From NCBI GenBank assembly GCA_031552765.1, contig JAVBME010000011.1:4178-68177 (forward strand): DNA of 64,000 nt. Reading direction: 5' to 3'. The notes beneath the pieces were generated by a model that did no database searches, was not told the DNA's origin, and worked only from the letters and a program-made list of their open reading frames with translations. The stretch comes from Acidaminococcales bacterium. GTDB taxonomy: Bacteria; Bacillota; Negativicutes; Acidaminococcales; JAISLQ01. Within the stretch, counting starts at the first letter, position 1, and every line of letters begins with the position of its first letter. Below are positions 1-64,000 of the stretch, one piece after another. A program made the position numbers and the translations under genes.

Positions 1-189
1 GTCAACCAGTTTTATCAGGCCCGCCTTACCGCGACCGCCCCTTAATACCTGCGCTTTTACCACTGCCGGGTAGCCGGTTTTCTCCACTGCGGCCAAAATA
101 TCGCCGGAAGTTTTAGCAGTCAAGCCTTGCGGTATGGCTATGCCTATCTTTTCAAAGAGCGCTTTACCTTCATATTCATAAAGCCTCAA
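1..189 (-). CDS. Succinyl-CoA synthetase beta-subunit-like ATP-grasp acyl-CoA ligase, N-terminal part (runs off window edge)
   Basis: Not in the ORF track. Manual translation from TTG at 189 gives MRLYEYEGKALFEKIGIAIPQG...YPAVVKAQVLRGGRGKAGLIKLVD, matching the SucC-type N-terminus and KAQV..GGRGKAG motif. RBS AAGGGTG lies upstream. Confidence 0.85.
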   Translation of the reverse strand, partial: MRLYEYEGKALFEKIGIAIPQGLTAKTSGDILAAVEKTGYPAVVKAQVLRGGRGKAGLIKLVD

Positions 190-264
190 TATATTCACCC
201 TTTCATTTTTCCATATTTTTTCACGCAGACCGTGTGCAATGTTTTTTGTCTGCTGCTGTATAAT

Positions 265-281
265 AGCAAGCCATGTGCCAA
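265..281 (-). promoter_or_regulatory. sigma54 -24/-12 promoter for the SucC-like gene
   Basis: Minus strand reads TTGGCACATGGCTTGCT, matching TGGCAC-N5-TTGC; adjacent to a bEBP gene. Confidence 0.9.
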
Positions 282-441
282 ATAATATTTTCCGCCAAAA
301 GGTTACTGTATCCGCAACATACCTGTTTATATTTGTAAAATGTGAAAAATGCAATTATAATAATGATTGGAAAACATTATAAAATTTTATAAAATTTTAT
401 ATCTAAAAATAACCTTCATATTTTCTGCATAGGAGGACTTT

Positions 442-1866
442 ATGGCTAAAATAGACAAAATAAATACTTTCTTCAATATGCTGCTCAATCCCAAAGGAGT
501 CTCCTATAGCATCCTCACATCCATACCAAATCCCATGATAATCGCCGACAGCAATGGTAAAATACGCCTTGTCAACGAAAGATACATTAAGCTGGTTAAC
601 TGCCGGGAAGAAGACCTTTTAGGAAAAAACCTGGCCGAAGCCCGCCCCGGCACCAACCTGCAACAAGTCATAGAAACCGGACAAACCAGAACAGACCTGT
701 TGAGTAAAACCATATCCAATGCCATAGTCGACATGTCCATACCGCTTTATTACAAAAACCGGCTGGTAGGCGGAATATCTTTTTTGAAAGACAACAACCG
801 CATCTTCCAGTTGCACAAAAATCTTGAAGCGGCAATAGCATTAAACGAAAATCTTTCCTTAGAGTTAAAATCCTTTAAAAACAATGTCTATGCGGCAAAA
901 TATACCTTTCAAGATATCGTGGGAAAATCAAACAAATTTCTCAAAGCTGTGGCTTTTGCCAAAAAGATTGCCTCTTATGACGCCGATGTTTTGCTTATTG
1001 GCGAAAGCGGCACCGGCAAAGAGTTGTTCTCGCAGGCTATCCACAACCATAGCCAAAGGCACGGAATGCCATTCATCCCGGTAAACTGTTCCACTTTTAC
1101 GGCCAATCTTGTAGAAAGCGAACTTTTTGGCTACGAACCCAATGCTTTCACCGGCGCTGATAAAAACGGCAAAGTCGGCCTTTTTATGATGGCGGACAAA
1201 GGCACTATAATGCTTGACGAGATAGGCGACCTGCCATTCGATATGCAGGCCAAACTCCTGCGCGTCCTGCAAGAGCGCAAAATACGGAAAGTCGGCAGTT
1301 CCGTGGAAACGCCGCTCGACATCAGAGTTATAGCCGCCAGCAACAAAGACTTGTCTTTACTGGTAAAAGAAGGCGCCTTCCGGGAAGACCTTTACTACCG
1401 CCTGTCCATGCTCACCCTTAAACTGCCAAGCCTGCGCGAGCGCATGGAAGATATCGAGATCCTGGCCGATGCCCTTTTGACCGAATGGAATATAAGGTAC
1501 GGCCGGGCAGTAAAATTTTCCAGCAAGGCTTACAAAGCTCTTTTCAGCAGGGAATGGCCGGGAAACATACGCGAATTGAGAAACGCCGTTTTCTTTGCCG
1601 CTTACACTTGCGACTGCGACATAATAAACGACCTGCCCGCACAGGCAGCGCATTCAACGCTGAAAATAGAGCCGCTGGCCGCAGAAGAACCTGATATCGA
1701 AGAAGAAAAGCCGCTGAAAGAATACGTCGAAGAATACGAACTCAAAATAATCCGCCTCATGTTAAAAAAATACGGCGATTCATTGGAAGCCAAGAAAAAA
1801 ATCGCCGAAAAATTAAAAATATCTTTGCCCACTCTCTATAACAAACTTAAAGCAACCGGGCAATGA
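442..1866 (+). CDS. sigma54-dependent transcriptional activator (PAS-AAA+-Fis HTH)
   Basis: Walker A GESGTGKE, ESELFGY..NAFTGA, Walker B MLDEIG, FREDLYYRL, WPGNIREL, C-terminal HTH and N-terminal PAS-like region. Confidence 0.95.
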   Translation: MAKIDKINTFFNMLLNPKGVSYSILTSIPNPMIIADSNGKIRLVNERYIKLVNCREEDLLGKNLAEARPGTNLQQVIETGQTRTDLLSKTISNAIVDMSIPLYYKNRLVGGISFLKDNNRIFQLHKNLEAAIALNENLSLELKSFKNNVYAAKYTFQDIVGKSNKFLKAVAFAKKIASYDADVLLIGESGTGKELFSQAIHNHSQRHGMPFIPVNCSTFTANLVESELFGYEPNAFTGADKNGKVGLFMMADKGTIMLDEIGDLPFDMQAKLLRVLQERKIRKVGSSVETPLDIRVIAASNKDLSLLVKEGAFREDLYYRLSMLTLKLPSLRERMEDIEILADALLTEWNIRYGRAVKFSSKAYKALFSREWPGNIRELRNAVFFAAYTCDCDIINDLPAQAAHSTLKIEPLAAEEPDIEEEKPLKEYVEEYELKIIRLMLKKYGDSLEAKKKIAEKLKISLPTLYNKLKATGQ

Positions 1867-1906
1867 CTTAGCCGCGCAAAACAATGCTACTTTTTTTGTA
1901 TCACGC

Positions 1907-2884
1907 TCAGCTAAAGCCAAAAGGCAATTTGCCAGCGCTGGCGGCAAATGACCACAACTGGCGCCCGGTTATCTTTTCCGTCATCCTGCCCAATGAGAAG
2001 GTCTTGTCTACATCTATGCCCGTTTCTATGCCCATTCCGTCCAGCATGGAGACAAGGTCTTCCGTACAGACTAAGCCGCTACGCCGGGCGTGGACGTAGT
2101 ATTCGCCTGTACCGGGAACGGGTACACGGTCTATTATGTTGGCCGGCTGCCCGCCCAGGCCGCCCAAGGTGCTTTCAAAGTTTTCTACCCCGGCCAAAAG
2201 GGCGGCGTAGTAACAGGCTAAACCAGCGCCGCGCGAGTCATGGACGTGAAAGATGTGCAGCTTCGGGTCAGGGTATTTGTCCATAACTTTGGCGAAGTAT
2301 TCATAGGCCCTGTCCGGCGTCGCTTCCCCGTCGTGGTCAGCATGTTCTATGTCGTCTACGCCGATTTCCATATACCTGTCGGTAAAGTCCCAGGCTTTAC
2401 CCAGTTCCATCTTGCCGACAAAAGGACAGCCAAATATAGTGGTAACTGTCCCGCAGACTTTTAGCCCGGCGGCGTGGGCGGCTTTTACCGCCTGTTTATT
2501 AAAGGACCAGGCTTCTACATGTGTTTTGCCGGAGTTGGCTTTATGGTGTTGTTCGCTGGTAGAGGTGTTGAGCAGTACCCGGTGGATGTTGGCGCCTTCT
2601 TGTTTTAGTTTTATTGCTCTGTCCAGTGCGCGCTGGTTGATGGTAACGGCTGTGAACTCCACATCTTTTGCCGCCGGAAGTTTTCTGATCAGTTCGTCGG
2701 CGTCGGCAAACTGGGGCAGGTTTCTGGGGTTAGCTAGATTGGTCACTTCTACATGTTTAAAACCGGCTTCGATGAGTTTTTCTATGACGTACAGCTTAGC
2801 CGCCACCGGGATATAGCTCTCTTCTCTCTGGAAGCCGTCTCGCGGCGTCAGGTCGTGTATGTGTACTTTTTTCGGCAGTTTCAT
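1907..2884 (-). CDS. HMG-CoA-lyase-family (DRE-TIM) acyl-CoA lyase, atypical
   Basis: TPRDGFQ, FGCPF, HVHDSRG and TEDLV..L..MGIETG motifs are present; the GGCP motif reads GGQP. Confidence 0.85.
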   Translation of the reverse strand: MKLPKKVHIHDLTPRDGFQREESYIPVAAKLYVIEKLIEAGFKHVEVTNLANPRNLPQFADADELIRKLPAAKDVEFTAVTINQRALDRAIKLKQEGANIHRVLLNTSTSEQHHKANSGKTHVEAWSFNKQAVKAAHAAGLKVCGTVTTIFGCPFVGKMELGKAWDFTDRYMEIGVDDIEHADHDGEATPDRAYEYFAKVMDKYPDPKLHIFHVHDSRGAGLACYYAALLAGVENFESTLGGLGGQPANIIDRVPVPGTGEYYVHARRSGLVCTEDLVSMLDGMGIETGIDVDKTFSLGRMTEKITGRQLWSFAASAGKLPFGFS

Positions 2885-2942
2885 AAAATCATCTCCTTCA
2901 CATGGTATAGCTTTTTCATGTTACGGACTGGCGATGGTCCTT

Positions 2943-3719
2943 TCATTTACCTGTCCAGACAGGTTGTCTTTTTTCAAAAAAAGCGGCTACTCCCTCTTTG
3001 CTGTCCTGGGTACAGGCATTGATCACCAACATATCCGTCAGATAACTAAAGGCAGCATAATAGTCCATGCCGGCCATATTGTAGAAACTTTCCTTCCCCA
3101 GTCGCAAAGCCGAAGGGCTGTGCCCGGCTATCTTTTCCGCCAGTTTCATCGTCTCTTCTTCCAATTTGTCCGCCGGCACAACCTTATTAGCCAGCCCCCA
3201 CTCCAAAGCTTGCTGCGCAGTTATATTGTCGCCGGTAAAAAGCATCTCCAGGAGGATTTTTCGCGGCATCAATTTACTTATAGGATTCATCACATTGTAA
3301 GCGAATAGCCCGCGTTTTATTTCCGGCAAGCCGAGTATGGCGTCTTCCGCCATCACCGTCAAGTCCGGCGCTGTCGCCAGGCCAAATCCCCCGGCCAAAG
3401 CAAAGCCGTGCACCTGCGAAATAAGCACTTTGCCGATTTTAGACATGGCGGTGAGCGTTTTTATCAGACCGCTCTTATTTTTTTTGCTGTCCATGATGCT
3501 TTGCCCCGGGATCAAAGAATCGAGTTCCGCGCCTGCACAAAAGCCCTTGCCGGCGCCGCTCAGCACTATGACCCTGGTATCGTCCTCTTTATCCAACAGG
3601 TAAAGGGCGTCGGCTATCTCTTCAAGCATTTGCCCGGTAAGAGAGTTTCTTCGTTCGGGGCGATTGAAGATTATCCTGGCTATTTTTCCTTTTTCTATGA
3701 TTATAGATTGATATTCCAC
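2943..3719 (-). CDS. Enoyl-CoA hydratase/isomerase (crotonase family)
   Basis: NRPERRN, FCAGAEL, VHGFALAGG, LPEIKRG and EGVAAFFEKR motifs. Confidence 0.92.
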   Translation of the reverse strand: MEYQSIIIEKGKIARIIFNRPERRNSLTGQMLEEIADALYLLDKEDDTRVIVLSGAGKGFCAGAELDSLIPGQSIMDSKKNKSGLIKTLTAMSKIGKVLISQVHGFALAGGFGLATAPDLTVMAEDAILGLPEIKRGLFAYNVMNPISKLMPRKILLEMLFTGDNITAQQALEWGLANKVVPADKLEEETMKLAEKIAGHSPSALRLGKESFYNMAGMDYYAAFSYLTDMLVINACTQDSKEGVAAFFEKRQPVWTGK

Positions 3720-3737
3720 TTGTATTACCCTCCTTAA

Positions 3738-5018
3738 CTACATGCGGTTAGGCAGCCACGTTACAATTTCAGGAAATGCTATAAAAAGAACCAGCGATAC
3801 TACGCAGGCCAGCATCAATATCAGCGATCCTCTGAATGCCGTGCCCAACTGTATTTTCCCTACAGAACTCACGATAAATACATTAAGGCCTACCGGCGGC
3901 GTGACAAGCCCTATCTCCACGAGTACGATCGTAATGACGCCAAACCAGATCGGGTCAAAGCCCAGCGCTTGCACTACCGGAAATACCATTGGCAAAGTCA
4001 GCATGAGTATGGCTATCTGGTCCATGATACATCCTAACGCCAGATATAAAGCCACCAGCATGAGCATTACCACCCAGCGGTTTACTTCCATGTTGGAAAT
4101 AAACTGTACTATTGACTGTGGTATCTGGCTCATAGTAAGGTAGTATCCAAAAATAGTGGCGCAGATAATGATGACAAAAATAGTGCCGCTGGTATTTATA
4201 GTGGATATTACCGCTTTTTTTATCCCGTCTTTATTCAGCCGCCTCATGGCAAGCCCGATGAGCAAAGAGCCGAGAGCGCCCACGGCAGCGCTTTCCGTCG
4301 GCGTGGCAAAACCGGTGTAGATAGAGCCTATGACCAAAACAAAAAGCACCAATACGGGAAAGATGGCTTTTATAGTAGCAAATCTTTCCTCCCAGGAAAA
4401 AGGCGGTATGACCGGGCAAAGCCCCGGCGTCACTTTTACCCACAGTATGATCGCCGCAGCCAAAACCAGTGTAGCGATGATACCGGGAATAAGTCCGGCG
4501 ATGAGCAGCTTGCCGACCGAAGTCTCGGTCGCCGTGCCGTAGATTATCATTGGTACGCTGGGCGGGATGAGTACCGCCAAAGTACCGGCCACCGCCACCG
4601 AACCGGCGATAAGGTCATCGCGGTATTTCAGTTTTTGCATCTCCGGCACCACAACAGACGACATCGCTGCGGCAGTCGCCGTGCTCGAGCCGCACATAGC
4701 GCCAAAGCCGGCATTGGCGAATACCGTAGCAATGGCAACTCCACCGGGAAAATGGCCAAACCATTTATAGGCCACTTGAAAAACGTCTTTTGTTATATTT
4801 GAATTAGTGATAAAACCGGCCATCAAAATGAACAGCGGTACAGTGGTCAATGTGTAATGAGCCGCGCTCCGGAAAGGCGATGTGCCCAAAATACCCAGGA
4901 CGCTGTCCAGCCCGCCGATCATCCACACGCCCGCAATGCCGGTTATGCCCATAGCAAAAGCCACCGGCAAGCCGATCATCATAAGCAAAAGCATCATTGC
5001 CAAAGGCAGTAATACCAT
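3738..5018 (-). CDS. TRAP transporter large permease (DctM)
   Basis: Hydrophobic 426 aa with GSSTATA, LIPPS, TPTESA and TPPVGLN motifs. Confidence 0.95.
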   Translation of the reverse strand: MVLLPLAMMLLLMMIGLPVAFAMGITGIAGVWMIGGLDSVLGILGTSPFRSAAHYTLTTVPLFILMAGFITNSNITKDVFQVAYKWFGHFPGGVAIATVFANAGFGAMCGSSTATAAAMSSVVVPEMQKLKYRDDLIAGSVAVAGTLAVLIPPSVPMIIYGTATETSVGKLLIAGLIPGIIATLVLAAAIILWVKVTPGLCPVIPPFSWEERFATIKAIFPVLVLFVLVIGSIYTGFATPTESAAVGALGSLLIGLAMRRLNKDGIKKAVISTINTSGTIFVIIICATIFGYYLTMSQIPQSIVQFISNMEVNRWVVMLMLVALYLALGCIMDQIAILMLTLPMVFPVVQALGFDPIWFGVITIVLVEIGLVTPPVGLNVFIVSSVGKIQLGTAFRGSLILMLACVVSLVLFIAFPEIVTWLPNRM

Positions 5019-5044
5019 AAATCTGCTTCCTCCTTGCGCAATTA

Positions 5045-5539
5045 TTAGTGTTCTACATGCAGCCGGCCCAGCAGCATTTGTATAGAGCGGATGCTGGCCA
5101 ACACAGTACCGATAGTTACCATCATATAAGCGGGCGCCATGGGATAGGCCAATGCCGAAGCGCTGTGCTCGCTATGCCTGATCGCTTCTTCTACGACAGG
5201 TATAGAACACCATGCTATAGATAAAAACAGTATCAAGCCGACAAAAGTATTCACTGTGGCCAGTTTCTTCTTTAAGCTTTCCGGAAAAAACCTTTCCAGC
5301 AATTCTACCTTTATATGCCCGCCCTTGACGTATACATAACTAAAAGGCATATATATTATGGCCACCATCAGATACTCTTCGCTAAATTCCAAAACGCCGG
5401 TCAAAGGAGCGCGGAAAAAATAGCGCAAAATAGTATCCAAACTGGTCAGCAGCATCAAAATGATCAACGCGGCGCCTGCAACAAAAAGGCAAGCCAATTC
5501 TATGTTATCTATAATGCTTTTCTTGTTTTCTTGCTCCAT
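5045..5539 (-). CDS. TRAP transporter small permease (DctQ)
   Basis: About 4 TM segments and a GHIKVE motif, between dctP and dctM. Start moved to the ATG after RBS AAGGGG. Confidence 0.9.
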   Translation of the reverse strand: MEQENKKSIIDNIELACLFVAGAALIILMLLTSLDTILRYFFRAPLTGVLEFSEEYLMVAIIYMPFSYVYVKGGHIKVELLERFFPESLKKKLATVNTFVGLILFLSIAWCSIPVVEEAIRHSEHSASALAYPMAPAYMMVTIGTVLASIRSIQMLLGRLHVEH

Positions 5540-5609
5540 ATTATTCCCCTTTAAGTCCGCCCGCCCCGGCAAATAAAACAGACTGCCGGAGCGGCGGTTA
5601 TTGGCCTTG

Positions 5610-6689
5610 TCATTTCTTGGCGTTTAGCTTTTTCTCTATATCGGTTACCTGGGCGATGGTAGCGTCAAGCACTTTTTGCGCCGGCAACCCTTTTGCGCTT
5701 TGTGTTTTCACCCAGTTTTGCACCACAGGGTCGGTCGCTTTCCTAAAAGCTTCTTTTTCCGCAGCATTGAGCGTATATACTTTCATCCCGGCCGCTTCAT
5801 ACTTTTTCTGATATTCTTCGGCCGCTTTGGTCATATGGTCACCCAGCATGATGGTCGCTTCCAACCCGCAGTCAAGCATTATTTTCTGTAAATCTTTAGG
5901 CAGGCCGTTCCACACCCGTTCATTTATACAATATACGCCTACCCATCCATTCATATTGACCCCTTTAGTGGCGAACTTCAATACTTCCTGCATTTTATAC
6001 TGGTCGAGCGCTTCGAAAGCCAGTACGCAACCGTCGACCGTTCCGCGTAGCGTCGCTTCATACATCTCTTGCGGTATTATGCTGACCGCCGCTCCGCCCA
6101 TAGCGGATATGCCCATTTCAGCAGACACGCCGGGTACTCTGAAGCGCATACCTTTTACATCAGCCGGCGTTTTGATGAATTTGCCGGAAGAAGTATTATA
6201 AAAAAGGTCGTTCGGGTTATAGGCCAGGTTGAATACCGGGCGGATCTTATGTTTTTTGAACTCTTCATCGTACAGTATGCCCTGACAAAGATGCCAAAAC
6301 GCTTCCGCCCCGACGCGCGAGGTAGGATAGATGCCAGGCAAGTCGAAAACATTGCTCAGAGGCACCTTGCCGCTTACATAAGCCGGACCGACGACGGCCA
6401 TATCGGCAACGCCGTTTTTCACCAGTTCGATCATATCTACTTGCTTGCCCAACTGGCCGCCCGGGTAGTGCTCAAATTTTATCCGTCCGTTTGATTTTTG
6501 TTCCACCAACTGCATAAATTTATTTAGTCCGTTTACAGTAAACATGTGTTGCGCGGGAAAAGCGTCAGCTACCTTCAATTTGTACACTTTGCCGTCGTCT
6601 TTTGGTTTGGGCGCATCTTTGGAGCCGCCGCAACCGCTAAAAAGTAAAACCAGGCTCATCATGGCTACGAAAAGAATTCTGCTTTGCAA
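5610..6689 (-). CDS. TRAP substrate-binding lipoprotein (DctP)
   Basis: Lipobox FSGC; YPGGQLG, DVKGMRFR and GTVDG motifs. Confidence 0.93.
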   Translation of the reverse strand: MQSRILFVAMMSLVLLFSGCGGSKDAPKPKDDGKVYKLKVADAFPAQHMFTVNGLNKFMQLVEQKSNGRIKFEHYPGGQLGKQVDMIELVKNGVADMAVVGPAYVSGKVPLSNVFDLPGIYPTSRVGAEAFWHLCQGILYDEEFKKHKIRPVFNLAYNPNDLFYNTSSGKFIKTPADVKGMRFRVPGVSAEMGISAMGGAAVSIIPQEMYEATLRGTVDGCVLAFEALDQYKMQEVLKFATKGVNMNGWVGVYCINERVWNGLPKDLQKIMLDCGLEATIMLGDHMTKAAEEYQKKYEAAGMKVYTLNAAEKEAFRKATDPVVQNWVKTQSAKGLPAQKVLDATIAQVTDIEKKLNAKK

Positions 6690-6760
6690 AATAATTCCCC
6701 CTTTTGGTTAGTAGTGCCAAAAACCACATCACACAAGGCTTTTAGCTTGCGAATAAGATT

Positions 6761-6777
6761 AGCAAGAACAGTGCCAA
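6761..6777 (-). promoter_or_regulatory. sigma54 promoter for dctPQM-hydratase-lyase operon
   Basis: Minus strand reads TTGGCACTGTTCTTGCT. Confidence 0.88.
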
Positions 6778-6787
6778 AAAGTAAATT

Positions 6788-6828
6788 AAAAAGCCAGCGC
6801 TGAATAAGGCTTCAGCACCGGCTTTTTT
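6788..6828. terminator. Intrinsic terminator downstream of the second TRAP operon
   Basis: Stem AAAAGCCAGCGCTGAA...TTCAGCACCGGCTTTT flanked by A/T tracts. Confidence 0.65.
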
Positions 6829-6926
6829 AAACTTAGAAATATAAATATTCAATAAATTTTGTTCTAAATATTTTTAATAAGCTGTGAACAGTGAGGCAAC
6901 AGCTTCCCGCCAAGATAACGGCACTT

Positions 6927-7952
6927 TTATTTTTGGCTGTCCATAACTTTTTTCAGGTAATCTTCACCAATAGACTTGCCCAACTTTTCATAAACCGGCT
7001 GTACGGCCTTTAACCATGCCGCCCGCTCTTGCGGCGTCATAACATGAACCTTTCCGCCTTTTTGTTTTATCTCGTCTATCGCTTTTTTGCTTGCCTCCAC
7101 TACTACTTCATGGTGTTTTTGCTCAGCTGTTTTTATGTGTTTCATCACTTTTTCGCGAATATCGGCAGGCATGCCGTCCAAAAATTTCTTGTTTGCCAGT
7201 TGCGTTATCGCCGTGGAGTGGATAAAGGTATCGAGGTAGTACTTGGTTACTTCAAACAGGTTCCTTTCCTTTACCGAAATCGGCCCTATATCCGCTGCGT
7301 CTACCATACCGCGCTGCATAGCTATAAATATGTCGCCGGCCGGAAGGTCTACCGGCGAGGCCCCTACCGTCATCCAAATCAATGAGCCGTCGCCCAGGCT
7401 GCGCACTTTCATACCCTTGGCGTCAGCTGGCAGTTTTACTTCTTTACCGTTGGTTATTATGCTATATGGCCCTGTAGCAGCCGAGGCCAAACAAACTATG
7501 CCTTTCGCTTCCAGCGGTTTGAACAGTTCCGCCGCCAGAGGCCCGGTCAGGAATTTGTTCATCGCGACAACATCTTGAAAAAGAAAGGGAACATCCAAAA
7601 CGGTTATTTTCGGACTGAGGGCGGACAGGTACCAGTTGGCCAGAGAAATCATCTCCACGTCGCCCCTGGCTACCGCATCCAACGCTTCCGCCGGTTTGTA
7701 AAGTTGTGATGCCGGGTAAAGCTTTACTGTAACTTTTCCTTTGAGCTCCGGGTCGGCGTCAACCAGTTTTTTGAAAGTCTCCGGTACGACTGACATGGTA
7801 CCGTTGGCCGGCATATCATAAGACCACCTTATTTCTGTTGCCTTTCCCGTAGGCGCCGCCTTTTTATCAGCGCCGCCGCAACCGGCCAGTAAAGAAAGAA
7901 CCGATGTTATTACTAAAAGCAAAATGATTTTTTTCCCTTTTAACATGTCCAT
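6927..7952 (-). CDS. TRAP substrate-binding lipoprotein (DctP), second system
   Basis: Lipobox LAGC; LYPASQL, DAKGMKVR and MQRGMVDA motifs. Confidence 0.93.
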   Translation of the reverse strand: MDMLKGKKIILLLVITSVLSLLAGCGGADKKAAPTGKATEIRWSYDMPANGTMSVVPETFKKLVDADPELKGKVTVKLYPASQLYKPAEALDAVARGDVEMISLANWYLSALSPKITVLDVPFLFQDVVAMNKFLTGPLAAELFKPLEAKGIVCLASAATGPYSIITNGKEVKLPADAKGMKVRSLGDGSLIWMTVGASPVDLPAGDIFIAMQRGMVDAADIGPISVKERNLFEVTKYYLDTFIHSTAITQLANKKFLDGMPADIREKVMKHIKTAEQKHHEVVVEASKKAIDEIKQKGGKVHVMTPQERAAWLKAVQPVYEKLGKSIGEDYLKKVMDSQK

Positions 7953-8012
7953 TTCATATCCCCCTTTAATAATTTGAACCGTTTTTCCAAAACGGCCTTG
8001 ACCTCAAACTGA

Positions 8013-9290
8013 TCATACGCGGGCCGGCAGCCAGGTACTAAGTTCAGGCACCATAATGATGACCGCCAGTACAAATAACATGACTATTACATAAGGTACT
8101 GCGCCTTTGGCCACTTCGGACACCGGCGTGCCGGTAGAGCCGGAGAGAGCGAAAAGGTTCATGCCGATAGGCGGCGTTATTGTCCCTATCTCCATGTTTA
8201 TGGTATATATTACCGCAATATGGAGAGGATCAAATCCCAACTGGATAAGCACCGGATAAAGTATCGGTATGGTCACCAGCATTATGGAGATGACGTCCAG
8301 CAAGCAGCCTAAAACCAGCAAGAGCACATTGACAGCCAGCATAAAAGCCAGCGGCGGCAGACCAATGCTCATTATCCAGTCGATGATCTCGTTCGAGACC
8401 TGGCTTATAGTGATTATATAGGCAAACACCATGACGCCGCTGAAAACTACCATGATCTGCGATGAAGCGACCGCCCCTTCGGCAAAAATCTCCGGCAGAG
8501 CGCTTAATTTTATTGTCTTATAATAAAACAGCGTGATCAACAAACAATACGCCACGCCTACGGCAGCGCTCTCATCCGCGGTAAATATGCCGCCGTATAT
8601 GCCGCCTATAATAATAACCGGCGCTAATATTATCAAAAAAGACTCACGGAAAGTTTTTAACATTTCGGCCAACGAGACGCTTTCATAAGTCGGTTTGCTG
8701 ACCCTTTTTGGCCCGGCCCAAAAATAAGTAAAAACAGACAGCGCCAGCGTTGCAAAAACACCCGGCGCCAGGCCGGCCATAAAACACTTGCCGATAGACT
8801 GCTCGGTTATACTGCCATAGATAATCATGGTCAGGCTTGGCGGGATGAGAATGCCCAGCGTACCGCCCGTCGCCAGTATACCGCAAGTAAATCCCCTGTC
8901 ATAGCCATATTTGACCATGTAGGGCAAAAGTATCATGCCTAAAGCCGCCGCGTTGGCAAGGCTTGACCCGCTTATTGCCGCAAATACCGCACTGGTCATT
9001 ATCGCCGCTACGCCAAGGCCGCCGCGCAGGTTTTTAAATACGCTGTTGGCAAATTCAAACATGTATTTGACCAGCAGGCCCTTGGACATGATGACGCCTA
9101 CTACAATAAAGAGCGGCAACGCCACTAAGGAAAAATTGTTTAACGAGCTGTACATTATATGTGAAATAGTAGTGATCGAAGAAAAATCAAACAGGTAAAA
9201 ACAAATGGCTGAAGTAAGAGCTGCGCTGAACGCCACAGGAAAACCTGTTATGAGGAAGAAGAGAAAAATCAGCAAAACACTTAAAATCAT
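8013..9290 (-). CDS. TRAP large permease (DctM), second system
   Basis: ISGSSLA, GGTLGILIPPS and TPPIGMNLF motifs. Confidence 0.95.
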   Translation of the reverse strand: MILSVLLIFLFFLITGFPVAFSAALTSAICFYLFDFSSITTISHIMYSSLNNFSLVALPLFIVVGVIMSKGLLVKYMFEFANSVFKNLRGGLGVAAIMTSAVFAAISGSSLANAAALGMILLPYMVKYGYDRGFTCGILATGGTLGILIPPSLTMIIYGSITEQSIGKCFMAGLAPGVFATLALSVFTYFWAGPKRVSKPTYESVSLAEMLKTFRESFLIILAPVIIIGGIYGGIFTADESAAVGVAYCLLITLFYYKTIKLSALPEIFAEGAVASSQIMVVFSGVMVFAYIITISQVSNEIIDWIMSIGLPPLAFMLAVNVLLLVLGCLLDVISIMLVTIPILYPVLIQLGFDPLHIAVIYTINMEIGTITPPIGMNLFALSGSTGTPVSEVAKGAVPYVIVMLFVLAVIIMVPELSTWLPARV

Positions 9291-9793
9291 TCCTCACGCA
9301 CCTCCTTTCCTGCGGTACGTATCTTGTCTACAGTTTCTGAAAAAAGTTCAAGAAACCTCATGGTAAACAAGCTTCCGCCCAATGGCATTATCATATACGG
9401 CAGCCAAAGAGGCGTTTTGGCTAAAGATGTCGATGTTACCCCGGTAGCATAGGCGTGCATGGTCAACTGCAAACCGCTTATCAGCAATATCATGCTAAAA
9501 GTTATACCTAAAACAACATTGAATAAATCAAAATAATTTTGCCATTTTACCGGCAAGAGGTCTACCACCACTGAAAGGCGTATATGTTTTCCTGTTTTCA
9601 ATACCTGGCTGGCGCCAAGAAAAGTTGACCAGATAGTGAAAAATATGATGTATTCTTTAGCCCAGTAAAATGAAGTATTGAAGCCCAGCCGTGCGATGAC
9701 TTCGATAAAAGTTAGGATAAACGCACCGGCAATAGTTAACATTGCCAGCTTTCTTTCTGTTTTGTCCCATATCCCGATTATTGCTTTAAACAA
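9287..9793 (-). CDS. TRAP small permease (DctQ), second system
   Basis: About 4 TM segments, KHIRL motif, 4-nt overlap with dctM. Confidence 0.9.
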   Translation of the reverse strand: MFKAIIGIWDKTERKLAMLTIAGAFILTFIEVIARLGFNTSFYWAKEYIIFFTIWSTFLGASQVLKTGKHIRLSVVVDLLPVKWQNYFDLFNVVLGITFSMILLISGLQLTMHAYATGVTSTSLAKTPLWLPYMIMPLGGSLFTMRFLELFSETVDKIRTAGKEVREE

Positions 9794-9874
9794 TCTTTGA
9801 CCTCCTCCCTAAAAACTGGATTAATTAAGTAAATTAAAAATTATCACCTCCAAATTATTGCACAAAAAAAATAA

Positions 9875-9890
9875 AGCAAATTGCATGCCA
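9875..9890 (-). promoter_or_regulatory. sigma54 promoter for the dctQMP operon
   Basis: Minus strand reads TGGCATGCAATTTGCT, with correct GG-N10-GC spacing. Confidence 0.85.
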
Positions 9891-10044
9891 TTTTACTAAA
9901 ACAATATTTTATCTTTGTAATATAGCATTTAAAAGTTTTTTCAACAGGTAATTTTTCTCTATTTTTATAAATTATTTTAAAATATTTTAATTTTTCGAAT
10001 ATTTTAAAATATTATTTTTATTTAAGTAAAATAGAATGTTGTAG

Positions 10045-10076
10045 AAAATAAAAAACAGCTGTTTTTCAACAGCTGT
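10045..10076 (-). terminator. Intrinsic terminator closing the candidate ncRNA
   Basis: Minus strand ACAGCTGTT-gaaa-AACAGCTGT followed by TTTTTATTTT. Confidence 0.75.
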
Positions 10077-10088
10077 AAATAAACAAAC

Positions 10089-10345
10089 GGAAGACGCTTT
10101 TTCCCGCCATTCACTTGTCCGATGGATTCCATCACCGCGACTCGGGCGCTCGCCCAACTTTACCTGGCAAAGCATCTTCCGCTTATATAGTCCGCCTTCC
10201 TATTACCTGCCGGCAATTCACTAGGAGATTTTACAGGCTTTTCTTTACCCGGCTGCCTGTGTAGCGAACTCTTTAGGTCGGCGCCTAATGTCCTAAGGTT
10301 TACCAAGCTACCGCCTGTCCCTTTTTCCGAAGCGCCCTTCCTAGC
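10089..10345 (-). ncRNA. Candidate stand-alone structured non-coding RNA (~255 nt), family not recognised
   Basis: GC-rich island in AT-rich intergenic DNA. The 5' end GGAAGGGCGCTT pairs with the 3' end AAGCGTCTTCC, there are several internal hairpins, and it has an upstream sigmaA promoter and downstream terminator. Confidence 0.7.
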
Positions 10346-10351
10346 AATTAC

Positions 10352-10380
10352 AGTATAGCATCTTTTAAATTATTTGACAA
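10352..10380 (-). promoter_or_regulatory. sigmaA promoter of the candidate ncRNA
   Basis: TTGTCA (10380-10375), 17 nt spacer, TATACT (10357-10352), with extended -10 TG. Confidence 0.8.
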
Positions 10381-10405
10381 TAGCATTTTAATAATATTTT
10401 TCTCA

Positions 10406-11170
10406 TTATTTTTGTTCGTAATGTAACATATGGTTGCGCAAAGCAAGAAATACGTCTTCCTCCAGCAGATTGTCATCCAATATCGCCTTGACAAGTTTTC
10501 TGTAACCCATATCATACACCATCATATACACCAGCTTATTTAGATAGTTATCTATATGCCTTTTCTTCTCGCCCAGAAAATACATGGAACATACGCCCAG
10601 CGTTACCACTGTTTCTCCCTGTTCCTGGTTTATTTTACGCAAGTCCACCTTGCCTAATATATCATTTAGTTCCTGCCAGCGCTTGCCGTCCAACACGCCG
10701 CGCCAGGCAAAAAACTGTTCGATGAGAGTTTTGGCGCGCAGCAGAGAATCACGCGCCGACAAGGATAGCCCTGTCTGCAACAGCTTGGCGCTAGCTTCGT
10801 AGCCTACGTCTTCGCGCAAAACCGCAGCCCGGGCCTCAATAAAATCGGTGGCATTTTTACAGCCGGCCTGCTCCGCCACCTTGCCGAGAAATTTTTGCCA
10901 GAGCGGTTTGCTGGCAACCTCAGCCTCAGATAATTTATCCCGCCAGACAAACAATATGCCGTCGGCAAGCATGTCCTCAGTAAAAACAGTTTCCCGTCCT
11001 TCATCCAGTGCAGATAACGCGGGCCCATAAACCAAAAATGGCAACCGTTCCCGGCCGCCGGCCGCCAATCCGTCCAGCAGAGACAGTTGCGGCGAATAAT
11101 CCTGCCAAGCAATAGCATAGGAGGTTTTAACTGCAAAACCAGTTTCTTTTTGGCTGTGTGTCATATCCAT
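10406..11170 (-). CDS. Hypothetical protein (helical, possibly TPR-like)
   Basis: 254 aa ORF 6 nt downstream of cvfB with RBS GAGGAG; no motif recognised. Confidence 0.7.
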   Translation of the reverse strand: MDMTHSQKETGFAVKTSYAIAWQDYSPQLSLLDGLAAGGRERLPFLVYGPALSALDEGRETVFTEDMLADGILFVWRDKLSEAEVASKPLWQKFLGKVAEQAGCKNATDFIEARAAVLREDVGYEASAKLLQTGLSLSARDSLLRAKTLIEQFFAWRGVLDGKRWQELNDILGKVDLRKINQEQGETVVTLGVCSMYFLGEKKRHIDNYLNKLVYMMVYDMGYRKLVKAILDDNLLEEDVFLALRNHMLHYEQK

Positions 11171-11176
11171 CTATTT

Positions 11177-12055
11177 TTACTCCTCTGCGCCGGACTCCGC
11201 TACCAACACCGTCCAGCCGTCTTCTTGCCTTATTGTTCCTTCTTTCAGCAGGCGGCCGAGAGCACGTTTGAAGGCCGCTTTGCTGAGCTGGAACTTTTCC
11301 CTGACGATGTCTGGCGGCGTCGCGTCGCCATAAGGCATACGGCCCTGGCGCCCTTTTAAATAACCGATTATCTTTTCAGCGTCTTCGCCCATGGCCGTTT
11401 CTTTTTGCGGACGCCGGGAAATGTTTATCCGCCCGTCCGGGCGGATAAAGGCGATACGGCCCTTTACCTCTTCGCCCATTTTCAGCATGCCGCCGCCTGC
11501 CTCATCCTTATGCAAAAATGCTATATATCCTTCTTCTGTAAACAACAGCCAGCCGTCATCGAGGTCGTTATAGACCCAGCCTGTGACTTCCTGCCCAACC
11601 CGCGCGCCGGCAGCCGGTTTAGACATCGCTTTTAGTTCTTCTTCCACTTTCATGGTCACAGCCTGGCGCCCCGTTTTGTCTCGGTACAGCTTGACCCACA
11701 CCGTTTGGCCGCGCATTACTCGCCCGCGCATCTCGCTGAACGGCAAAAAGACGCCTCGTTCGGCGCCGATACTGACAAAAGCCCCTTGTTTGGTGACATT
11801 TATCACCGGCATACGCCCGACTTCCCCTTCTTTGAGGGTAGCCAAACGCATACTGGCCGCCAGACGTTTTTGCGGGTCAAGATACAGCGACACAGGCACG
11901 ACGTCCCCCACCTCGACCGATGCTGTCTGCTGCGCCAGGTGCAGCAGGATATCGTCTGAAGTATTGCCTGTACCGGCGTCCAAAAACGCCCCTATGGCGC
12001 TTTGCCTGACTACTTTCATCAAATATTCGCCGCCAGGCTGGTATTTACTGTTCAT
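11177..12055 (-). CDS. cvfB: CvfB-family S1 RNA-binding protein
   Basis: Repeated S1-like segments (GAFLDAG, GAFVSIG) and C-terminal winged helix LSKAAFKRALGRLLK. ATGA overlap with the rsfS stop. Confidence 0.85.
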   Translation of the reverse strand: MNSKYQPGGEYLMKVVRQSAIGAFLDAGTGNTSDDILLHLAQQTASVEVGDVVPVSLYLDPQKRLAASMRLATLKEGEVGRMPVINVTKQGAFVSIGAERGVFLPFSEMRGRVMRGQTVWVKLYRDKTGRQAVTMKVEEELKAMSKPAAGARVGQEVTGWVYNDLDDGWLLFTEEGYIAFLHKDEAGGGMLKMGEEVKGRIAFIRPDGRINISRRPQKETAMGEDAEKIIGYLKGRQGRMPYGDATPPDIVREKFQLSKAAFKRALGRLLKEGTIRQEDGWTVLVAESGAEE

Positions 12056-12429
12056 GCCCCTTCTCCGTATTCCACGACCGGAGCGTCTCCCCACAATTGC
12101 TCCAGATTATAAAAACGGCGGTCTTCTTCCTGGAACACATGCACGACTGTCGCGCCATAATCAAGAAGTATCCAATTAGCCTGGTTGTAACCTTCTTTAT
12201 GCAATAAAGCCGCACCGTCGGCAGCCATCTTCTCTTCGATACTATCCGCGACAGCCTGGGCTTGCACCGCGCTGCCCGCGCTCGCTATGACAAAATAATC
12301 CGCGATGGTAGACAGCTGTGTTATCTCCAGCACCAAAATATCCCTCGCTTTTTTCTCCTCTGCAGCCAGCGCCGCCTGTTTGGCCAATGCCCTTTCATCT
12401 TTCAGCACCGTATCCCGTCCTTTCTTCAT
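12052..12429 (-). CDS. rsfS: Ribosome silencing factor RsfS
   Basis: IADYFVIAS, WILLDYG.VVHVF and RFYNLEQLWGDA motifs. Confidence 0.95.
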   Translation of the reverse strand: MKKGRDTVLKDERALAKQAALAAEEKKARDILVLEITQLSTIADYFVIASAGSAVQAQAVADSIEEKMAADGAALLHKEGYNQANWILLDYGATVVHVFQEEDRRFYNLEQLWGDAPVVEYGEGA

Positions 12430-13382
12430 TTAACCTGTATTATACCCAATTTATTCATGGCTGCGGCTATTTTTTGCGGGTCGCTCACCCAATAGGCCGC
12501 ATTATCTATAGTGAAAAAGCTGCCCGGCAACATTTCAAAAAGTATGCCATCGGCATCATAGCTCTTGAAAGAGCGTGTTGCCTGCAAGGCCCGGGGCAAA
12601 TCCATATCCGTCACTATACCGGCCGCTAAAGCCCCTTTAAAATATGGCGCCTTAACGATAGTAGTTACACTAAATAATTCTCCGGCAAAAGCTTTCAAAA
12701 ATTTTTGTTGGCGCAACGCACGTCCCGTATCACCCAACTCATCACTGCGGAATTTTATGTATTTTAGGGATTGTTCGCCATTCAATCTTTGATAACCTTT
12801 TTTTATATCTATAGTGAGACTTTGATAAGGATCACTGTATTTCATATTATTTTCCACATAAAGACCTACGCCGCCCAATATATCCACCAACTGCATAAAT
12901 CCGCGCGCATCAAGCACTATATGGTAGCTCACCGGCACGGACAAGAGATCAGCCACCGCCTGGCGCGCCATACCTGCGCCGCCGTGTGTATAAACGCCGC
13001 TTATCCTGTCCGGTTCTTTTTTGTCAACTACATTTACCCTGGTCTCCCTTGGTATGGAAATGACCGCTACCCCTTTTTTTTCCAGGTCAAAACTTACCAA
13101 AAGAATGCTGTCCATCCTTTTACGTCCGCTATAATCGGCATTATCCACGCCCAGCACAAGCACGTTCATCCTCTTATCCAACAAAGCGGTATTTACCGTT
13201 TTCCCGCGCGGCCAAGTCACTTTTGTCAACTCCGCTTTGCTGAAAAACAGATAATCTATGGCCGTCCAGCCCCAATAGGCAAGATAAATAAACCCGGCCA
13301 ACAGTATTGATAGTGCAAAAACCCGACCCCAACGCATCTTTTTTCTTATCCGCACCGGACGGCCACTAAAATTTCCGCTCAT
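12426..13382 (-). CDS. LytR-CpsA-Psr (LCP) family protein
   Basis: N-terminal TM; NVLVLGVD, SIPRET, LVDILGGV and R..RQQ motifs. Confidence 0.92.
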   Translation of the reverse strand: MSGNFSGRPVRIRKKMRWGRVFALSILLAGFIYLAYWGWTAIDYLFFSKAELTKVTWPRGKTVNTALLDKRMNVLVLGVDNADYSGRKRMDSILLVSFDLEKKGVAVISIPRETRVNVVDKKEPDRISGVYTHGGAGMARQAVADLLSVPVSYHIVLDARGFMQLVDILGGVGLYVENNMKYSDPYQSLTIDIKKGYQRLNGEQSLKYIKFRSDELGDTGRALRQQKFLKAFAGELFSVTTIVKAPYFKGALAAGIVTDMDLPRALQATRSFKSYDADGILFEMLPGSFFTIDNAAYWVSDPQKIAAAMNKLGIIQVK

Positions 13383-13961
13383 TCAAGAAACCCCTTGTTC
13401 TCGCTTAAGTAAAAGGTCATTCCAACAATCTATACAAACCGGATGTATCAATAAGCGTTTTTGCAAAAGATAGCTGATAGTAGACTCTAGCGAGGCAAGC
13501 ATCGCAAGTTCCAGGCTCTTTACCGCCAGCGAGCGCACCAGTTCTACGCCGGGTTGAGTACGGCCCGGTTCTATCATGTCGGCGACAAATACCACCATAT
13601 CAAGAGGCGCCATGTTTGGGCCGCCGGTAGTATGCAGCGCTATGGCGCTGAGTATCTCAGAGTCCTTGATCCCATACTGCTCCCTGGCAATATGCACCCC
13701 CAGCGGAGCATGCAAAAGTATCGGCTGCCGTACTTCGATAGGCAATACTTTAATGCCTATTTCTTCCGCTTTAGCCGCGCTGTCTTTTTTCTTGACCGCA
13801 CGGCCGCAGTCATGCAACAACCCGGCAATGCGGGCTTTTTCCTCATCAACGGAAAATATCTTAGCTAAACGCACGCATTCTTTCATTACATTCACCGAAT
13901 GGCAGTAGCGCTCGGGGCTCAGCTCTTTTTCCAAAACAGACGACATCTTTTGTATATCCAT
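13383..13961 (-). CDS. yqeK: YqeK HD-domain Ap4A hydrolase
   Basis: RYCHS, GLLHD, LLHAPLG, HTTG and AD.IEPGR motifs; downstream of nadD. Confidence 0.92.
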   Translation of the reverse strand: MDIQKMSSVLEKELSPERYCHSVNVMKECVRLAKIFSVDEEKARIAGLLHDCGRAVKKKDSAAKAEEIGIKVLPIEVRQPILLHAPLGVHIAREQYGIKDSEILSAIALHTTGGPNMAPLDMVVFVADMIEPGRTQPGVELVRSLAVKSLELAMLASLESTISYLLQKRLLIHPVCIDCWNDLLLKREQGVS

Positions 13962-13990
13962 TATATCACACCCCCTCAAGCCATCTTGCC

Positions 13991-14061
13991 AACAGGCCCG
14001 CGGTCCCCCGCCCCATGATGCTACAATCCCGCATCATGGGTGCGGGCGCCGCGGGCCCGTT
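13991..14061. repeat. Long GC-rich inverted repeat in the nadD-yqeK spacer
   Basis: GGCCCGCGG..CCCGC.CCCATGATGC [9-nt loop] GCATCATGGG.GCGGG..CCGCGGGCC. Confidence 0.85.
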
Positions 14062-14081
14062 CTGATTTATAGGCATAAATT

Positions 14082-14687
14082 CTAAAGGTATAACCCTTCT
14101 TTTTTTATATAAAGCTCTACGCTGGCCGGCACAATATACTTGAAAGAACGCCCGCCCCGCACACGGTCCCTGATGTCGGTGGAAGATATTTCCAGTTCGG
14201 GAGTATCTATCTGATGTATCTGCCCTTCGCCCTCTTTGCCGAAAAATGCGATCGCTTTTTCTACCGAAGAAGCAAATCCCGGCCGCGTCGCCGCTACAAA
14301 ATGGCAAAAACTCAAAAGTCCGTGCGCTTTTTCCCAGCTCGGTATCTCCGCCACCGCATCTGTGCCTACGATAAAATAAAAGGTTGTGTCGTCGCCATAT
14401 TCTTCGTGCAACAGCATAAGCGTATCAATGGTATAAGACAGACCTTCCCTCTCCACTTCTATGTCCGATACATTAAAAGCAGGATTGTCACTGGTCGCCA
14501 ATATAGTCATTATGTAACGGTCGCGGGCCGGCGCCACCTTTCCGATCTTGTGCGGCGGCTGCCCGGTAGGAATAAAAATAACCTTCTCCAGCGACAGTTG
14601 CTGCATTACATAATCCGCGGTCACCAGGTGCCCTATATGTATGGGATCGAAAGTACCGCCGAGTATCCCTATCCTGCGTTTTGCCAT
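14082..14687 (-). CDS. nadD: Nicotinate-nucleotide adenylyltransferase
   Basis: GGTFDPIHIGH, PPHK, SYTIDTL and ISSTDIR motifs. Confidence 0.97.
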   Translation of the reverse strand: MAKRRIGILGGTFDPIHIGHLVTADYVMQQLSLEKVIFIPTGQPPHKIGKVAPARDRYIMTILATSDNPAFNVSDIEVEREGLSYTIDTLMLLHEEYGDDTTFYFIVGTDAVAEIPSWEKAHGLLSFCHFVAATRPGFASSVEKAIAFFGKEGEGQIHQIDTPELEISSTDIRDRVRGGRSFKYIVPASVELYIKKEGLYL

Positions 14688-14727
14688 GATGCATCTCCCA
14701 GCTTAACCCAAATGCATTTATATTATA

Positions 14728-14895
14728 TCAATTCGCATTGGCGAAAACAACAGCAACCCAAGTCAGAAGAAAAAGACTGCCGAAAACCAGCAAAAAACCT
14801 TTGCTGTAATCCTTAACATCCCAGCGCGTCTTATCTTCCCGGCAGTATTTTGCAAAAGCCCGCCATATCTCGTTAAGCTGCGTTTTTTTACTCAT
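14728..14895 (-). CDS. Small single-TM hypothetical protein (55 aa)
   Basis: ATG overlaps the macB-like stop (TATGAGTAA); C-terminal hydrophobic stretch FLLVFGSLFLLTWVAVVF. Confidence 0.5.
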   Translation of the reverse strand: MSKKTQLNEIWRAFAKYCREDKTRWDVKDYSKGFLLVFGSLFLLTWVAVVFANAN

Positions 14896-16102
14896 AGCGC
14901 AGAGCCTCAATCGGATCTAGCAGCGCGGCCTTGCGGGCCGGATATATGCCGAAGAATAAACCTATGACCACAGAAAAACCAAAGGCCACGATTATCGCCG
15001 CGCCGGACACCACCGTATTCCATTCGGCAAAATGCGATATGGCGAACGCTCCGCCGATGCCTATAGCGATGCCCATACAGCCGCCCAATACGCCTATGAC
15101 TACAGACTCGATCAAAAACTGTAAAAGTACATTGCGGTAAGTAGCGCCCAGCGCTTTTCTTATGCCGATCTCGCGCGTCCGTTCGGTCACGGATACCAGC
15201 ATTATGTTCATTATGCCGATACCGCCTACCAAAAGGCTTATCGCAGCGATATTTCCCAATAAAAGAGTTATAGTGCCTGTAGTCTCTTCCGCGGTTTCCA
15301 TGATAGCCGCCATGTTGCGCACAGAAAAATCGTCGTCCTGACCGGATTTTATCCGGTGGCGCATACGCAGCAGCTGCTCCACGTCGGCCTGCACATTAGA
15401 CAGCACATCTTCGCTGACCGCCTGGATGCTTATGCGCTGAACAAAGGTTATGCCCATCATCCTCTGTTGGGCCGTAGTCAATGGGATAAACACCACGTCG
15501 TCCTGATCCTGTCCGACCGCCGACTGGCCCTTGCTTACTAAAAGGCCTACCACACGGAAAGGAGCTTTGTTTATCCTTATCGTCTGCCCGATGGGGTTCA
15601 TACCGCCAAACAGGCTGTCCGCCACAGTCTGGCCGATGATCGCTACCCGCGCCCGCGTATCCAGGTCGCGTTCGTTAAAAGCGTCGCCTTCCGCTATGGC
15701 AAAGTTGCGCACAGTGAGAAAATCCGGCGTAGTGCCTTCCACCTGCGTCGTCCAGTTCTGGTTGCCGAACACTACCTGGTACTGTCGTGATACTGCCGGC
15801 GCGATGGCGTTTACGCCGTCCACATTTTTCGCTATGGCCTTGGCATCGTCGTAAGTCAGGCGGGCGCCGGTACCGGCGGCCAGACGCGCTCCGCTGGCTG
15901 AAGTGCCGCCCGGCAGGACGATTATGAGGTTACTGCCGAGACTAGCAATAGAACTCCTCACCTTTTCCTGCACGCCCATACCGATGGATACCATAGTAAT
16001 GACCGCGCCCACGCCGATGATGATGCCGAGCATGGTCAATATGGAACGCATTTTATTCGCTTTCAGGCCTTCGACGGCTATAAGGACGCTTTCCCAAAAC
16101 AT
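14888..16102 (-). CDS. MacB/FtsX-type ABC exporter permease
   Basis: RSILTMLGIIIG, GGIGIMNIMLVSVTERTREIGIRKALGA and LDPIEALRYE motifs. Confidence 0.95.
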   Translation of the reverse strand: MFWESVLIAVEGLKANKMRSILTMLGIIIGVGAVITMVSIGMGVQEKVRSSIASLGSNLIIVLPGGTSASGARLAAGTGARLTYDDAKAIAKNVDGVNAIAPAVSRQYQVVFGNQNWTTQVEGTTPDFLTVRNFAIAEGDAFNERDLDTRARVAIIGQTVADSLFGGMNPIGQTIRINKAPFRVVGLLVSKGQSAVGQDQDDVVFIPLTTAQQRMMGITFVQRISIQAVSEDVLSNVQADVEQLLRMRHRIKSGQDDDFSVRNMAAIMETAEETTGTITLLLGNIAAISLLVGGIGIMNIMLVSVTERTREIGIRKALGATYRNVLLQFLIESVVIGVLGGCMGIAIGIGGAFAISHFAEWNTVVSGAAIIVAFGFSVVIGLFFGIYPARKAALLDPIEALRYE

Positions 16103-16162
16103 AGCATTTCTCCCGGTATCACAAGTGATAAAACTTCGTACCACGCCATTTTATCAGCTTTA

Positions 16163-16849
16163 TTATTTACTGTTCATCTCATCGTTTATAATCAAACCGT
16201 CACGCACGTATATCGCCCTTTTCGTCTGCTGAGCTATGTCAGGCTCATGGGTTACCAGTATAACGGTCTTGCCTTCGGCATTAAGGTCTTTGAGCATTTT
16301 CATAATGTCGTTGCCGGATTTGGTGTCAAGGTTGCCTGTCGGTTCGTCCGCCATAATGATGGCCGGCTCGTTCACAAGCGCCCGCGCTATCGCCACCCTC
16401 TGCCGCTGTCCGCCGGACAGTTCGTTCGGGCGGTGGTGAGAACGCTCGCCCAGTCCCACTTTTTCCAGCACCAAAGCTGCACGCGCCAGGCGTTCCTCCA
16501 GCGGCAAGCCGGCATAGACAAGCGGCAGCGCCACATTTTGCAAAGCCGACATCCTCGGCAGCAGGTTGAAACTCTGGAAAACAAACCCTATTTTTTTATT
16601 GCGCGTTATTGCCAGTTCGTCGTCGCTGTAATCGCTCACTTCCCGCCCGTCCAGCGTATAAGAGCCGCCGGTCGGCCGGTCGAGGCAGCCGAGTATATTC
16701 ATCAGTGTGGATTTTCCCGAACCTGAAGGCCCCATGATTGCGGCAAACTCACCCTTCGCGATAGAAAGGCTGACCCCGGCCAGCGCATTGACTATATTGT
16801 CGCCCATTACATATGTTTTGACTACATCCTTTACTTCTATCACATTCAC
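16163..16849 (-). CDS. MacB/LolD-type ABC ATP-binding protein
   Basis: [26 protein letters not shown] and VTH motifs. Confidence 0.96.
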
Positions 16850-16866
16850 CGGAGCAGCCTCCTTCC

Positions 16867-17979
16867 CTAGCGTCTAGGAGCGCCACCGCCGCCGGCGCTC
16901 CTTAAAGTCCGCTGGTCGGCAGCCTGTTTCTGCGCGGCGCTGTCGGTCACCTTGGCCGCGCCGGGCCTCAATACTACTTCGTCGCCTACCTTAAGGCCGC
17001 TCACTATCTCTACCCGGTCGTCGCCCCTCAGGCCGGTCTGCACCTCGATATCTTCCGTCTGGCCGCCCGGACGTACTACTTGTACATATTTTTTACCCTT
17101 CAAATCGCGCACCGCGGAAAAAGGCAGGGTCATAGCGCCTTTTTTCTCATCGGTCAATATTATGACGCGGGAAGTCATATTAGGGAAAAGTTTGTTCCTC
17201 GCATCAGCCACATCGACATATACCTTATAATAAATAACGTTGTTTTGCGTTTCCGCCTTGCGGGAAATCAGGCTGACCACGCCGTGGAAAACCATATCGG
17301 GATAAGAGTCTACCGTAAATTCCACTTTCTGCCCCTTGGCCACCTGGCCGATATCTGATTCGTCGACCAGCGTCTCGCTTTGCATTATCGACATGTCGGC
17401 GATCGTCATCAGCACCATTGGCGTGGAGATACCGGGCGCTACAGTTTGTCCTGCCGGCACGGGCTTGCCCACGACCAGGCCGTCCACCGGCGCCCTGATA
17501 ATGGTATCGTCAAGGTCGGAGGATGATTTTTCATAAGTGGCGAGCGCCACTTTATAATCGCGTTCAGAGGTATCGTAATCCTGCCAGGCGATCGCTCCCT
17601 GCTTGATCAAAGCGCTCATGCGATTAAAATTGGCCGTGGCGTTTTTGAGCGCGGCTTCTTTTTGCGCCAGGTCGCTCTTATACTGCATATCGTCAAGCAG
17701 TACCAAAGTTTGGCCGGCTTTTACCCAGTCGTTTTCCTGTACTTTTACATCGACGATACGCCCGGTTATTTTGGAGCTTATATCAACGCTGTTTACAGGC
17801 TTGACCGTGCCGGTCGCGGAAATAGACGAACGTATGTCGCTTTTTTCCACGCGCACTGTCTGCACTTTGCTCTCAGCGGCCTTTTGTTTTTTATAATATG
17901 CATAACCGCCATAAGAAGCTACTGCCAAAAGCAATACAACTACTATAACCTTCTTGAACTTCAAAAGCTGCCGCCACAT
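16867..17979 (-). CDS. MacA-like periplasmic adaptor (membrane fusion protein)
   Basis: N-terminal TM, barrel-sandwich hybrid segments, IRAPVDG and VDESDIG motifs. Confidence 0.93.
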
Positions 17980-18192
17980 CGCTTATCACCGTAACCTTTC
18001 CGTCTTCTGAATACCATTCTACGCATTTGCCCAAACTCAGTCAACAGCGGCATGTGAAATAACTGTGACAAAAAATACAAAAGTTTGTAAAATATGCATA
18101 TTTTTAAGCCAAATCCTACCGGCTTTATTTTATTTACCAAAAGTAGTAAAATGTATTGAGTATGCATAACCTTAACTTGCGAGGTATATTTA

Positions 18193-18750
18193 GTGAAAAG
18201 ACGGCTTTTAATAACCATCCTGGGCCTCGGCCTCATCCACAACGTATTTAACTTTTTCCGCTCCTTCGATCCTGATATCGGCAGGTTTTTTCCTACAAAA
18301 CAAAAAAGGCCGCCGGTCAGCAGCCAAAAACAGCCGCCCGTCAGTAAAAATGCCGCATTGCCGGAAGGTTTTGCCGGTTTCAAATGGGGCTCCAAACCGG
18401 GCGATTTTGCCCAGCTCACACTTTTGGTCAACAAAGATGGACTCGCCACCTACGAAATGAAAAACCCTCAACGGCGCTACCCGGCGGAACTCACTGCCGG
18501 CATACCGCCAAAAAACACCCGTCTCTTCTTCCGTAACGGCGGCCTGGCCTATGCCATAATGGAGCTCGACGCAGAAACGGCTGATGTTAACAAAGACTTT
18601 TTAACAGAAAAATTCGGCAAAGCCAAAACAAGTCAGCAGGAAAAAACACAAGTCCACAGCTGGCAAAGCGGCAACACCATTATAAACTTTGTTGTTTATG
18701 ATAAAAAGCGCGCCTTCCTGCAACTGATTGACAGCAATTTGAAAAAGTGA
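18193..18750 (+). CDS. Hypothetical exported or membrane-anchored protein
   Basis: GTG start with RBS GAGGT, N-terminal hydrophobic segment and GFAGFKWG segment; family not recognised. Confidence 0.7.
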   Translation: MKRRLLITILGLGLIHNVFNFFRSFDPDIGRFFPTKQKRPPVSSQKQPPVSKNAALPEGFAGFKWGSKPGDFAQLTLLVNKDGLATYEMKNPQRRYPAELTAGIPPKNTRLFFRNGGLAYAIMELDAETADVNKDFLTEKFGKAKTSQQEKTQVHSWQSGNTIINFVVYDKKRAFLQLIDSNLKK

Positions 18751-18777
18751 CATTACTTTCAATATTTGCCAGCAACC

Positions 18778-18806
18778 TTGTCCTCTTGTTACCAAACTGG
18801 TAAAAT
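18778..18806 (+). promoter_or_regulatory. sigmaA promoter with overlapping palindromic operator TTACCA-N3-TGGTAA upstream of the XRE gene
   Basis: TTGTCC (18778-83), 17 nt spacer, TAAAAT (18801-06) with extended TG; perfect inverted repeat at 18789-18803. Confidence 0.65.
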
Positions 18807-18845
18807 ATATACAGAATCACACTGTCTACTGAAAGGTTGGCGTTT

Positions 18846-19148
18846 ATGTTAGGAAAAAACTTAAGATCCATGCGTGAAATCGCAGGCATGAGCCAAACCG
18901 AGGTAGCCCGTGACCTGAAGCTCAACAGAGTGACTTATAACCGTTACGAAACAGGCGAACGCGAACCGGGCGTACAGGTATTGCTCAGTCTGGCCGCTTA
19001 TTTTGACGTATCACTGGATTTCCTGCTCGGGCGGACGCCTTTGCGTCTGCCGCTGAACGCGCTCTATGCGCAACACAGCAGTTTGTCGAAAGATGCTGTG
19101 GAGAAAATAAACGCTATAATTTCTTCCTGCCACAACAGGAATGGCTAA
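18846..19148 (+). CDS. XRE/Cro-CI family HTH transcriptional regulator
   Basis: MSQTEVARDLKLNRVTYNRYETGEREP...LAAYFDVSLDFLLGR. Confidence 0.93.
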   Translation: MLGKNLRSMREIAGMSQTEVARDLKLNRVTYNRYETGEREPGVQVLLSLAAYFDVSLDFLLGRTPLRLPLNALYAQHSSLSKDAVEKINAIISSCHNRNG

Positions 19149-19176
19149 TGAAATACGCGAGAAATATGGGGTTTTT

Positions 19177-19797
19177 ATGAAAAAATTTTTATTCCTGCTG
19201 TTCATACTCATGTTTGCCGGTAAAGCCCAGGCCTGCTCCCATCACGATCACGGAGAAATCCATATCGATAGAGTGGAACGAAGCAGTTACAGGGCCAATT
19301 TTATTTTCGATTCCTTATCGCCCTGGAACTCTTACACGCTTAAAAGCGCCCGGGAACATGGAAAAAACTCCTGGGAAATAACCCTGGCGCGCGACACGGC
19401 GCAAGGCGACCTGCCGCTTACTATCACTATCGATATTACAGACGGCCGCAAACAGCCTCTCTTTTTGTCCGCCGCCAAACAACTAGCCTCTGCACAAAAT
19501 GACGTCAACCTTGACAGCCTGCTGCAAAGCGAGCTGCGCCAGCCTTTTGAAAGCGTCGGCCTTGAGAACGTTGACCACGGCCTGTTTGAAGGCCATCGTT
19601 TTATCGCTCTTTCGTCCGGCAAACACAAACGCCCCTGGTCTCTCGGCATGGTCACCTATCGCGGCGGCTATAAATATACCATAGGCATTGTTTTAAATCA
19701 GCCCGGCCGGCCGGAAACCGAAATAGACGGCTGGCTGGTCATTGGACAATTAAAAGCGATTATCGAGAGCATCCGCCCTTTATACCAAAAAGCATAG
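19177..19797 (+). CDS. Exported protein, array paralog 1 (possibly PsbP/DcrB-like fold)
   Basis: Signal peptide MKKFLFLLFILMFAGKAQA; shared array motifs; His-rich mature N-terminus. Alternative start at 19141. Confidence 0.75.
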   Translation: MKKFLFLLFILMFAGKAQACSHHDHGEIHIDRVERSSYRANFIFDSLSPWNSYTLKSAREHGKNSWEITLARDTAQGDLPLTITIDITDGRKQPLFLSAAKQLASAQNDVNLDSLLQSELRQPFESVGLENVDHGLFEGHRFIALSSGKHKRPWSLGMVTYRGGYKYTIGIVLNQPGRPETEIDGWLVIGQLKAIIESIRPLYQKA

Positions 19798-19835
19798 GCG
19801 CCTTTCACAATTCTTTTATCAAAAAGGAGAAAAAT

Positions 19836-20420
19836 ATGAAAAAACTAGCTGTTTTCCTTCTCGCCATGCTGTGCGCCGCAGCAACGGCCCTGGGCGCCGC
19901 CAACATCGAGCACACAGTAGACGAAGCTAATATACGCTTTAAGACTCTGCCAGACTGGAGCAAGAAAGACATAGCAAGCACTCCGGCTGCTAGTGAGCCC
20001 GGCTGGACAGTGACTCTGTCAAAAGAGGGCGCTCCCGGCAAACAATCTCCTGTGTCCATACTCATAGTAGACGGCAGGAAAAACGAAGCTTACCAGTACA
20101 TGAGCGTCGATTTCCAGGGCAAAGGGGCCAGGAACCTGTCCGAGCAAATAATACAGGACAACCGCGTCCAGCAAAGCCAAAAAGGCTACCAGATAAACGA
20201 CTACCGGCTGGCAAAGATCGGCAAAATAAATTTTCTCATTATAAAATCGGAAAATCCACGGCAAAAAATACTTGCGCTGCAAGCCATCACTTTCCTGAAC
20301 AACTACAGCTACACCATAGCCACTAAAACCAGTCCGGGCGCTTCCCCGCAAGAAATAAAAACCATTACGGAAAATTTCGACCTCATCATCAAAAGTTTAC
20401 AAGTCAAAAAAAGCAAATAA
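19836..20420 (+). CDS. Exported protein, array paralog 2
   Basis: Signal peptide; EHTVDEANIRFKTLPDW...ENFDLIIKSL; RBS AAGGAG. Confidence 0.8.
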   Translation: MKKLAVFLLAMLCAAATALGAANIEHTVDEANIRFKTLPDWSKKDIASTPAASEPGWTVTLSKEGAPGKQSPVSILIVDGRKNEAYQYMSVDFQGKGARNLSEQIIQDNRVQQSQKGYQINDYRLAKIGKINFLIIKSENPRQKILALQAITFLNNYSYTIATKTSPGASPQEIKTITENFDLIIKSLQVKKSK

Positions 20421-20507
20421 AAGCAAGGTGATATCCCGCGAAGCTTCGCCTGTTTGCCGGATGACGGCCAACAGTTAATAAAAAGCCTGACGGCAAAGGA
20501 GTTTGAC

Positions 20508-21107
20508 ATGAAAAAATTTGCCATAGCACTATCTTTAAGCATTATCACATTCTTCACTTCGTTTACCGCATGTTTTGCCGAGCAGCTTGCTTTCAACACC
20601 CACGCCGCCGAACTTGGGAAGTTCACCTGCCAGACGCTTTTACCCTGGAACGAAATGATAATTGCCAATGAAGAAACCGTAGACGGCAAAAAAACCTACA
20701 AGTACACCATTTACGCAAGGCCGGCCAAAAGGCGCCTTTATCCTGTTGTCATAATGGCGACCAACGGCATGGGCGACCCTCTGTACGATAAACTTTCCGC
20801 GGCTTTTAAAGAAGGCGGCGATCAGACAGCCCTGAATGAATTTTTAAATGACGAGATGGCCGCGGTTGTTCAAAAAAATAACGTCATTACCTTGCACGGC
20901 ATATATACGACCAAAAATACCCGGCAGAAATTTATCATTATTTCTTCGGAAAAAGGCAACGAATCCACCATATACGCTTCCACCTATATCAACGGCTTCA
21001 ATTACTCCTTTTTCCTGCCTACCGGGCGAGAGTACAAAGAAGACGAACTTAATCAGCTCAAAACTAATTTTTTTAAAATACTCGATACTTTCAAAACTAC
21101 CGGTTGA
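20508..21107 (+). CDS. Exported protein, array paralog 3
   Basis: Start moved to the ATG after AAGGAG; signal peptide; FTCQTLLPW...TNFFKILDTF. Confidence 0.8.
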   Translation: MKKFAIALSLSIITFFTSFTACFAEQLAFNTHAAELGKFTCQTLLPWNEMIIANEETVDGKKTYKYTIYARPAKRRLYPVVIMATNGMGDPLYDKLSAAFKEGGDQTALNEFLNDEMAAVVQKNNVITLHGIYTTKNTRQKFIIISSEKGNESTIYASTYINGFNYSFFLPTGREYKEDELNQLKTNFFKILDTFKTTG

Positions 21108-21120
21108 TAAAGGAGACGCC

Positions 21121-21396
21121 ATGCAAGAGGTCAAAATATGCCAAAGCTGCGCCATGCCACTGGTAAAAGACGCCGATTTCGGCACAGACAAAGCTGGCGG
21201 AAAAAGCTCTGATTATTGTTCTTACTGTTATAAAAACGGCTCTTTTACACAGGATATGGACATGGAGGCGATGATCGAACACTGCACGCAGTTTCTCGAT
21301 GTATTCAACAAACACGCCCAAATCAAACTAACCCGTGAACAGGCCGTAGAACAAATGCGACAGCACTTCCCCAGGCTCAAGCGCTGGGCAAAATAA
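21121..21396 (+). CDS. Putative zinc-ribbon protein (Zn_ribbon_2-like)
   Basis: CQSCAMP...YCSYCYKNGSF...LKRW; RBS AAGGAG. The real start is 21121, not 20848. Confidence 0.85.
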   Translation: MQEVKICQSCAMPLVKDADFGTDKAGGKSSDYCSYCYKNGSFTQDMDMEAMIEHCTQFLDVFNKHAQIKLTREQAVEQMRQHFPRLKRWAK

Positions 21397-21410
21397 GAGG
21401 AGAGCCTGCC

Positions 21411-21989
21411 ATGAAAAAACTTCTTTTGCTGCTTTGCCTGCTCTTTTTTGCCTGTCCTACCGGTGAGGCCGTGCCCGCTATGCCTTATGCCAGCCTGCGC
21501 AATACCGAAGCCAATATCGCCTTTAACGCAAATACAGAGTGGAACCGCCTTGATCTGACAGCCCGCTCTCAGTCCGGCAACGGTCCGGCCTACAATCTGA
21601 CCTTGCACAACACAGTTACCCGCGCCCAAACCGATAATGTTTATATCCAGATTTCTGACGTAAGCAAAAATACCGCCTCGCTCAATGAAAATGAAATAGA
21701 AAGCGCGCTGGTCGGGTCGGTCAATATCATGCAGGAAAATTTTGCCACACTAGGTTTTGAAAACTTCGGTCGCGATACCTATCAGACCGCAGGCAAAAAA
21801 TTCATCATGCTTTCCGCTTTGCGCCCGTCGGACGCCAGCCAGTTGCTTTGGGCGGCAACAATAACGAACGGCTATCTCATTCATGTACAAGCCTATGTAA
21901 ACAGCGGTTTTAGCAGTACCGAATACACCAAGCGCGCCAGCAATTTCCGTATCATCCTTGATACCGTAAGGCCACTAAATGCGCGCTGA
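21411..21989 (+). CDS. Exported protein, array paralog 4
   Basis: Signal peptide (possible FFAC lipobox); EANIAFNANTEW...SNFRIILDTVRPL. Confidence 0.8.
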   Translation: MKKLLLLLCLLFFACPTGEAVPAMPYASLRNTEANIAFNANTEWNRLDLTARSQSGNGPAYNLTLHNTVTRAQTDNVYIQISDVSKNTASLNENEIESALVGSVNIMQENFATLGFENFGRDTYQTAGKKFIMLSALRPSDASQLLWAATITNGYLIHVQAYVNSGFSSTEYTKRASNFRIILDTVRPLNAR

Positions 21990-22000
21990 CAAAGGAGGCA

Positions 22001-22636
22001 GTGATGAAAAAAATACTGGCTGCCATACTTATAGCTGCATTCATCGGCCTGGCCATTCTTTATATCCTACCCATGAAAAATCTTTTTCCCCGCACCGCGT
22101 TGGTACAAGACAACCGGCCGCCGGTCGAACACTTTGTAAAAGAAGCTGATTTTAGTGTAAAAACCTTTGCCGCCTGGGACAAAAGCAGCCCGGTCAAAAC
22201 ACAAGACAATAATAAAACCAAGGAATTTACTGTAGACATTTATCAAAGCAATGGCGGCAAAAACGAATATCCTATAAAAATTACTGTAAAACCGGCGCCG
22301 GACGACCTTACTCAATTTGCCCCGGGGGTTCCTTTTGCCCTTGTTCCCAACGGCATACTAATAGACCAGGTTGTGCCGCAAAGCGAGCGGGCCTTTAAAT
22401 TGACCGGCGGGGAAATACTCTTGTCTTCTATAGTTACCGCGCCGGCAGCTAAATTTGTCTTCCTTGCCGCCAGAAAAGGCACGACCTTTGCCCTTTATGC
22501 CACCACAGTGATAGGAGGCTACCAGTATATTTTTTTGCAGGACATAGAAAAAAGCGACACGTTCAGCCAAGAAGAACTCGAAGTATTAAAAAACAACTTC
22601 AAGCTCGTCCTGGATAGTTTTAAACCGATCAGCTAA
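22001..22636 (+). CDS. Membrane-anchored or exported protein, array paralog 5
   Basis: N-terminal TM; VEHFVKEADFSVKTFAAW...NNFKLVLDSFKPI. Confidence 0.8.
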   Translation: MMKKILAAILIAAFIGLAILYILPMKNLFPRTALVQDNRPPVEHFVKEADFSVKTFAAWDKSSPVKTQDNNKTKEFTVDIYQSNGGKNEYPIKITVKPAPDDLTQFAPGVPFALVPNGILIDQVVPQSERAFKLTGGEILLSSIVTAPAAKFVFLAARKGTTFALYATTVIGGYQYIFLQDIEKSDTFSQEELEVLKNNFKLVLDSFKPIS

Positions 22637-22764
22637 AACACAGATACAACAATGCCGTAGTATAGCTTTCCAACCGAACAGGCTGGCCTGCATCATGGAA
22701 CATGACTTGTCTTCTTTATTCCAATAACCCTTTTGCCGCTTAATAAAAAATAAGGAGACCTCAA

Positions 22765-23853
22765 ATGAAAAAGTTTTTTGCCACCTTTCTCTGCCTGGTT
22801 TTTTTACTTTTAGCCGGCCCTGCCGCAGCGGAAAACATCGTCCACAAATCGGCGGATTACGGTTTCAGTTTCGAAGCTACCGGCGACTATGGCCGCTTTA
22901 TCCTGGCGGAAAAAGGCATAACGCCAAAAGACGGGATGTTTTTTGCCACATATGTGCTCGCCCCCAGCAAGCCAAAGCTGCCGCCCATCGTCATCAGGGT
23001 GTCCTACGGCAACTTTTTCCTTGATAAAAGTATTACTTTTGACAGCTTGTTCCATGACCGCAAAATGCAAAAAAAATATATTAACGAACTGCAAACCGCC
23101 TCGCCTGAACTGAAAGCAAAAATAACCGGCGAGAAAACCGCGGGGAAAAACCGTTTCCTCGTCACTCATTTTAAAGGTAAAGAACTTGATTTTTTTAATT
23201 ATGCCGCCGCTAAAAAAGATGAGTTGATAGACATCACTTACCGGAACCTCAAAAACCTCACGCCAAGTGAAAGCAAAATACTGGAAGAAAATATCGAACT
23301 GGTCTTAAAAACCATCACCTGGCCGGACAGCCTGTCCACTCAAACGGAAATCAAACAAAATTCAGAAAAAAAACGCGTAGATTACAAACTTGACAATATC
23401 GGCCTGGCTTTTTCCAGCACAGAAGCTTTTCCTCAAGCCAATGCGCTTAAAATCTCCACCACCTTTCCAGCTTTCATTTGCATGCTGTACAGCGAAAAGC
23501 GCCTGTATCCGCCAGTAGATATCTGGTGCAGCAGCGCGCCGAAAAAACAGGCTGACGTTTCCTACAGTAAAGATAAATACGCCGATGACTTTGAAAAAGA
23601 GGTCAAACGCCCTGACGCCCTGACCAATATCAAATACAGCAGGCTGTTTGCCAGAAAAGCCGTAGTAACGCCGAATTACAAATTTATCGTCACCATCCTT
23701 GAAGTGGACGGCAAAAAGGACTTTTCCGCCAAAACTATAGAAAATGGCAAGACCTACACAATACACACCAACGCGCCTATGAATAAACCGGAACAACACC
23801 GGGCAGTGGAAGAGAATTTCTACCTGGTGCTCGAAACATTCAAAATATTATAA
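22765..23853 (+). CDS. Exported protein with two tandem copies of the array domain (paralog 6)
   Basis: Signal peptide; domain 1 ends EENIELVLKTITW and domain 2 ends EENFYLVLETFKIL. Confidence 0.8.
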   Translation: MKKFFATFLCLVFLLLAGPAAAENIVHKSADYGFSFEATGDYGRFILAEKGITPKDGMFFATYVLAPSKPKLPPIVIRVSYGNFFLDKSITFDSLFHDRKMQKKYINELQTASPELKAKITGEKTAGKNRFLVTHFKGKELDFFNYAAAKKDELIDITYRNLKNLTPSESKILEENIELVLKTITWPDSLSTQTEIKQNSEKKRVDYKLDNIGLAFSSTEAFPQANALKISTTFPAFICMLYSEKRLYPPVDIWCSSAPKKQADVSYSKDKYADDFEKEVKRPDALTNIKYSRLFARKAVVTPNYKFIVTILEVDGKKDFSAKTIENGKTYTIHTNAPMNKPEQHRAVEENFYLVLETFKIL

Positions 23854-23863
23854 AGGAGTTACC

Positions 23864-24256
23864 ATGTTCCCTTTTTTAAAATCTCTGTTTAATTTTAAAG
23901 GCCAGATGGCCAGAAAGCAGTATGCCCTGGTGAATTTAGGGCTTCTCGTTTTCCTCCTCTTTTTGGCCAAATTGCAAGCATTCGGCATCATCCTGCCTAA
24001 TGCCGTCGGCGTGCCTCTATTGATAATAATGGCGGTCATCCGCCTCTTTAGCGATGTGCAACGCCTGCGCGACCTGCACCAGCCCATAATAGCAATTTTA
24101 TTCGTAGTGGCACTAATATTGTTCCTGCCGGAATTTACCATACAGGTAATCCTTATCTGGACCATCTCACTGGCGCTTATCAAAAACAGCGATGCTATCA
24201 GTAAAAAATTGCCGCCTGCACTGTCTAAAGAAAACGGCAAGGAGGATAAGGTTTGA
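23864..24256 (+). CDS. DUF805-like membrane protein (divergent)
   Basis: FNFKGQMARKQY...VQRLRDL, resembling the DUF805 G.R..R..Y/RRLHD pattern. Confidence 0.7.
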   Translation: MFPFLKSLFNFKGQMARKQYALVNLGLLVFLLFLAKLQAFGIILPNAVGVPLLIIMAVIRLFSDVQRLRDLHQPIIAILFVVALILFLPEFTIQVILIWTISLALIKNSDAISKKLPPALSKENGKEDKV

Positions 24257-24642
24257 AAACCTTCTTCTCGTCTCTTTTGCTGTACCAGGGCCGCCACAAC
24301 CGTAAACAGTTTATCTGTAGCCAGCTTATTGCCTATACAATAATGCTGGTTCCCCTTTTTGTGGTGGGTTACGACATTGTCGAGCACTACGGGCCAAACT
24401 TGCCACAAGAAGAGTACCAGCATATACTGTTTGGGCAATACGCGTTCATTACTATGCCGCCTGTAATTATTGCCGCTTACCTCCTGCTGGCCAGCTATAT
24501 GAAGCGCCTCCACGACCTTGGCCACGCCGGCTGGTGGGCCCTGCTCATACTTTTTCCCTATATCCGCTACGCCTGCCTTTTATACTTGACCATACAAAAA
24601 GGAGAACCGGACACTAACATATATGGGCCGGCACAGGCCTAA
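24253..24642 (+). CDS. DUF805-family membrane protein
   Basis: YQGRHNRKQF...KRLHDLGHAGWW...KGEPDTNIYGP. Confidence 0.88.
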   Translation: MKTFFSSLLLYQGRHNRKQFICSQLIAYTIMLVPLFVVGYDIVEHYGPNLPQEEYQHILFGQYAFITMPPVIIAAYLLLASYMKRLHDLGHAGWWALLILFPYIRYACLLYLTIQKGEPDTNIYGPAQA

Positions 24643-24684
24643 CGCCAGATAAAAATAAATAAAATGCAAAAGGATACCATCAGC

Positions 24685-25269
24685 ATGAAAAAAATCTTCC
24701 TCATAGCAATCCTTTTGTTGTGCTGCGGCTGTAGCGCCAACTTACCCATGCCAAAACAGCCTACAGTCGAACATGTCAGCAAAGAGGCGCGCTTCTCACT
24801 GCGCACCACCCCGGACTGGAATAAAATGACTACTATCACCCAAACCAATGTCAACAACCAGCCTTTTTATTGTCTCGCCATCTACCCGGAAAACAAGCCC
24901 AAAGACCAAGGAATATGGATATATTCCGTCGACGAGAAAAACAGCCAAACTGCCATCCAGCAGCTGGCCGCGCTCTTAAACAAAAAACCGTCGGAAACCG
25001 TCCTACAGGAAATAAAAAAAGCCGAGCAACAGGCCTTCCTGCAAAAAGGCTGGCAGGAAAGCGGCAGCAGCCTGCACAAAGCCCCGGCGGCCGACTTTAT
25101 TGTCATGACCAATAAAAAGGGCAAGGCTACCGTCCTATACGCCATAACATATTATGATAACGTAAAATACACTGTATTTTTGAACATACCGCCCGGCTCG
25201 CCCAAACCTGATGAAGAAAAGGCGCGTGAAAATTTTTTCCTAACGCTTGATACCTTCCGGCCGCTATAA
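24685..25269 (+). CDS. Lipoprotein, array paralog 7
   Basis: MKKIFLIAILLLCCGC lipobox; VEHVSKEARFSLRTTPDW...ENFFLTLDTFRPL. Confidence 0.8.
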   Translation: MKKIFLIAILLLCCGCSANLPMPKQPTVEHVSKEARFSLRTTPDWNKMTTITQTNVNNQPFYCLAIYPENKPKDQGIWIYSVDEKNSQTAIQQLAALLNKKPSETVLQEIKKAEQQAFLQKGWQESGSSLHKAPAADFIVMTNKKGKATVLYAITYYDNVKYTVFLNIPPGSPKPDEEKARENFFLTLDTFRPL

Positions 25270-25317
25270 AGGTTTAATATTGACTGTTTAAAATAAGCTA
25301 TCGGAAAGTGGTGAAAT

Positions 25318-26769
25318 ATGACCTTAGGCCTTGCCGTTTTTTTATTGTTGCTGCTTCTTGCCCTGACTTTAGCAAAACCACACGTGAATAAGAAAAAATA
25401 TGCCAGTACCTTGTTTATCCCGGGCCTGGCTTTGCTATCAGCAGCGACATCATATGCACTCGTGGCCCTGATTGCTGAATATACCGACGTTTTTTATGAC
25501 GGCTCCCCACGTTTCTTCTTAATAGTGGCAATTGTCGGCGTGGCGCTGTTCTACTTGTTCCTGAAAACACTGAATAAGCCGCTAGAGCACTTCAGCGGGC
25601 GCGCCTGGCTGCTGCGCGCGCTGCTTACACTAGCGGTTATTATTTTATTCGGTTACGCCGGGCTAGGCATCTTTATTATCTTTGCGCTCAGCGGACAAAA
25701 GACTTTTTATCTGCTTATCGCGTTTTTGTTCTGGCTGTTGCTGCTTTATATTTTCCTGACGATCATATGGCGGCGCGACCGCTTCAAAAGACAGCGTAAA
25801 TACCTTTTCGCCATATTTTTACTTTGCACATTGACTATAGGCGGTTATTACATGTGGGAACTGCAACAGGAAAAAATCCCCGTACTGCGCGACCGCGCCA
25901 TAGAATTGACCCAATATGAACCCTTTAAAAAATCCGCCAAATTGGCCCGACTAGAAGCGCCGGCGCGTTTTAAAATAACGGAGAACCTGCCCCGTTTAGA
26001 CGGAGCTATCGCTCTTTACCCTATAATGGCCGCTTTTGTTGAGGCGACTTACCCTACCGGCGACTACAGCGAGCCGCAAAGCGATGGCAAAAAACTGTTG
26101 CGTATGAGAAATACCCCTGGCGCTTATCAGGCTTTAATCGACGGTGAAGTTGACATCATTTTTGTCGCCGCTCCTTCCGCCGCGCAAAAAGAAGCGGCCA
26201 GAAAGGCCGGCGTACAGCTAAAAATGACGCCTATCGGCAAAGAAGCATTTGTATTTTTTGTCAATAGCCAAAACCCGGTGACCGGTCTTACTGTGGCGCA
26301 AATACAAAACATTTACAGCGGCAATATCACCAACTGGCAGGCAGTCGGCGGGAAAAATGACCGCATCAAAGCTTTTCAGCGCAACGCCGGCAGCGGCAGC
26401 CAATCCGCCCTGGAGCGGCTGATGCAGGGCAAACCGCTCATGCGGCCGCCTATCGAAGAACGCCCGGGCGGCATGGGCGGGATCGTGGAAATGACCGCCG
26501 ACTACAAAAACCACTATAACGCCCTCGGTTTTTCCTTCCGCTATTTTACCGCCGAAATGTTTACCAGCAACCAGATACGCCTGCTAGCGATAAATGATGT
26601 GCCGCCAAACAAAGACACTATACGAAATGGCAGCTATCCCCTTACTGCCGAATTTTACGCAGTCACTGCCGGCTCGAAAAATCCCCAGGTGCAACCATTT
26701 ATCGACTGGATGCTGTCTGACGAAGGTCAGGAATTGATAGAAAAAACTGGATATGTAGGCTTGAACTAG
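25318..26769 (+). CDS. Multi-TM protein fused to a PstS/PBP-like substrate-binding domain
   Basis: About 6 N-terminal TM segments, then LDGAIALYP, EAFVFFVN..NPV, IYSGNITNW..VGG and QRNAGSGSQ. Confidence 0.85.
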   Translation: MTLGLAVFLLLLLLALTLAKPHVNKKKYASTLFIPGLALLSAATSYALVALIAEYTDVFYDGSPRFFLIVAIVGVALFYLFLKTLNKPLEHFSGRAWLLRALLTLAVIILFGYAGLGIFIIFALSGQKTFYLLIAFLFWLLLLYIFLTIIWRRDRFKRQRKYLFAIFLLCTLTIGGYYMWELQQEKIPVLRDRAIELTQYEPFKKSAKLARLEAPARFKITENLPRLDGAIALYPIMAAFVEATYPTGDYSEPQSDGKKLLRMRNTPGAYQALIDGEVDIIFVAAPSAAQKEAARKAGVQLKMTPIGKEAFVFFVNSQNPVTGLTVAQIQNIYSGNITNWQAVGGKNDRIKAFQRNAGSGSQSALERLMQGKPLMRPPIEERPGGMGGIVEMTADYKNHYNALGFSFRYFTAEMFTSNQIRLLAINDVPPNKDTIRNGSYPLTAEFYAVTAGSKNPQVQPFIDWMLSDEGQELIEKTGYVGLN

Positions 26770-26799
26770 AAAACACCCGGATAACATCCGGGCGTTTTT
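26770..26799. terminator. Bidirectional intrinsic terminator
   Basis: AAAACACCCGGAT-aac-ATCCGGGCGTTTTT between convergent genes. Confidence 0.8.
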
Positions 26800-26810
26800 G
26801 TTAAACAACT

Positions 26811-27221
26811 CTAGTCGCGTTGCGATAATTCAAGAAGAATGCCGCCGGTAGCTTTGGGATGGACGAACGCTATACTGGCTTTCCCCGCTCCATAACGCGA
26901 CTTCTCATCGATCATCCGTATGCCTTTGGCTTTCAGGTCGGCGATGGCTGCCTCTATATTATCGACCCTGAGCGCCATATGCTGGATGCCCTCGCCGCTT
27001 CTTTCAATAGCTTTGGCAATAGGCCCGTCCGGTGAAGTCGACTCTAAAATTTCCAGCTCACTGTCCCCCACCGGGAAGAAGGTGACTTTTACTTTTTGGT
27101 CTTCCACCACTTCTTCCCCTGAATCCGAAAGCCCTAGCACATCTCTATAAAAACCCTTTGCTGCATCCAGATCTTTGACAGCAATACCAATATGGTCTAT
27201 ACGCGTAACTTTAAATGACAT
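26811..27221 (-). CDS. mce: Methylmalonyl-CoA epimerase
   Basis: IDHIGIAV, GEGIQHMALRVDNI and FVHPKATGGILLEL motifs. Confidence 0.92.
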   Translation of the reverse strand: MSFKVTRIDHIGIAVKDLDAAKGFYRDVLGLSDSGEEVVEDQKVKVTFFPVGDSELEILESTSPDGPIAKAIERSGEGIQHMALRVDNIEAAIADLKAKGIRMIDEKSRYGAGKASIAFVHPKATGGILLELSQRD

Positions 27222-27346
27222 TTTACTTACCCCCTTTTGTTATCAATATAATTAATATTGATTCTTTATTAATATTATATATCAACATTTATCAAAATAC
27301 AAGCAGAAAATAAAATTTCTGCTAAAATCTTTTGTTGCGTTAAAAA

Positions 27347-27385
27347 TAAAAAAATCAGCGCCCCTAAAATAAGGGCGCTGATTTT
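27347..27385. terminator. Intrinsic terminator
   Basis: AAAATCAGCGCCC...GGGCGCTGATTTT. Confidence 0.8.
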
Positions 27386-27845
27386 ACCTTGTTTTCTTTT
27401 TATAAGACTCCCGCCGTTTCTTACCCTCGGCAAAAGCGGCCTTTTCCTCTGGCGTTTCCACTATCAGCTCTGGTATTTCCTGCGGGCGGCCTTTTTTGTC
27501 GATAGCCACCATAGTAAAATAAGCGGACAAAGCTTTGGTGCGCCGTTCGCTCTCGAGGTCTTCCACTTCGACATTTACTGCGACTTCCATAGAAGACTTG
27601 CCAGCAAACACTACCTGGGCGCTGCTAATGACCAAATCGCCAATAAATATCGGCAAATGAAATTCCAACTCGTCTACCCGGGCGGTCACCACATTGGAGC
27701 GGGCAAAACGGCGGGCGGACGCATAAGCGGTCGAGTCCATCAGCTTCATGATTTCACCGCCGTGTATGTTACCGGCCACATTAGCCTGGCTCGGCATCAT
27801 AACTTCACTGATCACAATAATCGAACTTGCTGAAGTTTTTTGCAT
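27384..27845 (-). CDS. Hotdog-fold acyl-CoA thioesterase (YciA-like)
   Basis: AN..GNIHGGEIMKLMD, VVTARVD and GKSSMEV motifs. Confidence 0.92.
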   Translation of the reverse strand: MQKTSASSIIVISEVMMPSQANVAGNIHGGEIMKLMDSTAYASARRFARSNVVTARVDELEFHLPIFIGDLVISSAQVVFAGKSSMEVAVNVEVEDLESERRTKALSAYFTMVAIDKKGRPQEIPELIVETPEEKAAFAEGKKRRESYKKKTR

Positions 27846-27946
27846 CTTGCACCCTCCTTTTACCTTTTATAACATGCTTCGAATAAATTATAACACATGC
27901 CTATTGATATTTTTTATTGTAAAATAATTTTTACAATCTTTAGCGA

Positions 27947-27976
27947 TAAAAAAGCCCGGCGAAAAACGCCGGGCTT
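27947..27976 (-). terminator. Intrinsic terminator after the M48 peptidase
   Basis: AAGCCCGGCG...CGCCGGGCTT, with T-tract on the minus strand. Confidence 0.8.
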
Positions 27977-27989
27977 GGTAATACCTTGA

Positions 27990-29099
27990 TTATTTTATAC
28001 CTTCAAGAATCTGGGCCAGTTCACTGGCGCTCTGGTCGCCGGCAGCAGGAGTTACTATTGCCTGATTGCCGATCTTGACAGTACCGCCTTCGGCATAAGC
28101 CGCGGCTACCGGTTCTTTGGTATAGTATACGCGGGCCAGGTTACCGGCGATGAGATATGCCCTTTCCGTACCGCTCATATTGGCGGCGGCGGCCGGTTTC
28201 ATAAATACTTTGCCGTTTACTTTCACTTCACCGGTAGCGGCATCCACGGTAACTTTACCCTGGCTGTGCTCGGTCAGCTTTTTGCTGTAGTTGTCGCGGC
28301 GGGATTTGTCGTCAGGATGGGTCGAAGGACTGAGTATATCGTCAAACATGCCCTTTTTCGGCCCTGCGCTCAATTGATCAATGACCCGCTGCCATACGGC
28401 GGCCGGAGCGCCCGGATTGTAACCGGCAGCTACCAGATAGCCATAAGCGTCGTTATCTGCTTGCCATTCATTAGGTTTGGTCACGCCGGCATTTTTAGCG
28501 TTGACAGATACTACATCAACAGCCAGGCGGGCGCCGCTGCCCATCTGTGAGCCCAATACTTTACGCACAAATTCGATATTCATTTTCTTTTTGGCGCCTT
28601 CGATCGGGTGGTTCCTTTGGCCGTGGATAATTTCATGGGCTACTATTGCAGCGACCCGGTCTTCATGATTGTCAAAAAAGTAAAATACGCCGGTATTTAT
28701 CGAGATATTATGCCCTAAAGTACAATAGGCATTGAAAAATTCCAGATTGTTGACAAAATAATTATAGGGCTTAGTTTTGATAGACTCTTCTTTCTCGCCA
28801 ATAACGGCGGAAAGTTTTACCATGATATTATCGAGGGTTTTATTGAACGCAGGGTTAGTATTGACGCCGTCGTCAGCTTTTATTTGTTCAAAAAGTTCGT
28901 TGCGCCCGTCATTTTCATAATAATCAAGAGATTTTCTTACCTTATCCATTTCCGCGGCGCCGCTTACTACCGTACCTAAACCTTTACCGATGTTGATAGC
29001 TTCCGCTTTGGGCTGCCCCATGCCTACTGTGAGTACTGCGCTAAGCGCCAGCACGCCTACGCCGGCCGCCGCTTTTTGCCATAAAGTTCTTTTTGCCAC
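27990..29099 (-). CDS. Exported M48-family metallopeptidase
   Basis: Signal peptide; FNAY, AHEIIH (HExxH), E.QAD, AGYNP and THP...R motifs. GTG start after GGAGG. Confidence 0.88.
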   Translation of the reverse strand: MAKRTLWQKAAAGVGVLALSAVLTVGMGQPKAEAINIGKGLGTVVSGAAEMDKVRKSLDYYENDGRNELFEQIKADDGVNTNPAFNKTLDNIMVKLSAVIGEKEESIKTKPYNYFVNNLEFFNAYCTLGHNISINTGVFYFFDNHEDRVAAIVAHEIIHGQRNHPIEGAKKKMNIEFVRKVLGSQMGSGARLAVDVVSVNAKNAGVTKPNEWQADNDAYGYLVAAGYNPGAPAAVWQRVIDQLSAGPKKGMFDDILSPSTHPDDKSRRDNYSKKLTEHSQGKVTVDAATGEVKVNGKVFMKPAAAANMSGTERAYLIAGNLARVYYTKEPVAAAYAEGGTVKIGNQAIVTPAAGDQSASELAQILEGIK

Positions 29100-29295
29100 C
29101 TTACACACTCCTCCATCTGTTTGATTGCCGCCTGAGCTAGATTGAAAATACCGTAACTTTATTACACCAACTGTCACGAAACAGCGCAGGGCGTTGTACA
29201 TACATTAAGAGTTTAGTATATTTTGCCATTAATTTCAAGATTTTATTATTTTTAATGAGAAAAATTCCTAATAATAAATAAAAACAAAATTTTAT

Positions 29296-29335
29296 TGATA
29301 ATCATTATTGACTGATAGATATTAAATGTTATAAT
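29296..29335 (+). promoter_or_regulatory. ahpC sigmaA promoter with overlapping Fur/PerR-type 7-1-7 box
   Basis: TGATAAT-C-ATTATTG (29296-29310) overlaps TTGACT (29308-13); TGnTATAAT at 29327-35. Confidence 0.7.
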
Positions 29336-29422
29336 AATAACAAGCGAGGCAATGAACAAATGATATTTTTCCAGTGCCAACGCCGGAAACTACTATAAAC
29401 TATTATCTTAGGAGGTTTTATC

Positions 29423-29986
29423 ATGTCATTGATCAACAAAGAAGTGTCCCCTTTCACGGCCAAAGCATTCCAGGACGGTAAAATAATAGAGGTTAAAAAA
29501 CAAGACCTGGTAGGTAAATGGTCGGTGTTTGTCTTCTACCCGGCCGACTTTACTTTTGTCTGCCCAACTGAACTGGGCGATTTGGCAGACCGCTATGAAG
29601 AATTCAAAAAAATCGACTGCGAAGTATACTCCGTATCTACAGATACCGAATTTACACACAAAGCCTGGCACGATACTTCAGATACGATAAAAAAGATCAA
29701 GTATCCCATGCTGGCAGACCCTACCCACGCCCTGTCCAAAGACTTTGAAGTACTTATCGAAGAAAGCGGGCTGGCTCTTCGCGGTACCTTTATCATCAAC
29801 CCTGCGGCCAAGGTCGTCGCCTATGAAGTGAACCAGACCTCCATCGGCCGTGATGCCGGAGAATTGCTACGCAAAGTACAAGCCGCGCAGTTCGTCGCTC
29901 AACACAGCGACCAGGTTTGCCCGGCAAAATGGACGCCCGGGGCGGAAACCCTCAAACCCAGCTTAGATCTTGTCGGTAAAATATAA
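29423..29986 (+). CDS. ahpC: Alkyl hydroperoxide reductase C (2-Cys peroxiredoxin)
   Basis: FYPADFTFVCPTEL and VCPAKW motifs. Confidence 0.97.
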   Translation: MSLINKEVSPFTAKAFQDGKIIEVKKQDLVGKWSVFVFYPADFTFVCPTELGDLADRYEEFKKIDCEVYSVSTDTEFTHKAWHDTSDTIKKIKYPMLADPTHALSKDFEVLIEESGLALRGTFIINPAAKVVAYEVNQTSIGRDAGELLRKVQAAQFVAQHSDQVCPAKWTPGAETLKPSLDLVGKI

Positions 29987-29998
29987 GGAGTTTTCATC

Positions 29999-31642
29999 AT
30001 GAATGAACTGCACGATCTTGTCATCGTCGGCGCCGGGCCCGCCGGGCTCAGCGCCGCCATCTATGCGGGCCGGGCACGCCTGAAAACTCTGGTTGTCGAC
30101 AAAGAACAACCGGGCGGACAGATAAAGATAACGTCCGATGTTTCCAACTATCCCGGCATAATACAGATAGACGGCGCCAAACTGGCCCAGGATATGGCCG
30201 CCCAGGCCAAAGGCTTAGGAGCCGAGATAGTACAGGAAGAAATCATCGGCGCGGATTTTAGCAAAGATATAAAAGAACTGTCCACTGCCTCCGGCAAAAC
30301 CATCCGCAGTTTAGGCGTCATCGTCGCCACTGGGGCTAAGCCGCGCACGCTCGGCTTCACGGGTGAAGAGGAATACACCGGGCGCGGGGTGGCGTATTGC
30401 GCCACCTGCGACGGAGAATTTTTCCAGGGCATGGATATATTTGTCATCGGCGGCGGTTTCGCCGCGGCGGAAGAGGCCATCTACCTCACCCGTTACGGCC
30501 GCAAGGTAATAATGATCGTGCGCGAAGAGGATTTCACCTGCTCTAAAAGTATTGGCGACAAAGTACGCGCCAACAAAAATATCGAAATAAAGTTCCAAAC
30601 CGAATTGCTGGAAGTAGGCGGAGAAAAAACGCTCAAGTACGCCAAATTCATCGATAATGCCAGCGGCCGCGACTGGGAATACCAGGCTGAACCTGGAACG
30701 TCTTTTGGCGTTTTTGTTTTCGTCGGCTACCAGCCGATAAGCGAAATATTCCGCAAGCATGTGAAAACAGACGATGCCGGCTATCTGGCCACAGATGAAA
30801 CTTTGGCTACCAACGTCCCTGGCGTTTACGCCGCCGGCGATATAAGGCCTAAAACCTTGCGCCAACTGATCACCGCCGTGGCAGACGGCGGACTTGCCGC
30901 GACTAATAGCGAAAGATACATAAAGGAGAAAGCTGAAGCGCTCGGCCTTGTCGAACAAGTCAAAACAACGCCGGCAAGAAAATCTTTCATTGACGATGAT
31001 TTAAAAAAACAACTTTTGCCTATTTTTGAAAAATTCCAACACACGGTCGGCCTCAGCGCCATATTGTTGAATGAAGGAAAAGAAGAATTGGTGCGGTTGT
31101 CGTCGGAAATGAGAAGCTTTTTACAGGAAGCGGTTTTACTTACCGATAAAATAAAGGTAGATATTTACTTCAAAGATGAAAACGTTCCATTGGAAGCTGC
31201 CATAGCTACAGAAACCTACCCGGTAATAACAATCATGGACAAAGACGGCGCTTACACCGGAGCAGCCTTTAGCGGCGTGCCGGGCGGGCACGAGTTCAAT
31301 TCTTTCATAATCGCCCTTTATAACGCCGCCGGGCCGGGGCAGGCAGTAGACGGAAAAATGCTGGAAGCGATTAAAAGCGTGGACAAAAAAGTCGACATGA
31401 AGATTTGTGTTTCCCTGTCCTGCACGCTGTGTCCGGAACTGGTCGGAGCGGCGCAATTGATGGCCATAAATAATCCCAAAATAACCGCGCAGATGGTCGA
31501 CCTGGCGCATTTTCCGGATATACGCCGGGAACACGAAATAATGAGCGTGCCGGCCTTATTGGTCAACAATCAGCATATTAGTTTCGGTAAAAAAGACATT
31601 GGGCAACTTTTGGAATATCTAAAAAGCATTGATGCTATATAA
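29999..31642 (+). CDS. AhpF homolog: thioredoxin reductase with C-terminal AhpF-NTD-like thioredoxin domains
   Basis: GAGPAGL, CATCDG and GVYAAGD, followed by GVPGGHEFNSF and SLSCTLCP; downstream of ahpC. Confidence 0.9.
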   Translation: MNELHDLVIVGAGPAGLSAAIYAGRARLKTLVVDKEQPGGQIKITSDVSNYPGIIQIDGAKLAQDMAAQAKGLGAEIVQEEIIGADFSKDIKELSTASGKTIRSLGVIVATGAKPRTLGFTGEEEYTGRGVAYCATCDGEFFQGMDIFVIGGGFAAAEEAIYLTRYGRKVIMIVREEDFTCSKSIGDKVRANKNIEIKFQTELLEVGGEKTLKYAKFIDNASGRDWEYQAEPGTSFGVFVFVGYQPISEIFRKHVKTDDAGYLATDETLATNVPGVYAAGDIRPKTLRQLITAVADGGLAATNSERYIKEKAEALGLVEQVKTTPARKSFIDDDLKKQLLPIFEKFQHTVGLSAILLNEGKEELVRLSSEMRSFLQEAVLLTDKIKVDIYFKDENVPLEAAIATETYPVITIMDKDGAYTGAAFSGVPGGHEFNSFIIALYNAAGPGQAVDGKMLEAIKSVDKKVDMKICVSLSCTLCPELVGAAQLMAINNPKITAQMVDLAHFPDIRREHEIMSVPALLVNNQHISFGKKDIGQLLEYLKSIDAI

Positions 31643-31647
31643 CTTTA

Positions 31648-31679
31648 AAGCGCCAGGCGTAACGCCTGGCGCTTCTTTT
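31648..31679. terminator. Bidirectional terminator between ahpF-like and proA
   Basis: AAGCGCCAGGCG-taa-CGCCTGGCGCTT. Confidence 0.8.
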
Positions 31680-31692
31680 ATAGTCAATAATG

Positions 31693-32952
31693 TTATCTTA
31701 TCTGTCCGTTGCCTGATATTACATATTTTACGCTTGTCAGCTCCGGCAGGCCCATCGGGCCGCGGGCGTGGAGTTTTTGCGTGCTGATGCCTATCTCCGC
31801 CCCAAAACCAAATTCAAAACCGTCGGTAAAACGGGTGGAGGCATTGACATACACTGCCGCGGCGTCTACTTTTTGCAGAAATTGCTGCGAATTGCTGTAA
31901 TTTTCCGTCACTATCGCTTCCGAATGCCTGCTGCCATACCTTTCAATGTGCGCCAGCGCTTCCGGCAAGCTGCCCACTACTTTCACCGCCAGCTTGAGGT
32001 CGGCATATTCACACGCCCAATCTTCTTCCGTCGCCGCTTTGGCCTCGCCGTACAAAGAGCAGGTCTTCCCACAGCCGAATATTTCCACCTCGGCTTCTTG
32101 TAGCCGTTTGAGCATGCCCGGCAAAAAATCTTCCGCCACCTTCTCATGCACCAAAAGGGTTTCCATAGCATTGCACACCGCCGGGCGCGATACTTTGGCG
32201 TTAAAGGCAATGTCCGACGCCATCGCCAGATTAGCCGATTCGTCAACAAAAGTGTGGCAAACGCCAACGCCGGTCTCTATCACCGGCACCGAGCTGTTTT
32301 CCACGACCTTCTTGATCAGGCCGGCGCCGCCGCGCGGGATTATGACATCGATAAAGTCATTCAGGCGCAGAAGGATGTCGACCGCTTGCCTGTCGGTAGT
32401 CTCCAACAGTTGCACAGAGTGCTTCGGCAGACCTGCCGTTTCGGCGGCATTGGCCAGCACGCCGGCAATAGCCAGGTTTGACCTTATCGCCTCCGAACCG
32501 CCGCGCAATATCACAGCATTGCCTGTTTTCAGACACAGGCCGGCTGCGTCGGCGGTGACATTGGGGCGGGCTTCGTAAATTATGCCAATAACGCCTAGCG
32601 GTACGCGCAGCTTGTTTATCCTCAGCCCGTTCGGCGCCTGGTGGCCGCTTATAACTTCGCCTACCGGGTCTGGCAGGGCCGCGACTTGCCGAAGCCCGAC
32701 CGCCATAGAATCTATGCGGGCGTCGGTCAGCAAAAGCCGGTCCAGCATAGCCTGCGACGTCCCATTTTTGCGAGCCGCCGCCATATCTTTATCGTTTTCC
32801 TTCAAAATCCTTTTTTGTTCTTTTACCAGGGCATCCGCCATAGCCAACAGCGCCTTGTTCTTCAGATCGGTCGGGGCGGCGGCCAGTTTTCCCGCCGCGG
32901 CCTTGGCCTGGGCCGCTATTAACTCTATTTCTTTCTTTATATCCATCTTCAT
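31693..32952 (-). CDS. proA: Gamma-glutamyl phosphate reductase
   Basis: PLGVIGIIYEARPN, CNAMETLL and NASTRFTDG..FGFGAEIGISTQKLHARGP motifs. Confidence 0.97.
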   Translation of the reverse strand: MKMDIKKEIELIAAQAKAAAGKLAAAPTDLKNKALLAMADALVKEQKRILKENDKDMAAARKNGTSQAMLDRLLLTDARIDSMAVGLRQVAALPDPVGEVISGHQAPNGLRINKLRVPLGVIGIIYEARPNVTADAAGLCLKTGNAVILRGGSEAIRSNLAIAGVLANAAETAGLPKHSVQLLETTDRQAVDILLRLNDFIDVIIPRGGAGLIKKVVENSSVPVIETGVGVCHTFVDESANLAMASDIAFNAKVSRPAVCNAMETLLVHEKVAEDFLPGMLKRLQEAEVEIFGCGKTCSLYGEAKAATEEDWACEYADLKLAVKVVGSLPEALAHIERYGSRHSEAIVTENYSNSQQFLQKVDAAAVYVNASTRFTDGFEFGFGAEIGISTQKLHARGPMGLPELTSVKYVISGNGQIR

Positions 32953-32959
32953 TTCCCCC

Positions 32960-34081
32960 TCAAATCAACACCAGGTTGTCCCGGTGTATCACTTCGTCAT
33001 AGCTCTTATTCCCGATTATCGCCGCTATATCGCTCGTCTTGGCCCCTTTCAGGAGTCCTACTTCTTCGTCACTGTAATTAGCCAGCCCGCGCGCTATCTC
33101 CCGCCCGTCTTCGCCGCATACGCTCACCGTAGCGCCGGACGTGAAGCTGCCTTCTACGCCGACTACACCCGCCGCCAACAGGCTGGAGTTGTTTTTCAGG
33201 GCTTTTACGCAACCGGCGTCAACGGTTATTTTTCCTTTTATCCTGGCGCCAAAAGCCAGCCAACGTTTCCTAAATTGCAAGCGGTTTTCTCTCGACAAAA
33301 ACAACGTGCCCAATAATTCGCCTGCCAGCACGCGGTTTATTACCTCTTCTTCCGCGCCCGGCGCTATGACCATGGCGATACCGGCGCTGACCGCGATTTT
33401 CGCCGCGGTTATCTTGGTAGCCATGCCGCCTGTGCCGTGGCTGCTGCCCACCCCGCCGGCCGCCGCTTCGATTTCTTCTGTGATTTCCGGTATTTCATAA
33501 ATCAGCCGGGCAGCGGGGTTGTCCTTGGGATTGGCGTCATAAACCCCTGCGATATCCGACAAAATGAGCAGCAGGTCGGCGTCTACAATACTGGCCACCT
33601 GGGCGGAAAGCGTATCGTTGTCGCCTATTTTCAGCTCTTCTATAGCTACCGCGTCATTTTCATTGACTATCGGTATTATTTTTCTTTCCAATAAAACATT
33701 GAAGGTATTTCTGAGATTGGCATAACGGCTGCGGTTGACCGAATCTTCGCGCGTCATTAGTATTTGGGCGACTATCTGTCCATAAGCGGCAAACAGCCGC
33801 TCGTATTCGCGCATGAGTATACCTTGCCCCACCGCCGCCGCCGCCTGCTTGCCCGGAATGGTATCAGGGCGGACGTTAAGGCCCATACGCTCCATACCGG
33901 CGCTGACCGCCGCCGAAGTCACCAGCACCACCTCTTTGCCGCCCTGGCAGACAGAGGTCAGCTGCCTGGCCAGGCTGTCCATGCGAGCCGGGTCCAAGTG
34001 CCCTTTGGCGTCCGTCAAAGTGCTTGTACCTACTTTGATGACTATTCTTTTGGCGGTTGCTAAAGTTTGGCGTGTAAGCAA
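32960..34081 (-). CDS. proB: Glutamate 5-kinase
   Basis: [19 protein letters not shown] and GTGGMATK motifs, C-terminal PUA domain. Start moved to TTG at 34081. Confidence 0.96.
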
Positions 34082-34121
34082 AGTAATCCCCAACCTTTCA
34101 CAAACAATGCGTAAGCGGCCG

Positions 34122-35387
34122 CTAGTCTTTATAGTCAAATACCATATCCGCGATACGTACGCTGTCTCCCTCTTTTATCCCACGCTCTTTGAGCGCGGCC
34201 TCTATGCCTATGCGCCGCCAGATCATCTGGAAGCGCCGCAGTCCTTCGTCATTGTCAAAATTGGTCATCGCCACAAGGCGTTCTATATTTTTTCCCGCTA
34301 CGACAAAGGAGCCGTCGTCTTCCCGCGTGATGGCAAAAGCGTCCGCATCCACTTCCGGCATGGCAGGCAGCTCTTCGGCCGGCTCTTCCTCGTATGCCAA
34401 AAGTAGCGCATGCGCCCTGTACATCAGCTCTTTGAGCCCCTGGCCGCTGGCAGCCGATACCGGCATTATCTCGTAGCCTTTCTCCTCTACATAGGCGGCC
34501 ACCCGCGGGAAATTTTCCTGGGCGTCCGGCAAGTCCATCTTGTTGGCTACCACCAGTTGCCGGCGGCGGGCCAGTTTTTCACTATATAAGGAAAGTTCCT
34601 GGTTTATCTTGTCAAAATCTTCCACCGGGTCGCGCCCGTCCTGTCCTGATACGTCAAGGACGTGCAGCAGTATCTTGGTGCGTTCTATATGGCGCAAAAA
34701 ATCATGCCCCAGGCCGGCGCCTTGATGCGCCCCTTCAATAAGCCCCGGGATGTCGGCCAGTACGAAGCTTTGCCCTTCATCCAGTCGAACCATGCCCAGG
34801 ACCGGCGTCAAGGTAGTAAAATGATAAGCGGCGATTTCCGGCTTGGCGGCCGACACACTCGCTATGATGCTGGATTTGCCCACACTGGGATAGCCGATAA
34901 GCCCTATATCCGCGAGCAGCTTTAGCTCCAGACGTACCCAGCGGTCTTCGCCCGGCTCGCCTTTTTCGGCAAAAGTCGGCGCCCTATTGACGCTGTTGGC
35001 AAATTTGGCATTGCCGCGCCCGCCGCGCCCGCCTTTGGCCACCGTGTATTTCTGACCGTGGCCGGCCAGGTCTGCCAGCAGAAACTCGCTGGAATCGTCT
35101 TTGACTATAGTGCCGACCGGCACTCTGATTATTATATCTTCCGCCGCCGCGCCGAAGCGGTTGCTCATACCGCCGCGGTCACCGGCTTTGGCCTCAAATT
35201 TTCTTTTGTAACGAAAGTCCACCAAAGTATTGAGATTCTCATCGGCCACCAGCACGATATTGCCGCCGCGCCCGCCGTCGCCGCCGGACGGGCCGCCCTT
35301 TGGTATGAATTTTTCCTGGCGAAAACCGCTCATGCCGTCGCCGCCCTTGCCCCCGTGTACATATATCCTGGCCCTGTCTATAAACAT
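34122..35387 (-). CDS. obgE: GTPase Obg
   Basis: Gly-rich Obg fold, GYPSVGKS, YHFTT, DIPG, NKMD and C-terminal OCT domain. Confidence 0.98.
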   Translation of the reverse strand: MFIDRARIYVHGGKGGDGMSGFRQEKFIPKGGPSGGDGGRGGNIVLVADENLNTLVDFRYKRKFEAKAGDRGGMSNRFGAAAEDIIIRVPVGTIVKDDSSEFLLADLAGHGQKYTVAKGGRGGRGNAKFANSVNRAPTFAEKGEPGEDRWVRLELKLLADIGLIGYPSVGKSSIIASVSAAKPEIAAYHFTTLTPVLGMVRLDEGQSFVLADIPGLIEGAHQGAGLGHDFLRHIERTKILLHVLDVSGQDGRDPVEDFDKINQELSLYSEKLARRRQLVVANKMDLPDAQENFPRVAAYVEEKGYEIMPVSAASGQGLKELMYRAHALLLAYEEEPAEELPAMPEVDADAFAITREDDGSFVVAGKNIERLVAMTNFDNDEGLRRFQMIWRRIGIEAALKERGIKEGDSVRIADMVFDYKD

Positions 35388-35443
35388 TATTTTTCCTCTT
35401 TCATCTATACGGCCTACAGCCGCAGCTTAAAAGCAAAACGCCT

Positions 35444-35656
35444 TCATTTTTTCCCTTTACTCAGTATCGCACGCAATTCTTCCGGGCCTGACGGCGCCGG
35501 CACCTCCAGATTCTGAATGTATTCCATCGCTTTGTCCCATTTTTTCAATTCCAGGCAAGAGTATATTATTTGCATATGATTCAAAAAGTCATGCCGCTGC
35601 CTGCGCAAAAGCATGATAGCTTCTTCACAGGTAAAATCATTTTCTTCTTTCGGCAT
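35444..35656 (-). CDS. Spo0B helical-hairpin-only protein (truncated phosphotransferase-like)
   Basis: LLRRQRHDFLNHMQII...L.L.K...A.EYI; canonical position upstream of obg; only 70 aa. Confidence 0.8.
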   Translation of the reverse strand: MPKEENDFTCEEAIMLLRRQRHDFLNHMQIIYSCLELKKWDKAMEYIQNLEVPAPSGPEELRAILSKGKK

Positions 35657-35768
35657 ACGCCACCTCACCTAAAAAGTTTTATAATGAAGCAGAAGCCCCG
35701 AAGCCGCTGCTCCAGGGCCTTGCTCTAGTTTTGAGCGTACAAAACCAGCCTGCTTTATTTATGTTACT

Positions 35769-35797
35769 ATTTTATGCCAGTTTGCCTTATTTGTAAA
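35769..35797 (-). promoter_or_regulatory. Putative sigmaA promoter for spo0B'-obg-proBA
   Basis: TTTACA (35797-92), 17 nt spacer, TAAAAT (35774-69). Confidence 0.5.
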
Positions 35798-35908
35798 TAT
35801 CGCGATTGGCCGCGCGGCAAAATGCTCTGCGTTATAATCTGTGCGTCCGATTGACAAACAGCAAAAACTTTCTTAAGATAGCTACATACTGGTAATTATT
35901 ATTATGGG

Positions 35909-37645
35909 GTGAATGCTTATATGATTGCCTTTCTCGAGGCAAAAAAAGCCGGTCTTCTGGATAAAAAACACTTGGCCGCCAATCTGATCTCCGGCCTCAT
36001 CGTCAGCGTCATATCGCTGCCTTTGGGTATGGCTTTTGCCATAGCCTCGGGCGCTAAACCGGAACATGGCATCTATACCTCCATCGTGGCCGGATTTCTG
36101 GCGGCGGTGTTCGGCGGCAGCCGTGTGCAAATCACCGGCCCTACCGGCGCATTTATCGTGCTTTTGTCAAGCATCACTGCGACATACGGCATAGAAGGCT
36201 TGCAAATGGCCACACTTATGGCTGGCGTCATGCTCCTTTGCATGGGTTTTGCCAAATTGGGCAGCGTCATAAAATTTATTCCCAAGCCGGTCATCGTTGG
36301 TTTCACCGCCGGCATAGGCGTGGTCATATGGGTAGGACAGTGGCAGTATTTTTTTGGCCTGGACAAACCGAATGGCAGCCATTTTCACGAAAAAGCTTTA
36401 TCCCTCTTGCAGTCATTGCCGGACCTGCATCCAGCCACGCTCGCTATAGCCAGCGCCAGCCTTTTTGTTATAATTTTCTCTTCACGGATTAAAAAAATCA
36501 GCCGTATACCAAGCCCACTCACTGCCATGGTTTTGGCGACTTTAGCGCAAACCATCTTCTCCTTTGAAGGAGTAGCGACCATCGGCAATACTTTCGGCGG
36601 CATCCCGCAAAATCTTCCTGCCTTCTCTCCACCAGCCTGGACAGTTAGCAAGCTCCTCGAACTCATCGGCCCGGCCTTTACCATCGCCATGCTTGGCGCT
36701 ATAGAGTCGCTCCTGTCGGCGGTCGTCGCCGACAGCATGACAGGCGACAAGCACGATTCTAACCAGGAGCTGATCGGGCAAGGCATCGCCAACATTTTCG
36801 CCCCTTTGCTGAGCGGCATAGCCGCTACCGGCGCCATAGCCCGCACGGCCACAAATGTAAAAAACGGCGGCTCCAGCCCCCTGGCGGGAATATTCCACTG
36901 CGTATTTTTGGTGATAATCCTGCTTTTTCTGGCGCCACTGGCTTATAATATCCCACTGTCCGCCATGGCGGCTATTCTTTTTGTCGTAGCCTATAACATG
37001 AGCGACCTAAAGCACTTCGTCTATATGTTCAGGCAGGCGCCGCGGGAAGATGTAATAACGCTTATCGTCACCTTCCTCTTAACTATCTTTACCGACCTTG
37101 TCGTGGCGGTAAATGTCGGCGTAGTGCTTGCGGTGCTGCTGTTCATGAAACGTATGACCAGCGCCATCACGGTTTACCGTTTCAGCGCCAAAGAGCTCAG
37201 CTATGACCCCTATATCAAGGAAAGCGGGCGACTGCCGGAAGGCCTTTTGGTCTATTCCATCGAAGGGCCTCTCTTTTTTGGCGCAGTGGAAAATTTTGAA
37301 CATGTGCTTTCCTACTCTAAAACGCAACCCAAAATAATCATCATCCGCCTGCACCATGTCCCCTTTGTCGACATAACGGCAAGCGAAGCCTTAACAACCG
37401 CTATTAACAAACTTAAAAATAAAAATGTCCGGATAATCATGACCGAAGCCAATGGCGAAGTCAGCCGCAGCCTACACAAAGCCGGCATTTTCGCGCTTAC
37501 CGGCAAAAGGATGTACTGGCAGAAGTTTTCCGACGCCATGGCCAGCTGCCAAAAGATACTTTCCGGCCAAGATAATGCGCCGGTTCACCAAGTTGAATAC
37601 CAAGACGGCAGGATCGTCAAAACACATTCGGGACAGCAGGAATAA
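35909..37645 (+). CDS. SulP/SLC26 anion transporter with STAS domain
   Basis: LPLGMAFAIASG, GGSRVQITGPTGAF, ESLLSA, ELIGQG and GPLFFGA motifs. Promoter TTGACA-17-TAAGAT at 35851-35879. Confidence 0.95.
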   Translation: MNAYMIAFLEAKKAGLLDKKHLAANLISGLIVSVISLPLGMAFAIASGAKPEHGIYTSIVAGFLAAVFGGSRVQITGPTGAFIVLLSSITATYGIEGLQMATLMAGVMLLCMGFAKLGSVIKFIPKPVIVGFTAGIGVVIWVGQWQYFFGLDKPNGSHFHEKALSLLQSLPDLHPATLAIASASLFVIIFSSRIKKISRIPSPLTAMVLATLAQTIFSFEGVATIGNTFGGIPQNLPAFSPPAWTVSKLLELIGPAFTIAMLGAIESLLSAVVADSMTGDKHDSNQELIGQGIANIFAPLLSGIAATGAIARTATNVKNGGSSPLAGIFHCVFLVIILLFLAPLAYNIPLSAMAAILFVVAYNMSDLKHFVYMFRQAPREDVITLIVTFLLTIFTDLVVAVNVGVVLAVLLFMKRMTSAITVYRFSAKELSYDPYIKESGRLPEGLLVYSIEGPLFFGAVENFEHVLSYSKTQPKIIIIRLHHVPFVDITASEALTTAINKLKNKNVRIIMTEANGEVSRSLHKAGIFALTGKRMYWQKFSDAMASCQKILSGQDNAPVHQVEYQDGRIVKTHSGQQE

Positions 37646-37656
37646 TAGCGGCAAGA

Positions 37657-37682
37657 AGAGGCCGGGCGTTTGCCCGGCCTCT
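37657..37682. terminator. Hairpin between convergent sulP and dehydratase genes
   Basis: AGAGGCCGGGC-gttt-GCCCGGCCTCT. Confidence 0.7.
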
Positions 37683-37690
37683 CAGTTTAC

Positions 37691-38818
37691 TTACATCATT
37701 TCCGCAAATGTCTGTATCTTGGTCCGGGCCTGTTCCTGGCCCTCAGTGCTCTGGTCAATGTCCACGCACAACACGGGTAGGGAGTTTTCCTCCGCATTGG
37801 CCGCGATCATCGGATAGTCGTATTCTTCCACGTCACAGAACTTCATCAGGCAGACAACGACGCCGTCGGCCTTGTTGTCTTTGGCCAGTTTGGTGACCAG
37901 CTTGCCCCGGTCGCCCGCCCGGTCGTGGATGACCGAACAGCCTTCACGCGCGAACCACTGCTTGGCCAGGCGCTCCAAAGCGCTGACGCCCGCCGGTATA
38001 TCGATGCGCACCTGCCGTGATTCCTGCCCCAGATCATCGGCCACTACCGCAACCTTGTTTTCCGCGAAGATGTCGAGAAAATCCGCCGGTTCGGCGGTAA
38101 CGCCTGTCAAGACGACTTTTTTACCCTGCCATTTGTGCACAGGCAGTTTTTTCAGCTCAGCGTTTATTTCTTCTACCAGTGCGGTATGTTCGGCTTTTTC
38201 CATGAAGTGCGCGCTTTTCATCACATTATGCCGCACTTTGGCTGTTATAACGTCCAAATGGTCGTTGGCCAGGGCCAGGAACTCACGCATGACCGCCTGG
38301 TGTTTATTGTATATTTCAATACTTTTATTGAGCGCTTCTTCGCTAATCGGCGCGCCGGCAATATTTTCCAGCATCTTTTTGACGGCGGCGTATTCATCCC
38401 GGAGAAATTCTACCGCGCCGCTGTCGTCGATGTTTTGCGGGTGGATAAAGGCTACCAGCGGGATGTCTTTAACGCCGTCGCGCCAGGCGCCGCAGATGCC
38501 GCGGAAGGTATCGCACAGCATGGGCATGACAGCGCCGGACAGCCCTTTATATTTGCCGGTCATGCCTAGTTCCAGACAAGAACGCATGATCGAGCAGGTA
38601 AAGGCGGGGGCGTATTTACCCGCCACCGAAGGATTTATCTGGCCGCCCCACAAGCCCATGGGTATCATGCCGGCGGCATGCACCAATTCTGTAGGTGTGT
38701 ATATAGGGAAACAGCCGATAACTTTTTTACCTGCTTTAAGATACTTGTCCAGCATAGCTTTGGGGTTTTCCGCAACATTTTCCAGTTGGCCGAGTAATGA
38801 ATTTAGTTTGTCCATCAT
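37691..38818 (-). CDS. 2-hydroxyacyl-CoA dehydratase beta subunit (HadC/FldC/HgdB-like)
   Basis: YTPTELVHAAG, CSIM, LCDT, VVADDL.QESRQ and MKFCD.EEYDYP motifs. Confidence 0.92.
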   Translation of the reverse strand: MMDKLNSLLGQLENVAENPKAMLDKYLKAGKKVIGCFPIYTPTELVHAAGMIPMGLWGGQINPSVAGKYAPAFTCSIMRSCLELGMTGKYKGLSGAVMPMLCDTFRGICGAWRDGVKDIPLVAFIHPQNIDDSGAVEFLRDEYAAVKKMLENIAGAPISEEALNKSIEIYNKHQAVMREFLALANDHLDVITAKVRHNVMKSAHFMEKAEHTALVEEINAELKKLPVHKWQGKKVVLTGVTAEPADFLDIFAENKVAVVADDLGQESRQVRIDIPAGVSALERLAKQWFAREGCSVIHDRAGDRGKLVTKLAKDNKADGVVVCLMKFCDVEEYDYPMIAANAEENSLPVLCVDIDQSTEGQEQARTKIQTFAEMM

Positions 38819-40068
38819 TGCGCCTCCTTGCTCTGCTGCATTATTTCCACAAGGCCCTGCACCCTGGTCTCAAACTGTGCTTCACTGTATACCCTGGTAT
38901 CCGACTGGTCGCCGTCAAAGTTAGAGGTAGGCACGCCGGTATTTTCTTCGACGATATCTTTGCCGACGAAGATGTGGAAGGTCATCAGCTTGCAGCTTCT
39001 GTTGACATGGCAGAGCATGCCGTCGCACTGGAAGTCCTTGATGGTCTTGGAACGTTTTTCCATGATGGATCTGGTGGAAAAACTGTTGGTGGAAGACGTC
39101 GCGTAAGCATAAGCCATAGAATCCAGGTCACCTGGCGTGTATACTACATTCCATGCGGTGACATAGCCGTTGATGACGGCATTTACATTATAGTTTCTGA
39201 GTGTTTTGAGATTATGACCCAGATTTGGCCAGCAAGCGATGCCTTCCCAGTGTACGCGGTATTTTTCTTCCGCCGGGAAGGAGGATGTGCCGTTGGCGAT
39301 GTGTTCTTCCACTTCCGCCTTCAGCTGCTGAAATATTTCCGTAGTGGACTCTTTGCCGCGGCAAAGGACCATACAGGACATATAGTTGAAAAGGTCAAAG
39401 CCGCTCAAAGGCGAGGGTTTTCTCATATTAAGGTTGCAAATGTCGTCAAACAGCTTGCTGTTTATCTGCGAACGTTTTTGCACTTCGAGGAATTTATCCC
39501 AGTCGAATTTTTTGCCCAGGAATTTTTCCAGGCCTTTGATAGCGTTTTCTATCTGGCTGCGGATGTATTTTACCTTGTGCGGCGCCGGGCCTTCTTCGTA
39601 GTAGTTGTACAGGCAGTCGACGAAGAATATCGGTATGTTGAGGTCGCGCGCCAGGTTTTCATACCATTTCATCAGTTGGGTGCAGCTGTTGTTGGCTAAT
39701 AGCAAAAAGTCCGGCATGGGCAAAAGCGGGTCTGCCTCTTTGTATTCCGGGTCTTTTATTTTGTCGGCCATCGCCATGTTGAGGCGGGCGTAAGAGCAGA
39801 TATTCATCGGGTAGCGCATCGGGCCTTCCGCATGGTGTATAAGCGCATCGCCCTGATGTTTGGCGGCAACCGACGCCGCGTTGTTTTCCGGGTAAAGGAT
39901 GGGCACGTCAAAAGTTTCGCAGATCTCCTGCGGGAAAATGGCGGTCGACCAGCCGATAGGTTTACCGGCTTTTTTCGCGTCCCAGGCGTCTTGGTATACT
40001 TTGGCCGTCTGGGCGTTGACCAATACGCGCGACCTTGGCAGTTCGCGCTTGGGTTTTTGTTCTGCCAT
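38815..40068 (-). CDS. 2-hydroxyacyl-CoA dehydratase alpha subunit (HadB/FldB/HgdA-like)
   Basis: YPEN, ICSYAR, NNSC..L.KWYE, WEGIACWP, NRSCK and FDGDQSD motifs. Confidence 0.93.
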   Translation of the reverse strand: MAEQKPKRELPRSRVLVNAQTAKVYQDAWDAKKAGKPIGWSTAIFPQEICETFDVPILYPENNAASVAAKHQGDALIHHAEGPMRYPMNICSYARLNMAMADKIKDPEYKEADPLLPMPDFLLLANNSCTQLMKWYENLARDLNIPIFFVDCLYNYYEEGPAPHKVKYIRSQIENAIKGLEKFLGKKFDWDKFLEVQKRSQINSKLFDDICNLNMRKPSPLSGFDLFNYMSCMVLCRGKESTTEIFQQLKAEVEEHIANGTSSFPAEEKYRVHWEGIACWPNLGHNLKTLRNYNVNAVINGYVTAWNVVYTPGDLDSMAYAYATSSTNSFSTRSIMEKRSKTIKDFQCDGMLCHVNRSCKLMTFHIFVGKDIVEENTGVPTSNFDGDQSDTRVYSEAQFETRVQGLVEIMQQSKEAQ

Positions 40069-40090
40069 AAAAATGACACCTCCTGCTTCT

Positions 40091-40876
40091 TTATTCGCGC
40101 GCTTTCATAGCTTCCTCATAAGCAAAAAGCGCGGCCCCAATTGCACCAGCAAGCTGGCAGTCATCATGTACCAGTATCTTTGTTTTCAGTTCGTCTTCCA
40201 ATATTTTCACAACGCCGCTGTTTAAAGCGACGCCGCCCGACATGGCCACGTCCGGCACGATGCCGTTGCGCATAGCCAAAGAGGCCACCCGCTTGGCGAC
40301 TGAGCGATGAATTCCGGCCACCAGGTCTTCCAGTTTGACGTCGGACGATAATTTGGAAATGACTTCCGATTCGGCAAACACCGTACAGGTGTTGCTGATA
40401 TTCACCTCGCCCGTCGCTTTTTCGCTCAGGGCGCCCAGTTCAGTCGTTTTTACATTCAAGATCGTCGCCATCACGTCGAGGAATTTTCCCGTGCCGGCCG
40501 CGCATTTGTCGTTCATGACAAAGTTTTCCATATGTCCTTTGGCATTGAGGCGCAACACTTTTATGTCCTGGCCGCCAATATCGATGATAGTACGCGCGGT
40601 CGGCAAGAGGAATTTTACTCCTTTGGCGTGGCAGCTCAGCTCGCTTTTTTGGTTATCTGTCTCCTTGAAAGTAAAGCGCCCGTAGCCGGTAACCAAAAGA
40701 CCGCCTATATCTTCTTTTTTTAAACCGGCGCCCTCCAGGGCGTTTTCAAACACCCTCTGCGCGCCGCTCGTGCCTGTACCGAGGGGAACCACGGCTTTGG
40801 CGACTATCTCCCTGCCGCCTTTCATAATGACCGCTTTGCAGGCGGTAGATCCAATGTCTATTCCCATTGAAAGCAT
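40091..40876 (-). CDS. 2-hydroxyacyl-CoA dehydratase activator (HadI/HgdC-type [4Fe-4S] ATPase)
   Basis: GIDIGST, TGYGR, DIGGQD.K, MNDKCAAGTG and CTVFAESE motifs. Confidence 0.95.
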   Translation of the reverse strand: MLSMGIDIGSTACKAVIMKGGREIVAKAVVPLGTGTSGAQRVFENALEGAGLKKEDIGGLLVTGYGRFTFKETDNQKSELSCHAKGVKFLLPTARTIIDIGGQDIKVLRLNAKGHMENFVMNDKCAAGTGKFLDVMATILNVKTTELGALSEKATGEVNISNTCTVFAESEVISKLSSDVKLEDLVAGIHRSVAKRVASLAMRNGIVPDVAMSGGVALNSGVVKILEDELKTKILVHDDCQLAGAIGAALFAYEEAMKARE

Positions 40877-40957
40877 AACTTTTTCTCCTAAAAACAACCT
40901 AAAAGCAAGTAGTTATTTAGTTAAATTATACCACTTAAACAGCTACCTGTTTTTTGT

Positions 40958-42148
40958 TCAGATTACTCCCTGCTCATTGAGCTTGGCTAACTCTTCCTTG
41001 GACATGCCCATTTTGCCGCAGTATATCTCTTCGTTGTGGGCGCCGATCTCCGGACCAGCCCATTGTACCTTACCGGGAGTGCTGCCCAGTTTAGGCACAA
41101 TGCCCTGCATTTTGATATTGCCAAATTTTTTCGTCGGTACTTCGACGATCATCTCGCGCTCGGCAAAATGCGGATCTTCCACGATGTCTTTTACCGTGTA
41201 CACCTTGCAGCAGGGCACTTCGTCGCCCATCGCCGCCAGGCATTCGTCTATAGTATGCTGGCGTATCCATTCTTCCGCCATCTGGTTTATCTTGTCGCGG
41301 TTTTTCATGCGCCCGGTAGCTTTGCTGTATTCTTCGCTTTCTAACAGGTCGGCGCGGCCGATAGCCTTGGCAAATTCAGCGAAAATAGCGTCGCCGGCAA
41401 CTGTCAGTACCAGGTACTGATCATCCTTGGTCAGGAAATGCCCGGACGGAATGGTAACGAGAACACCGTTGCCCATGCGTTTCCTGATAGTGCCGTCATA
41501 GAAATATTCCGGTATTATCGACTCCATTATCCTTATAGTCGATTCGGTCAGGCAGCAGTCTACCCGCTGGCCAAGTCCGGTACCCACGACATCCCTGTTA
41601 TAAATGGCGAACATAACGCCGATGACCGCAAACTGCGCCGTCAGAAAATCGGCCACGGAAAGCCCGGGCTTGATCGGCGGGCCATCGGGAAAACCGGTAA
41701 TATGGAGCATGCCGCCCATAGCAAGCCCTATACGGTCAAAACCGGGCTTGTGGCTGTAAGGGCCGGTTTGGCCGAAACCGGATGAACTCATGAAAACAAG
41801 GCGAGGATTGTGGGCGTGGATCTTTTCCCAGGTAAAGCCCAGTTTGGCAAAAACGCCCGGGCGGAAGTTTTCCACCAGTACGTCGGCGTCTTTTAAAAGA
41901 TCCCACAATAATTCCTTGCCTTTGGCTTCTTTTAAGTTAAGTGATACCGTCTTTTTATTACGGCCTTCCACCTGAAACCACATGTCTTTTATCCGGCCCA
42001 TACCACGGGCAAGATCGCCAGTCCCGGGCGGTTCGACTTTTATTACTTCCGCGCCAAAATCGGCGAGCATAGTACCGCAAAAAGGCCCGGCCAATATATT
42101 GCCTACCTCGACTACTTTTAATCCTTGCAATGCAGCTGTCACTAACAA
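40958..42148 (-). CDS. Class III (CaiB/BaiF) CoA transferase
   Basis: AGPFC..MLADFGAEVIKVE, RNKK, ENFRPG and GFGQTGP...PGFD motifs. Confidence 0.95.
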   Translation of the reverse strand: MLVTAALQGLKVVEVGNILAGPFCGTMLADFGAEVIKVEPPGTGDLARGMGRIKDMWFQVEGRNKKTVSLNLKEAKGKELLWDLLKDADVLVENFRPGVFAKLGFTWEKIHAHNPRLVFMSSSGFGQTGPYSHKPGFDRIGLAMGGMLHITGFPDGPPIKPGLSVADFLTAQFAVIGVMFAIYNRDVVGTGLGQRVDCCLTESTIRIMESIIPEYFYDGTIRKRMGNGVLVTIPSGHFLTKDDQYLVLTVAGDAIFAEFAKAIGRADLLESEEYSKATGRMKNRDKINQMAEEWIRQHTIDECLAAMGDEVPCCKVYTVKDIVEDPHFAEREMIVEVPTKKFGNIKMQGIVPKLGSTPGKVQWAGPEIGAHNEEIYCGKMGMSKEELAKLNEQGVI

Positions 42149-42344
42149 TCACCTCTTAAGTGTTTTTTTAACAAAAGAAAACTGAATATATGACGCAAAA
42201 ATATTCACCGCGTCACAATTGACCTTCACATTAACAGGCAGTTAATTTAGTTTTGTTAGAATATTAAAAATATTCCAGTCGCGTTTGATTCTAATAATAA
42301 TAACCAATCCAATGTTTTGTAAATTATCAGTTTTGCTATTTGTT

Positions 42345-42362
42345 ATTAGTTTTTATGTTAAC
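42345..42362. promoter_or_regulatory. Operator copy A (ATTAAC-N6-GTTAAT type), upstream of the CoA-transferase/dehydratase operon
   Basis: ATTAGT-ttttat-GTTAAC, 21 nt from a minus-strand TTTACA -35 element (42323-18). Confidence 0.65.
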
Positions 42363-42417
42363 ATTTTATTCTATTTACAGTTAAAGTATGTTTTACCGCA
42401 GGAAACTGGCGGCACAT

Positions 42418-42453
42418 AAAAAAGCGCTGGGGAAGTTACCTCCAGCGCTTTTT
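42418..42453. terminator. Terminator after lysR
   Basis: AAAAAGCGCTGG...CCAGCGCTTTTT. Confidence 0.8.
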
Positions 42454-42467
42454 GTTATTTGATTGTT

Positions 42468-43376
42468 TTATTTTGCTATTTCTTTCGCCATTTTTTGGAT
42501 ATTTCTATGGTATTCCAACATAAATTCTTTAAAGGCCAGGGCCTGTTCGGAAAGATAAGCATCCTTTTTCCACAGTATTACCTGCGTCCGGTGGATAGGA
42601 GGATCGGCAATCTTTACAAAAATAGCATTGCCTAAATCGCCGGTAGGCAGCACCGAACCGGTAGTAAAAACAATACCGTATTTAGCTGCCAGCATCTTTG
42701 GACGCAAAGCATAGTCGCACTCCAAAACAATTTTAGGGTCAAAACCAACCATTTGGCAGAGGCGGTCAAAATACCTGCGCATGGAATAACCCTTGGAAAC
42801 AGCAATGAAACTTTCTTCCCTGCCTTCGATAAAACTTACTTCTTTGCGTTCGGCAAAAGGGTGGCCCGGATATACAGCAAAATAGGGCCAATCATCGTAA
42901 TTGAGTATTTCGTAATTCCACTTTTCTTCCGGCAGGTCATATCTGGCAGTAATTATAAAATCAAACTGTGAGCAATAGGAAGGATTGGCCATTTGGTCGG
43001 TTTTTATGAGGACATGGGAAAGTTTGACATCCGGCCGGTGTTCGATAAAAGCCTGAAACGCATCCAGCCAAACCACCGGGCTGCTTATGCCCACCGTCAA
43101 TCTTGTAGTCTGGCTCTTGGTAGACATTTCCATTTCTTTTATGGCATTGTCCAAAGTAGCAAAGACTGTATTGACATGTTTTAGATAGATGTGACCGCAT
43201 TCATTCAGTTTCATCCGTTTCCCGTTTCGGTCAAACAGCTTGTAGCCCAACTGCTGCTCCAGCCTGTTGATGCTGGCGCTCAAAGATGGCGCCGAAACCA
43301 TCAATTCACGGGCTGTGTCAGTCAAGTGCTCCTTTTCCGCCAAAGCTTTAAAATAACGCATTTGCAGCAAACCCAC
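42468..43376 (-). CDS. LysR-family transcriptional regulator
   Basis: QMRYFKALA...TARELMVSAPSLSASINRLEQQLGYKLFDR. Probable GTG start after a G-rich RBS. Confidence 0.93.
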   Translation of the reverse strand: MGLLQMRYFKALAEKEHLTDTARELMVSAPSLSASINRLEQQLGYKLFDRNGKRMKLNECGHIYLKHVNTVFATLDNAIKEMEMSTKSQTTRLTVGISSPVVWLDAFQAFIEHRPDVKLSHVLIKTDQMANPSYCSQFDFIITARYDLPEEKWNYEILNYDDWPYFAVYPGHPFAERKEVSFIEGREESFIAVSKGYSMRRYFDRLCQMVGFDPKIVLECDYALRPKMLAAKYGIVFTTGSVLPTGDLGNAIFVKIADPPIHRTQVILWKKDAYLSEQALAFKEFMLEYHRNIQKMAKEIAK

Positions 43377-43450
43377 AACAAACGCCCCCCACTGTATATC
43401 AAAGCAATTATAATTAAATATTATCATATAAAAGAAAAAAATCAACTATT

Positions 43451-43468
43451 ATTAACTTTTAAGCTAAT
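43451..43468. promoter_or_regulatory. Operator copy B, lysR/DASS-1 divergent region
   Basis: ATTAAC-ttttaa-GCTAAT, 21 nt before TATACA (43490-95), 17 nt spacer, CATAAT (43513-18). Confidence 0.7.
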
Positions 43469-43656
43469 AAGATATAAATAAATTAATAATATACAAAATT
43501 AAGTTTTTTTATCATAATAAAACTTAAATAATCAGAAAATTTTTAAGATGCGTTTCTTCTTAATAAATTTTCACAATGAATCCTATTGTAAATTTATATA
43601 AAGAAAATAGACAAAGAACTGTCGTTTTAAAAATTATCCATAATTATCAATACAAA

Positions 43657-43710
43657 TTTTGCTTCACAGCAGGCGGCCGGTTAGTCGCGTTTCCGGCTAC
43701 TGTTTAAAAA
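43657..43710 (+). repeat. Conserved 5'-leader hairpin block, copy 1
   Basis: 52 of 54 nt identical to 45280-45333; stem GGCCGG/CCGGCT. Confidence 0.85.
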
Positions 43711-43731
43711 TATTTTTGGGGAGGCTAATCA

Positions 43732-45012
43732 ATGGATAAAAGCACTATTGCGATCATTATCATAGCGGTCGCTATTGTATCCTTCGTGCTGGAAAAAATC
43801 CCTCTTGCCGTAACTGCTATGGCTGCCAGCGTACTTATGGGCGTGACCAAGGTCATGCCGTTCGCGAATGTCTCCAACGGTTTCGGCGCCACCGTCACCA
43901 TGATGGTCGCCGGTATGATGATCGTCGGCAATGCTTTGTTTGAAACAGGCGTGGCCCGCATTATCGGTATCAAAATCGCCAACAGCCCCTTAGCCAAAAA
44001 CGAGCGTGTATTTACCTTTGTTATTGTCGTCATTTGCTGCATCCTGACAGGCTTTTTGAGTAACTCCGCCGTCATCGCCATGTTCATGCCGATCATCGGC
44101 GCCGTGGCCAGCCGTTCTGGCGGCCGCATCCAGGCGAAAAACATCACCATCATGGCCGGCATGGCCTGCGCAGTCGGCGCCAGCATCACTATGGTAGGCT
44201 CCACAGCGCAGTTAGTGGGCCAGGGCATACTCATGAAAACCCAGGGCGCCCGCGCGCTCGGCTTTTTTGAAATGGCCCCCATCACAGTCATCTTATGCGT
44301 GGTTTTCTGTATATATGCCGCTACCATCGGCAATTCCATCGCCAGAAAAACCTTTGACTTTGAAAATCCTTCTGCTGTCACGACAAATACGGAGGAAATA
44401 GATGAGGAAATCAAAATCACCTGGCAAATGGTCCTCTCCAGCGTAGTAATGATCCTTTGCATCACCGGCTTTGTGCTCAATGTCTGGAATGTAGGCATCA
44501 TCGGCCTGGCCGGCGCGACCGTGCTCCTGGCCACAAAATGCATCGACTACAAGAAAGCCCTGCGCGAACTGGACTGGAATACCCTCATAATCCTTGGCGC
44601 AGCTCAGGGTTTTGCTTATGGCCTTGATGTCTCCGGCGGCGGTAAAGTCATCGCCAACTTTACTCTTTCCGTTTTTGGCGGCTCCAGCGCTTCCCCCTAT
44701 GTCCTTTTGGTAGTAGGCATCGTTTTATCGACAGTACTTACTAACTTTATGTCCAACACCGCAGTTGTAGCTATGCTTGTACCTATCTTTATACCGATAT
44801 CTTTCGCTCTCAATGTATCACCCATACCTTTCGCCATAGCAGTCATCATCTCGGCCAACAACGCCATATCGACGCCTATAGGTACACCCTGCGTCACCCA
44901 GACCCTGCCCGCCGGTTACCGCTATATGGACTATGTGCGCGTAGGTCTGCCGATAAATATTATCCTGGTAATAATGACCTGCCTTCTGATGCCCATACTC
45001 AGTCCGTTATGA
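43732..45012 (+). CDS. SLC13/DASS-family permease, copy 1
   Basis: Polytopic 426 aa with FLSNSA, FMSNTA, STPIGTP and GYRYMDY motifs. Confidence 0.9.
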   Translation: MDKSTIAIIIIAVAIVSFVLEKIPLAVTAMAASVLMGVTKVMPFANVSNGFGATVTMMVAGMMIVGNALFETGVARIIGIKIANSPLAKNERVFTFVIVVICCILTGFLSNSAVIAMFMPIIGAVASRSGGRIQAKNITIMAGMACAVGASITMVGSTAQLVGQGILMKTQGARALGFFEMAPITVILCVVFCIYAATIGNSIARKTFDFENPSAVTTNTEEIDEEIKITWQMVLSSVVMILCITGFVLNVWNVGIIGLAGATVLLATKCIDYKKALRELDWNTLIILGAAQGFAYGLDVSGGGKVIANFTLSVFGGSSASPYVLLVVGIVLSTVLTNFMSNTAVVAMLVPIFIPISFALNVSPIPFAIAVIISANNAISTPIGTPCVTQTLPAGYRYMDYVRVGLPINIILVIMTCLLMPILSPL

Positions 45013-45028
45013 TTTGAATCTGTCAAAA

Positions 45029-45061
45029 CAGGCTGGCTGCAACATGATGCCAGCCTGCTTT
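45029..45061 (+). terminator. Terminator-like hairpin after DASS-1
   Basis: CAGGCTGGC...GCCAGCCTG followed by CTTT. Confidence 0.6.
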
Positions 45062-45069
45062 GCAATGCA

Positions 45070-45087
45070 ATTAACCCTAAAGTTAAT
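45070..45087. promoter_or_regulatory. Operator copy C, upstream of DASS-2
   Basis: Perfect ATTAAC-cctaaa-GTTAAT, 21 nt before TTTACA (45109-14), 18 nt spacer, CATAAT (45133-38). Confidence 0.72.
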
Positions 45088-45279
45088 ACTATGTAAAAAA
45101 AATAATAATTTACAAGAAGCGGAGGTTGTAAGCATAATGAAATAAGTGAAAAATGTGAAAATTTTCTGAAAACCCAGCGAATTAAACAAATGTATACTGT
45201 TCAGCCAACTAAAAGCGGACAGGCAGACAAATGGAATTTTTCAGCTTTTAGAAGATTATCCATATTTTCCCATACATGT

Positions 45280-45333
45280 TTTTGCTTCACGGCAGGCAGC
45301 CGGTTAGTCGCGTTTCCGGCTACTGTTTAAAAA
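45280..45333 (+). repeat. Conserved 5'-leader hairpin block, copy 2
   Basis: Duplicate of 43657-43710; stem AGCCGG/CCGGCT. Confidence 0.85.
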
Positions 45334-45362
45334 CATATAAATATATTTGGGGAGGCTAATAA

Positions 45363-46643
45363 ATGGATAAAAGCACTATTGCGATCATCATCATAGTGGT
45401 CGCCATTGTATCCTTCATGCTGGAGAAAATCCCTCTTGCCGTAACCGCTATGGCTGCCAGCGTACTTATGGGCGTAACCAAAGTCATGCCGTTCGCCAAT
45501 GTCTCCAACGGTTTTGGCGCCACCGTCACCATGATGGTCGCCGGTATGATGATCGTCGGCAATGCTTTGTTTGAGACGGGCGTGGCCCGCGTCATCGGCA
45601 TCAAGATAGGCAACAGCCCGCTGGCGAAAAACGAAAAAGTATTTACCTTTATTATTGTCGTCATTTGCTGTATACTTACAGGCTTTTTGAGCAATTCGGC
45701 CGTCATCGCCATGTTCATGCCCATAATCTCAGCCGTGGCCAGTCGTTCAGGCGGCCGCATCCAGGCGAAAAACATCACCATCATGGCCGGTATGGCTGCC
45801 GCCGTTGGCGCCAGCATCACTATGGTAGGCTCCACAGCCCAGTTAGTGGGCCAGGGCATACTCATGAAAACCCAGGGCGCACGCGCGCTCGGCTTTTTTG
45901 AAATGGCTCCCATTACAGTTGTTCTTTGTATAGTTTTTTGCATTTATTGCGCGACCATCGGCAATACAATAGCCAGAAAATCTTTTGACTTCGAAGAGCC
46001 TCAGATCGGTGAAACGAACGACAATGAATTGGATGAAAACATCACTATTACCTGGCAAATGGTGCTGTCCAGCGTCGTCATGATCCTTTGTATAGCCGGT
46101 TTTGTGCTCAATGTCTGGAATGTCGGCATCATCGGCCTGGCTGGCGCCACAGTGCTCCTGGCCACCAAGTGCATCGACTACAAAAAAGCCCTGCGCGAAC
46201 TGGATTGGAACACTCTTATCATACTCGGCGCAGCCCAGGGCTTTGCCTACGGCCTTGATGTCTCCGGCGGCGGCAAAGTCATTGCCAACGCTACCCTATC
46301 CGTATTCGGCGGCGTCAGCGCCTCGCCTTATGTCCTTTTGATAGTGTCCATAGTCATCTCCATGGTACTCACCAACTTTATGTCCAACACCGCAGTAGTA
46401 GCCATGCTTGTGCCTATTTTCCTGCCAATAGCTTTTGCGCTCAATGTTTCGCCGATACCCTTTGCTATAGCCATCATCGTATCAGCCAACAACGCTATAT
46501 CGACGCCTATAGGCACACCCTGCGTCACCCAGACCTTGCCGGTCGGCTACAGGTATATGGACTATGTAAAAGTGGGCCTGCCAATAAACATAATACTTGT
46601 TATAATGACCTGCCTGTTGATGCCTATACTCAGCCCGTTCTAA
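45363..46643 (+). CDS. SLC13/DASS-family permease, copy 2 (tandem paralog)
   Basis: 426 aa, colinear and highly similar to 43732-45012. Confidence 0.9.
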   Translation: MDKSTIAIIIIVVAIVSFMLEKIPLAVTAMAASVLMGVTKVMPFANVSNGFGATVTMMVAGMMIVGNALFETGVARVIGIKIGNSPLAKNEKVFTFIIVVICCILTGFLSNSAVIAMFMPIISAVASRSGGRIQAKNITIMAGMAAAVGASITMVGSTAQLVGQGILMKTQGARALGFFEMAPITVVLCIVFCIYCATIGNTIARKSFDFEEPQIGETNDNELDENITITWQMVLSSVVMILCIAGFVLNVWNVGIIGLAGATVLLATKCIDYKKALRELDWNTLIILGAAQGFAYGLDVSGGGKVIANATLSVFGGVSASPYVLLIVSIVISMVLTNFMSNTAVVAMLVPIFLPIAFALNVSPIPFAIAIIVSANNAISTPIGTPCVTQTLPVGYRYMDYVKVGLPINIILVIMTCLLMPILSPF

Positions 46644-46720
46644 AATGCCCTCACCCTTATTGGCAGCCGGCTGTGAGTTATCATGGCCGGCTGCCGACAT
46701 TATAAGCCAAGGAGTTTTGT

Positions 46721-47497
46721 ATGGAAGAAAACATGATACTAAGTGAGATAAAAGAAGATATCGGCATTATCACCATAAACCGGCCGGAGGTAAGAAACGC
46801 CCTCAGCCTCGAGGCCTGGCGCTGTTTGCATACGGCTTTTACCGCCCTTGAAGCCGACAGCCGGGTGCGCGTTATTGTCATTACCGGCGCCGGCGACAAG
46901 GCGTTCGTAGCAGGCGCCGACCTGAACGCTTTAAAAGTACGCAGCGCCATAGAAACCTTTGAAAGTGAAACGGCAAAAATCGTCATAGCCCTCGAGAACC
47001 TCAGCAAACCGACTATCGCCATGATCAACGGCTTTTGCCTGGGCGGGGGCCTCGAAGTGGCTATGGGCTGCGATATCAGAATCGCCAGTGAGGACGCTAA
47101 GCTAGGCCAGACGGAAATAAACGTCGGCATATTGCCTGGCTGCGGCGGCACACAGCGGCTATCCCGCCTGGTCGGACTGGCTAAAGCTAAAGAACTGGTT
47201 TTCACCGGCAAAGTAATCTCTGCTGCAGATGCTCAGAACATCGGCCTGGTCAACCAGGTAGTACCCAAAGAACATTTAGTATCTGAAACTATGTCCATGG
47301 CCAAAAGCATTGCCGAAAAAAGCCCCCTGACCCTCAAAGTCGCCAAACTGGTCATGAGTAAAGGCTTTGACGCCGACCTGGCCAGCGGGCTCAACCTTGA
47401 GCGCCTGGGGCAAACGTTTATCTTCGGCAGCCACGACCATCTTGAAGGCATCAACGCCTTTCTAGAAAAGCGCGCGCCAAAGTTTACAGGAAATTAA
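46721..47497 (+). CDS. Enoyl-CoA hydratase (crotonase, Crt-like)
   Basis: AFVAGAD, GGGLEVAMGCD and GQTEI..GILPGCGGTQRL; both catalytic Glu present. Confidence 0.93.
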   Translation: MEENMILSEIKEDIGIITINRPEVRNALSLEAWRCLHTAFTALEADSRVRVIVITGAGDKAFVAGADLNALKVRSAIETFESETAKIVIALENLSKPTIAMINGFCLGGGLEVAMGCDIRIASEDAKLGQTEINVGILPGCGGTQRLSRLVGLAKAKELVFTGKVISAADAQNIGLVNQVVPKEHLVSETMSMAKSIAEKSPLTLKVAKLVMSKGFDADLASGLNLERLGQTFIFGSHDHLEGINAFLEKRAPKFTGN

Positions 47498-47515
47498 AAA
47501 GGAGGTGCGCCGACT

Positions 47516-48460
47516 ATGAAAAATAAGTTAACAGAGTTATTGAATATCAAATATCCTATCATCCAAGGCGGTATGGCCTGGTCGTCAGACGCAAAACTGG
47601 CGGCGGCGGTTTCCAATGCCGGCGGCGCCGGCGTCATAGGTTTTGGCAGCCGCGATGCCGCCTGGGCCAGGGCAGAAATACGGAAAGCCAAGGAACTGAC
47701 GGACAAGCCTTTTGGCGTCAATGTAGTTATAATGATGCCAAGGGTAGAAGAAATAATTGCCGCCATCTGCGAGGAAAAAGTGCCGTTCGTCACATTGGGG
47801 GCGGGCAACCCCATACCCCTTATAGAGCCTTTGCATAAAGCCGGCATCAAAGTCATCCCGGTCGTACCCAATGTCAAACTGGCCAAACGGGTGGAAGAGA
47901 GCGGCGCTGACGCCCTGGTCGTCGAAGGTATGGAGGCGGGCGGGCATATCGGTGTGCAGACAACTATGGCACTTTTGGGAAATGTTATTCCACACATCAA
48001 AAGCATCCCGGTCATAGCCGCCGGCGGCATAGCCGACGGGCGGGGCGTAGCCGCAGCTTTTGTCATGGGCGCGTCGGCCGTGCAGATAGGCTCACGCTTT
48101 TTGATAAGCGAAGAAAGCCCTGCACATCAGAATTTCAAAGAGGCAGTACTAAAAGCTACTGATACCGATTCCATCGTCACAGGTTATTCGCGCCACAGCG
48201 GCGTACGCTGCCTGAAAAACCCCTTTACGGAAAAATACCTGGCGCTGGAAATAGCCGGCACCCCGCAGGAAGAACTGAACGCTCTGGCTACGGGCACTAA
48301 CCGCCTGGCCGCTGTGGAGGGCGACATAGTAAACGGCGCGATGCAGGTTAGCCAGTCGCTGTGCCTGTTAAATAAAATACAGCCCTGCGCGGAAATAATC
48401 GAGGAACTGGTAGCGGACACGAGAAAAATACTCAGCAATGCGTGCAATATCACAATATAA
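47516..48460 (+). CDS. FabK/nitronate-monooxygenase-family FMN oxidoreductase (enoyl-thioester reductase-like)
   Basis: YPIIQGGMAW, AAVSNAGG.G, EGMEAGGHIG and PVIAAGGIADGRG motifs. Confidence 0.9.
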   Translation: MKNKLTELLNIKYPIIQGGMAWSSDAKLAAAVSNAGGAGVIGFGSRDAAWARAEIRKAKELTDKPFGVNVVIMMPRVEEIIAAICEEKVPFVTLGAGNPIPLIEPLHKAGIKVIPVVPNVKLAKRVEESGADALVVEGMEAGGHIGVQTTMALLGNVIPHIKSIPVIAAGGIADGRGVAAAFVMGASAVQIGSRFLISEESPAHQNFKEAVLKATDTDSIVTGYSRHSGVRCLKNPFTEKYLALEIAGTPQEELNALATGTNRLAAVEGDIVNGAMQVSQSLCLLNKIQPCAEIIEELVADTRKILSNACNITI

Positions 48461-48480
48461 ACATAGGAGGCTGGAATAAA

Positions 48481-49347
48481 ATGGACATTAAAACAGTAGG
48501 CGTCATCGGCGCCGGTATAATGGGGCGCGGCATCGCGCAGGTAAGCGCAATGGCCGGCTATAAGGTCACCCTGTACGATGTTTTCGAAACAGCTTTGGAC
48601 TCCGCCCTGAAAATCATCGGCAAAGACCTGGGCAGAGGCGTGGAAAAAGGCAAAATAAAGCCGGAAATAAAAGAAATGGCCTTGAAAAACATCGTCATTA
48701 CTACCAAACTGGAAGACCTGGCCGCTATCGACCTTATCATAGAGGCGGCGCCGGAGGATCTGGCGATAAAACTGCCGCTGTTTGAAAAACTGGACAAAAT
48801 ATGCAAGAAAGAAACCATCCTTGCAACCAATACCACTTCGCAAAGCATCACCGAAATAGCTTCGGTCACCGACCGGCCGGAAAAAGTTATTGGCCTGCAT
48901 TTTTTCAACCCGGTACACATCATGCGTTTGGTCGAAATGGTCAACGGCCTGGAGACTTCCGCGCAAGTCTATGATATTTGCGAAGATTTCTGTGTGTCTA
49001 TCGGCAAAGAAACAGTCAAAATCAAAGAAGCGCCCGGTTTTGTCACCAGCCGCCTGAACGCTGTCATCGGCAATGAAGCCTTCAATATGCTCTTAGAGGG
49101 CGTCGGCAGCGCGGAAGATATCGACAAGGCAGTAAAACTCGGCCTTAACCACCCAATGGGGCCGTTCGAGATGATCGACCTGGTCGGCCTTGATACCCGC
49201 CTCAAGAGCCTTGAATACCTGCAAAAAATGATGGGCGAAAAATACCGCCCCTGCCCGCTGCATGTGCAATATGTAAAAGCCGGCCGCTTCGGCAGGAAAA
49301 CCGGCAAGGGCGTATATGAATACGACCAGGACGGCAAAAAGAAATAA
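48481..49347 (+). CDS. 3-hydroxyacyl-CoA dehydrogenase (Hbd-like)
   Basis: GAGIMG.GIA, IIEAAPE, GLHFFNP, HPMGP and GRKTGKG motifs; RBS AGGAGG before ATG at 48481. Confidence 0.95.
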   Translation: MDIKTVGVIGAGIMGRGIAQVSAMAGYKVTLYDVFETALDSALKIIGKDLGRGVEKGKIKPEIKEMALKNIVITTKLEDLAAIDLIIEAAPEDLAIKLPLFEKLDKICKKETILATNTTSQSITEIASVTDRPEKVIGLHFFNPVHIMRLVEMVNGLETSAQVYDICEDFCVSIGKETVKIKEAPGFVTSRLNAVIGNEAFNMLLEGVGSAEDIDKAVKLGLNHPMGPFEMIDLVGLDTRLKSLEYLQKMMGEKYRPCPLHVQYVKAGRFGRKTGKGVYEYDQDGKKK

Positions 49348-49427
49348 AGATTTTACATCTACTATCTTATGCTTTATAGTATGAGATAGTAGATGCCTTT
49401 ATAACTATCGTGCGTTGGTGATATTTT

Positions 49428-50807
49428 ATGACGGGGAAGCGTGTAGTCAAATCTTTGTTGCTGCTCATCATACCGGCGGCGGCTTATTATATTTGCAAAA
49501 GTTACGGCCTGCGGCAGGATTATGCCATTTATGCCGCCATAACAAGCTGGGCGGTCTACTGCTGGGCGTCGCTCATGCTCTCTTCCGCCATGGTCGGCGT
49601 GGCTTTGCCTGTCATGTACCTGTTATCCGGCATCGCCGGCGTGAATGTGGTCTTTGCCCCCTGGGGCAATATGCTGCCCTGGTTTTGCCTCTCCGGCATG
49701 CTCATAGGTCACATGCTGCTAAAAACCGGGCTGGCCAACCGGGTAGCCTATAAATGCATATTGATCTCCGGCGACAGGTTTTATAATGTGCTGTTTGGCA
49801 TTATGATCGCCGGTTTTCTCGTTTCCCCCCTCATCCCTACCGCCCTCGGCAAGATGGCTATTTTTTGCGCGCTGGGCCTGGGGATAGCCAACGCCATGCA
49901 GCTCGACCCTCTTTCCAAAGAATCGTCCGCGCTTATGCTCACTTGCCTGTTCGCAGTAGCGCCGCCCTCTTACTGTTTCCTCACCAGCTGCGTGCAAGTG
50001 CCGGCAAGCGTCCAGCTTATGACCCAGGCCAGCGGCATCAAGGTGACCTGGTTCGAATATGCCTGGCACAACTTTTTACCAGCGGTAATCTACAGTTTTT
50101 TGTGTTTTGGCGCCATGCTGGCCGTGTTGCGCCCTGACAACCACGGCGGCGGCCGGGCGACCATCGCGGAAAAATATCAGGCTTTAGGAAAAATGGGCAG
50201 GGATGAAAAAAAAGCTATGGTCATACTGGCCATAACCCTTCTTTTCCTCGTTACCGACTCCTGGCACCAGATAAGCCTGGCTTGGGGCATGGTACTTATA
50301 ACACTCTTGATGTTTTTGCCTGGTGTTGATTTATTAGAAAACAGCGATTTTGAAAAAGTAAACCTCGCCATGCTGTTTTTTATCGCCGGAGCCATGTCCA
50401 TCGGCTCAGTGGCTGTACATATCGATATAGCCAAGCAACTGGCGGAAAATATCGCCGGCCTTTTCCAGTTCGGCGAGAAGGTATTTTACTTGTGGCTAAG
50501 CTATTTTTCCGGCATAATCATGCTGTTTTTCCTCACGCCGACCACTTCGCTCATCGCGCTCAGCGTGCCTTTGACAGAAGTAGCCTTAAAGCTAGGCATA
50601 GACCCGAGGGCCATGCTTTATTCTTTTATCTTCGGCATGGATCAGTATATATTTCCCTATCAGTATGGCGTCGTACTGCTTTTATATTCATATGAGCGCC
50701 TCGGGATGCGGCATCTCATGCTGGTATTGGCCGGCAAGGCAATAGTCGCTACAGCCGTGTTTTTCCCGCTGATACTTTTTTATTGGAAAATCATCGGTTT
50801 GTGGTAA
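49428..50807 (+). CDS. SLC13/DASS-family permease, divergent third copy
   Basis: Polytopic 459 aa with KTGLANRVA, LGKMGRDEKK and FPYQ segments. Confidence 0.8.
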   Translation: MTGKRVVKSLLLLIIPAAAYYICKSYGLRQDYAIYAAITSWAVYCWASLMLSSAMVGVALPVMYLLSGIAGVNVVFAPWGNMLPWFCLSGMLIGHMLLKTGLANRVAYKCILISGDRFYNVLFGIMIAGFLVSPLIPTALGKMAIFCALGLGIANAMQLDPLSKESSALMLTCLFAVAPPSYCFLTSCVQVPASVQLMTQASGIKVTWFEYAWHNFLPAVIYSFLCFGAMLAVLRPDNHGGGRATIAEKYQALGKMGRDEKKAMVILAITLLFLVTDSWHQISLAWGMVLITLLMFLPGVDLLENSDFEKVNLAMLFFIAGAMSIGSVAVHIDIAKQLAENIAGLFQFGEKVFYLWLSYFSGIIMLFFLTPTTSLIALSVPLTEVALKLGIDPRAMLYSFIFGMDQYIFPYQYGVVLLLYSYERLGMRHLMLVLAGKAIVATAVFFPLILFYWKIIGLW

Positions 50808-50837
50808 AAATAAATGATAATATTGGAGGTTTGAAAA

Positions 50838-52031
50838 ATGAAAGATGTAGTAATAGTAGAAGGAGTGCGCACCGCCGTCGGCAAGATGGGCGGCGCGATA
50901 AAAGATGTGCAGCCGGAAAAACTCTCATCCATAGTCATGCAGGAAGTCATGAACCGTGCGGGCGCAAAAGCGTCCGACCTTGATGAGATAATCTGGGGAC
51001 ATGCCAAACAATCAAGCGACCAGCCGAATATTGCCCGTCTGGCCGGTTTGGTGTCCGGGTTCCCCATAGAAGTGCCCGCTTATACCGTGCACCGCCAGTG
51101 CGGCTCCGGCCTGCAGGCCGTGATGAACGCCGCCCAGGCCATACAATGCGGCGATGCCGACCTGATATTGGCCGGCGGTGTGGAAAGCATGAGCACAGCT
51201 TCTTACTATCTGCGGCAAGCCCGCTATGGCTACGGCGCCGGCAACGGCGTACTGGTCGACCCCAATACAGAAAGCCAGCCTTGTTCACAGCCGCAGGATG
51301 TGTACGGCAGCCTGACCATGGGTATGACTGCGGAAAATTTGGCGGAAAAATACAACATCTCCCGTGAGGAGCAGGACGCCTTTGCCCTTGAGAGCCAAAA
51401 GCGCGCCGATCGCGCGATAAAAGAGGGCGACTTCAAAGCCGAAATAGTCGGCGTGCCTATCAAAAAGAGAAAAGAAACCGTGCTATTTGAAACAGACGAA
51501 CACCCGCGCATGACCAGTATGGAAGAGCTGGGCGCTTTGAAAGCGGTATTCAAAAAAGGCGGCTCGGTAACGGCAGGCAACGCCTCCGGACGCAATGACG
51601 GCGCCAGCGCTCTTTTAGTAGCTTCGGCGGAAAAAGCCAAAGAACTCGGCCTCAAACCACGCCTCCGGATACTCGCGCAAGCGTCGGCCGGCGTATCGCC
51701 GGAAATCATGGGCATCGGCCCTGCGCCGGCCGTAAGGAAGGCCTTGGAAAAAGCCGGGTTGACTTTGGAAGATATCGGCCTTATCGAGCTGAACGAAGCT
51801 TTTGCCGCACAATCTTTGGCCGTAATAAAAGAATTGGGCCTCGAAAATAAGATGGACATCATCAACGTCAACGGCGGCGCCATAGCCCTGGGGCATCCTA
51901 TCGGCAACTCGGGCGCACGCATACTGGTCACCCTCCTACATGCGATGGAAAAACGCAATGTGCGTTACGGCATAGCTACGCTTTGCATCGCTGGCGGCCT
52001 GGGCGTCGCGGTAGTAGTGGAAAAAATATAA
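50838..52031 (+). CDS. Acetyl-CoA C-acyltransferase (thiolase)
   Basis: QCGSG, GGVESMS, NEAFAAQ, GHPIG and CIAGG motifs. Confidence 0.96.
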   Translation: MKDVVIVEGVRTAVGKMGGAIKDVQPEKLSSIVMQEVMNRAGAKASDLDEIIWGHAKQSSDQPNIARLAGLVSGFPIEVPAYTVHRQCGSGLQAVMNAAQAIQCGDADLILAGGVESMSTASYYLRQARYGYGAGNGVLVDPNTESQPCSQPQDVYGSLTMGMTAENLAEKYNISREEQDAFALESQKRADRAIKEGDFKAEIVGVPIKKRKETVLFETDEHPRMTSMEELGALKAVFKKGGSVTAGNASGRNDGASALLVASAEKAKELGLKPRLRILAQASAGVSPEIMGIGPAPAVRKALEKAGLTLEDIGLIELNEAFAAQSLAVIKELGLENKMDIINVNGGAIALGHPIGNSGARILVTLLHAMEKRNVRYGIATLCIAGGLGVAVVVEKI

Positions 52032-52039
52032 GCAAAAAC

Positions 52040-52076
52040 AAAAAATCAGCAAGCCATCTGGCTTGCTGATTTTTTG
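52040..52076. terminator. Bidirectional terminator between thiolase and rpmA
   Basis: AAAAAATCAGCAAGCCA-tc-TGGCTTGCTGATTTTTT. Confidence 0.88.
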
Positions 52077-52082
52077 TTTTTA

Positions 52083-52364
52083 TTATTCTACGCTGTAAAC
52101 GCTTATCTGCCTGTCTTCACGGCCTTTGCGCTCGATAGCTACCCGGCCGGGCACCTTGGCAAAAAGCGTATGGTCTCTGCCCATGCCGACGTTAACGCCG
52201 GGATGGAACCTGGTGCCGCGCTGGCGGACCAGTATGCTGCCGGCGGTCACGACCTGTCCGGCGTGGCTTTTTACGCCCAGGCGCTTGGATTCGCTGTCAC
52301 GTCCGTTACGCGAAGAGCCCACGCCTTTTTTATGTGCAAACAGCTGTAAGTCAAATTTGAACAT
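52083..52364 (-). CDS. rpmA: 50S ribosomal protein L27 with cleavable N-terminal extension
   Basis: [24 protein letters not shown]. Confidence 0.98.
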
Positions 52365-52369
52365 GCGGT

Positions 52370-52690
52370 TCACCCCCTATATTGCTCGATTTTTACATTT
52401 TTCCGGTAACTGCCGGCTATTTCTAAAAGCCCCAGCAGCATTGTTTCCAAAATTGCATCCGTTTTCTCATTCGGCGGTTCTGTAAGAGTAAAAACCAAAC
52501 TGCCATCCCTGACGTCATAGGCTAACGGGTGAGCAAGATATTTGCCTAAACCCAAAAGAGCGGTCTGCGTCAGCGCCGAAACGGCGGAACAGACTATATC
52601 CAATCCTTTTTCGCCCATGTAGGCATGCCCTTTTACTTCACAGGAATATATCTGGTTCTTCTGGTTACGGCCGATACGGATGTTTATCAT
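52370..52690 (-). CDS. prp: Ribosomal-processing cysteine protease Prp (YsxB)
   Basis: GHA and DIVCSAVS motifs; between rplU and rpmA. Confidence 0.95.
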
Positions 52691-53001
52691 CAGGCTTCGA
52701 TCTTTTCGATAGAAACTTTCGTGAACGGCTGCCTGTGGCCCTGGCGTTTGCGGTAATTGGATTTGGCTTTGTATTTGAAAACAAATATTTTCTCGCCTTT
52801 GCCGTGTTCCACTACTTTAGCGCTTACTTTAGCGCCTTCTACCAAAGGACGGCCGATTTTTACATCAGCGTCATTTACCAGGGTAAGTACCTGGTCGAAA
52901 ACAACTGTATCGCCTTCGGCTCCTTCCAGCTTTTCTACGAGAAGAGTGTCCCCTTCGCTGACTTTATACTGTTTGCCGCCTGTTTTGATGATCGCGTACA
53001 T
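52690..53001 (-). CDS. rplU: 50S ribosomal protein L21
   Basis: [14 protein letters not shown]...GHRQPFT. Confidence 0.98.
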
Positions 53002-53026
53002 AATTTATTACACCTCCCTTGACTGT

Positions 53027-53095
53027 AGACTCGCCAGATGTGGTAGTCCTATACGGACATTTAAAAACCTCTCCGCGCGGTTGCCCCATAAGGAG
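53027..53095 (-). ncRNA. Ribosomal protein L21 leader
   Basis: Minus strand ...GCAACCGCGCGGAGAGG...CATCTGGCGAGTC directly upstream of rplU, matching the recalled L21-leader pattern. Boundaries approximate. Confidence 0.7.
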
Positions 53096-53159
53096 CTTTT
53101 TGCTATAAAAAGACATTTCTGCCCTTACACCATGCCCATATAGGATAGCATTTTCTCTT

Positions 53160-54557
53160 TTATTTGTCAACGCCGCTGTCGTCGAGCAAAGTAAAACTCT
53201 CCGGGTGCATGCCGTCTACCGCCTGCACGCGGATCTTCCTGATCCGGCTCACGCGCTCCAGGTCATATTTGATGAACCTTTCCGCCACCGAAGGATGCGC
53301 TTGCAACAAAAGTGGCCGAGAGTGCTTTATAGCGCGCATTTGCCGGCAGACATCCACCGCCACCGCCTCCGGCGATTTGACCATGCCGCTGCCGTTACAT
53401 ACCGGGCAAGTGGAGAACATGACCGTCATGGTGTTTTGCCGCGCCTTTTTGCGGGTCATCTCCACAAGGCCGAGCATCGTGATGCCTAAAACACGAGGCT
53501 TCATCCTGTCCCCCTGCAAAGCCTCTTCCAGAGCGGCTAAAACTTTCTGCTGGTTGTCAAGGTCGTTCATATCGATAAAATCTATAATGATTATGCCGCC
53601 GATATCCCGCAGCCTTATCTGGCGGGCGATCTCCGCCACAGCTTCAAGATTGGTTCGTGCTGCGGTGTTTTCAAGGTTGTCCGCGCCTTTAAAGCGGCCG
53701 GTATTCACATCGATGACCGTAAAAGCTTCCGTATGGTCAAAAACCAGGTACCCGCCACACTCCAGCCCTACCGTACGGCTGGCCAGAGAATTTATATCAC
53801 CTGCTACGCCATAGTGTTGAAAAATACTACTCCCCAGTTCAAAAAAAACTATCTTCCCTTTATAGTCAGGATAGATATATGAAACAAGTTCGCTCACCCT
53901 CTGGTATATCTCCCGGTCGTCTATCACCAGCTCATCTATGCGCTCGTTGAGATAGTCCCTCACTATCCTGACCGGAAGGTCGACCTCGCGGAACAAGAGG
54001 CTGGGAGCAGAGGCCCTCGCAGCTCGCGCCTCTAAAGCCTTCCACAAACCGGACAGGCGTTTTATCTCTCTGGCAAGTTCATCCGAGCCAACGCCCTCGG
54101 CCACAGTACGTACGATGACGCCCATATCCTCGGTACGGACTTGTTCCACCAGTTCCTTTAGCCGTGCCCGTTCTTCCTGGTCGGTTATTTTTTTCGATAT
54201 GCCGATATAGTTGCTCAACGGCAAAAACACTACGTAACGTCCAGGCAAAGATATGGCGTCAGACGCACGCGGCCCTTTGCTGCCCATAGAGTCTTTTATT
54301 ATCTGGACAAGCATGGTTTGCCCTTCGGCCAGCGGCATATTTTCACTATTATAAAAAAATACATTGCGGTCGCGTCCCACATCGATAAAGGCGGCTTGCA
54401 AGCCGTCCAGTACGTTTTTGACCCTTCCTTTGAAAATGCTGCCCACGATATGTTCTTCATTATTACGTTCCAAAAGATACTCTTGCAAAAGGCCCTCTTC
54501 TACCAGCGCCATTGAAGTCTCTTCCGGCGTAACGCTCACCAGTATCCTGTTCTTCAT
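53160..54557 (-). CDS. rng: Rne/Rng family ribonuclease (RNase G-like)
   Basis: S1 segment, IDVNTG, IARQIRLRDIGGIIIIDFIDM, GLVEMTRK and CPVCNG motifs. Confidence 0.95.
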   Translation of the reverse strand: MKNRILVSVTPEETSMALVEEGLLQEYLLERNNEEHIVGSIFKGRVKNVLDGLQAAFIDVGRDRNVFFYNSENMPLAEGQTMLVQIIKDSMGSKGPRASDAISLPGRYVVFLPLSNYIGISKKITDQEERARLKELVEQVRTEDMGVIVRTVAEGVGSDELAREIKRLSGLWKALEARAARASAPSLLFREVDLPVRIVRDYLNERIDELVIDDREIYQRVSELVSYIYPDYKGKIVFFELGSSIFQHYGVAGDINSLASRTVGLECGGYLVFDHTEAFTVIDVNTGRFKGADNLENTAARTNLEAVAEIARQIRLRDIGGIIIIDFIDMNDLDNQQKVLAALEEALQGDRMKPRVLGITMLGLVEMTRKKARQNTMTVMFSTCPVCNGSGMVKSPEAVAVDVCRQMRAIKHSRPLLLQAHPSVAERFIKYDLERVSRIRKIRVQAVDGMHPESFTLLDDSGVDK

Positions 54558-55246
54558 GGCCGGCCCCCTGAAAGCAACGGCTCTTTCCCAGCTCCGTAGA
54601 GTTCCAGCCGTTTGATCGCCACATTGCTTTTATCCAGAGGCGCGCCAAACTTTTCCGTTAATACCGCAAGTACATCCTGCGCTTTGACTGTGCCCTGCGG
54701 CGTAATGACCGCGTAAAAAAATAGTATTAGGCCCTTTTCATCAACGACGGCGTCAATTTTTGCCACAAATCCTTTTAGGTCGACTTCCCGTTTCGGCTTG
54801 CCCGGCGGTGTTTTTTTTGCAAAAACCATATCCGTTGCGCTATTATAAAATTCTACAGCCGCCAGCCAAGCTTTTACCTCTTCCGGCCGGCAAACTGCGG
54901 TGACCTCGTAGTCCGCGCCGGTCAGTTGCGACATGAGCGGCGGGCTTTTGTCCACTACATCCGCGCCCAGCACGCGGATGCCCGGCGGCAGGCTGGCATT
55001 GAGCGCCGCCATGGCGGCGTCTTTTTCAACAGGCAGAGCCAAATCGAACTCGGCGTATTCGGCCACGCTTTCTATGCCTACGCCTAAAGCCGAAGCCAAA
55101 GACATTTTTATATGCGGGTTAAATCCTTCCGAATAAGCCACCGGCAGTTTCGCTCTTTTTACTGCACGGCTTATGGTGCGGGAGTATTCCAAATGAGAAA
55201 TAAACCGCACGCCGCCTTCTTTGCTGATGCGTACCCTAAGCTTCAT
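54554..55246 (-). CDS. Radical SAM-associated protein (TIGR03936/DUF2344-like)
   Basis: RFISHLE, RAKLPVAYSEGFNPH and ALGVGIES motifs. Confidence 0.9.
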   Translation of the reverse strand: MKLRVRISKEGGVRFISHLEYSRTISRAVKRAKLPVAYSEGFNPHIKMSLASALGVGIESVAEYAEFDLALPVEKDAAMAALNASLPPGIRVLGADVVDKSPPLMSQLTGADYEVTAVCRPEEVKAWLAAVEFYNSATDMVFAKKTPPGKPKREVDLKGFVAKIDAVVDEKGLILFFYAVITPQGTVKAQDVLAVLTEKFGAPLDKSNVAIKRLELYGAGKEPLLSGGRP

Positions 55247-57092
55247 TGCAATCTGCCTCCCCGCCGTGATCTATAACCTCAGCTGAAAGAGCCGGGCATA
55301 CGCCACAGGCTGCGCACTCGCCGCGCCTGCAATCCGGAGTTAGCACAGCAGACTGCGCCCGTTCATACTCCTGCCATAAAAACCGCCGGCCTACAGCAGG
55401 CGATACATGTTCCCACGGAAAAGTTTCTTCCTTATCCCGCCGGCGGCCAATATAAAAATCCACCGTCAAACCGTGCTGAGCTAAAGCTTCCTGCCAAAGC
55501 GCAAACTTAAAATGCTCCGACCAGCCGTCAAAGCGCGCCCCTCTTTGCCAGGCCGTATGCAGCGCCGCCCCCAGGCGGCGGTCGCCGCGGGCGAAAACGC
55601 CCTCCATTATGCTTGTTTTAGCATCATGGTACTGGTATGTTATGGCGCGGCTTTTCAACAGGGACTTGAGCAGCAATTGCTTTTCCCTTATTTCTTCCAG
55701 CGTGTCCTGGCGCACCCACTGGAAAGGCGTCCAGGGTTTAGGCACAAAAGAAGATACGCTCACCGTCACCTGCCCGTTTTTTCTGCCGGTAGCCGCGCGG
55801 TGGCAGTCGAGCACTTTATAGGCAAGAGCTGCTATACCCCGTATGTCCTCTTCGGTTTCACCCGGCAGGCCGATCATGAAATACAGCTTGACCGCCGACC
55901 AGCCGGCGGCAAAAGCCGCCGATACCGTAGCCATCAGGTCTTCTTCCGTTACGCCCTTATTTATCACGTCGCGCATCCGCTGCGTACCCGCCTCGGGCGC
56001 GAAAGTAAGGCTGCTCTTACGAACCGACTGCACCTGCTTTGCCAGATCGATAGAAAAGCTGTCTATCCTGAGTGAAGGCAAAGATACGCTGACCCGCTCC
56101 TTCTTCATCTCATCGGTCAACTCCGTCAACAGCGGCGCCAGACAGGAGTAGTCCGCCGTAGAAAGGGAAACCAGCGATATCTCGTCATAACCGGTATTGT
56201 CCACCAGGGCGCGCGCCAGGCGTTTTAAAGTCGGCAACCGCCGCTCCCGTACCGGTCGGTAAGCCATGCCGGCGTGGCAAAAGCGGCAGCCGCGCGTACA
56301 GCCGCGGAATACTTCCAGCATGATACGGTCATGCACTATATCGCAAAAAGGCACTATCGGGCTGGTAGGGTAGTCTACCGCGTCAAGGTCGTGTACTATT
56401 CTTTTATGTATTACACCTGGCACGTCCTGGCTAAGCGGGATTGTTTTTTTAAAGCTTCCATCCTCTTCATACTCCGCTTGATAAAACGAAGGCACGTAGA
56501 TACCGGAAAGTTTGCCTGCTTCCTGCAAAAAGCCCTGCCGTCCCCCGGGCCGCCCGGCCGTCTTCCATCTGTCCATGGCTTCGGCCACTTCTACGATTAG
56601 CTCTTCGCCTTCGCCCACAATGAAAAAGTCAAAAAAATCAGCCAGCGGCTCGGGATTATAAACACACGGCCCGCCGCCTACGACGAAGGGATGCTCCATC
56701 CCCCGCTGGTCAGCCAGGAGCGGTACCCCGCCCAAGTCCAGCATATTGAGTATATTGCTGTACGACATCTCATATTGCAGAGTAAAACCCACAAGGTCAA
56801 AATCTTGCAGCGGGCGCGCCTTCTCCTGCGAGGAGAGGGGCAGTCCGGCATGGCGCAGCTCTTCTTCCATATCCGTCCAGGGAGCGTAAAATCGCTCGGC
56901 CGACACATAACCCACCTTGTTGAGCAGGTGGTAAAGTATCTTATAGCCGAGGTAACTCATGCCCACTTCGTAAATATCGGGAAAGGCCAGGGCAAAAGTG
57001 ACCCTGACCCGGCTATCGTCTTTATTTATGCAATTGAACTCGTCGCCCACATAACGAGCCGGTTTTTGCACTTTATTCAAAATTTTATCCAT
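55236..57092 (-). CDS. Radical SAM protein (TIGR03960-like)
   Basis: KPARY, FPDIYEVGMS, RGCTRGCRFC (CxxxCxxC), APEAG and YFMIGLP motifs. Confidence 0.93.
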   Translation of the reverse strand: MDKILNKVQKPARYVGDEFNCINKDDSRVRVTFALAFPDIYEVGMSYLGYKILYHLLNKVGYVSAERFYAPWTDMEEELRHAGLPLSSQEKARPLQDFDLVGFTLQYEMSYSNILNMLDLGGVPLLADQRGMEHPFVVGGGPCVYNPEPLADFFDFFIVGEGEELIVEVAEAMDRWKTAGRPGGRQGFLQEAGKLSGIYVPSFYQAEYEEDGSFKKTIPLSQDVPGVIHKRIVHDLDAVDYPTSPIVPFCDIVHDRIMLEVFRGCTRGCRFCHAGMAYRPVRERRLPTLKRLARALVDNTGYDEISLVSLSTADYSCLAPLLTELTDEMKKERVSVSLPSLRIDSFSIDLAKQVQSVRKSSLTFAPEAGTQRMRDVINKGVTEEDLMATVSAAFAAGWSAVKLYFMIGLPGETEEDIRGIAALAYKVLDCHRAATGRKNGQVTVSVSSFVPKPWTPFQWVRQDTLEEIREKQLLLKSLLKSRAITYQYHDAKTSIMEGVFARGDRRLGAALHTAWQRGARFDGWSEHFKFALWQEALAQHGLTVDFYIGRRRDKEETFPWEHVSPAVGRRFLWQEYERAQSAVLTPDCRRGECAACGVCPALSAEVIDHGGEADCNEA

Positions 57093-57122
57093 GAAACCTC
57101 CAAAGGTAAGCGCCGCTTAAAA

Positions 57123-58229
57123 TCAAAAGAACAGCGTCTGGTTGCGCATATTGATATTGAGTAGTATCCCCATACACATCATATTTGTCGTAAGGGCGGA
57201 AACGCCGTAACTCATAAAGGGCAGCGGTATGCCTGTCACAGGCATTATGCCCATAGTCATGCCGACATTGACCAAAACGTGAAAAGCCAGCATAGCCACT
57301 ATCCCGACAGCCAAGAGGGAGCCAAAGTCGTCCTTGGCCTCCATGGCTATCCTGATGCCGCGGTAAATTACTATACCATAGAGCAGCAGCACAATAATGA
57401 TGCCGATAAAACCAAGCTCTTCACCAATGACTGCGAAGATAAAATCGGTATGGTTCTCCGGCAGGAAATTAAGCTGGCTCTGCGTACCGGCAAACAGCCC
57501 CTTGCCGCTTATCATCCCCGAGCCTATTGCTATTTTCGACTGTATGATGTGATAGCCGGAGCCAAAAGGGTCCTTGTCCGGGTCGAGAAAAACCATGATG
57601 CGGTTTTTCTGGTAATCTTTCAGCAAATGCCAAAAAACCGGCGCCAGCACTACTGCCGCGCCAGCCAGCCATTTATACAGCTTGACTGGAATGCCCGCTA
57701 TATATAGCATGACAAGGACTATAGCCACAAAGACCAGCGACGTGCCGAGGTCTGGCTGCTTGAGCACCAGTAGGAAGGGCGGCAGCATATAGCCAAATAT
57801 CGGCGCGGCATCCCACATGCTGGAAAAATTTTCCTTGCGGTCGTTGAGCATTTTCGCCATGACCACGATCATGATTATCTTGGAGAATTCACTGGGCTGG
57901 AGGCTCACCGGACCTATCTGTATCCAGCGCTGGGCCCCGAGAGCGCTCTGCCCGACAAACATGACCGCCAGCAGCATTATCAGATTGAAAAGGTATAGAG
58001 GGGTAGCAAAACGTTCTAGCTGTTTGTAATCAAAACGCAGAGAGAAAAACATCAAAGCCAGATTTATTAACAGGAAAATAGCCTGTCTTTGCACATACCA
58101 ACGCGAATCGTCGCCGCCCGCGGTAGCGTATGTAGCGCTGGTTATCATCACCAGGCTTATGATGTTGAGCAGCAGCACCGCGCCCAACAATACGATATCC
58201 AAATTACGCAAAGCTCTATTTTGGAACAT
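57123..58229 (-). CDS. rodA: Rod shape-determining protein RodA
   Basis: GAQRWI, QPSEF.K, QPDLGT, LPENHTDFIF and GIPLPFMSYG motifs. Confidence 0.96.
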   Translation of the reverse strand: MFQNRALRNLDIVLLGAVLLLNIISLVMITSATYATAGGDDSRWYVQRQAIFLLINLALMFFSLRFDYKQLERFATPLYLFNLIMLLAVMFVGQSALGAQRWIQIGPVSLQPSEFSKIIMIVVMAKMLNDRKENFSSMWDAAPIFGYMLPPFLLVLKQPDLGTSLVFVAIVLVMLYIAGIPVKLYKWLAGAAVVLAPVFWHLLKDYQKNRIMVFLDPDKDPFGSGYHIIQSKIAIGSGMISGKGLFAGTQSQLNFLPENHTDFIFAVIGEELGFIGIIIVLLLYGIVIYRGIRIAMEAKDDFGSLLAVGIVAMLAFHVLVNVGMTMGIMPVTGIPLPFMSYGVSALTTNMMCMGILLNINMRNQTLFF

Positions 58230-58232
58230 ATT

Positions 58233-58544
58233 TTACCTTACTAAGCCAAATTTGTTGCCGGCCATAGCCTTGGCCGCCCTTTTCACCCGGTGCACAGGGA
58301 TATTGGCAATAAGAGATACGGAGGAATTGGTAGTAGCAAGGTCTATTTGCATCTCTTGTTCATCTATATCCATATAGTTAGATATAACTTTTATCATATC
58401 GCTGCGTATAGCGTCCATACACTGGGGAGATACATCAACCCGGTCATGCACCAACACCGACCGTAAACGCTCACTGGCCACGCTGCCGGAGGTCTTTTCT
58501 CCACCGCTAAAAAACTTTTGGATAATGCCCGCGAAAGGATTCAT
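58233..58544 (-). CDS. minE: Cell division topological specificity factor MinE
   Basis: SGSVASERLRSVLVHDR and ANIPV motifs. Confidence 0.93.
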   Translation of the reverse strand: MNPFAGIIQKFFSGGEKTSGSVASERLRSVLVHDRVDVSPQCMDAIRSDMIKVISNYMDIDEQEMQIDLATTNSSVSLIANIPVHRVKRAAKAMAGNKFGLVR

Positions 58545-58559
58545 ATACGCATCTCCCTT

Positions 58560-59357
58560 CTATTTGGCAAGGCCAAAGAACCGTTTTAGCTTGTCGGCAA
58601 AAGTATCCGGCGTTTTAAGTTCCATAAACGGCACATCTTGCCCCAGCAGGCGGTCTGTTATATTTTTATAGGCCTGCCCGGCCAAAGACGCCGGATTGGC
58701 CACGGCAGGCTCGCCGCGGTTTGTAGATACTACTATATACTCATCTTCCGGCACTACGCCGACAAGATCTATGGATAGGATATCCACCACATCTTCCACA
58801 CTCATCATATCGCCTTTTTTCACCATAGTGGGGCGGATACGGTTGACTACCAGAAGCGGGGGCTGTTTGCCGGCCGCCTCCAAAATGCCTATTATCCGGT
58901 CGGCGTCGCGCACGGCGGAAACTTCCGGCGTGGTCACGATGACTTCCCGGTCGCAACGCGCTATGGCGCTTTTAAAGCCATGTTCTATACCGGCCGGGCA
59001 GTCGACTATGACATAGTCGAACTCTTCCGCCAACTCTTCACAAAGTGCCGCCATCTGCGCTTCGGTCACGGCGTTTTTGTCGCGCGTCTGTGCCGCCGGC
59101 AAAAGAAACAGGTTTTCAAATCGTTTATCGCGGATAAGCGCCTGTTTCAAACGGCAATTACCCTCAACTACGTCGACCAGGTCGTAAACTATGCGGTTTT
59201 CAAGTCCCATCACGACATCAAGGTTCCTCAGCCCTATATCTGCATCCACAAGGACGGTCTTCTTGCCTGAGAGCGCAAAACCTGTGCCGATATTGGCAGT
59301 AGTGGTGGTTTTACCGACACCGCCTTTGCCGGATGTAACTACTATTACTTCTCCCAT
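58560..59357 (-). CDS. minD: Septum site-determining ATPase MinD
   Basis: SGKGGVGKTT, DIGLRNLD and DCPAGIE motifs, C-terminal amphipathic helix. Confidence 0.97.
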   Translation of the reverse strand: MGEVIVVTSGKGGVGKTTTTANIGTGFALSGKKTVLVDADIGLRNLDVVMGLENRIVYDLVDVVEGNCRLKQALIRDKRFENLFLLPAAQTRDKNAVTEAQMAALCEELAEEFDYVIVDCPAGIEHGFKSAIARCDREVIVTTPEVSAVRDADRIIGILEAAGKQPPLLVVNRIRPTMVKKGDMMSVEDVVDILSIDLVGVVPEDEYIVVSTNRGEPAVANPASLAGQAYKNITDRLLGQDVPFMELKTPDTFADKLKRFFGLAK

Positions 59358-59373
59358 TATGATAATACCCTCC

Positions 59374-60015
59374 TCAGTGATGAATTGTCTCGATGACTAT
59401 CTCGCCGTCTTTTATCCTGGCCCGCTCCGGCCCGCTGCCAGGCGACTCGGCGTCCGGCGCCCTGACTATACAATCGGCGATGCGTACCTGCCCGCCAATA
59501 AAACGCCCGGCTGTGGCCTGCGCCCCCCGGTCGCCGAGGGCTCCGGCGTGCAAAACGCCGCGGGAGACGCCTACCACGATTATGTCGTGCTCGGCAAAAA
59601 TACGCGCGGTAGGGTTTACATCGCCCAATACTATCACCGTGCCGTTAAACCTTATTTCCTGTCCGCCCCTCATAGTACGCCGCAATACCAGCGTGGGTAT
59701 TATTACGGCATCCGGCGGCGCGATATATGGCATGCCGCCTTCCCGGACCATTTGGGCCGGCTGCCCGGAAGAAAAGTAAATATCATAGGCAAGGCCAAAT
59801 TGCTCGACCAACTTACTTATCTCGTCATGTTGGGCAAAACTTAGCACTTTGCCCCTGTACCGCAAAGGCATAGGGACAGACGACTTGGCAAAAAAATCCC
59901 TCGCCGCTTCCAGCTTGTTTTTCAGTTCGCCGATGACTTCTTCAAAAGACGGATCACCGTTGACCACCAACAGCAAACTCTCTTTTTCGCCTTTCAATAT
60001 AACTTCATTATCCAT
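59374..60015 (-). CDS. minC: Septum site-determining protein MinC
   Basis: RTMRGGQ, GDVNP and G.LHAG motifs; upstream of minD. Confidence 0.9.
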   Translation of the reverse strand: MDNEVILKGEKESLLLVVNGDPSFEEVIGELKNKLEAARDFFAKSSVPMPLRYRGKVLSFAQHDEISKLVEQFGLAYDIYFSSGQPAQMVREGGMPYIAPPDAVIIPTLVLRRTMRGGQEIRFNGTVIVLGDVNPTARIFAEHDIIVVGVSRGVLHAGALGDRGAQATAGRFIGGQVRIADCIVRAPDAESPGSGPERARIKDGEIVIETIHH

Positions 60016-60096
60016 ATATACCTGCCCTTTGGTTGATAAATTATATACCCATTCGCCCTATATAATGAAAACTCCTGCAAAAATGCGCAAAATCTG

Positions 60097-61887
60097 TTAT
60101 TTTGGCTTTAAATGGAAATGCTGCTCAAATATCCTCCTGGCCACCGGCACGGCTGCCGTAGCGCCGTAACCGCCCTGCTCTATTAGCACTACTACCGCTA
60201 TATCAGGATTATCCGCCGGGGCGTAGGAGACAAACACGCCATGGTCTTCGCCCATGGAATTTTCCGAAGTACCGGTCTTGCCGGCCAGCGGAACGGTAAA
60301 ACCGGCTAGTTGACCGGCTGTGCCGCCTTCCTGCGCCACATCGCGCAGCCCTCTTTTTATGATCTCTATAGTTTTGGCCGAAACCGGCAGCTTAGCCACC
60401 GCCTGCGGTTTAAATTGCTCTATCAGCTCTCCCTTGTCGGAGACTATCTTGCTGACCAGGTATGGCTTGTAGCGTGTACCTCCGTTAGCTACCGCGCTAA
60501 TAGACACCGCCATCTGGAGCGGCGTGGCCAGTTGGAAGCCCTGGCCGATTCCCGCGTCAAAGGTTTCCGCCAAATACCAGTCTTCATTGAAAAGCTTCTT
60601 TTTATAGGCCGGGTTGGCAACAAGCCCCTCGGACTCACCGGGCAGATTTATCCCGGTCAGGCTGCCGTAGCCAAAAGCCCGGGCGTATTTTTCGATGTTC
60701 GCTATCCCTAAGCGGTAAGCCATTTCGTAAAAATATACATTATCTGATTTGGCCAGCGCTTCATTAAAATCTATCCAGCCCAGCGCTCCGCCGCCGGAAT
60801 TCCCTTTATCCGGCACCAGGCGGTGATGCCCGCCGTCAAAGAACTTCTCCTCAGGCGTTACTTTGCCCATCTCCAGAGCCGCCGCGCCTGTCACCACCTT
60901 AAAGGTGGAGCCGGGCGGGTATTCGCCGCTGATTGCCTTGTTGTCCATAGGATTATACGGATTTTTGCTGATTTTGTCCCACTCTTTTTGCGAAATGCCG
61001 GAAACAAAGCTATTGGGATTAAAGGTAGGATAAGAAACAAGCGCCAATACCGCGCCGTCACGCGGGTCGAGCACTACTACCGACGCGGCAAAAGCCTTGC
61101 TGCGCCCGGCATATTTCCTCAGCCACTCGAGGTGCTCCGCTACTGCCTGTTCCGCAGCTTTTTGCACTTCCATATCTATGGTCAGGTAGATATTATCACC
61201 CGGCACCGGTTCTTTTTTGCCCAATTGGTGCACGATCCGCCCGGCGACATCCACCTCGGCGCGGTTGGCGCCATCTTCCCCGCGTAAAATAGCGTCATAA
61301 TATTTCTCAAGCCCCATCTTGCCAATGATCTGGCCGGACTTATAGCCTTTTTCCTTGAGCTTCGCCAGTTCATTCTCGCTGATTTCGCCCACATAGCCTA
61401 TAGCGTGAGCCGCCAGTTCATTGTACACATACGTACGCAGGGGCTGGATGGCTATCAGTACACCAGGCAAATCGCCGCGGCGCTCTTCGATAGCCGTGAC
61501 CATCTCCGGCGTTAGGTTACTCTTGATCAACACAGGCTCGTAGTTGCCTTTATTTTTCACGACTTTGGCCGTTATTTCTTCCGCCGTCATGTGGACTATA
61601 TCCGCCAGGCGCGCAGCCACTTCCGGCGTAAACTTGCTCTCCTTGGCATTCACCACCACAGTAAACCCCGGGTGGTTGGTCACCAGCGGCACGCCGTTGC
61701 GGTCGTAGAATATCCCGCGCGGCGCCATTATCGGCGTCGTGCGTATCCTATTGCCGTCAGCCTGCCCTTTATAATAGTCGCCTTTATATATTTGCAGCCA
61801 GGCGGCTCTCGACACTAACGCTAAAAAAACGAGAGTAAACAGTACTCCCAAAATCTCGAAGCGGTATGTATATTTTTTGGACAGCAT
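60097..61887 (-). CDS. mrdA: Penicillin-binding protein 2 (class B)
   Basis: APRG...DRNG, PGSTFK, SDN and GKTGT motifs. Confidence 0.96.
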   Translation of the reverse strand: MLSKKYTYRFEILGVLFTLVFLALVSRAAWLQIYKGDYYKGQADGNRIRTTPIMAPRGIFYDRNGVPLVTNHPGFTVVVNAKESKFTPEVAARLADIVHMTAEEITAKVVKNKGNYEPVLIKSNLTPEMVTAIEERRGDLPGVLIAIQPLRTYVYNELAAHAIGYVGEISENELAKLKEKGYKSGQIIGKMGLEKYYDAILRGEDGANRAEVDVAGRIVHQLGKKEPVPGDNIYLTIDMEVQKAAEQAVAEHLEWLRKYAGRSKAFAASVVVLDPRDGAVLALVSYPTFNPNSFVSGISQKEWDKISKNPYNPMDNKAISGEYPPGSTFKVVTGAAALEMGKVTPEEKFFDGGHHRLVPDKGNSGGGALGWIDFNEALAKSDNVYFYEMAYRLGIANIEKYARAFGYGSLTGINLPGESEGLVANPAYKKKLFNEDWYLAETFDAGIGQGFQLATPLQMAVSISAVANGGTRYKPYLVSKIVSDKGELIEQFKPQAVAKLPVSAKTIEIIKRGLRDVAQEGGTAGQLAGFTVPLAGKTGTSENSMGEDHGVFVSYAPADNPDIAVVVLIEQGGYGATAAVPVARRIFEQHFHLKPK

Positions 61888-61917
61888 AATATGCCTCCCG
61901 CCCTAATCGGAAAAAGG

Positions 61918-62421
61918 CTAGAAAGTTACCTCTCCGTCCGTCAGCTTTCTTCTCATTTTATTAAATAAAAACAGTATCGGCAAAGTTATAAGAGTGTTAT
62001 AAATCACCGAATTTCCGGCATGCGCCAGCATACCCAGCCAGTTGCAAAAAGCGTAGCCGGAAAAAGCAACACAGACCAGCAGCAGGATATTTACTGCAAA
62101 GCTGGCCACAGCAACCATTATAAGCGGCAAGACGAAGTTGTCTTCAAAAACATTTTTCTGCATCATACCGGAAACCATACCCACAGGCATAAGAACCAGC
62201 GTGTAAAAACCGAACAAACCACTATTTAAAAGGTCGACCAAGAGGCCGCAAAAAAAACCAGTTACCAAGCCTTGTGTACGCCCATAGACGACACCGGTCA
62301 AAAGGACAAACACCAAAACGACATCCGGCTTTACGCCATTTATAGACATAAAGTAAGCCGCCGAACCTTGAAAAGCTACGACAAATAAAATCAGCAACAG
62401 CCAGCAGACGACCCTCTTCAT
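61918..62421 (-). CDS. mreD: Rod shape-determining protein MreD
   Basis: Hydrophobic, GVKPD and GLLVDL segments, position in the mre operon. Confidence 0.9.
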   Translation of the reverse strand: MKRVVCWLLLILFVVAFQGSAAYFMSINGVKPDVVLVFVLLTGVVYGRTQGLVTGFFCGLLVDLLNSGLFGFYTLVLMPVGMVSGMMQKNVFEDNFVLPLIMVAVASFAVNILLLVCVAFSGYAFCNWLGMLAHAGNSVIYNTLITLPILFLFNKMRRKLTDGEVTF

Positions 62422-63296
62422 GGCCTCTCCTGCGGTTTAACCGGCTTTTCTGCCTGCGGCTCGGCAAAATTGGTCACATTGGTAATGACCATAACCTCTT
62501 CCAGGCGGTCAAAATCCACCGCCGGAGTTATCACGGCATATTTCAGCAGACCGCCTTCGGCATTTACCACCTTTTCCACAGTGCCTATTACTACGCCTTT
62601 AGGGTACATGCTGCCAAAGCCGGAAGTTATGATCGTATCGCCGTCGGCAACGTCTGCGTCGCGCGACAGATTTATCAGGTTAGGCGTCCTCGGCGTTGAA
62701 GCATTGCCGCTGACTATGCCGGCCACACGCGACATAGGCCGCTGCACCATACCGCCGACCGCGGATTTAGGATGCAAGATAAGCTGGACGCGTGCGCTGC
62801 TTTTATAAACTTCACTGACGCTGCCGACCAGCCCGTCCGCGGTTATTACCGACATATCGCGCGCAACATGGTCTTTTTCACCTTTATCAATGATGATATT
62901 GCCCACAAAGCCGCCCGGACTGAAGCCGACCACTTTGGCCGTCAACAGGATATAGCGGTTCTGGCTCTGCTTAAAATTCAAAAGAGCCCGCAAACGCTGG
63001 TTTTCAGCCCATATTTCCGCCGCCTCGACATTCGCCTTGCGCAGTGACGCTATTTCCTTTTTCAAATCCTCATTTTCTTCATAAGTGGACATGACGGAAC
63101 CCAACAAGCGCCCGGCCTTGGTTACAGCTTCGCTTATACCTGTGATAGCGGTTTCCAGCGGCTGCATCACGCTGACCAGCACTTTTTTAGCAATAGGGAA
63201 AGCATACTTACCATTGGCTGCCGAAATGACCAGTACGGTCAACAGAAGTATAGCCAACATAAGAACAACATTTTTTTTCGCAAAAAGATCCCGCAT
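62418..63296 (-). CDS. mreC: Rod shape-determining protein MreC
   Basis: TM, coiled coil EN.RLR.LL, IDKG, GLVG and TSG.G..YPKG motifs. Confidence 0.95.
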   Translation of the reverse strand: MRDLFAKKNVVLMLAILLLTVLVISAANGKYAFPIAKKVLVSVMQPLETAITGISEAVTKAGRLLGSVMSTYEENEDLKKEIASLRKANVEAAEIWAENQRLRALLNFKQSQNRYILLTAKVVGFSPGGFVGNIIIDKGEKDHVARDMSVITADGLVGSVSEVYKSSARVQLILHPKSAVGGMVQRPMSRVAGIVSGNASTPRTPNLINLSRDADVADGDTIITSGFGSMYPKGVVIGTVEKVVNAEGGLLKYAVITPAVDFDRLEEVMVITNVTNFAEPQAEKPVKPQERP

Positions 63297-63310
63297 ATAT
63301 GCCTCCCCGA

Positions 63311-64000
63311 TCAGCTACGCCGGGAAGCTATAAAACCTTTTTTGTAAGCGTCTACATTCTCTACCGCTTTGCCTGTTCCTACCGCTACGCAAGACAGCGC
63401 GTCGTCTGACAAGTAGACAGGCATTCCTGTTTCTATGCTCAAAAGCTTGTCGAGGTTGCGCAAGAGCGATGAGCCGCCGGTCATGACTATGCCCCTGTCC
63501 ATGATGTCGGAAGCAAGTTCAGGCGGCGTGCGCTCGAGAGTATTTTTCACCGCGTCGATAATACCTGCTACCGGCTCGCTCAAAGCCTGCTGTACCTGGG
63601 AAGACGTCACTACAATGGTCTTCGGCAAGCCGCTCACCAGGTCGCGGCCGCGTATTTCGTATTTTTCCTCGGTAGTAGGCGCCACAGCGGAGCCGACGTT
63701 TATTTTGACCTCTTCCGCCGTACGTTCACCGATCAGCAAGTTATAATTCTTTTTTATATACTGCACGATAGATTCATCCATCTCGTCGCCGCCAATACGG
63801 ATAGAACGGCTTGCTACTATGCCGCCGAGCGAGATGACCGCGACTTCCGTGGTACCGCCGCCGATATCGACTACCATATTGCCGGTCGGCTCCTGCACCG
63901 GGAGTCCGGCGCCGATGGCCGCCGCCATGGGCTCTTCGATTAGATAGGCCTCGCGCGCGCCCGCTTGCAGGGTCGCGTCGATGACCGCGCGCTTTTCCAC
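63311..64000 (-). CDS. mreB: Actin-like MreB, C-terminal part (start outside window)
   Basis: [31 protein letters not shown] and TGG motifs. Confidence 0.97.

Follow-up and report, generated by a model that had tools for sequence, protein, structure and literature searches.

The intergenic element at 10045–10380 of the analysed 64,000-nt stretch of an Acidaminococcales bacterium genome (the window, to which all coordinates refer) gives rise to a genuine, highly expressed, 3′-processed and lineage-specific orphan small RNA that is known from one genome. We consider it probable that the element is a free-standing, lineage-specific sRNA gene on the minus strand, from which a transcript of ~300 nt would be made and then processed at its 3′ end to yield a mature RNA acting in trans. 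The preliminary description of this DNA, made from its letters alone, had proposed a possibly undescribed large class of non-coding RNA; this reading is unsupported by the data presented below.

The genes upstream of the element encode a LytR-family protein, RsfS, CvfB and a 254-aa protein without a family, and those downstream encode the TRAP transporter components dctQ-dctM-dctP, a second TRAP set, an enoyl-CoA hydratase, an HMGL-like protein and, at 442–1866, a PAS/AAA+ sigma54 activator. No gene overlaps the element, and the open reading frames inside it extend to at most 62 codons. Its principal features are as follows.

10352..10380, minus strand: promoter of sigma-A type, with a -35 element TTGTCA (10380–10375), a 17-nt spacer and an extended -10 element TG-n-TATACT (10360–10352).
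10101..10345, minus strand: abundant RNA species of ~236–245 nt seen in contigs of run X2, with its 5′ end at 10344/10345 and its 3′ end at ~10101 (major) or 10110 (minor).
10045..10076, minus strand: intrinsic terminator located by a terminator scan, with a 9-bp stem and 4-nt loop (10076–10055) and a T-run to ~10045.

In a consensus scan the promoter agreed with the sigma-A consensus at 10/12 positions and carried the TG extension, its -10 hexamer TATACT lying at 10357–10352. The near-consensus minus-strand promoter reported in the preliminary description is therefore borne out, as is the intrinsic terminator that it had placed at 10076–45, and the start point that it had predicted near 10345 agrees with the end of a high-depth RNA contig at 10344, 8 nt past the -10 hexamer. 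The same description had called the element a GC-rich block. This is true relative to the downstream intergenic flank (18.8% G+C) but not relative to the genome (49.3%), so that the block, at 52.5% G+C, is better seen as an island of ordinary composition inside a very AT-rich spacer than as GC-rich per se.

Transcription was assessed with one public DNA run (X1) and two metatranscriptome runs (X2 and X3) from a single study labelled invertebrate gut. X1 is the probable source of the assembly, and X2 and X3 come from the study that also yielded the probable source sample. Assembled contigs of these runs were placed on 9300–11300, each carrying one mean word depth; data of this kind cannot establish where a transcript starts or ends, its strand or its abundance, and the RNA signal comes from one run of one study. 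A contig of 239 nt from X2, with a word depth of 4479, spanned exactly 10110–10344 with no differing letters. A second X2 contig (61 nt, depth 450) covered 10101–10139 and then continued into 22 non-genomic letters, and a third (43 nt, depth 5.65) stopped at 10110 with 13 non-genomic letters attached. We take the letters joined at 10101 and 10110 to be library adapter, which would mean that RNA molecules end at ~10101 and at 10110. The discrete transcript that the preliminary description had suggested looking for is thus found at contig level, bounded at 10344 and 10101/10110, and the abundant RNA of ~236–245 nt lacks both the 3′ arm and the terminator, its 3′ end falling ~55 nt short of the terminator T-run. 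The length of ~255 nt given in that description does not hold for either form, the primary transcript being ~300 nt, while the existence of the RNA itself does.

The flanking genes were also represented in X2, by contigs on dctQ/dctM (9300–9624, depth 3.2) and cvfB (11063–11300, depth 3.9). These contigs, of 416 and 431 nt, had 0 differing letters, which indicates that the organism's own mRNAs are present in this run. Measured against the contig depth of these adjoining mRNAs, the RNA accumulates to a level roughly 1000 times higher. No X2 RNA contig was placed on 9635–10100 or 10372–11041, a gap in contigs that is not proof of absence, and the DNA run X1 was flat across 9300–11300 at a word depth of 25.1; given this flat DNA depth and the bare flanks, carry-over of DNA does not explain the local RNA peak. 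No contig of X3 was placed on 9300–11300, which is likewise not proof that the RNA is absent from that sample. Together, the promoter, the terminator, the intergenic position and the discrete contig are what generally identifies a free-standing bacterial sRNA gene, here at contig level and in one run.

The contigs themselves are strandless, and the minus strand is favoured by inference, because the minus-strand promoter fits the contig end, because the terminator functions on that strand only and because the minus strand gives the better fold (-77.3 kcal/mol for the 245-nt RNA versus -56.1 kcal/mol for the plus strand). Promoter-like sites found on the plus strand by consensus scan fitted neither contig end. 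On the minus strand, the abundant RNA contains a 48-codon frame running from a TTG at 10306 to a stop at 10160–10162, and the RNA might on this account be the mRNA of a small protein. The frame lies open within 10101–10345, and a weak purine-rich stretch precedes the TTG. Against this, the start codon is a TTG with a poor ribosome-binding site, and openness over 48 codons is unremarkable, being expected for ~9% of frames in a base-frequency estimate. In addition, none of three frames (62, 48 and 49 codons) had an exact peptide in a collection of 15 billion proteins, and an mRNA would not typically be ~1000 times as abundant as the mRNAs beside it. We therefore regard a coding role as very unlikely and prefer to read the RNA as a non-coding sRNA.

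The position of the element ahead of a transporter operon raises a different alternative, namely that it serves the downstream TRAP operon as a cis-acting leader (riboswitch or attenuator), the abundant RNA being the product of premature termination. Several features are shared with such leaders: the element has a promoter and a structured segment, lies upstream of a transporter operon on the operon's own strand and ends in an intrinsic terminator. Terminated leaders can also accumulate. The operon, by contrast, has a separate candidate promoter of its own, located past the terminator.

9890–9876, minus strand: sigma54-type motif TGGCAT-N5-TTGC upstream of dctQ, read in the sequence.

Between the terminator and dctQ lie ~250 nt of 18.8% G+C DNA together with this motif, which agrees with the sigma54 promoter claimed at 9890 in the preliminary description. 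The genome contains a sigma54 gene, and the activator gene at 442–1866 (plus strand) encodes a sigma54-interaction domain. In a relative from the same family (G003), the same sigma54-type motif precedes the orthologous dctQ with no RNA element upstream; there the TRAP operon follows groEL (recognised by eye from its C-terminal Gly-Met repeat), with an AT-rich spacer of ~500 nt between. Orthologues of dctQ were found in 3/5 genomes, and the element was upstream of none of them. Furthermore, the abundant RNA stops ahead of the T-run rather than at it, and no contig covers the terminator; the terminator hairpin stands isolated from the rest of the molecule in both the minimum free energy (MFE) and centroid folds, where no antiterminator pairing competes with it; and none of the riboswitch families matches the element. 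At contig level, expression of the RNA is independent of the TRAP operon, since the depth of 4479 is limited to 10110–10344, flanking genes are at 3–4 and the deep contig ends at the predicted start point. These data uphold the earlier claim of a free-standing RNA rather than a leader, and a leader function appears highly improbable.

Two further observations concern the operon itself. The sigma54-type motif heads a long minus-strand cluster at 1907–9793, in which dctQ-dctM-dctP is followed by a second set in the order dctP-dctQ-dctM and by the enoyl-CoA hydratase and HMGL-like genes. The PAS/AAA+ sigma54 activator gene is situated at the far end of this TRAP cluster, on the plus strand.

The predicted fold of the free-standing sRNA differs between its primary and abundant forms. 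The primary transcript is predicted to form three multi-hairpin domains followed by the terminator, in both the MFE and centroid structures. The 311-nt stretch reached -110.1 kcal/mol (z -3.72), and 0/100 shuffles were as stable. By contrast, the 245-nt species, at -77.3 kcal/mol, lay close to its shuffles (-73.4 +/- 4.4 kcal/mol; z -0.89), 35/200 of which were equal or better. The excess stability thus resides in the precursor, and the description of the RNA as highly structured stands for the 311-nt primary transcript but not for the mature 245-nt species. The dominant element of the precursor is a long helix, whose two strands are listed here.

10169..10186, minus strand: 5′ strand of the 18-bp helix, RNA positions 160–177, without a partner in the mature RNA.
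10083..10100, minus strand: 3′ strand of the 18-bp helix, RNA positions 246–263, present in the primary transcript only.

At 18 bp, this was the longest helix in the fold; the longest helix in shuffles measured 11.0 +/- 1.6 bp, and 1/150 shuffles reached 18 bp. In the ensemble, the 3′ arm (246–261) paired with the internal segment 162–177 at a probability of ~1.0. This tells against the end-to-end terminal stem of the preliminary description: such a stem can be written, but the arm that it needs pairs internally and is absent from the abundant RNA. Other hairpins named in the same description fared better, with ACAGGC/GCCTGT, CCTA..ATTGCC-GGCA-GGTAAT.AGG and TTGGGC-GAGC-GCCCGA all present in the MFE structure and GATGG/CCATC in the centroid structure. 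The 3′ strand of the 18-bp helix sits immediately past the observed 3′ end of the RNA, and when the 245-nt RNA was refolded its last helix (199–202/240–243) stopped 2 nt before the 3′ end, the state expected from trimming back to structure. The mature 245-nt RNA is purine-rich (63% A+G). An internal duplication was not significant (p ~0.5). The pentamer GGUAA occurs 4 times in the RNA against 0.62 expected, with a p of ~0.001 that is uncorrected for all 5-mers, and it was not counted as evidence.

From these features we infer the following route of maturation. Transcription would start at ~10345 and end at the terminator at ~10048, giving a primary transcript of ~300 nt in which the 18-bp helix would form between positions 160–177 and 246–263. 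The 3′ strand of this helix and the terminator would then be removed, most likely through cleavage by an endonuclease within the helix or close to it, after which the new 3′ end would be trimmed to 2 nt past the next helix. RNase III, which the genome encodes along with Hfq, may be connected with the proposed cut; against its involvement, the enzyme normally severs both strands, here near position 170, yet one contig spans this site. The product would be a stable, purine-rich RNA of ~245 nt in which segment 160–181 becomes newly single-stranded. Such a mature RNA would most likely be a regulator in trans, acting by base-pairing through the exposed segment or by binding a protein and titrating it, two modes between which the sequence does not decide.

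Candidate targets were sought within the genome. The best short own-genome matches to the RNA were chance words inside coding regions, and none was a convincing target; a cluster of 14–18-nt own-genome matches to RNA positions 233–258 consisted of purine-rich words in unrelated coding sequences. Predicted duplex energies with five neighbouring gene starts were within background, at fractions of 0.35–0.96 of 400 random windows.

To compare the RNA with described families, the element was scanned with Rfam 15 (4227 models), whose scope takes in raiA, OLE, GOLLD, ROOL, HEARO, riboswitches, T-box and self-cleaving ribozymes as far as these are included. No model matched the element at gathering scores, and the RNA matches no described family. 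In the window as a whole, the single match at gathering scores was a ribosomal protein L21 leader (RF00559) at 53017–53092 on the minus strand, with 44 bits versus a gathering score of 36. At E values up to 10 over 9900–10500, two sub-threshold matches (20.7 bits versus a cut-off of 40, and 16.3 versus 49) fell on the terminator palindrome, on the plus strand. The earlier exclusion of tmRNA, RNase P, SRP and 6S RNA also held, because these RNAs were found elsewhere in the genome and none at the element: 6S RNA on contig C47 (110.3 bits), the large SRP RNA on C3 (99.9 bits) and RNase P RNA on C7 (304.7 bits). On another of its contigs, ARAGORN gave two overlapping tmRNA calls, c[1833,2152] and c[2060,2407], one standard with the tag AEDNFALAA and one permuted; the permuted call is probably an artefact of the standard one.

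Several well-characterised RNAs nevertheless share individual properties with the element RNA. 6S RNA is abundant, stable and ~200 nt long, has its own housekeeping-type promoter and has its ends matured by processing. The element RNA is likewise abundant, of the ~200-nt scale, equipped with its own promoter and processed; unlike 6S RNA, it gave no match to RF00013 within 9900–10500 at E values up to 10 and is predicted to fold into three domains, not into a rod with a central bubble. Identity with 6S RNA was rejected on these grounds, given that the genome has its own 6S RNA elsewhere and that the predicted fold of the element RNA is not rod-like. The CsrB/RsmZ RNAs offer another comparison, in that the element RNA is very abundant and rich in purines, carries 10 GGA motifs in 245 nt and comes from a genome with a csrA gene. 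Unlike in CsrB/RsmZ, most of these motifs lie in predicted stems or junctions and few in hairpin loops, there is no Rfam match, and the GGA count is close to that of 1000 dinucleotide shuffles (6.8 +/- 1.85; p 0.075). On these figures, a role as a CsrA sponge gains no clear support.

With species-specific trans-acting sRNAs, the element RNA has in common its own promoter, an intrinsic terminator, an intergenic location, a narrow distribution and the presence of an hfq gene. It is longer than most trans-acting sRNAs, and unlike them it yielded no target; Hfq-dependent sRNAs, moreover, usually keep the terminator hairpin and U-tail, whereas the abundant element RNA has lost both. The raiA motif and other orphan structured RNAs of Firmicutes (PMC10861870) resemble the element RNA in their length of a few hundred nucleotides, in free-standing organisation, in coming from a Firmicutes-type lineage and in having no assigned function. 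Broad conservation together with covariation is what marks out such classes, whereas the element RNA has no Rfam match on its own strand at E values up to 10, no detectable relative and ordinary stability in its mature form. Among the Negativicutes motifs in the published passages that were compared, SLH and ldh2 sit in other gene contexts. A match to a candidate published without a name and absent from Rfam is unlikely, because no homologue of the RNA was found anywhere searched.

This question of relatives bears directly on whether the RNA could represent, as its first-seen member, a conserved and hitherto unrecognised class of large structured non-coding RNAs of the kind of raiA or OLE, with relatives that have diverged or been undersampled. 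BLASTN against its own genome returned the element itself only. Among 61 relatives, 2 gave a match, one being the window itself and the other a 32-nt stretch inside a 321-codon frame of G011. Across 401 genomes of the class, 44 had short matches at E values up to 0.1, all of them chance-like, reaching at most ~46 nt in length and a best non-self E value of 0.004. When 113 fetched loci were searched with nhmmer, the lowest E value was 0.75. Two covariance models were also used, R1 (160 nt, 44 bp) and R2 (106 nt, 34 bp), both built on a single sequence and hence weak detectors. R1 gave the window itself a score of 206.8 bits; its other results were one match of 16.4 bits in 61 genomes, two matches in five further sequence sets, both in coding frames, and a best score of 14.6 bits in 79 loci. 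R2 recovered the window itself only in 40 genomes. A scan with a loop-plus-junction pattern over the genomes of 185,579 species produced 0 matches, as did a phage collection, and a plasmid collection produced two weak ones, with E values of 0.09 and 0.3, at the AT-rich end where the promoter lies. The collection of homologues proposed in the preliminary description thus came up empty by BLASTN, nhmmer, covariance models, pattern scan and synteny alike, leaving the suggested class with a single member.

In favour of a new class, the RNA has a very high abundance, defined ends and no Rfam match, and sampling of its lineage is sparse, with 4 other genomes in the family and a closest CvfB that is 75% identical in the genomes searched and 62% at best in metagenome contigs. 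Against it stand the empty homologue searches, which amount to absence of evidence and not to proof, single-sequence models being weak detectors, and the ordinary stability of the mature RNA (z -0.89). Since no homologue was found, there is no evidence of selection on the sequence or structure of the RNA. A single genome, an absence of covariation and a mature form of ordinary stability add up to an orphan sRNA rather than to a new class, and membership of a conserved class seems to us distinctly unlikely. A more speculative extension, which we also hold to be unlikely, is that the RNA founds a new kind of RNA expressed at housekeeping level, within a deep and barely sampled lineage of Negativicutes, in which removal of the helix strand and loss of the terminator would unmask a 20-nt segment for binding protein or mRNA, and whose occurrence in sister species would be hidden because these are unsequenced. 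The reading as a lineage-specific sRNA gene remains the one we prefer.

The genes on the upstream side were then considered, as RsfS, CvfB and the adjacent hypothetical protein had been named earlier as candidate protein partners of the RNA. In relatives (G001, G002 and G004), cvfB is followed by other genes and by no such RNA, with a flagellin-like gene next in G001 (recognised by eye from its N-terminus) and an acyl-CoA dehydrogenase-like gene next in G002 and G004 (by eye). A partnership with RsfS or CvfB is therefore not upheld, adjacency being the sole link. In G001, the closest family genome, whose CvfB is the 75% identical one, the downstream flagellin-like gene has a long purine-rich leader. 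The hypothetical protein is itself an orphan, and nothing further than adjacency ties it to the RNA.

10406–11170, minus strand: gene of the 254-aa protein, without a family, a singleton cluster.

This protein belongs to no Pfam, NCBIfam or PADLOC family and had no relative in 61, 401 or 147 genomes, in genome contigs or in viral contigs. Among 1.84 billion representatives, 11 matches including itself were obtained, the closest being 43% identical and located on a 3465-nt contig; in some matches the 254-aa protein aligned to the C-terminal half of proteins of 436–459 aa. Its predicted model, a confident one (pLDDT 87.4), has a small N-terminal sheet followed by helical repeats, and the model returned 0 PDB matches at E values up to 0.001; TPR proteins came out on top, with E values of at least 0.06. 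In its isolation the 254-aa protein comes close to the RNA. Within its gene, in antisense orientation, window positions 10488–10515 (plus strand) hold the sequence TTGACA-16-TATCAT, which agrees with a sigma70-type consensus at 11/12 positions; no RNA contig was placed there.

The shared isolation of these two neighbours invites the interpretation that the RNA is a functionless by-product, namely a stable transcript driven by a strong promoter that arose by chance or was acquired recently, within a lineage-specific insertion that also carries the orphan gene. Consistent with this, none of the relatives searched has either the RNA or the 254-aa gene beside it, synteny differs on both sides within the family, and the mature RNA shows no stability beyond that of shuffles. 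On the other hand, a near-consensus extended -10 promoter, a clean terminator, an 18-bp helix and a very high RNA level, when found together, resemble a maintained gene, and the G+C content of the block, set against that of the genome, gives no compositional sign of foreign origin. We judge an origin as a by-product to be rather unlikely, and retain the maintained, trans-acting sRNA gene as the probable explanation.

Known from one genome and showing no sign of selection on its sequence or structure, the RNA can neither found a new class nor settle a long-standing question. The suggested maturation, in which one strand of a long helix would be discarded together with the terminator, is of interest in itself. 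The biology of small RNAs in Negativicutes is almost unexplored, and, if functional, this RNA would be among the transcripts that an uncultured bacterium of the invertebrate gut makes in the greatest amounts, while standing outside every described family.
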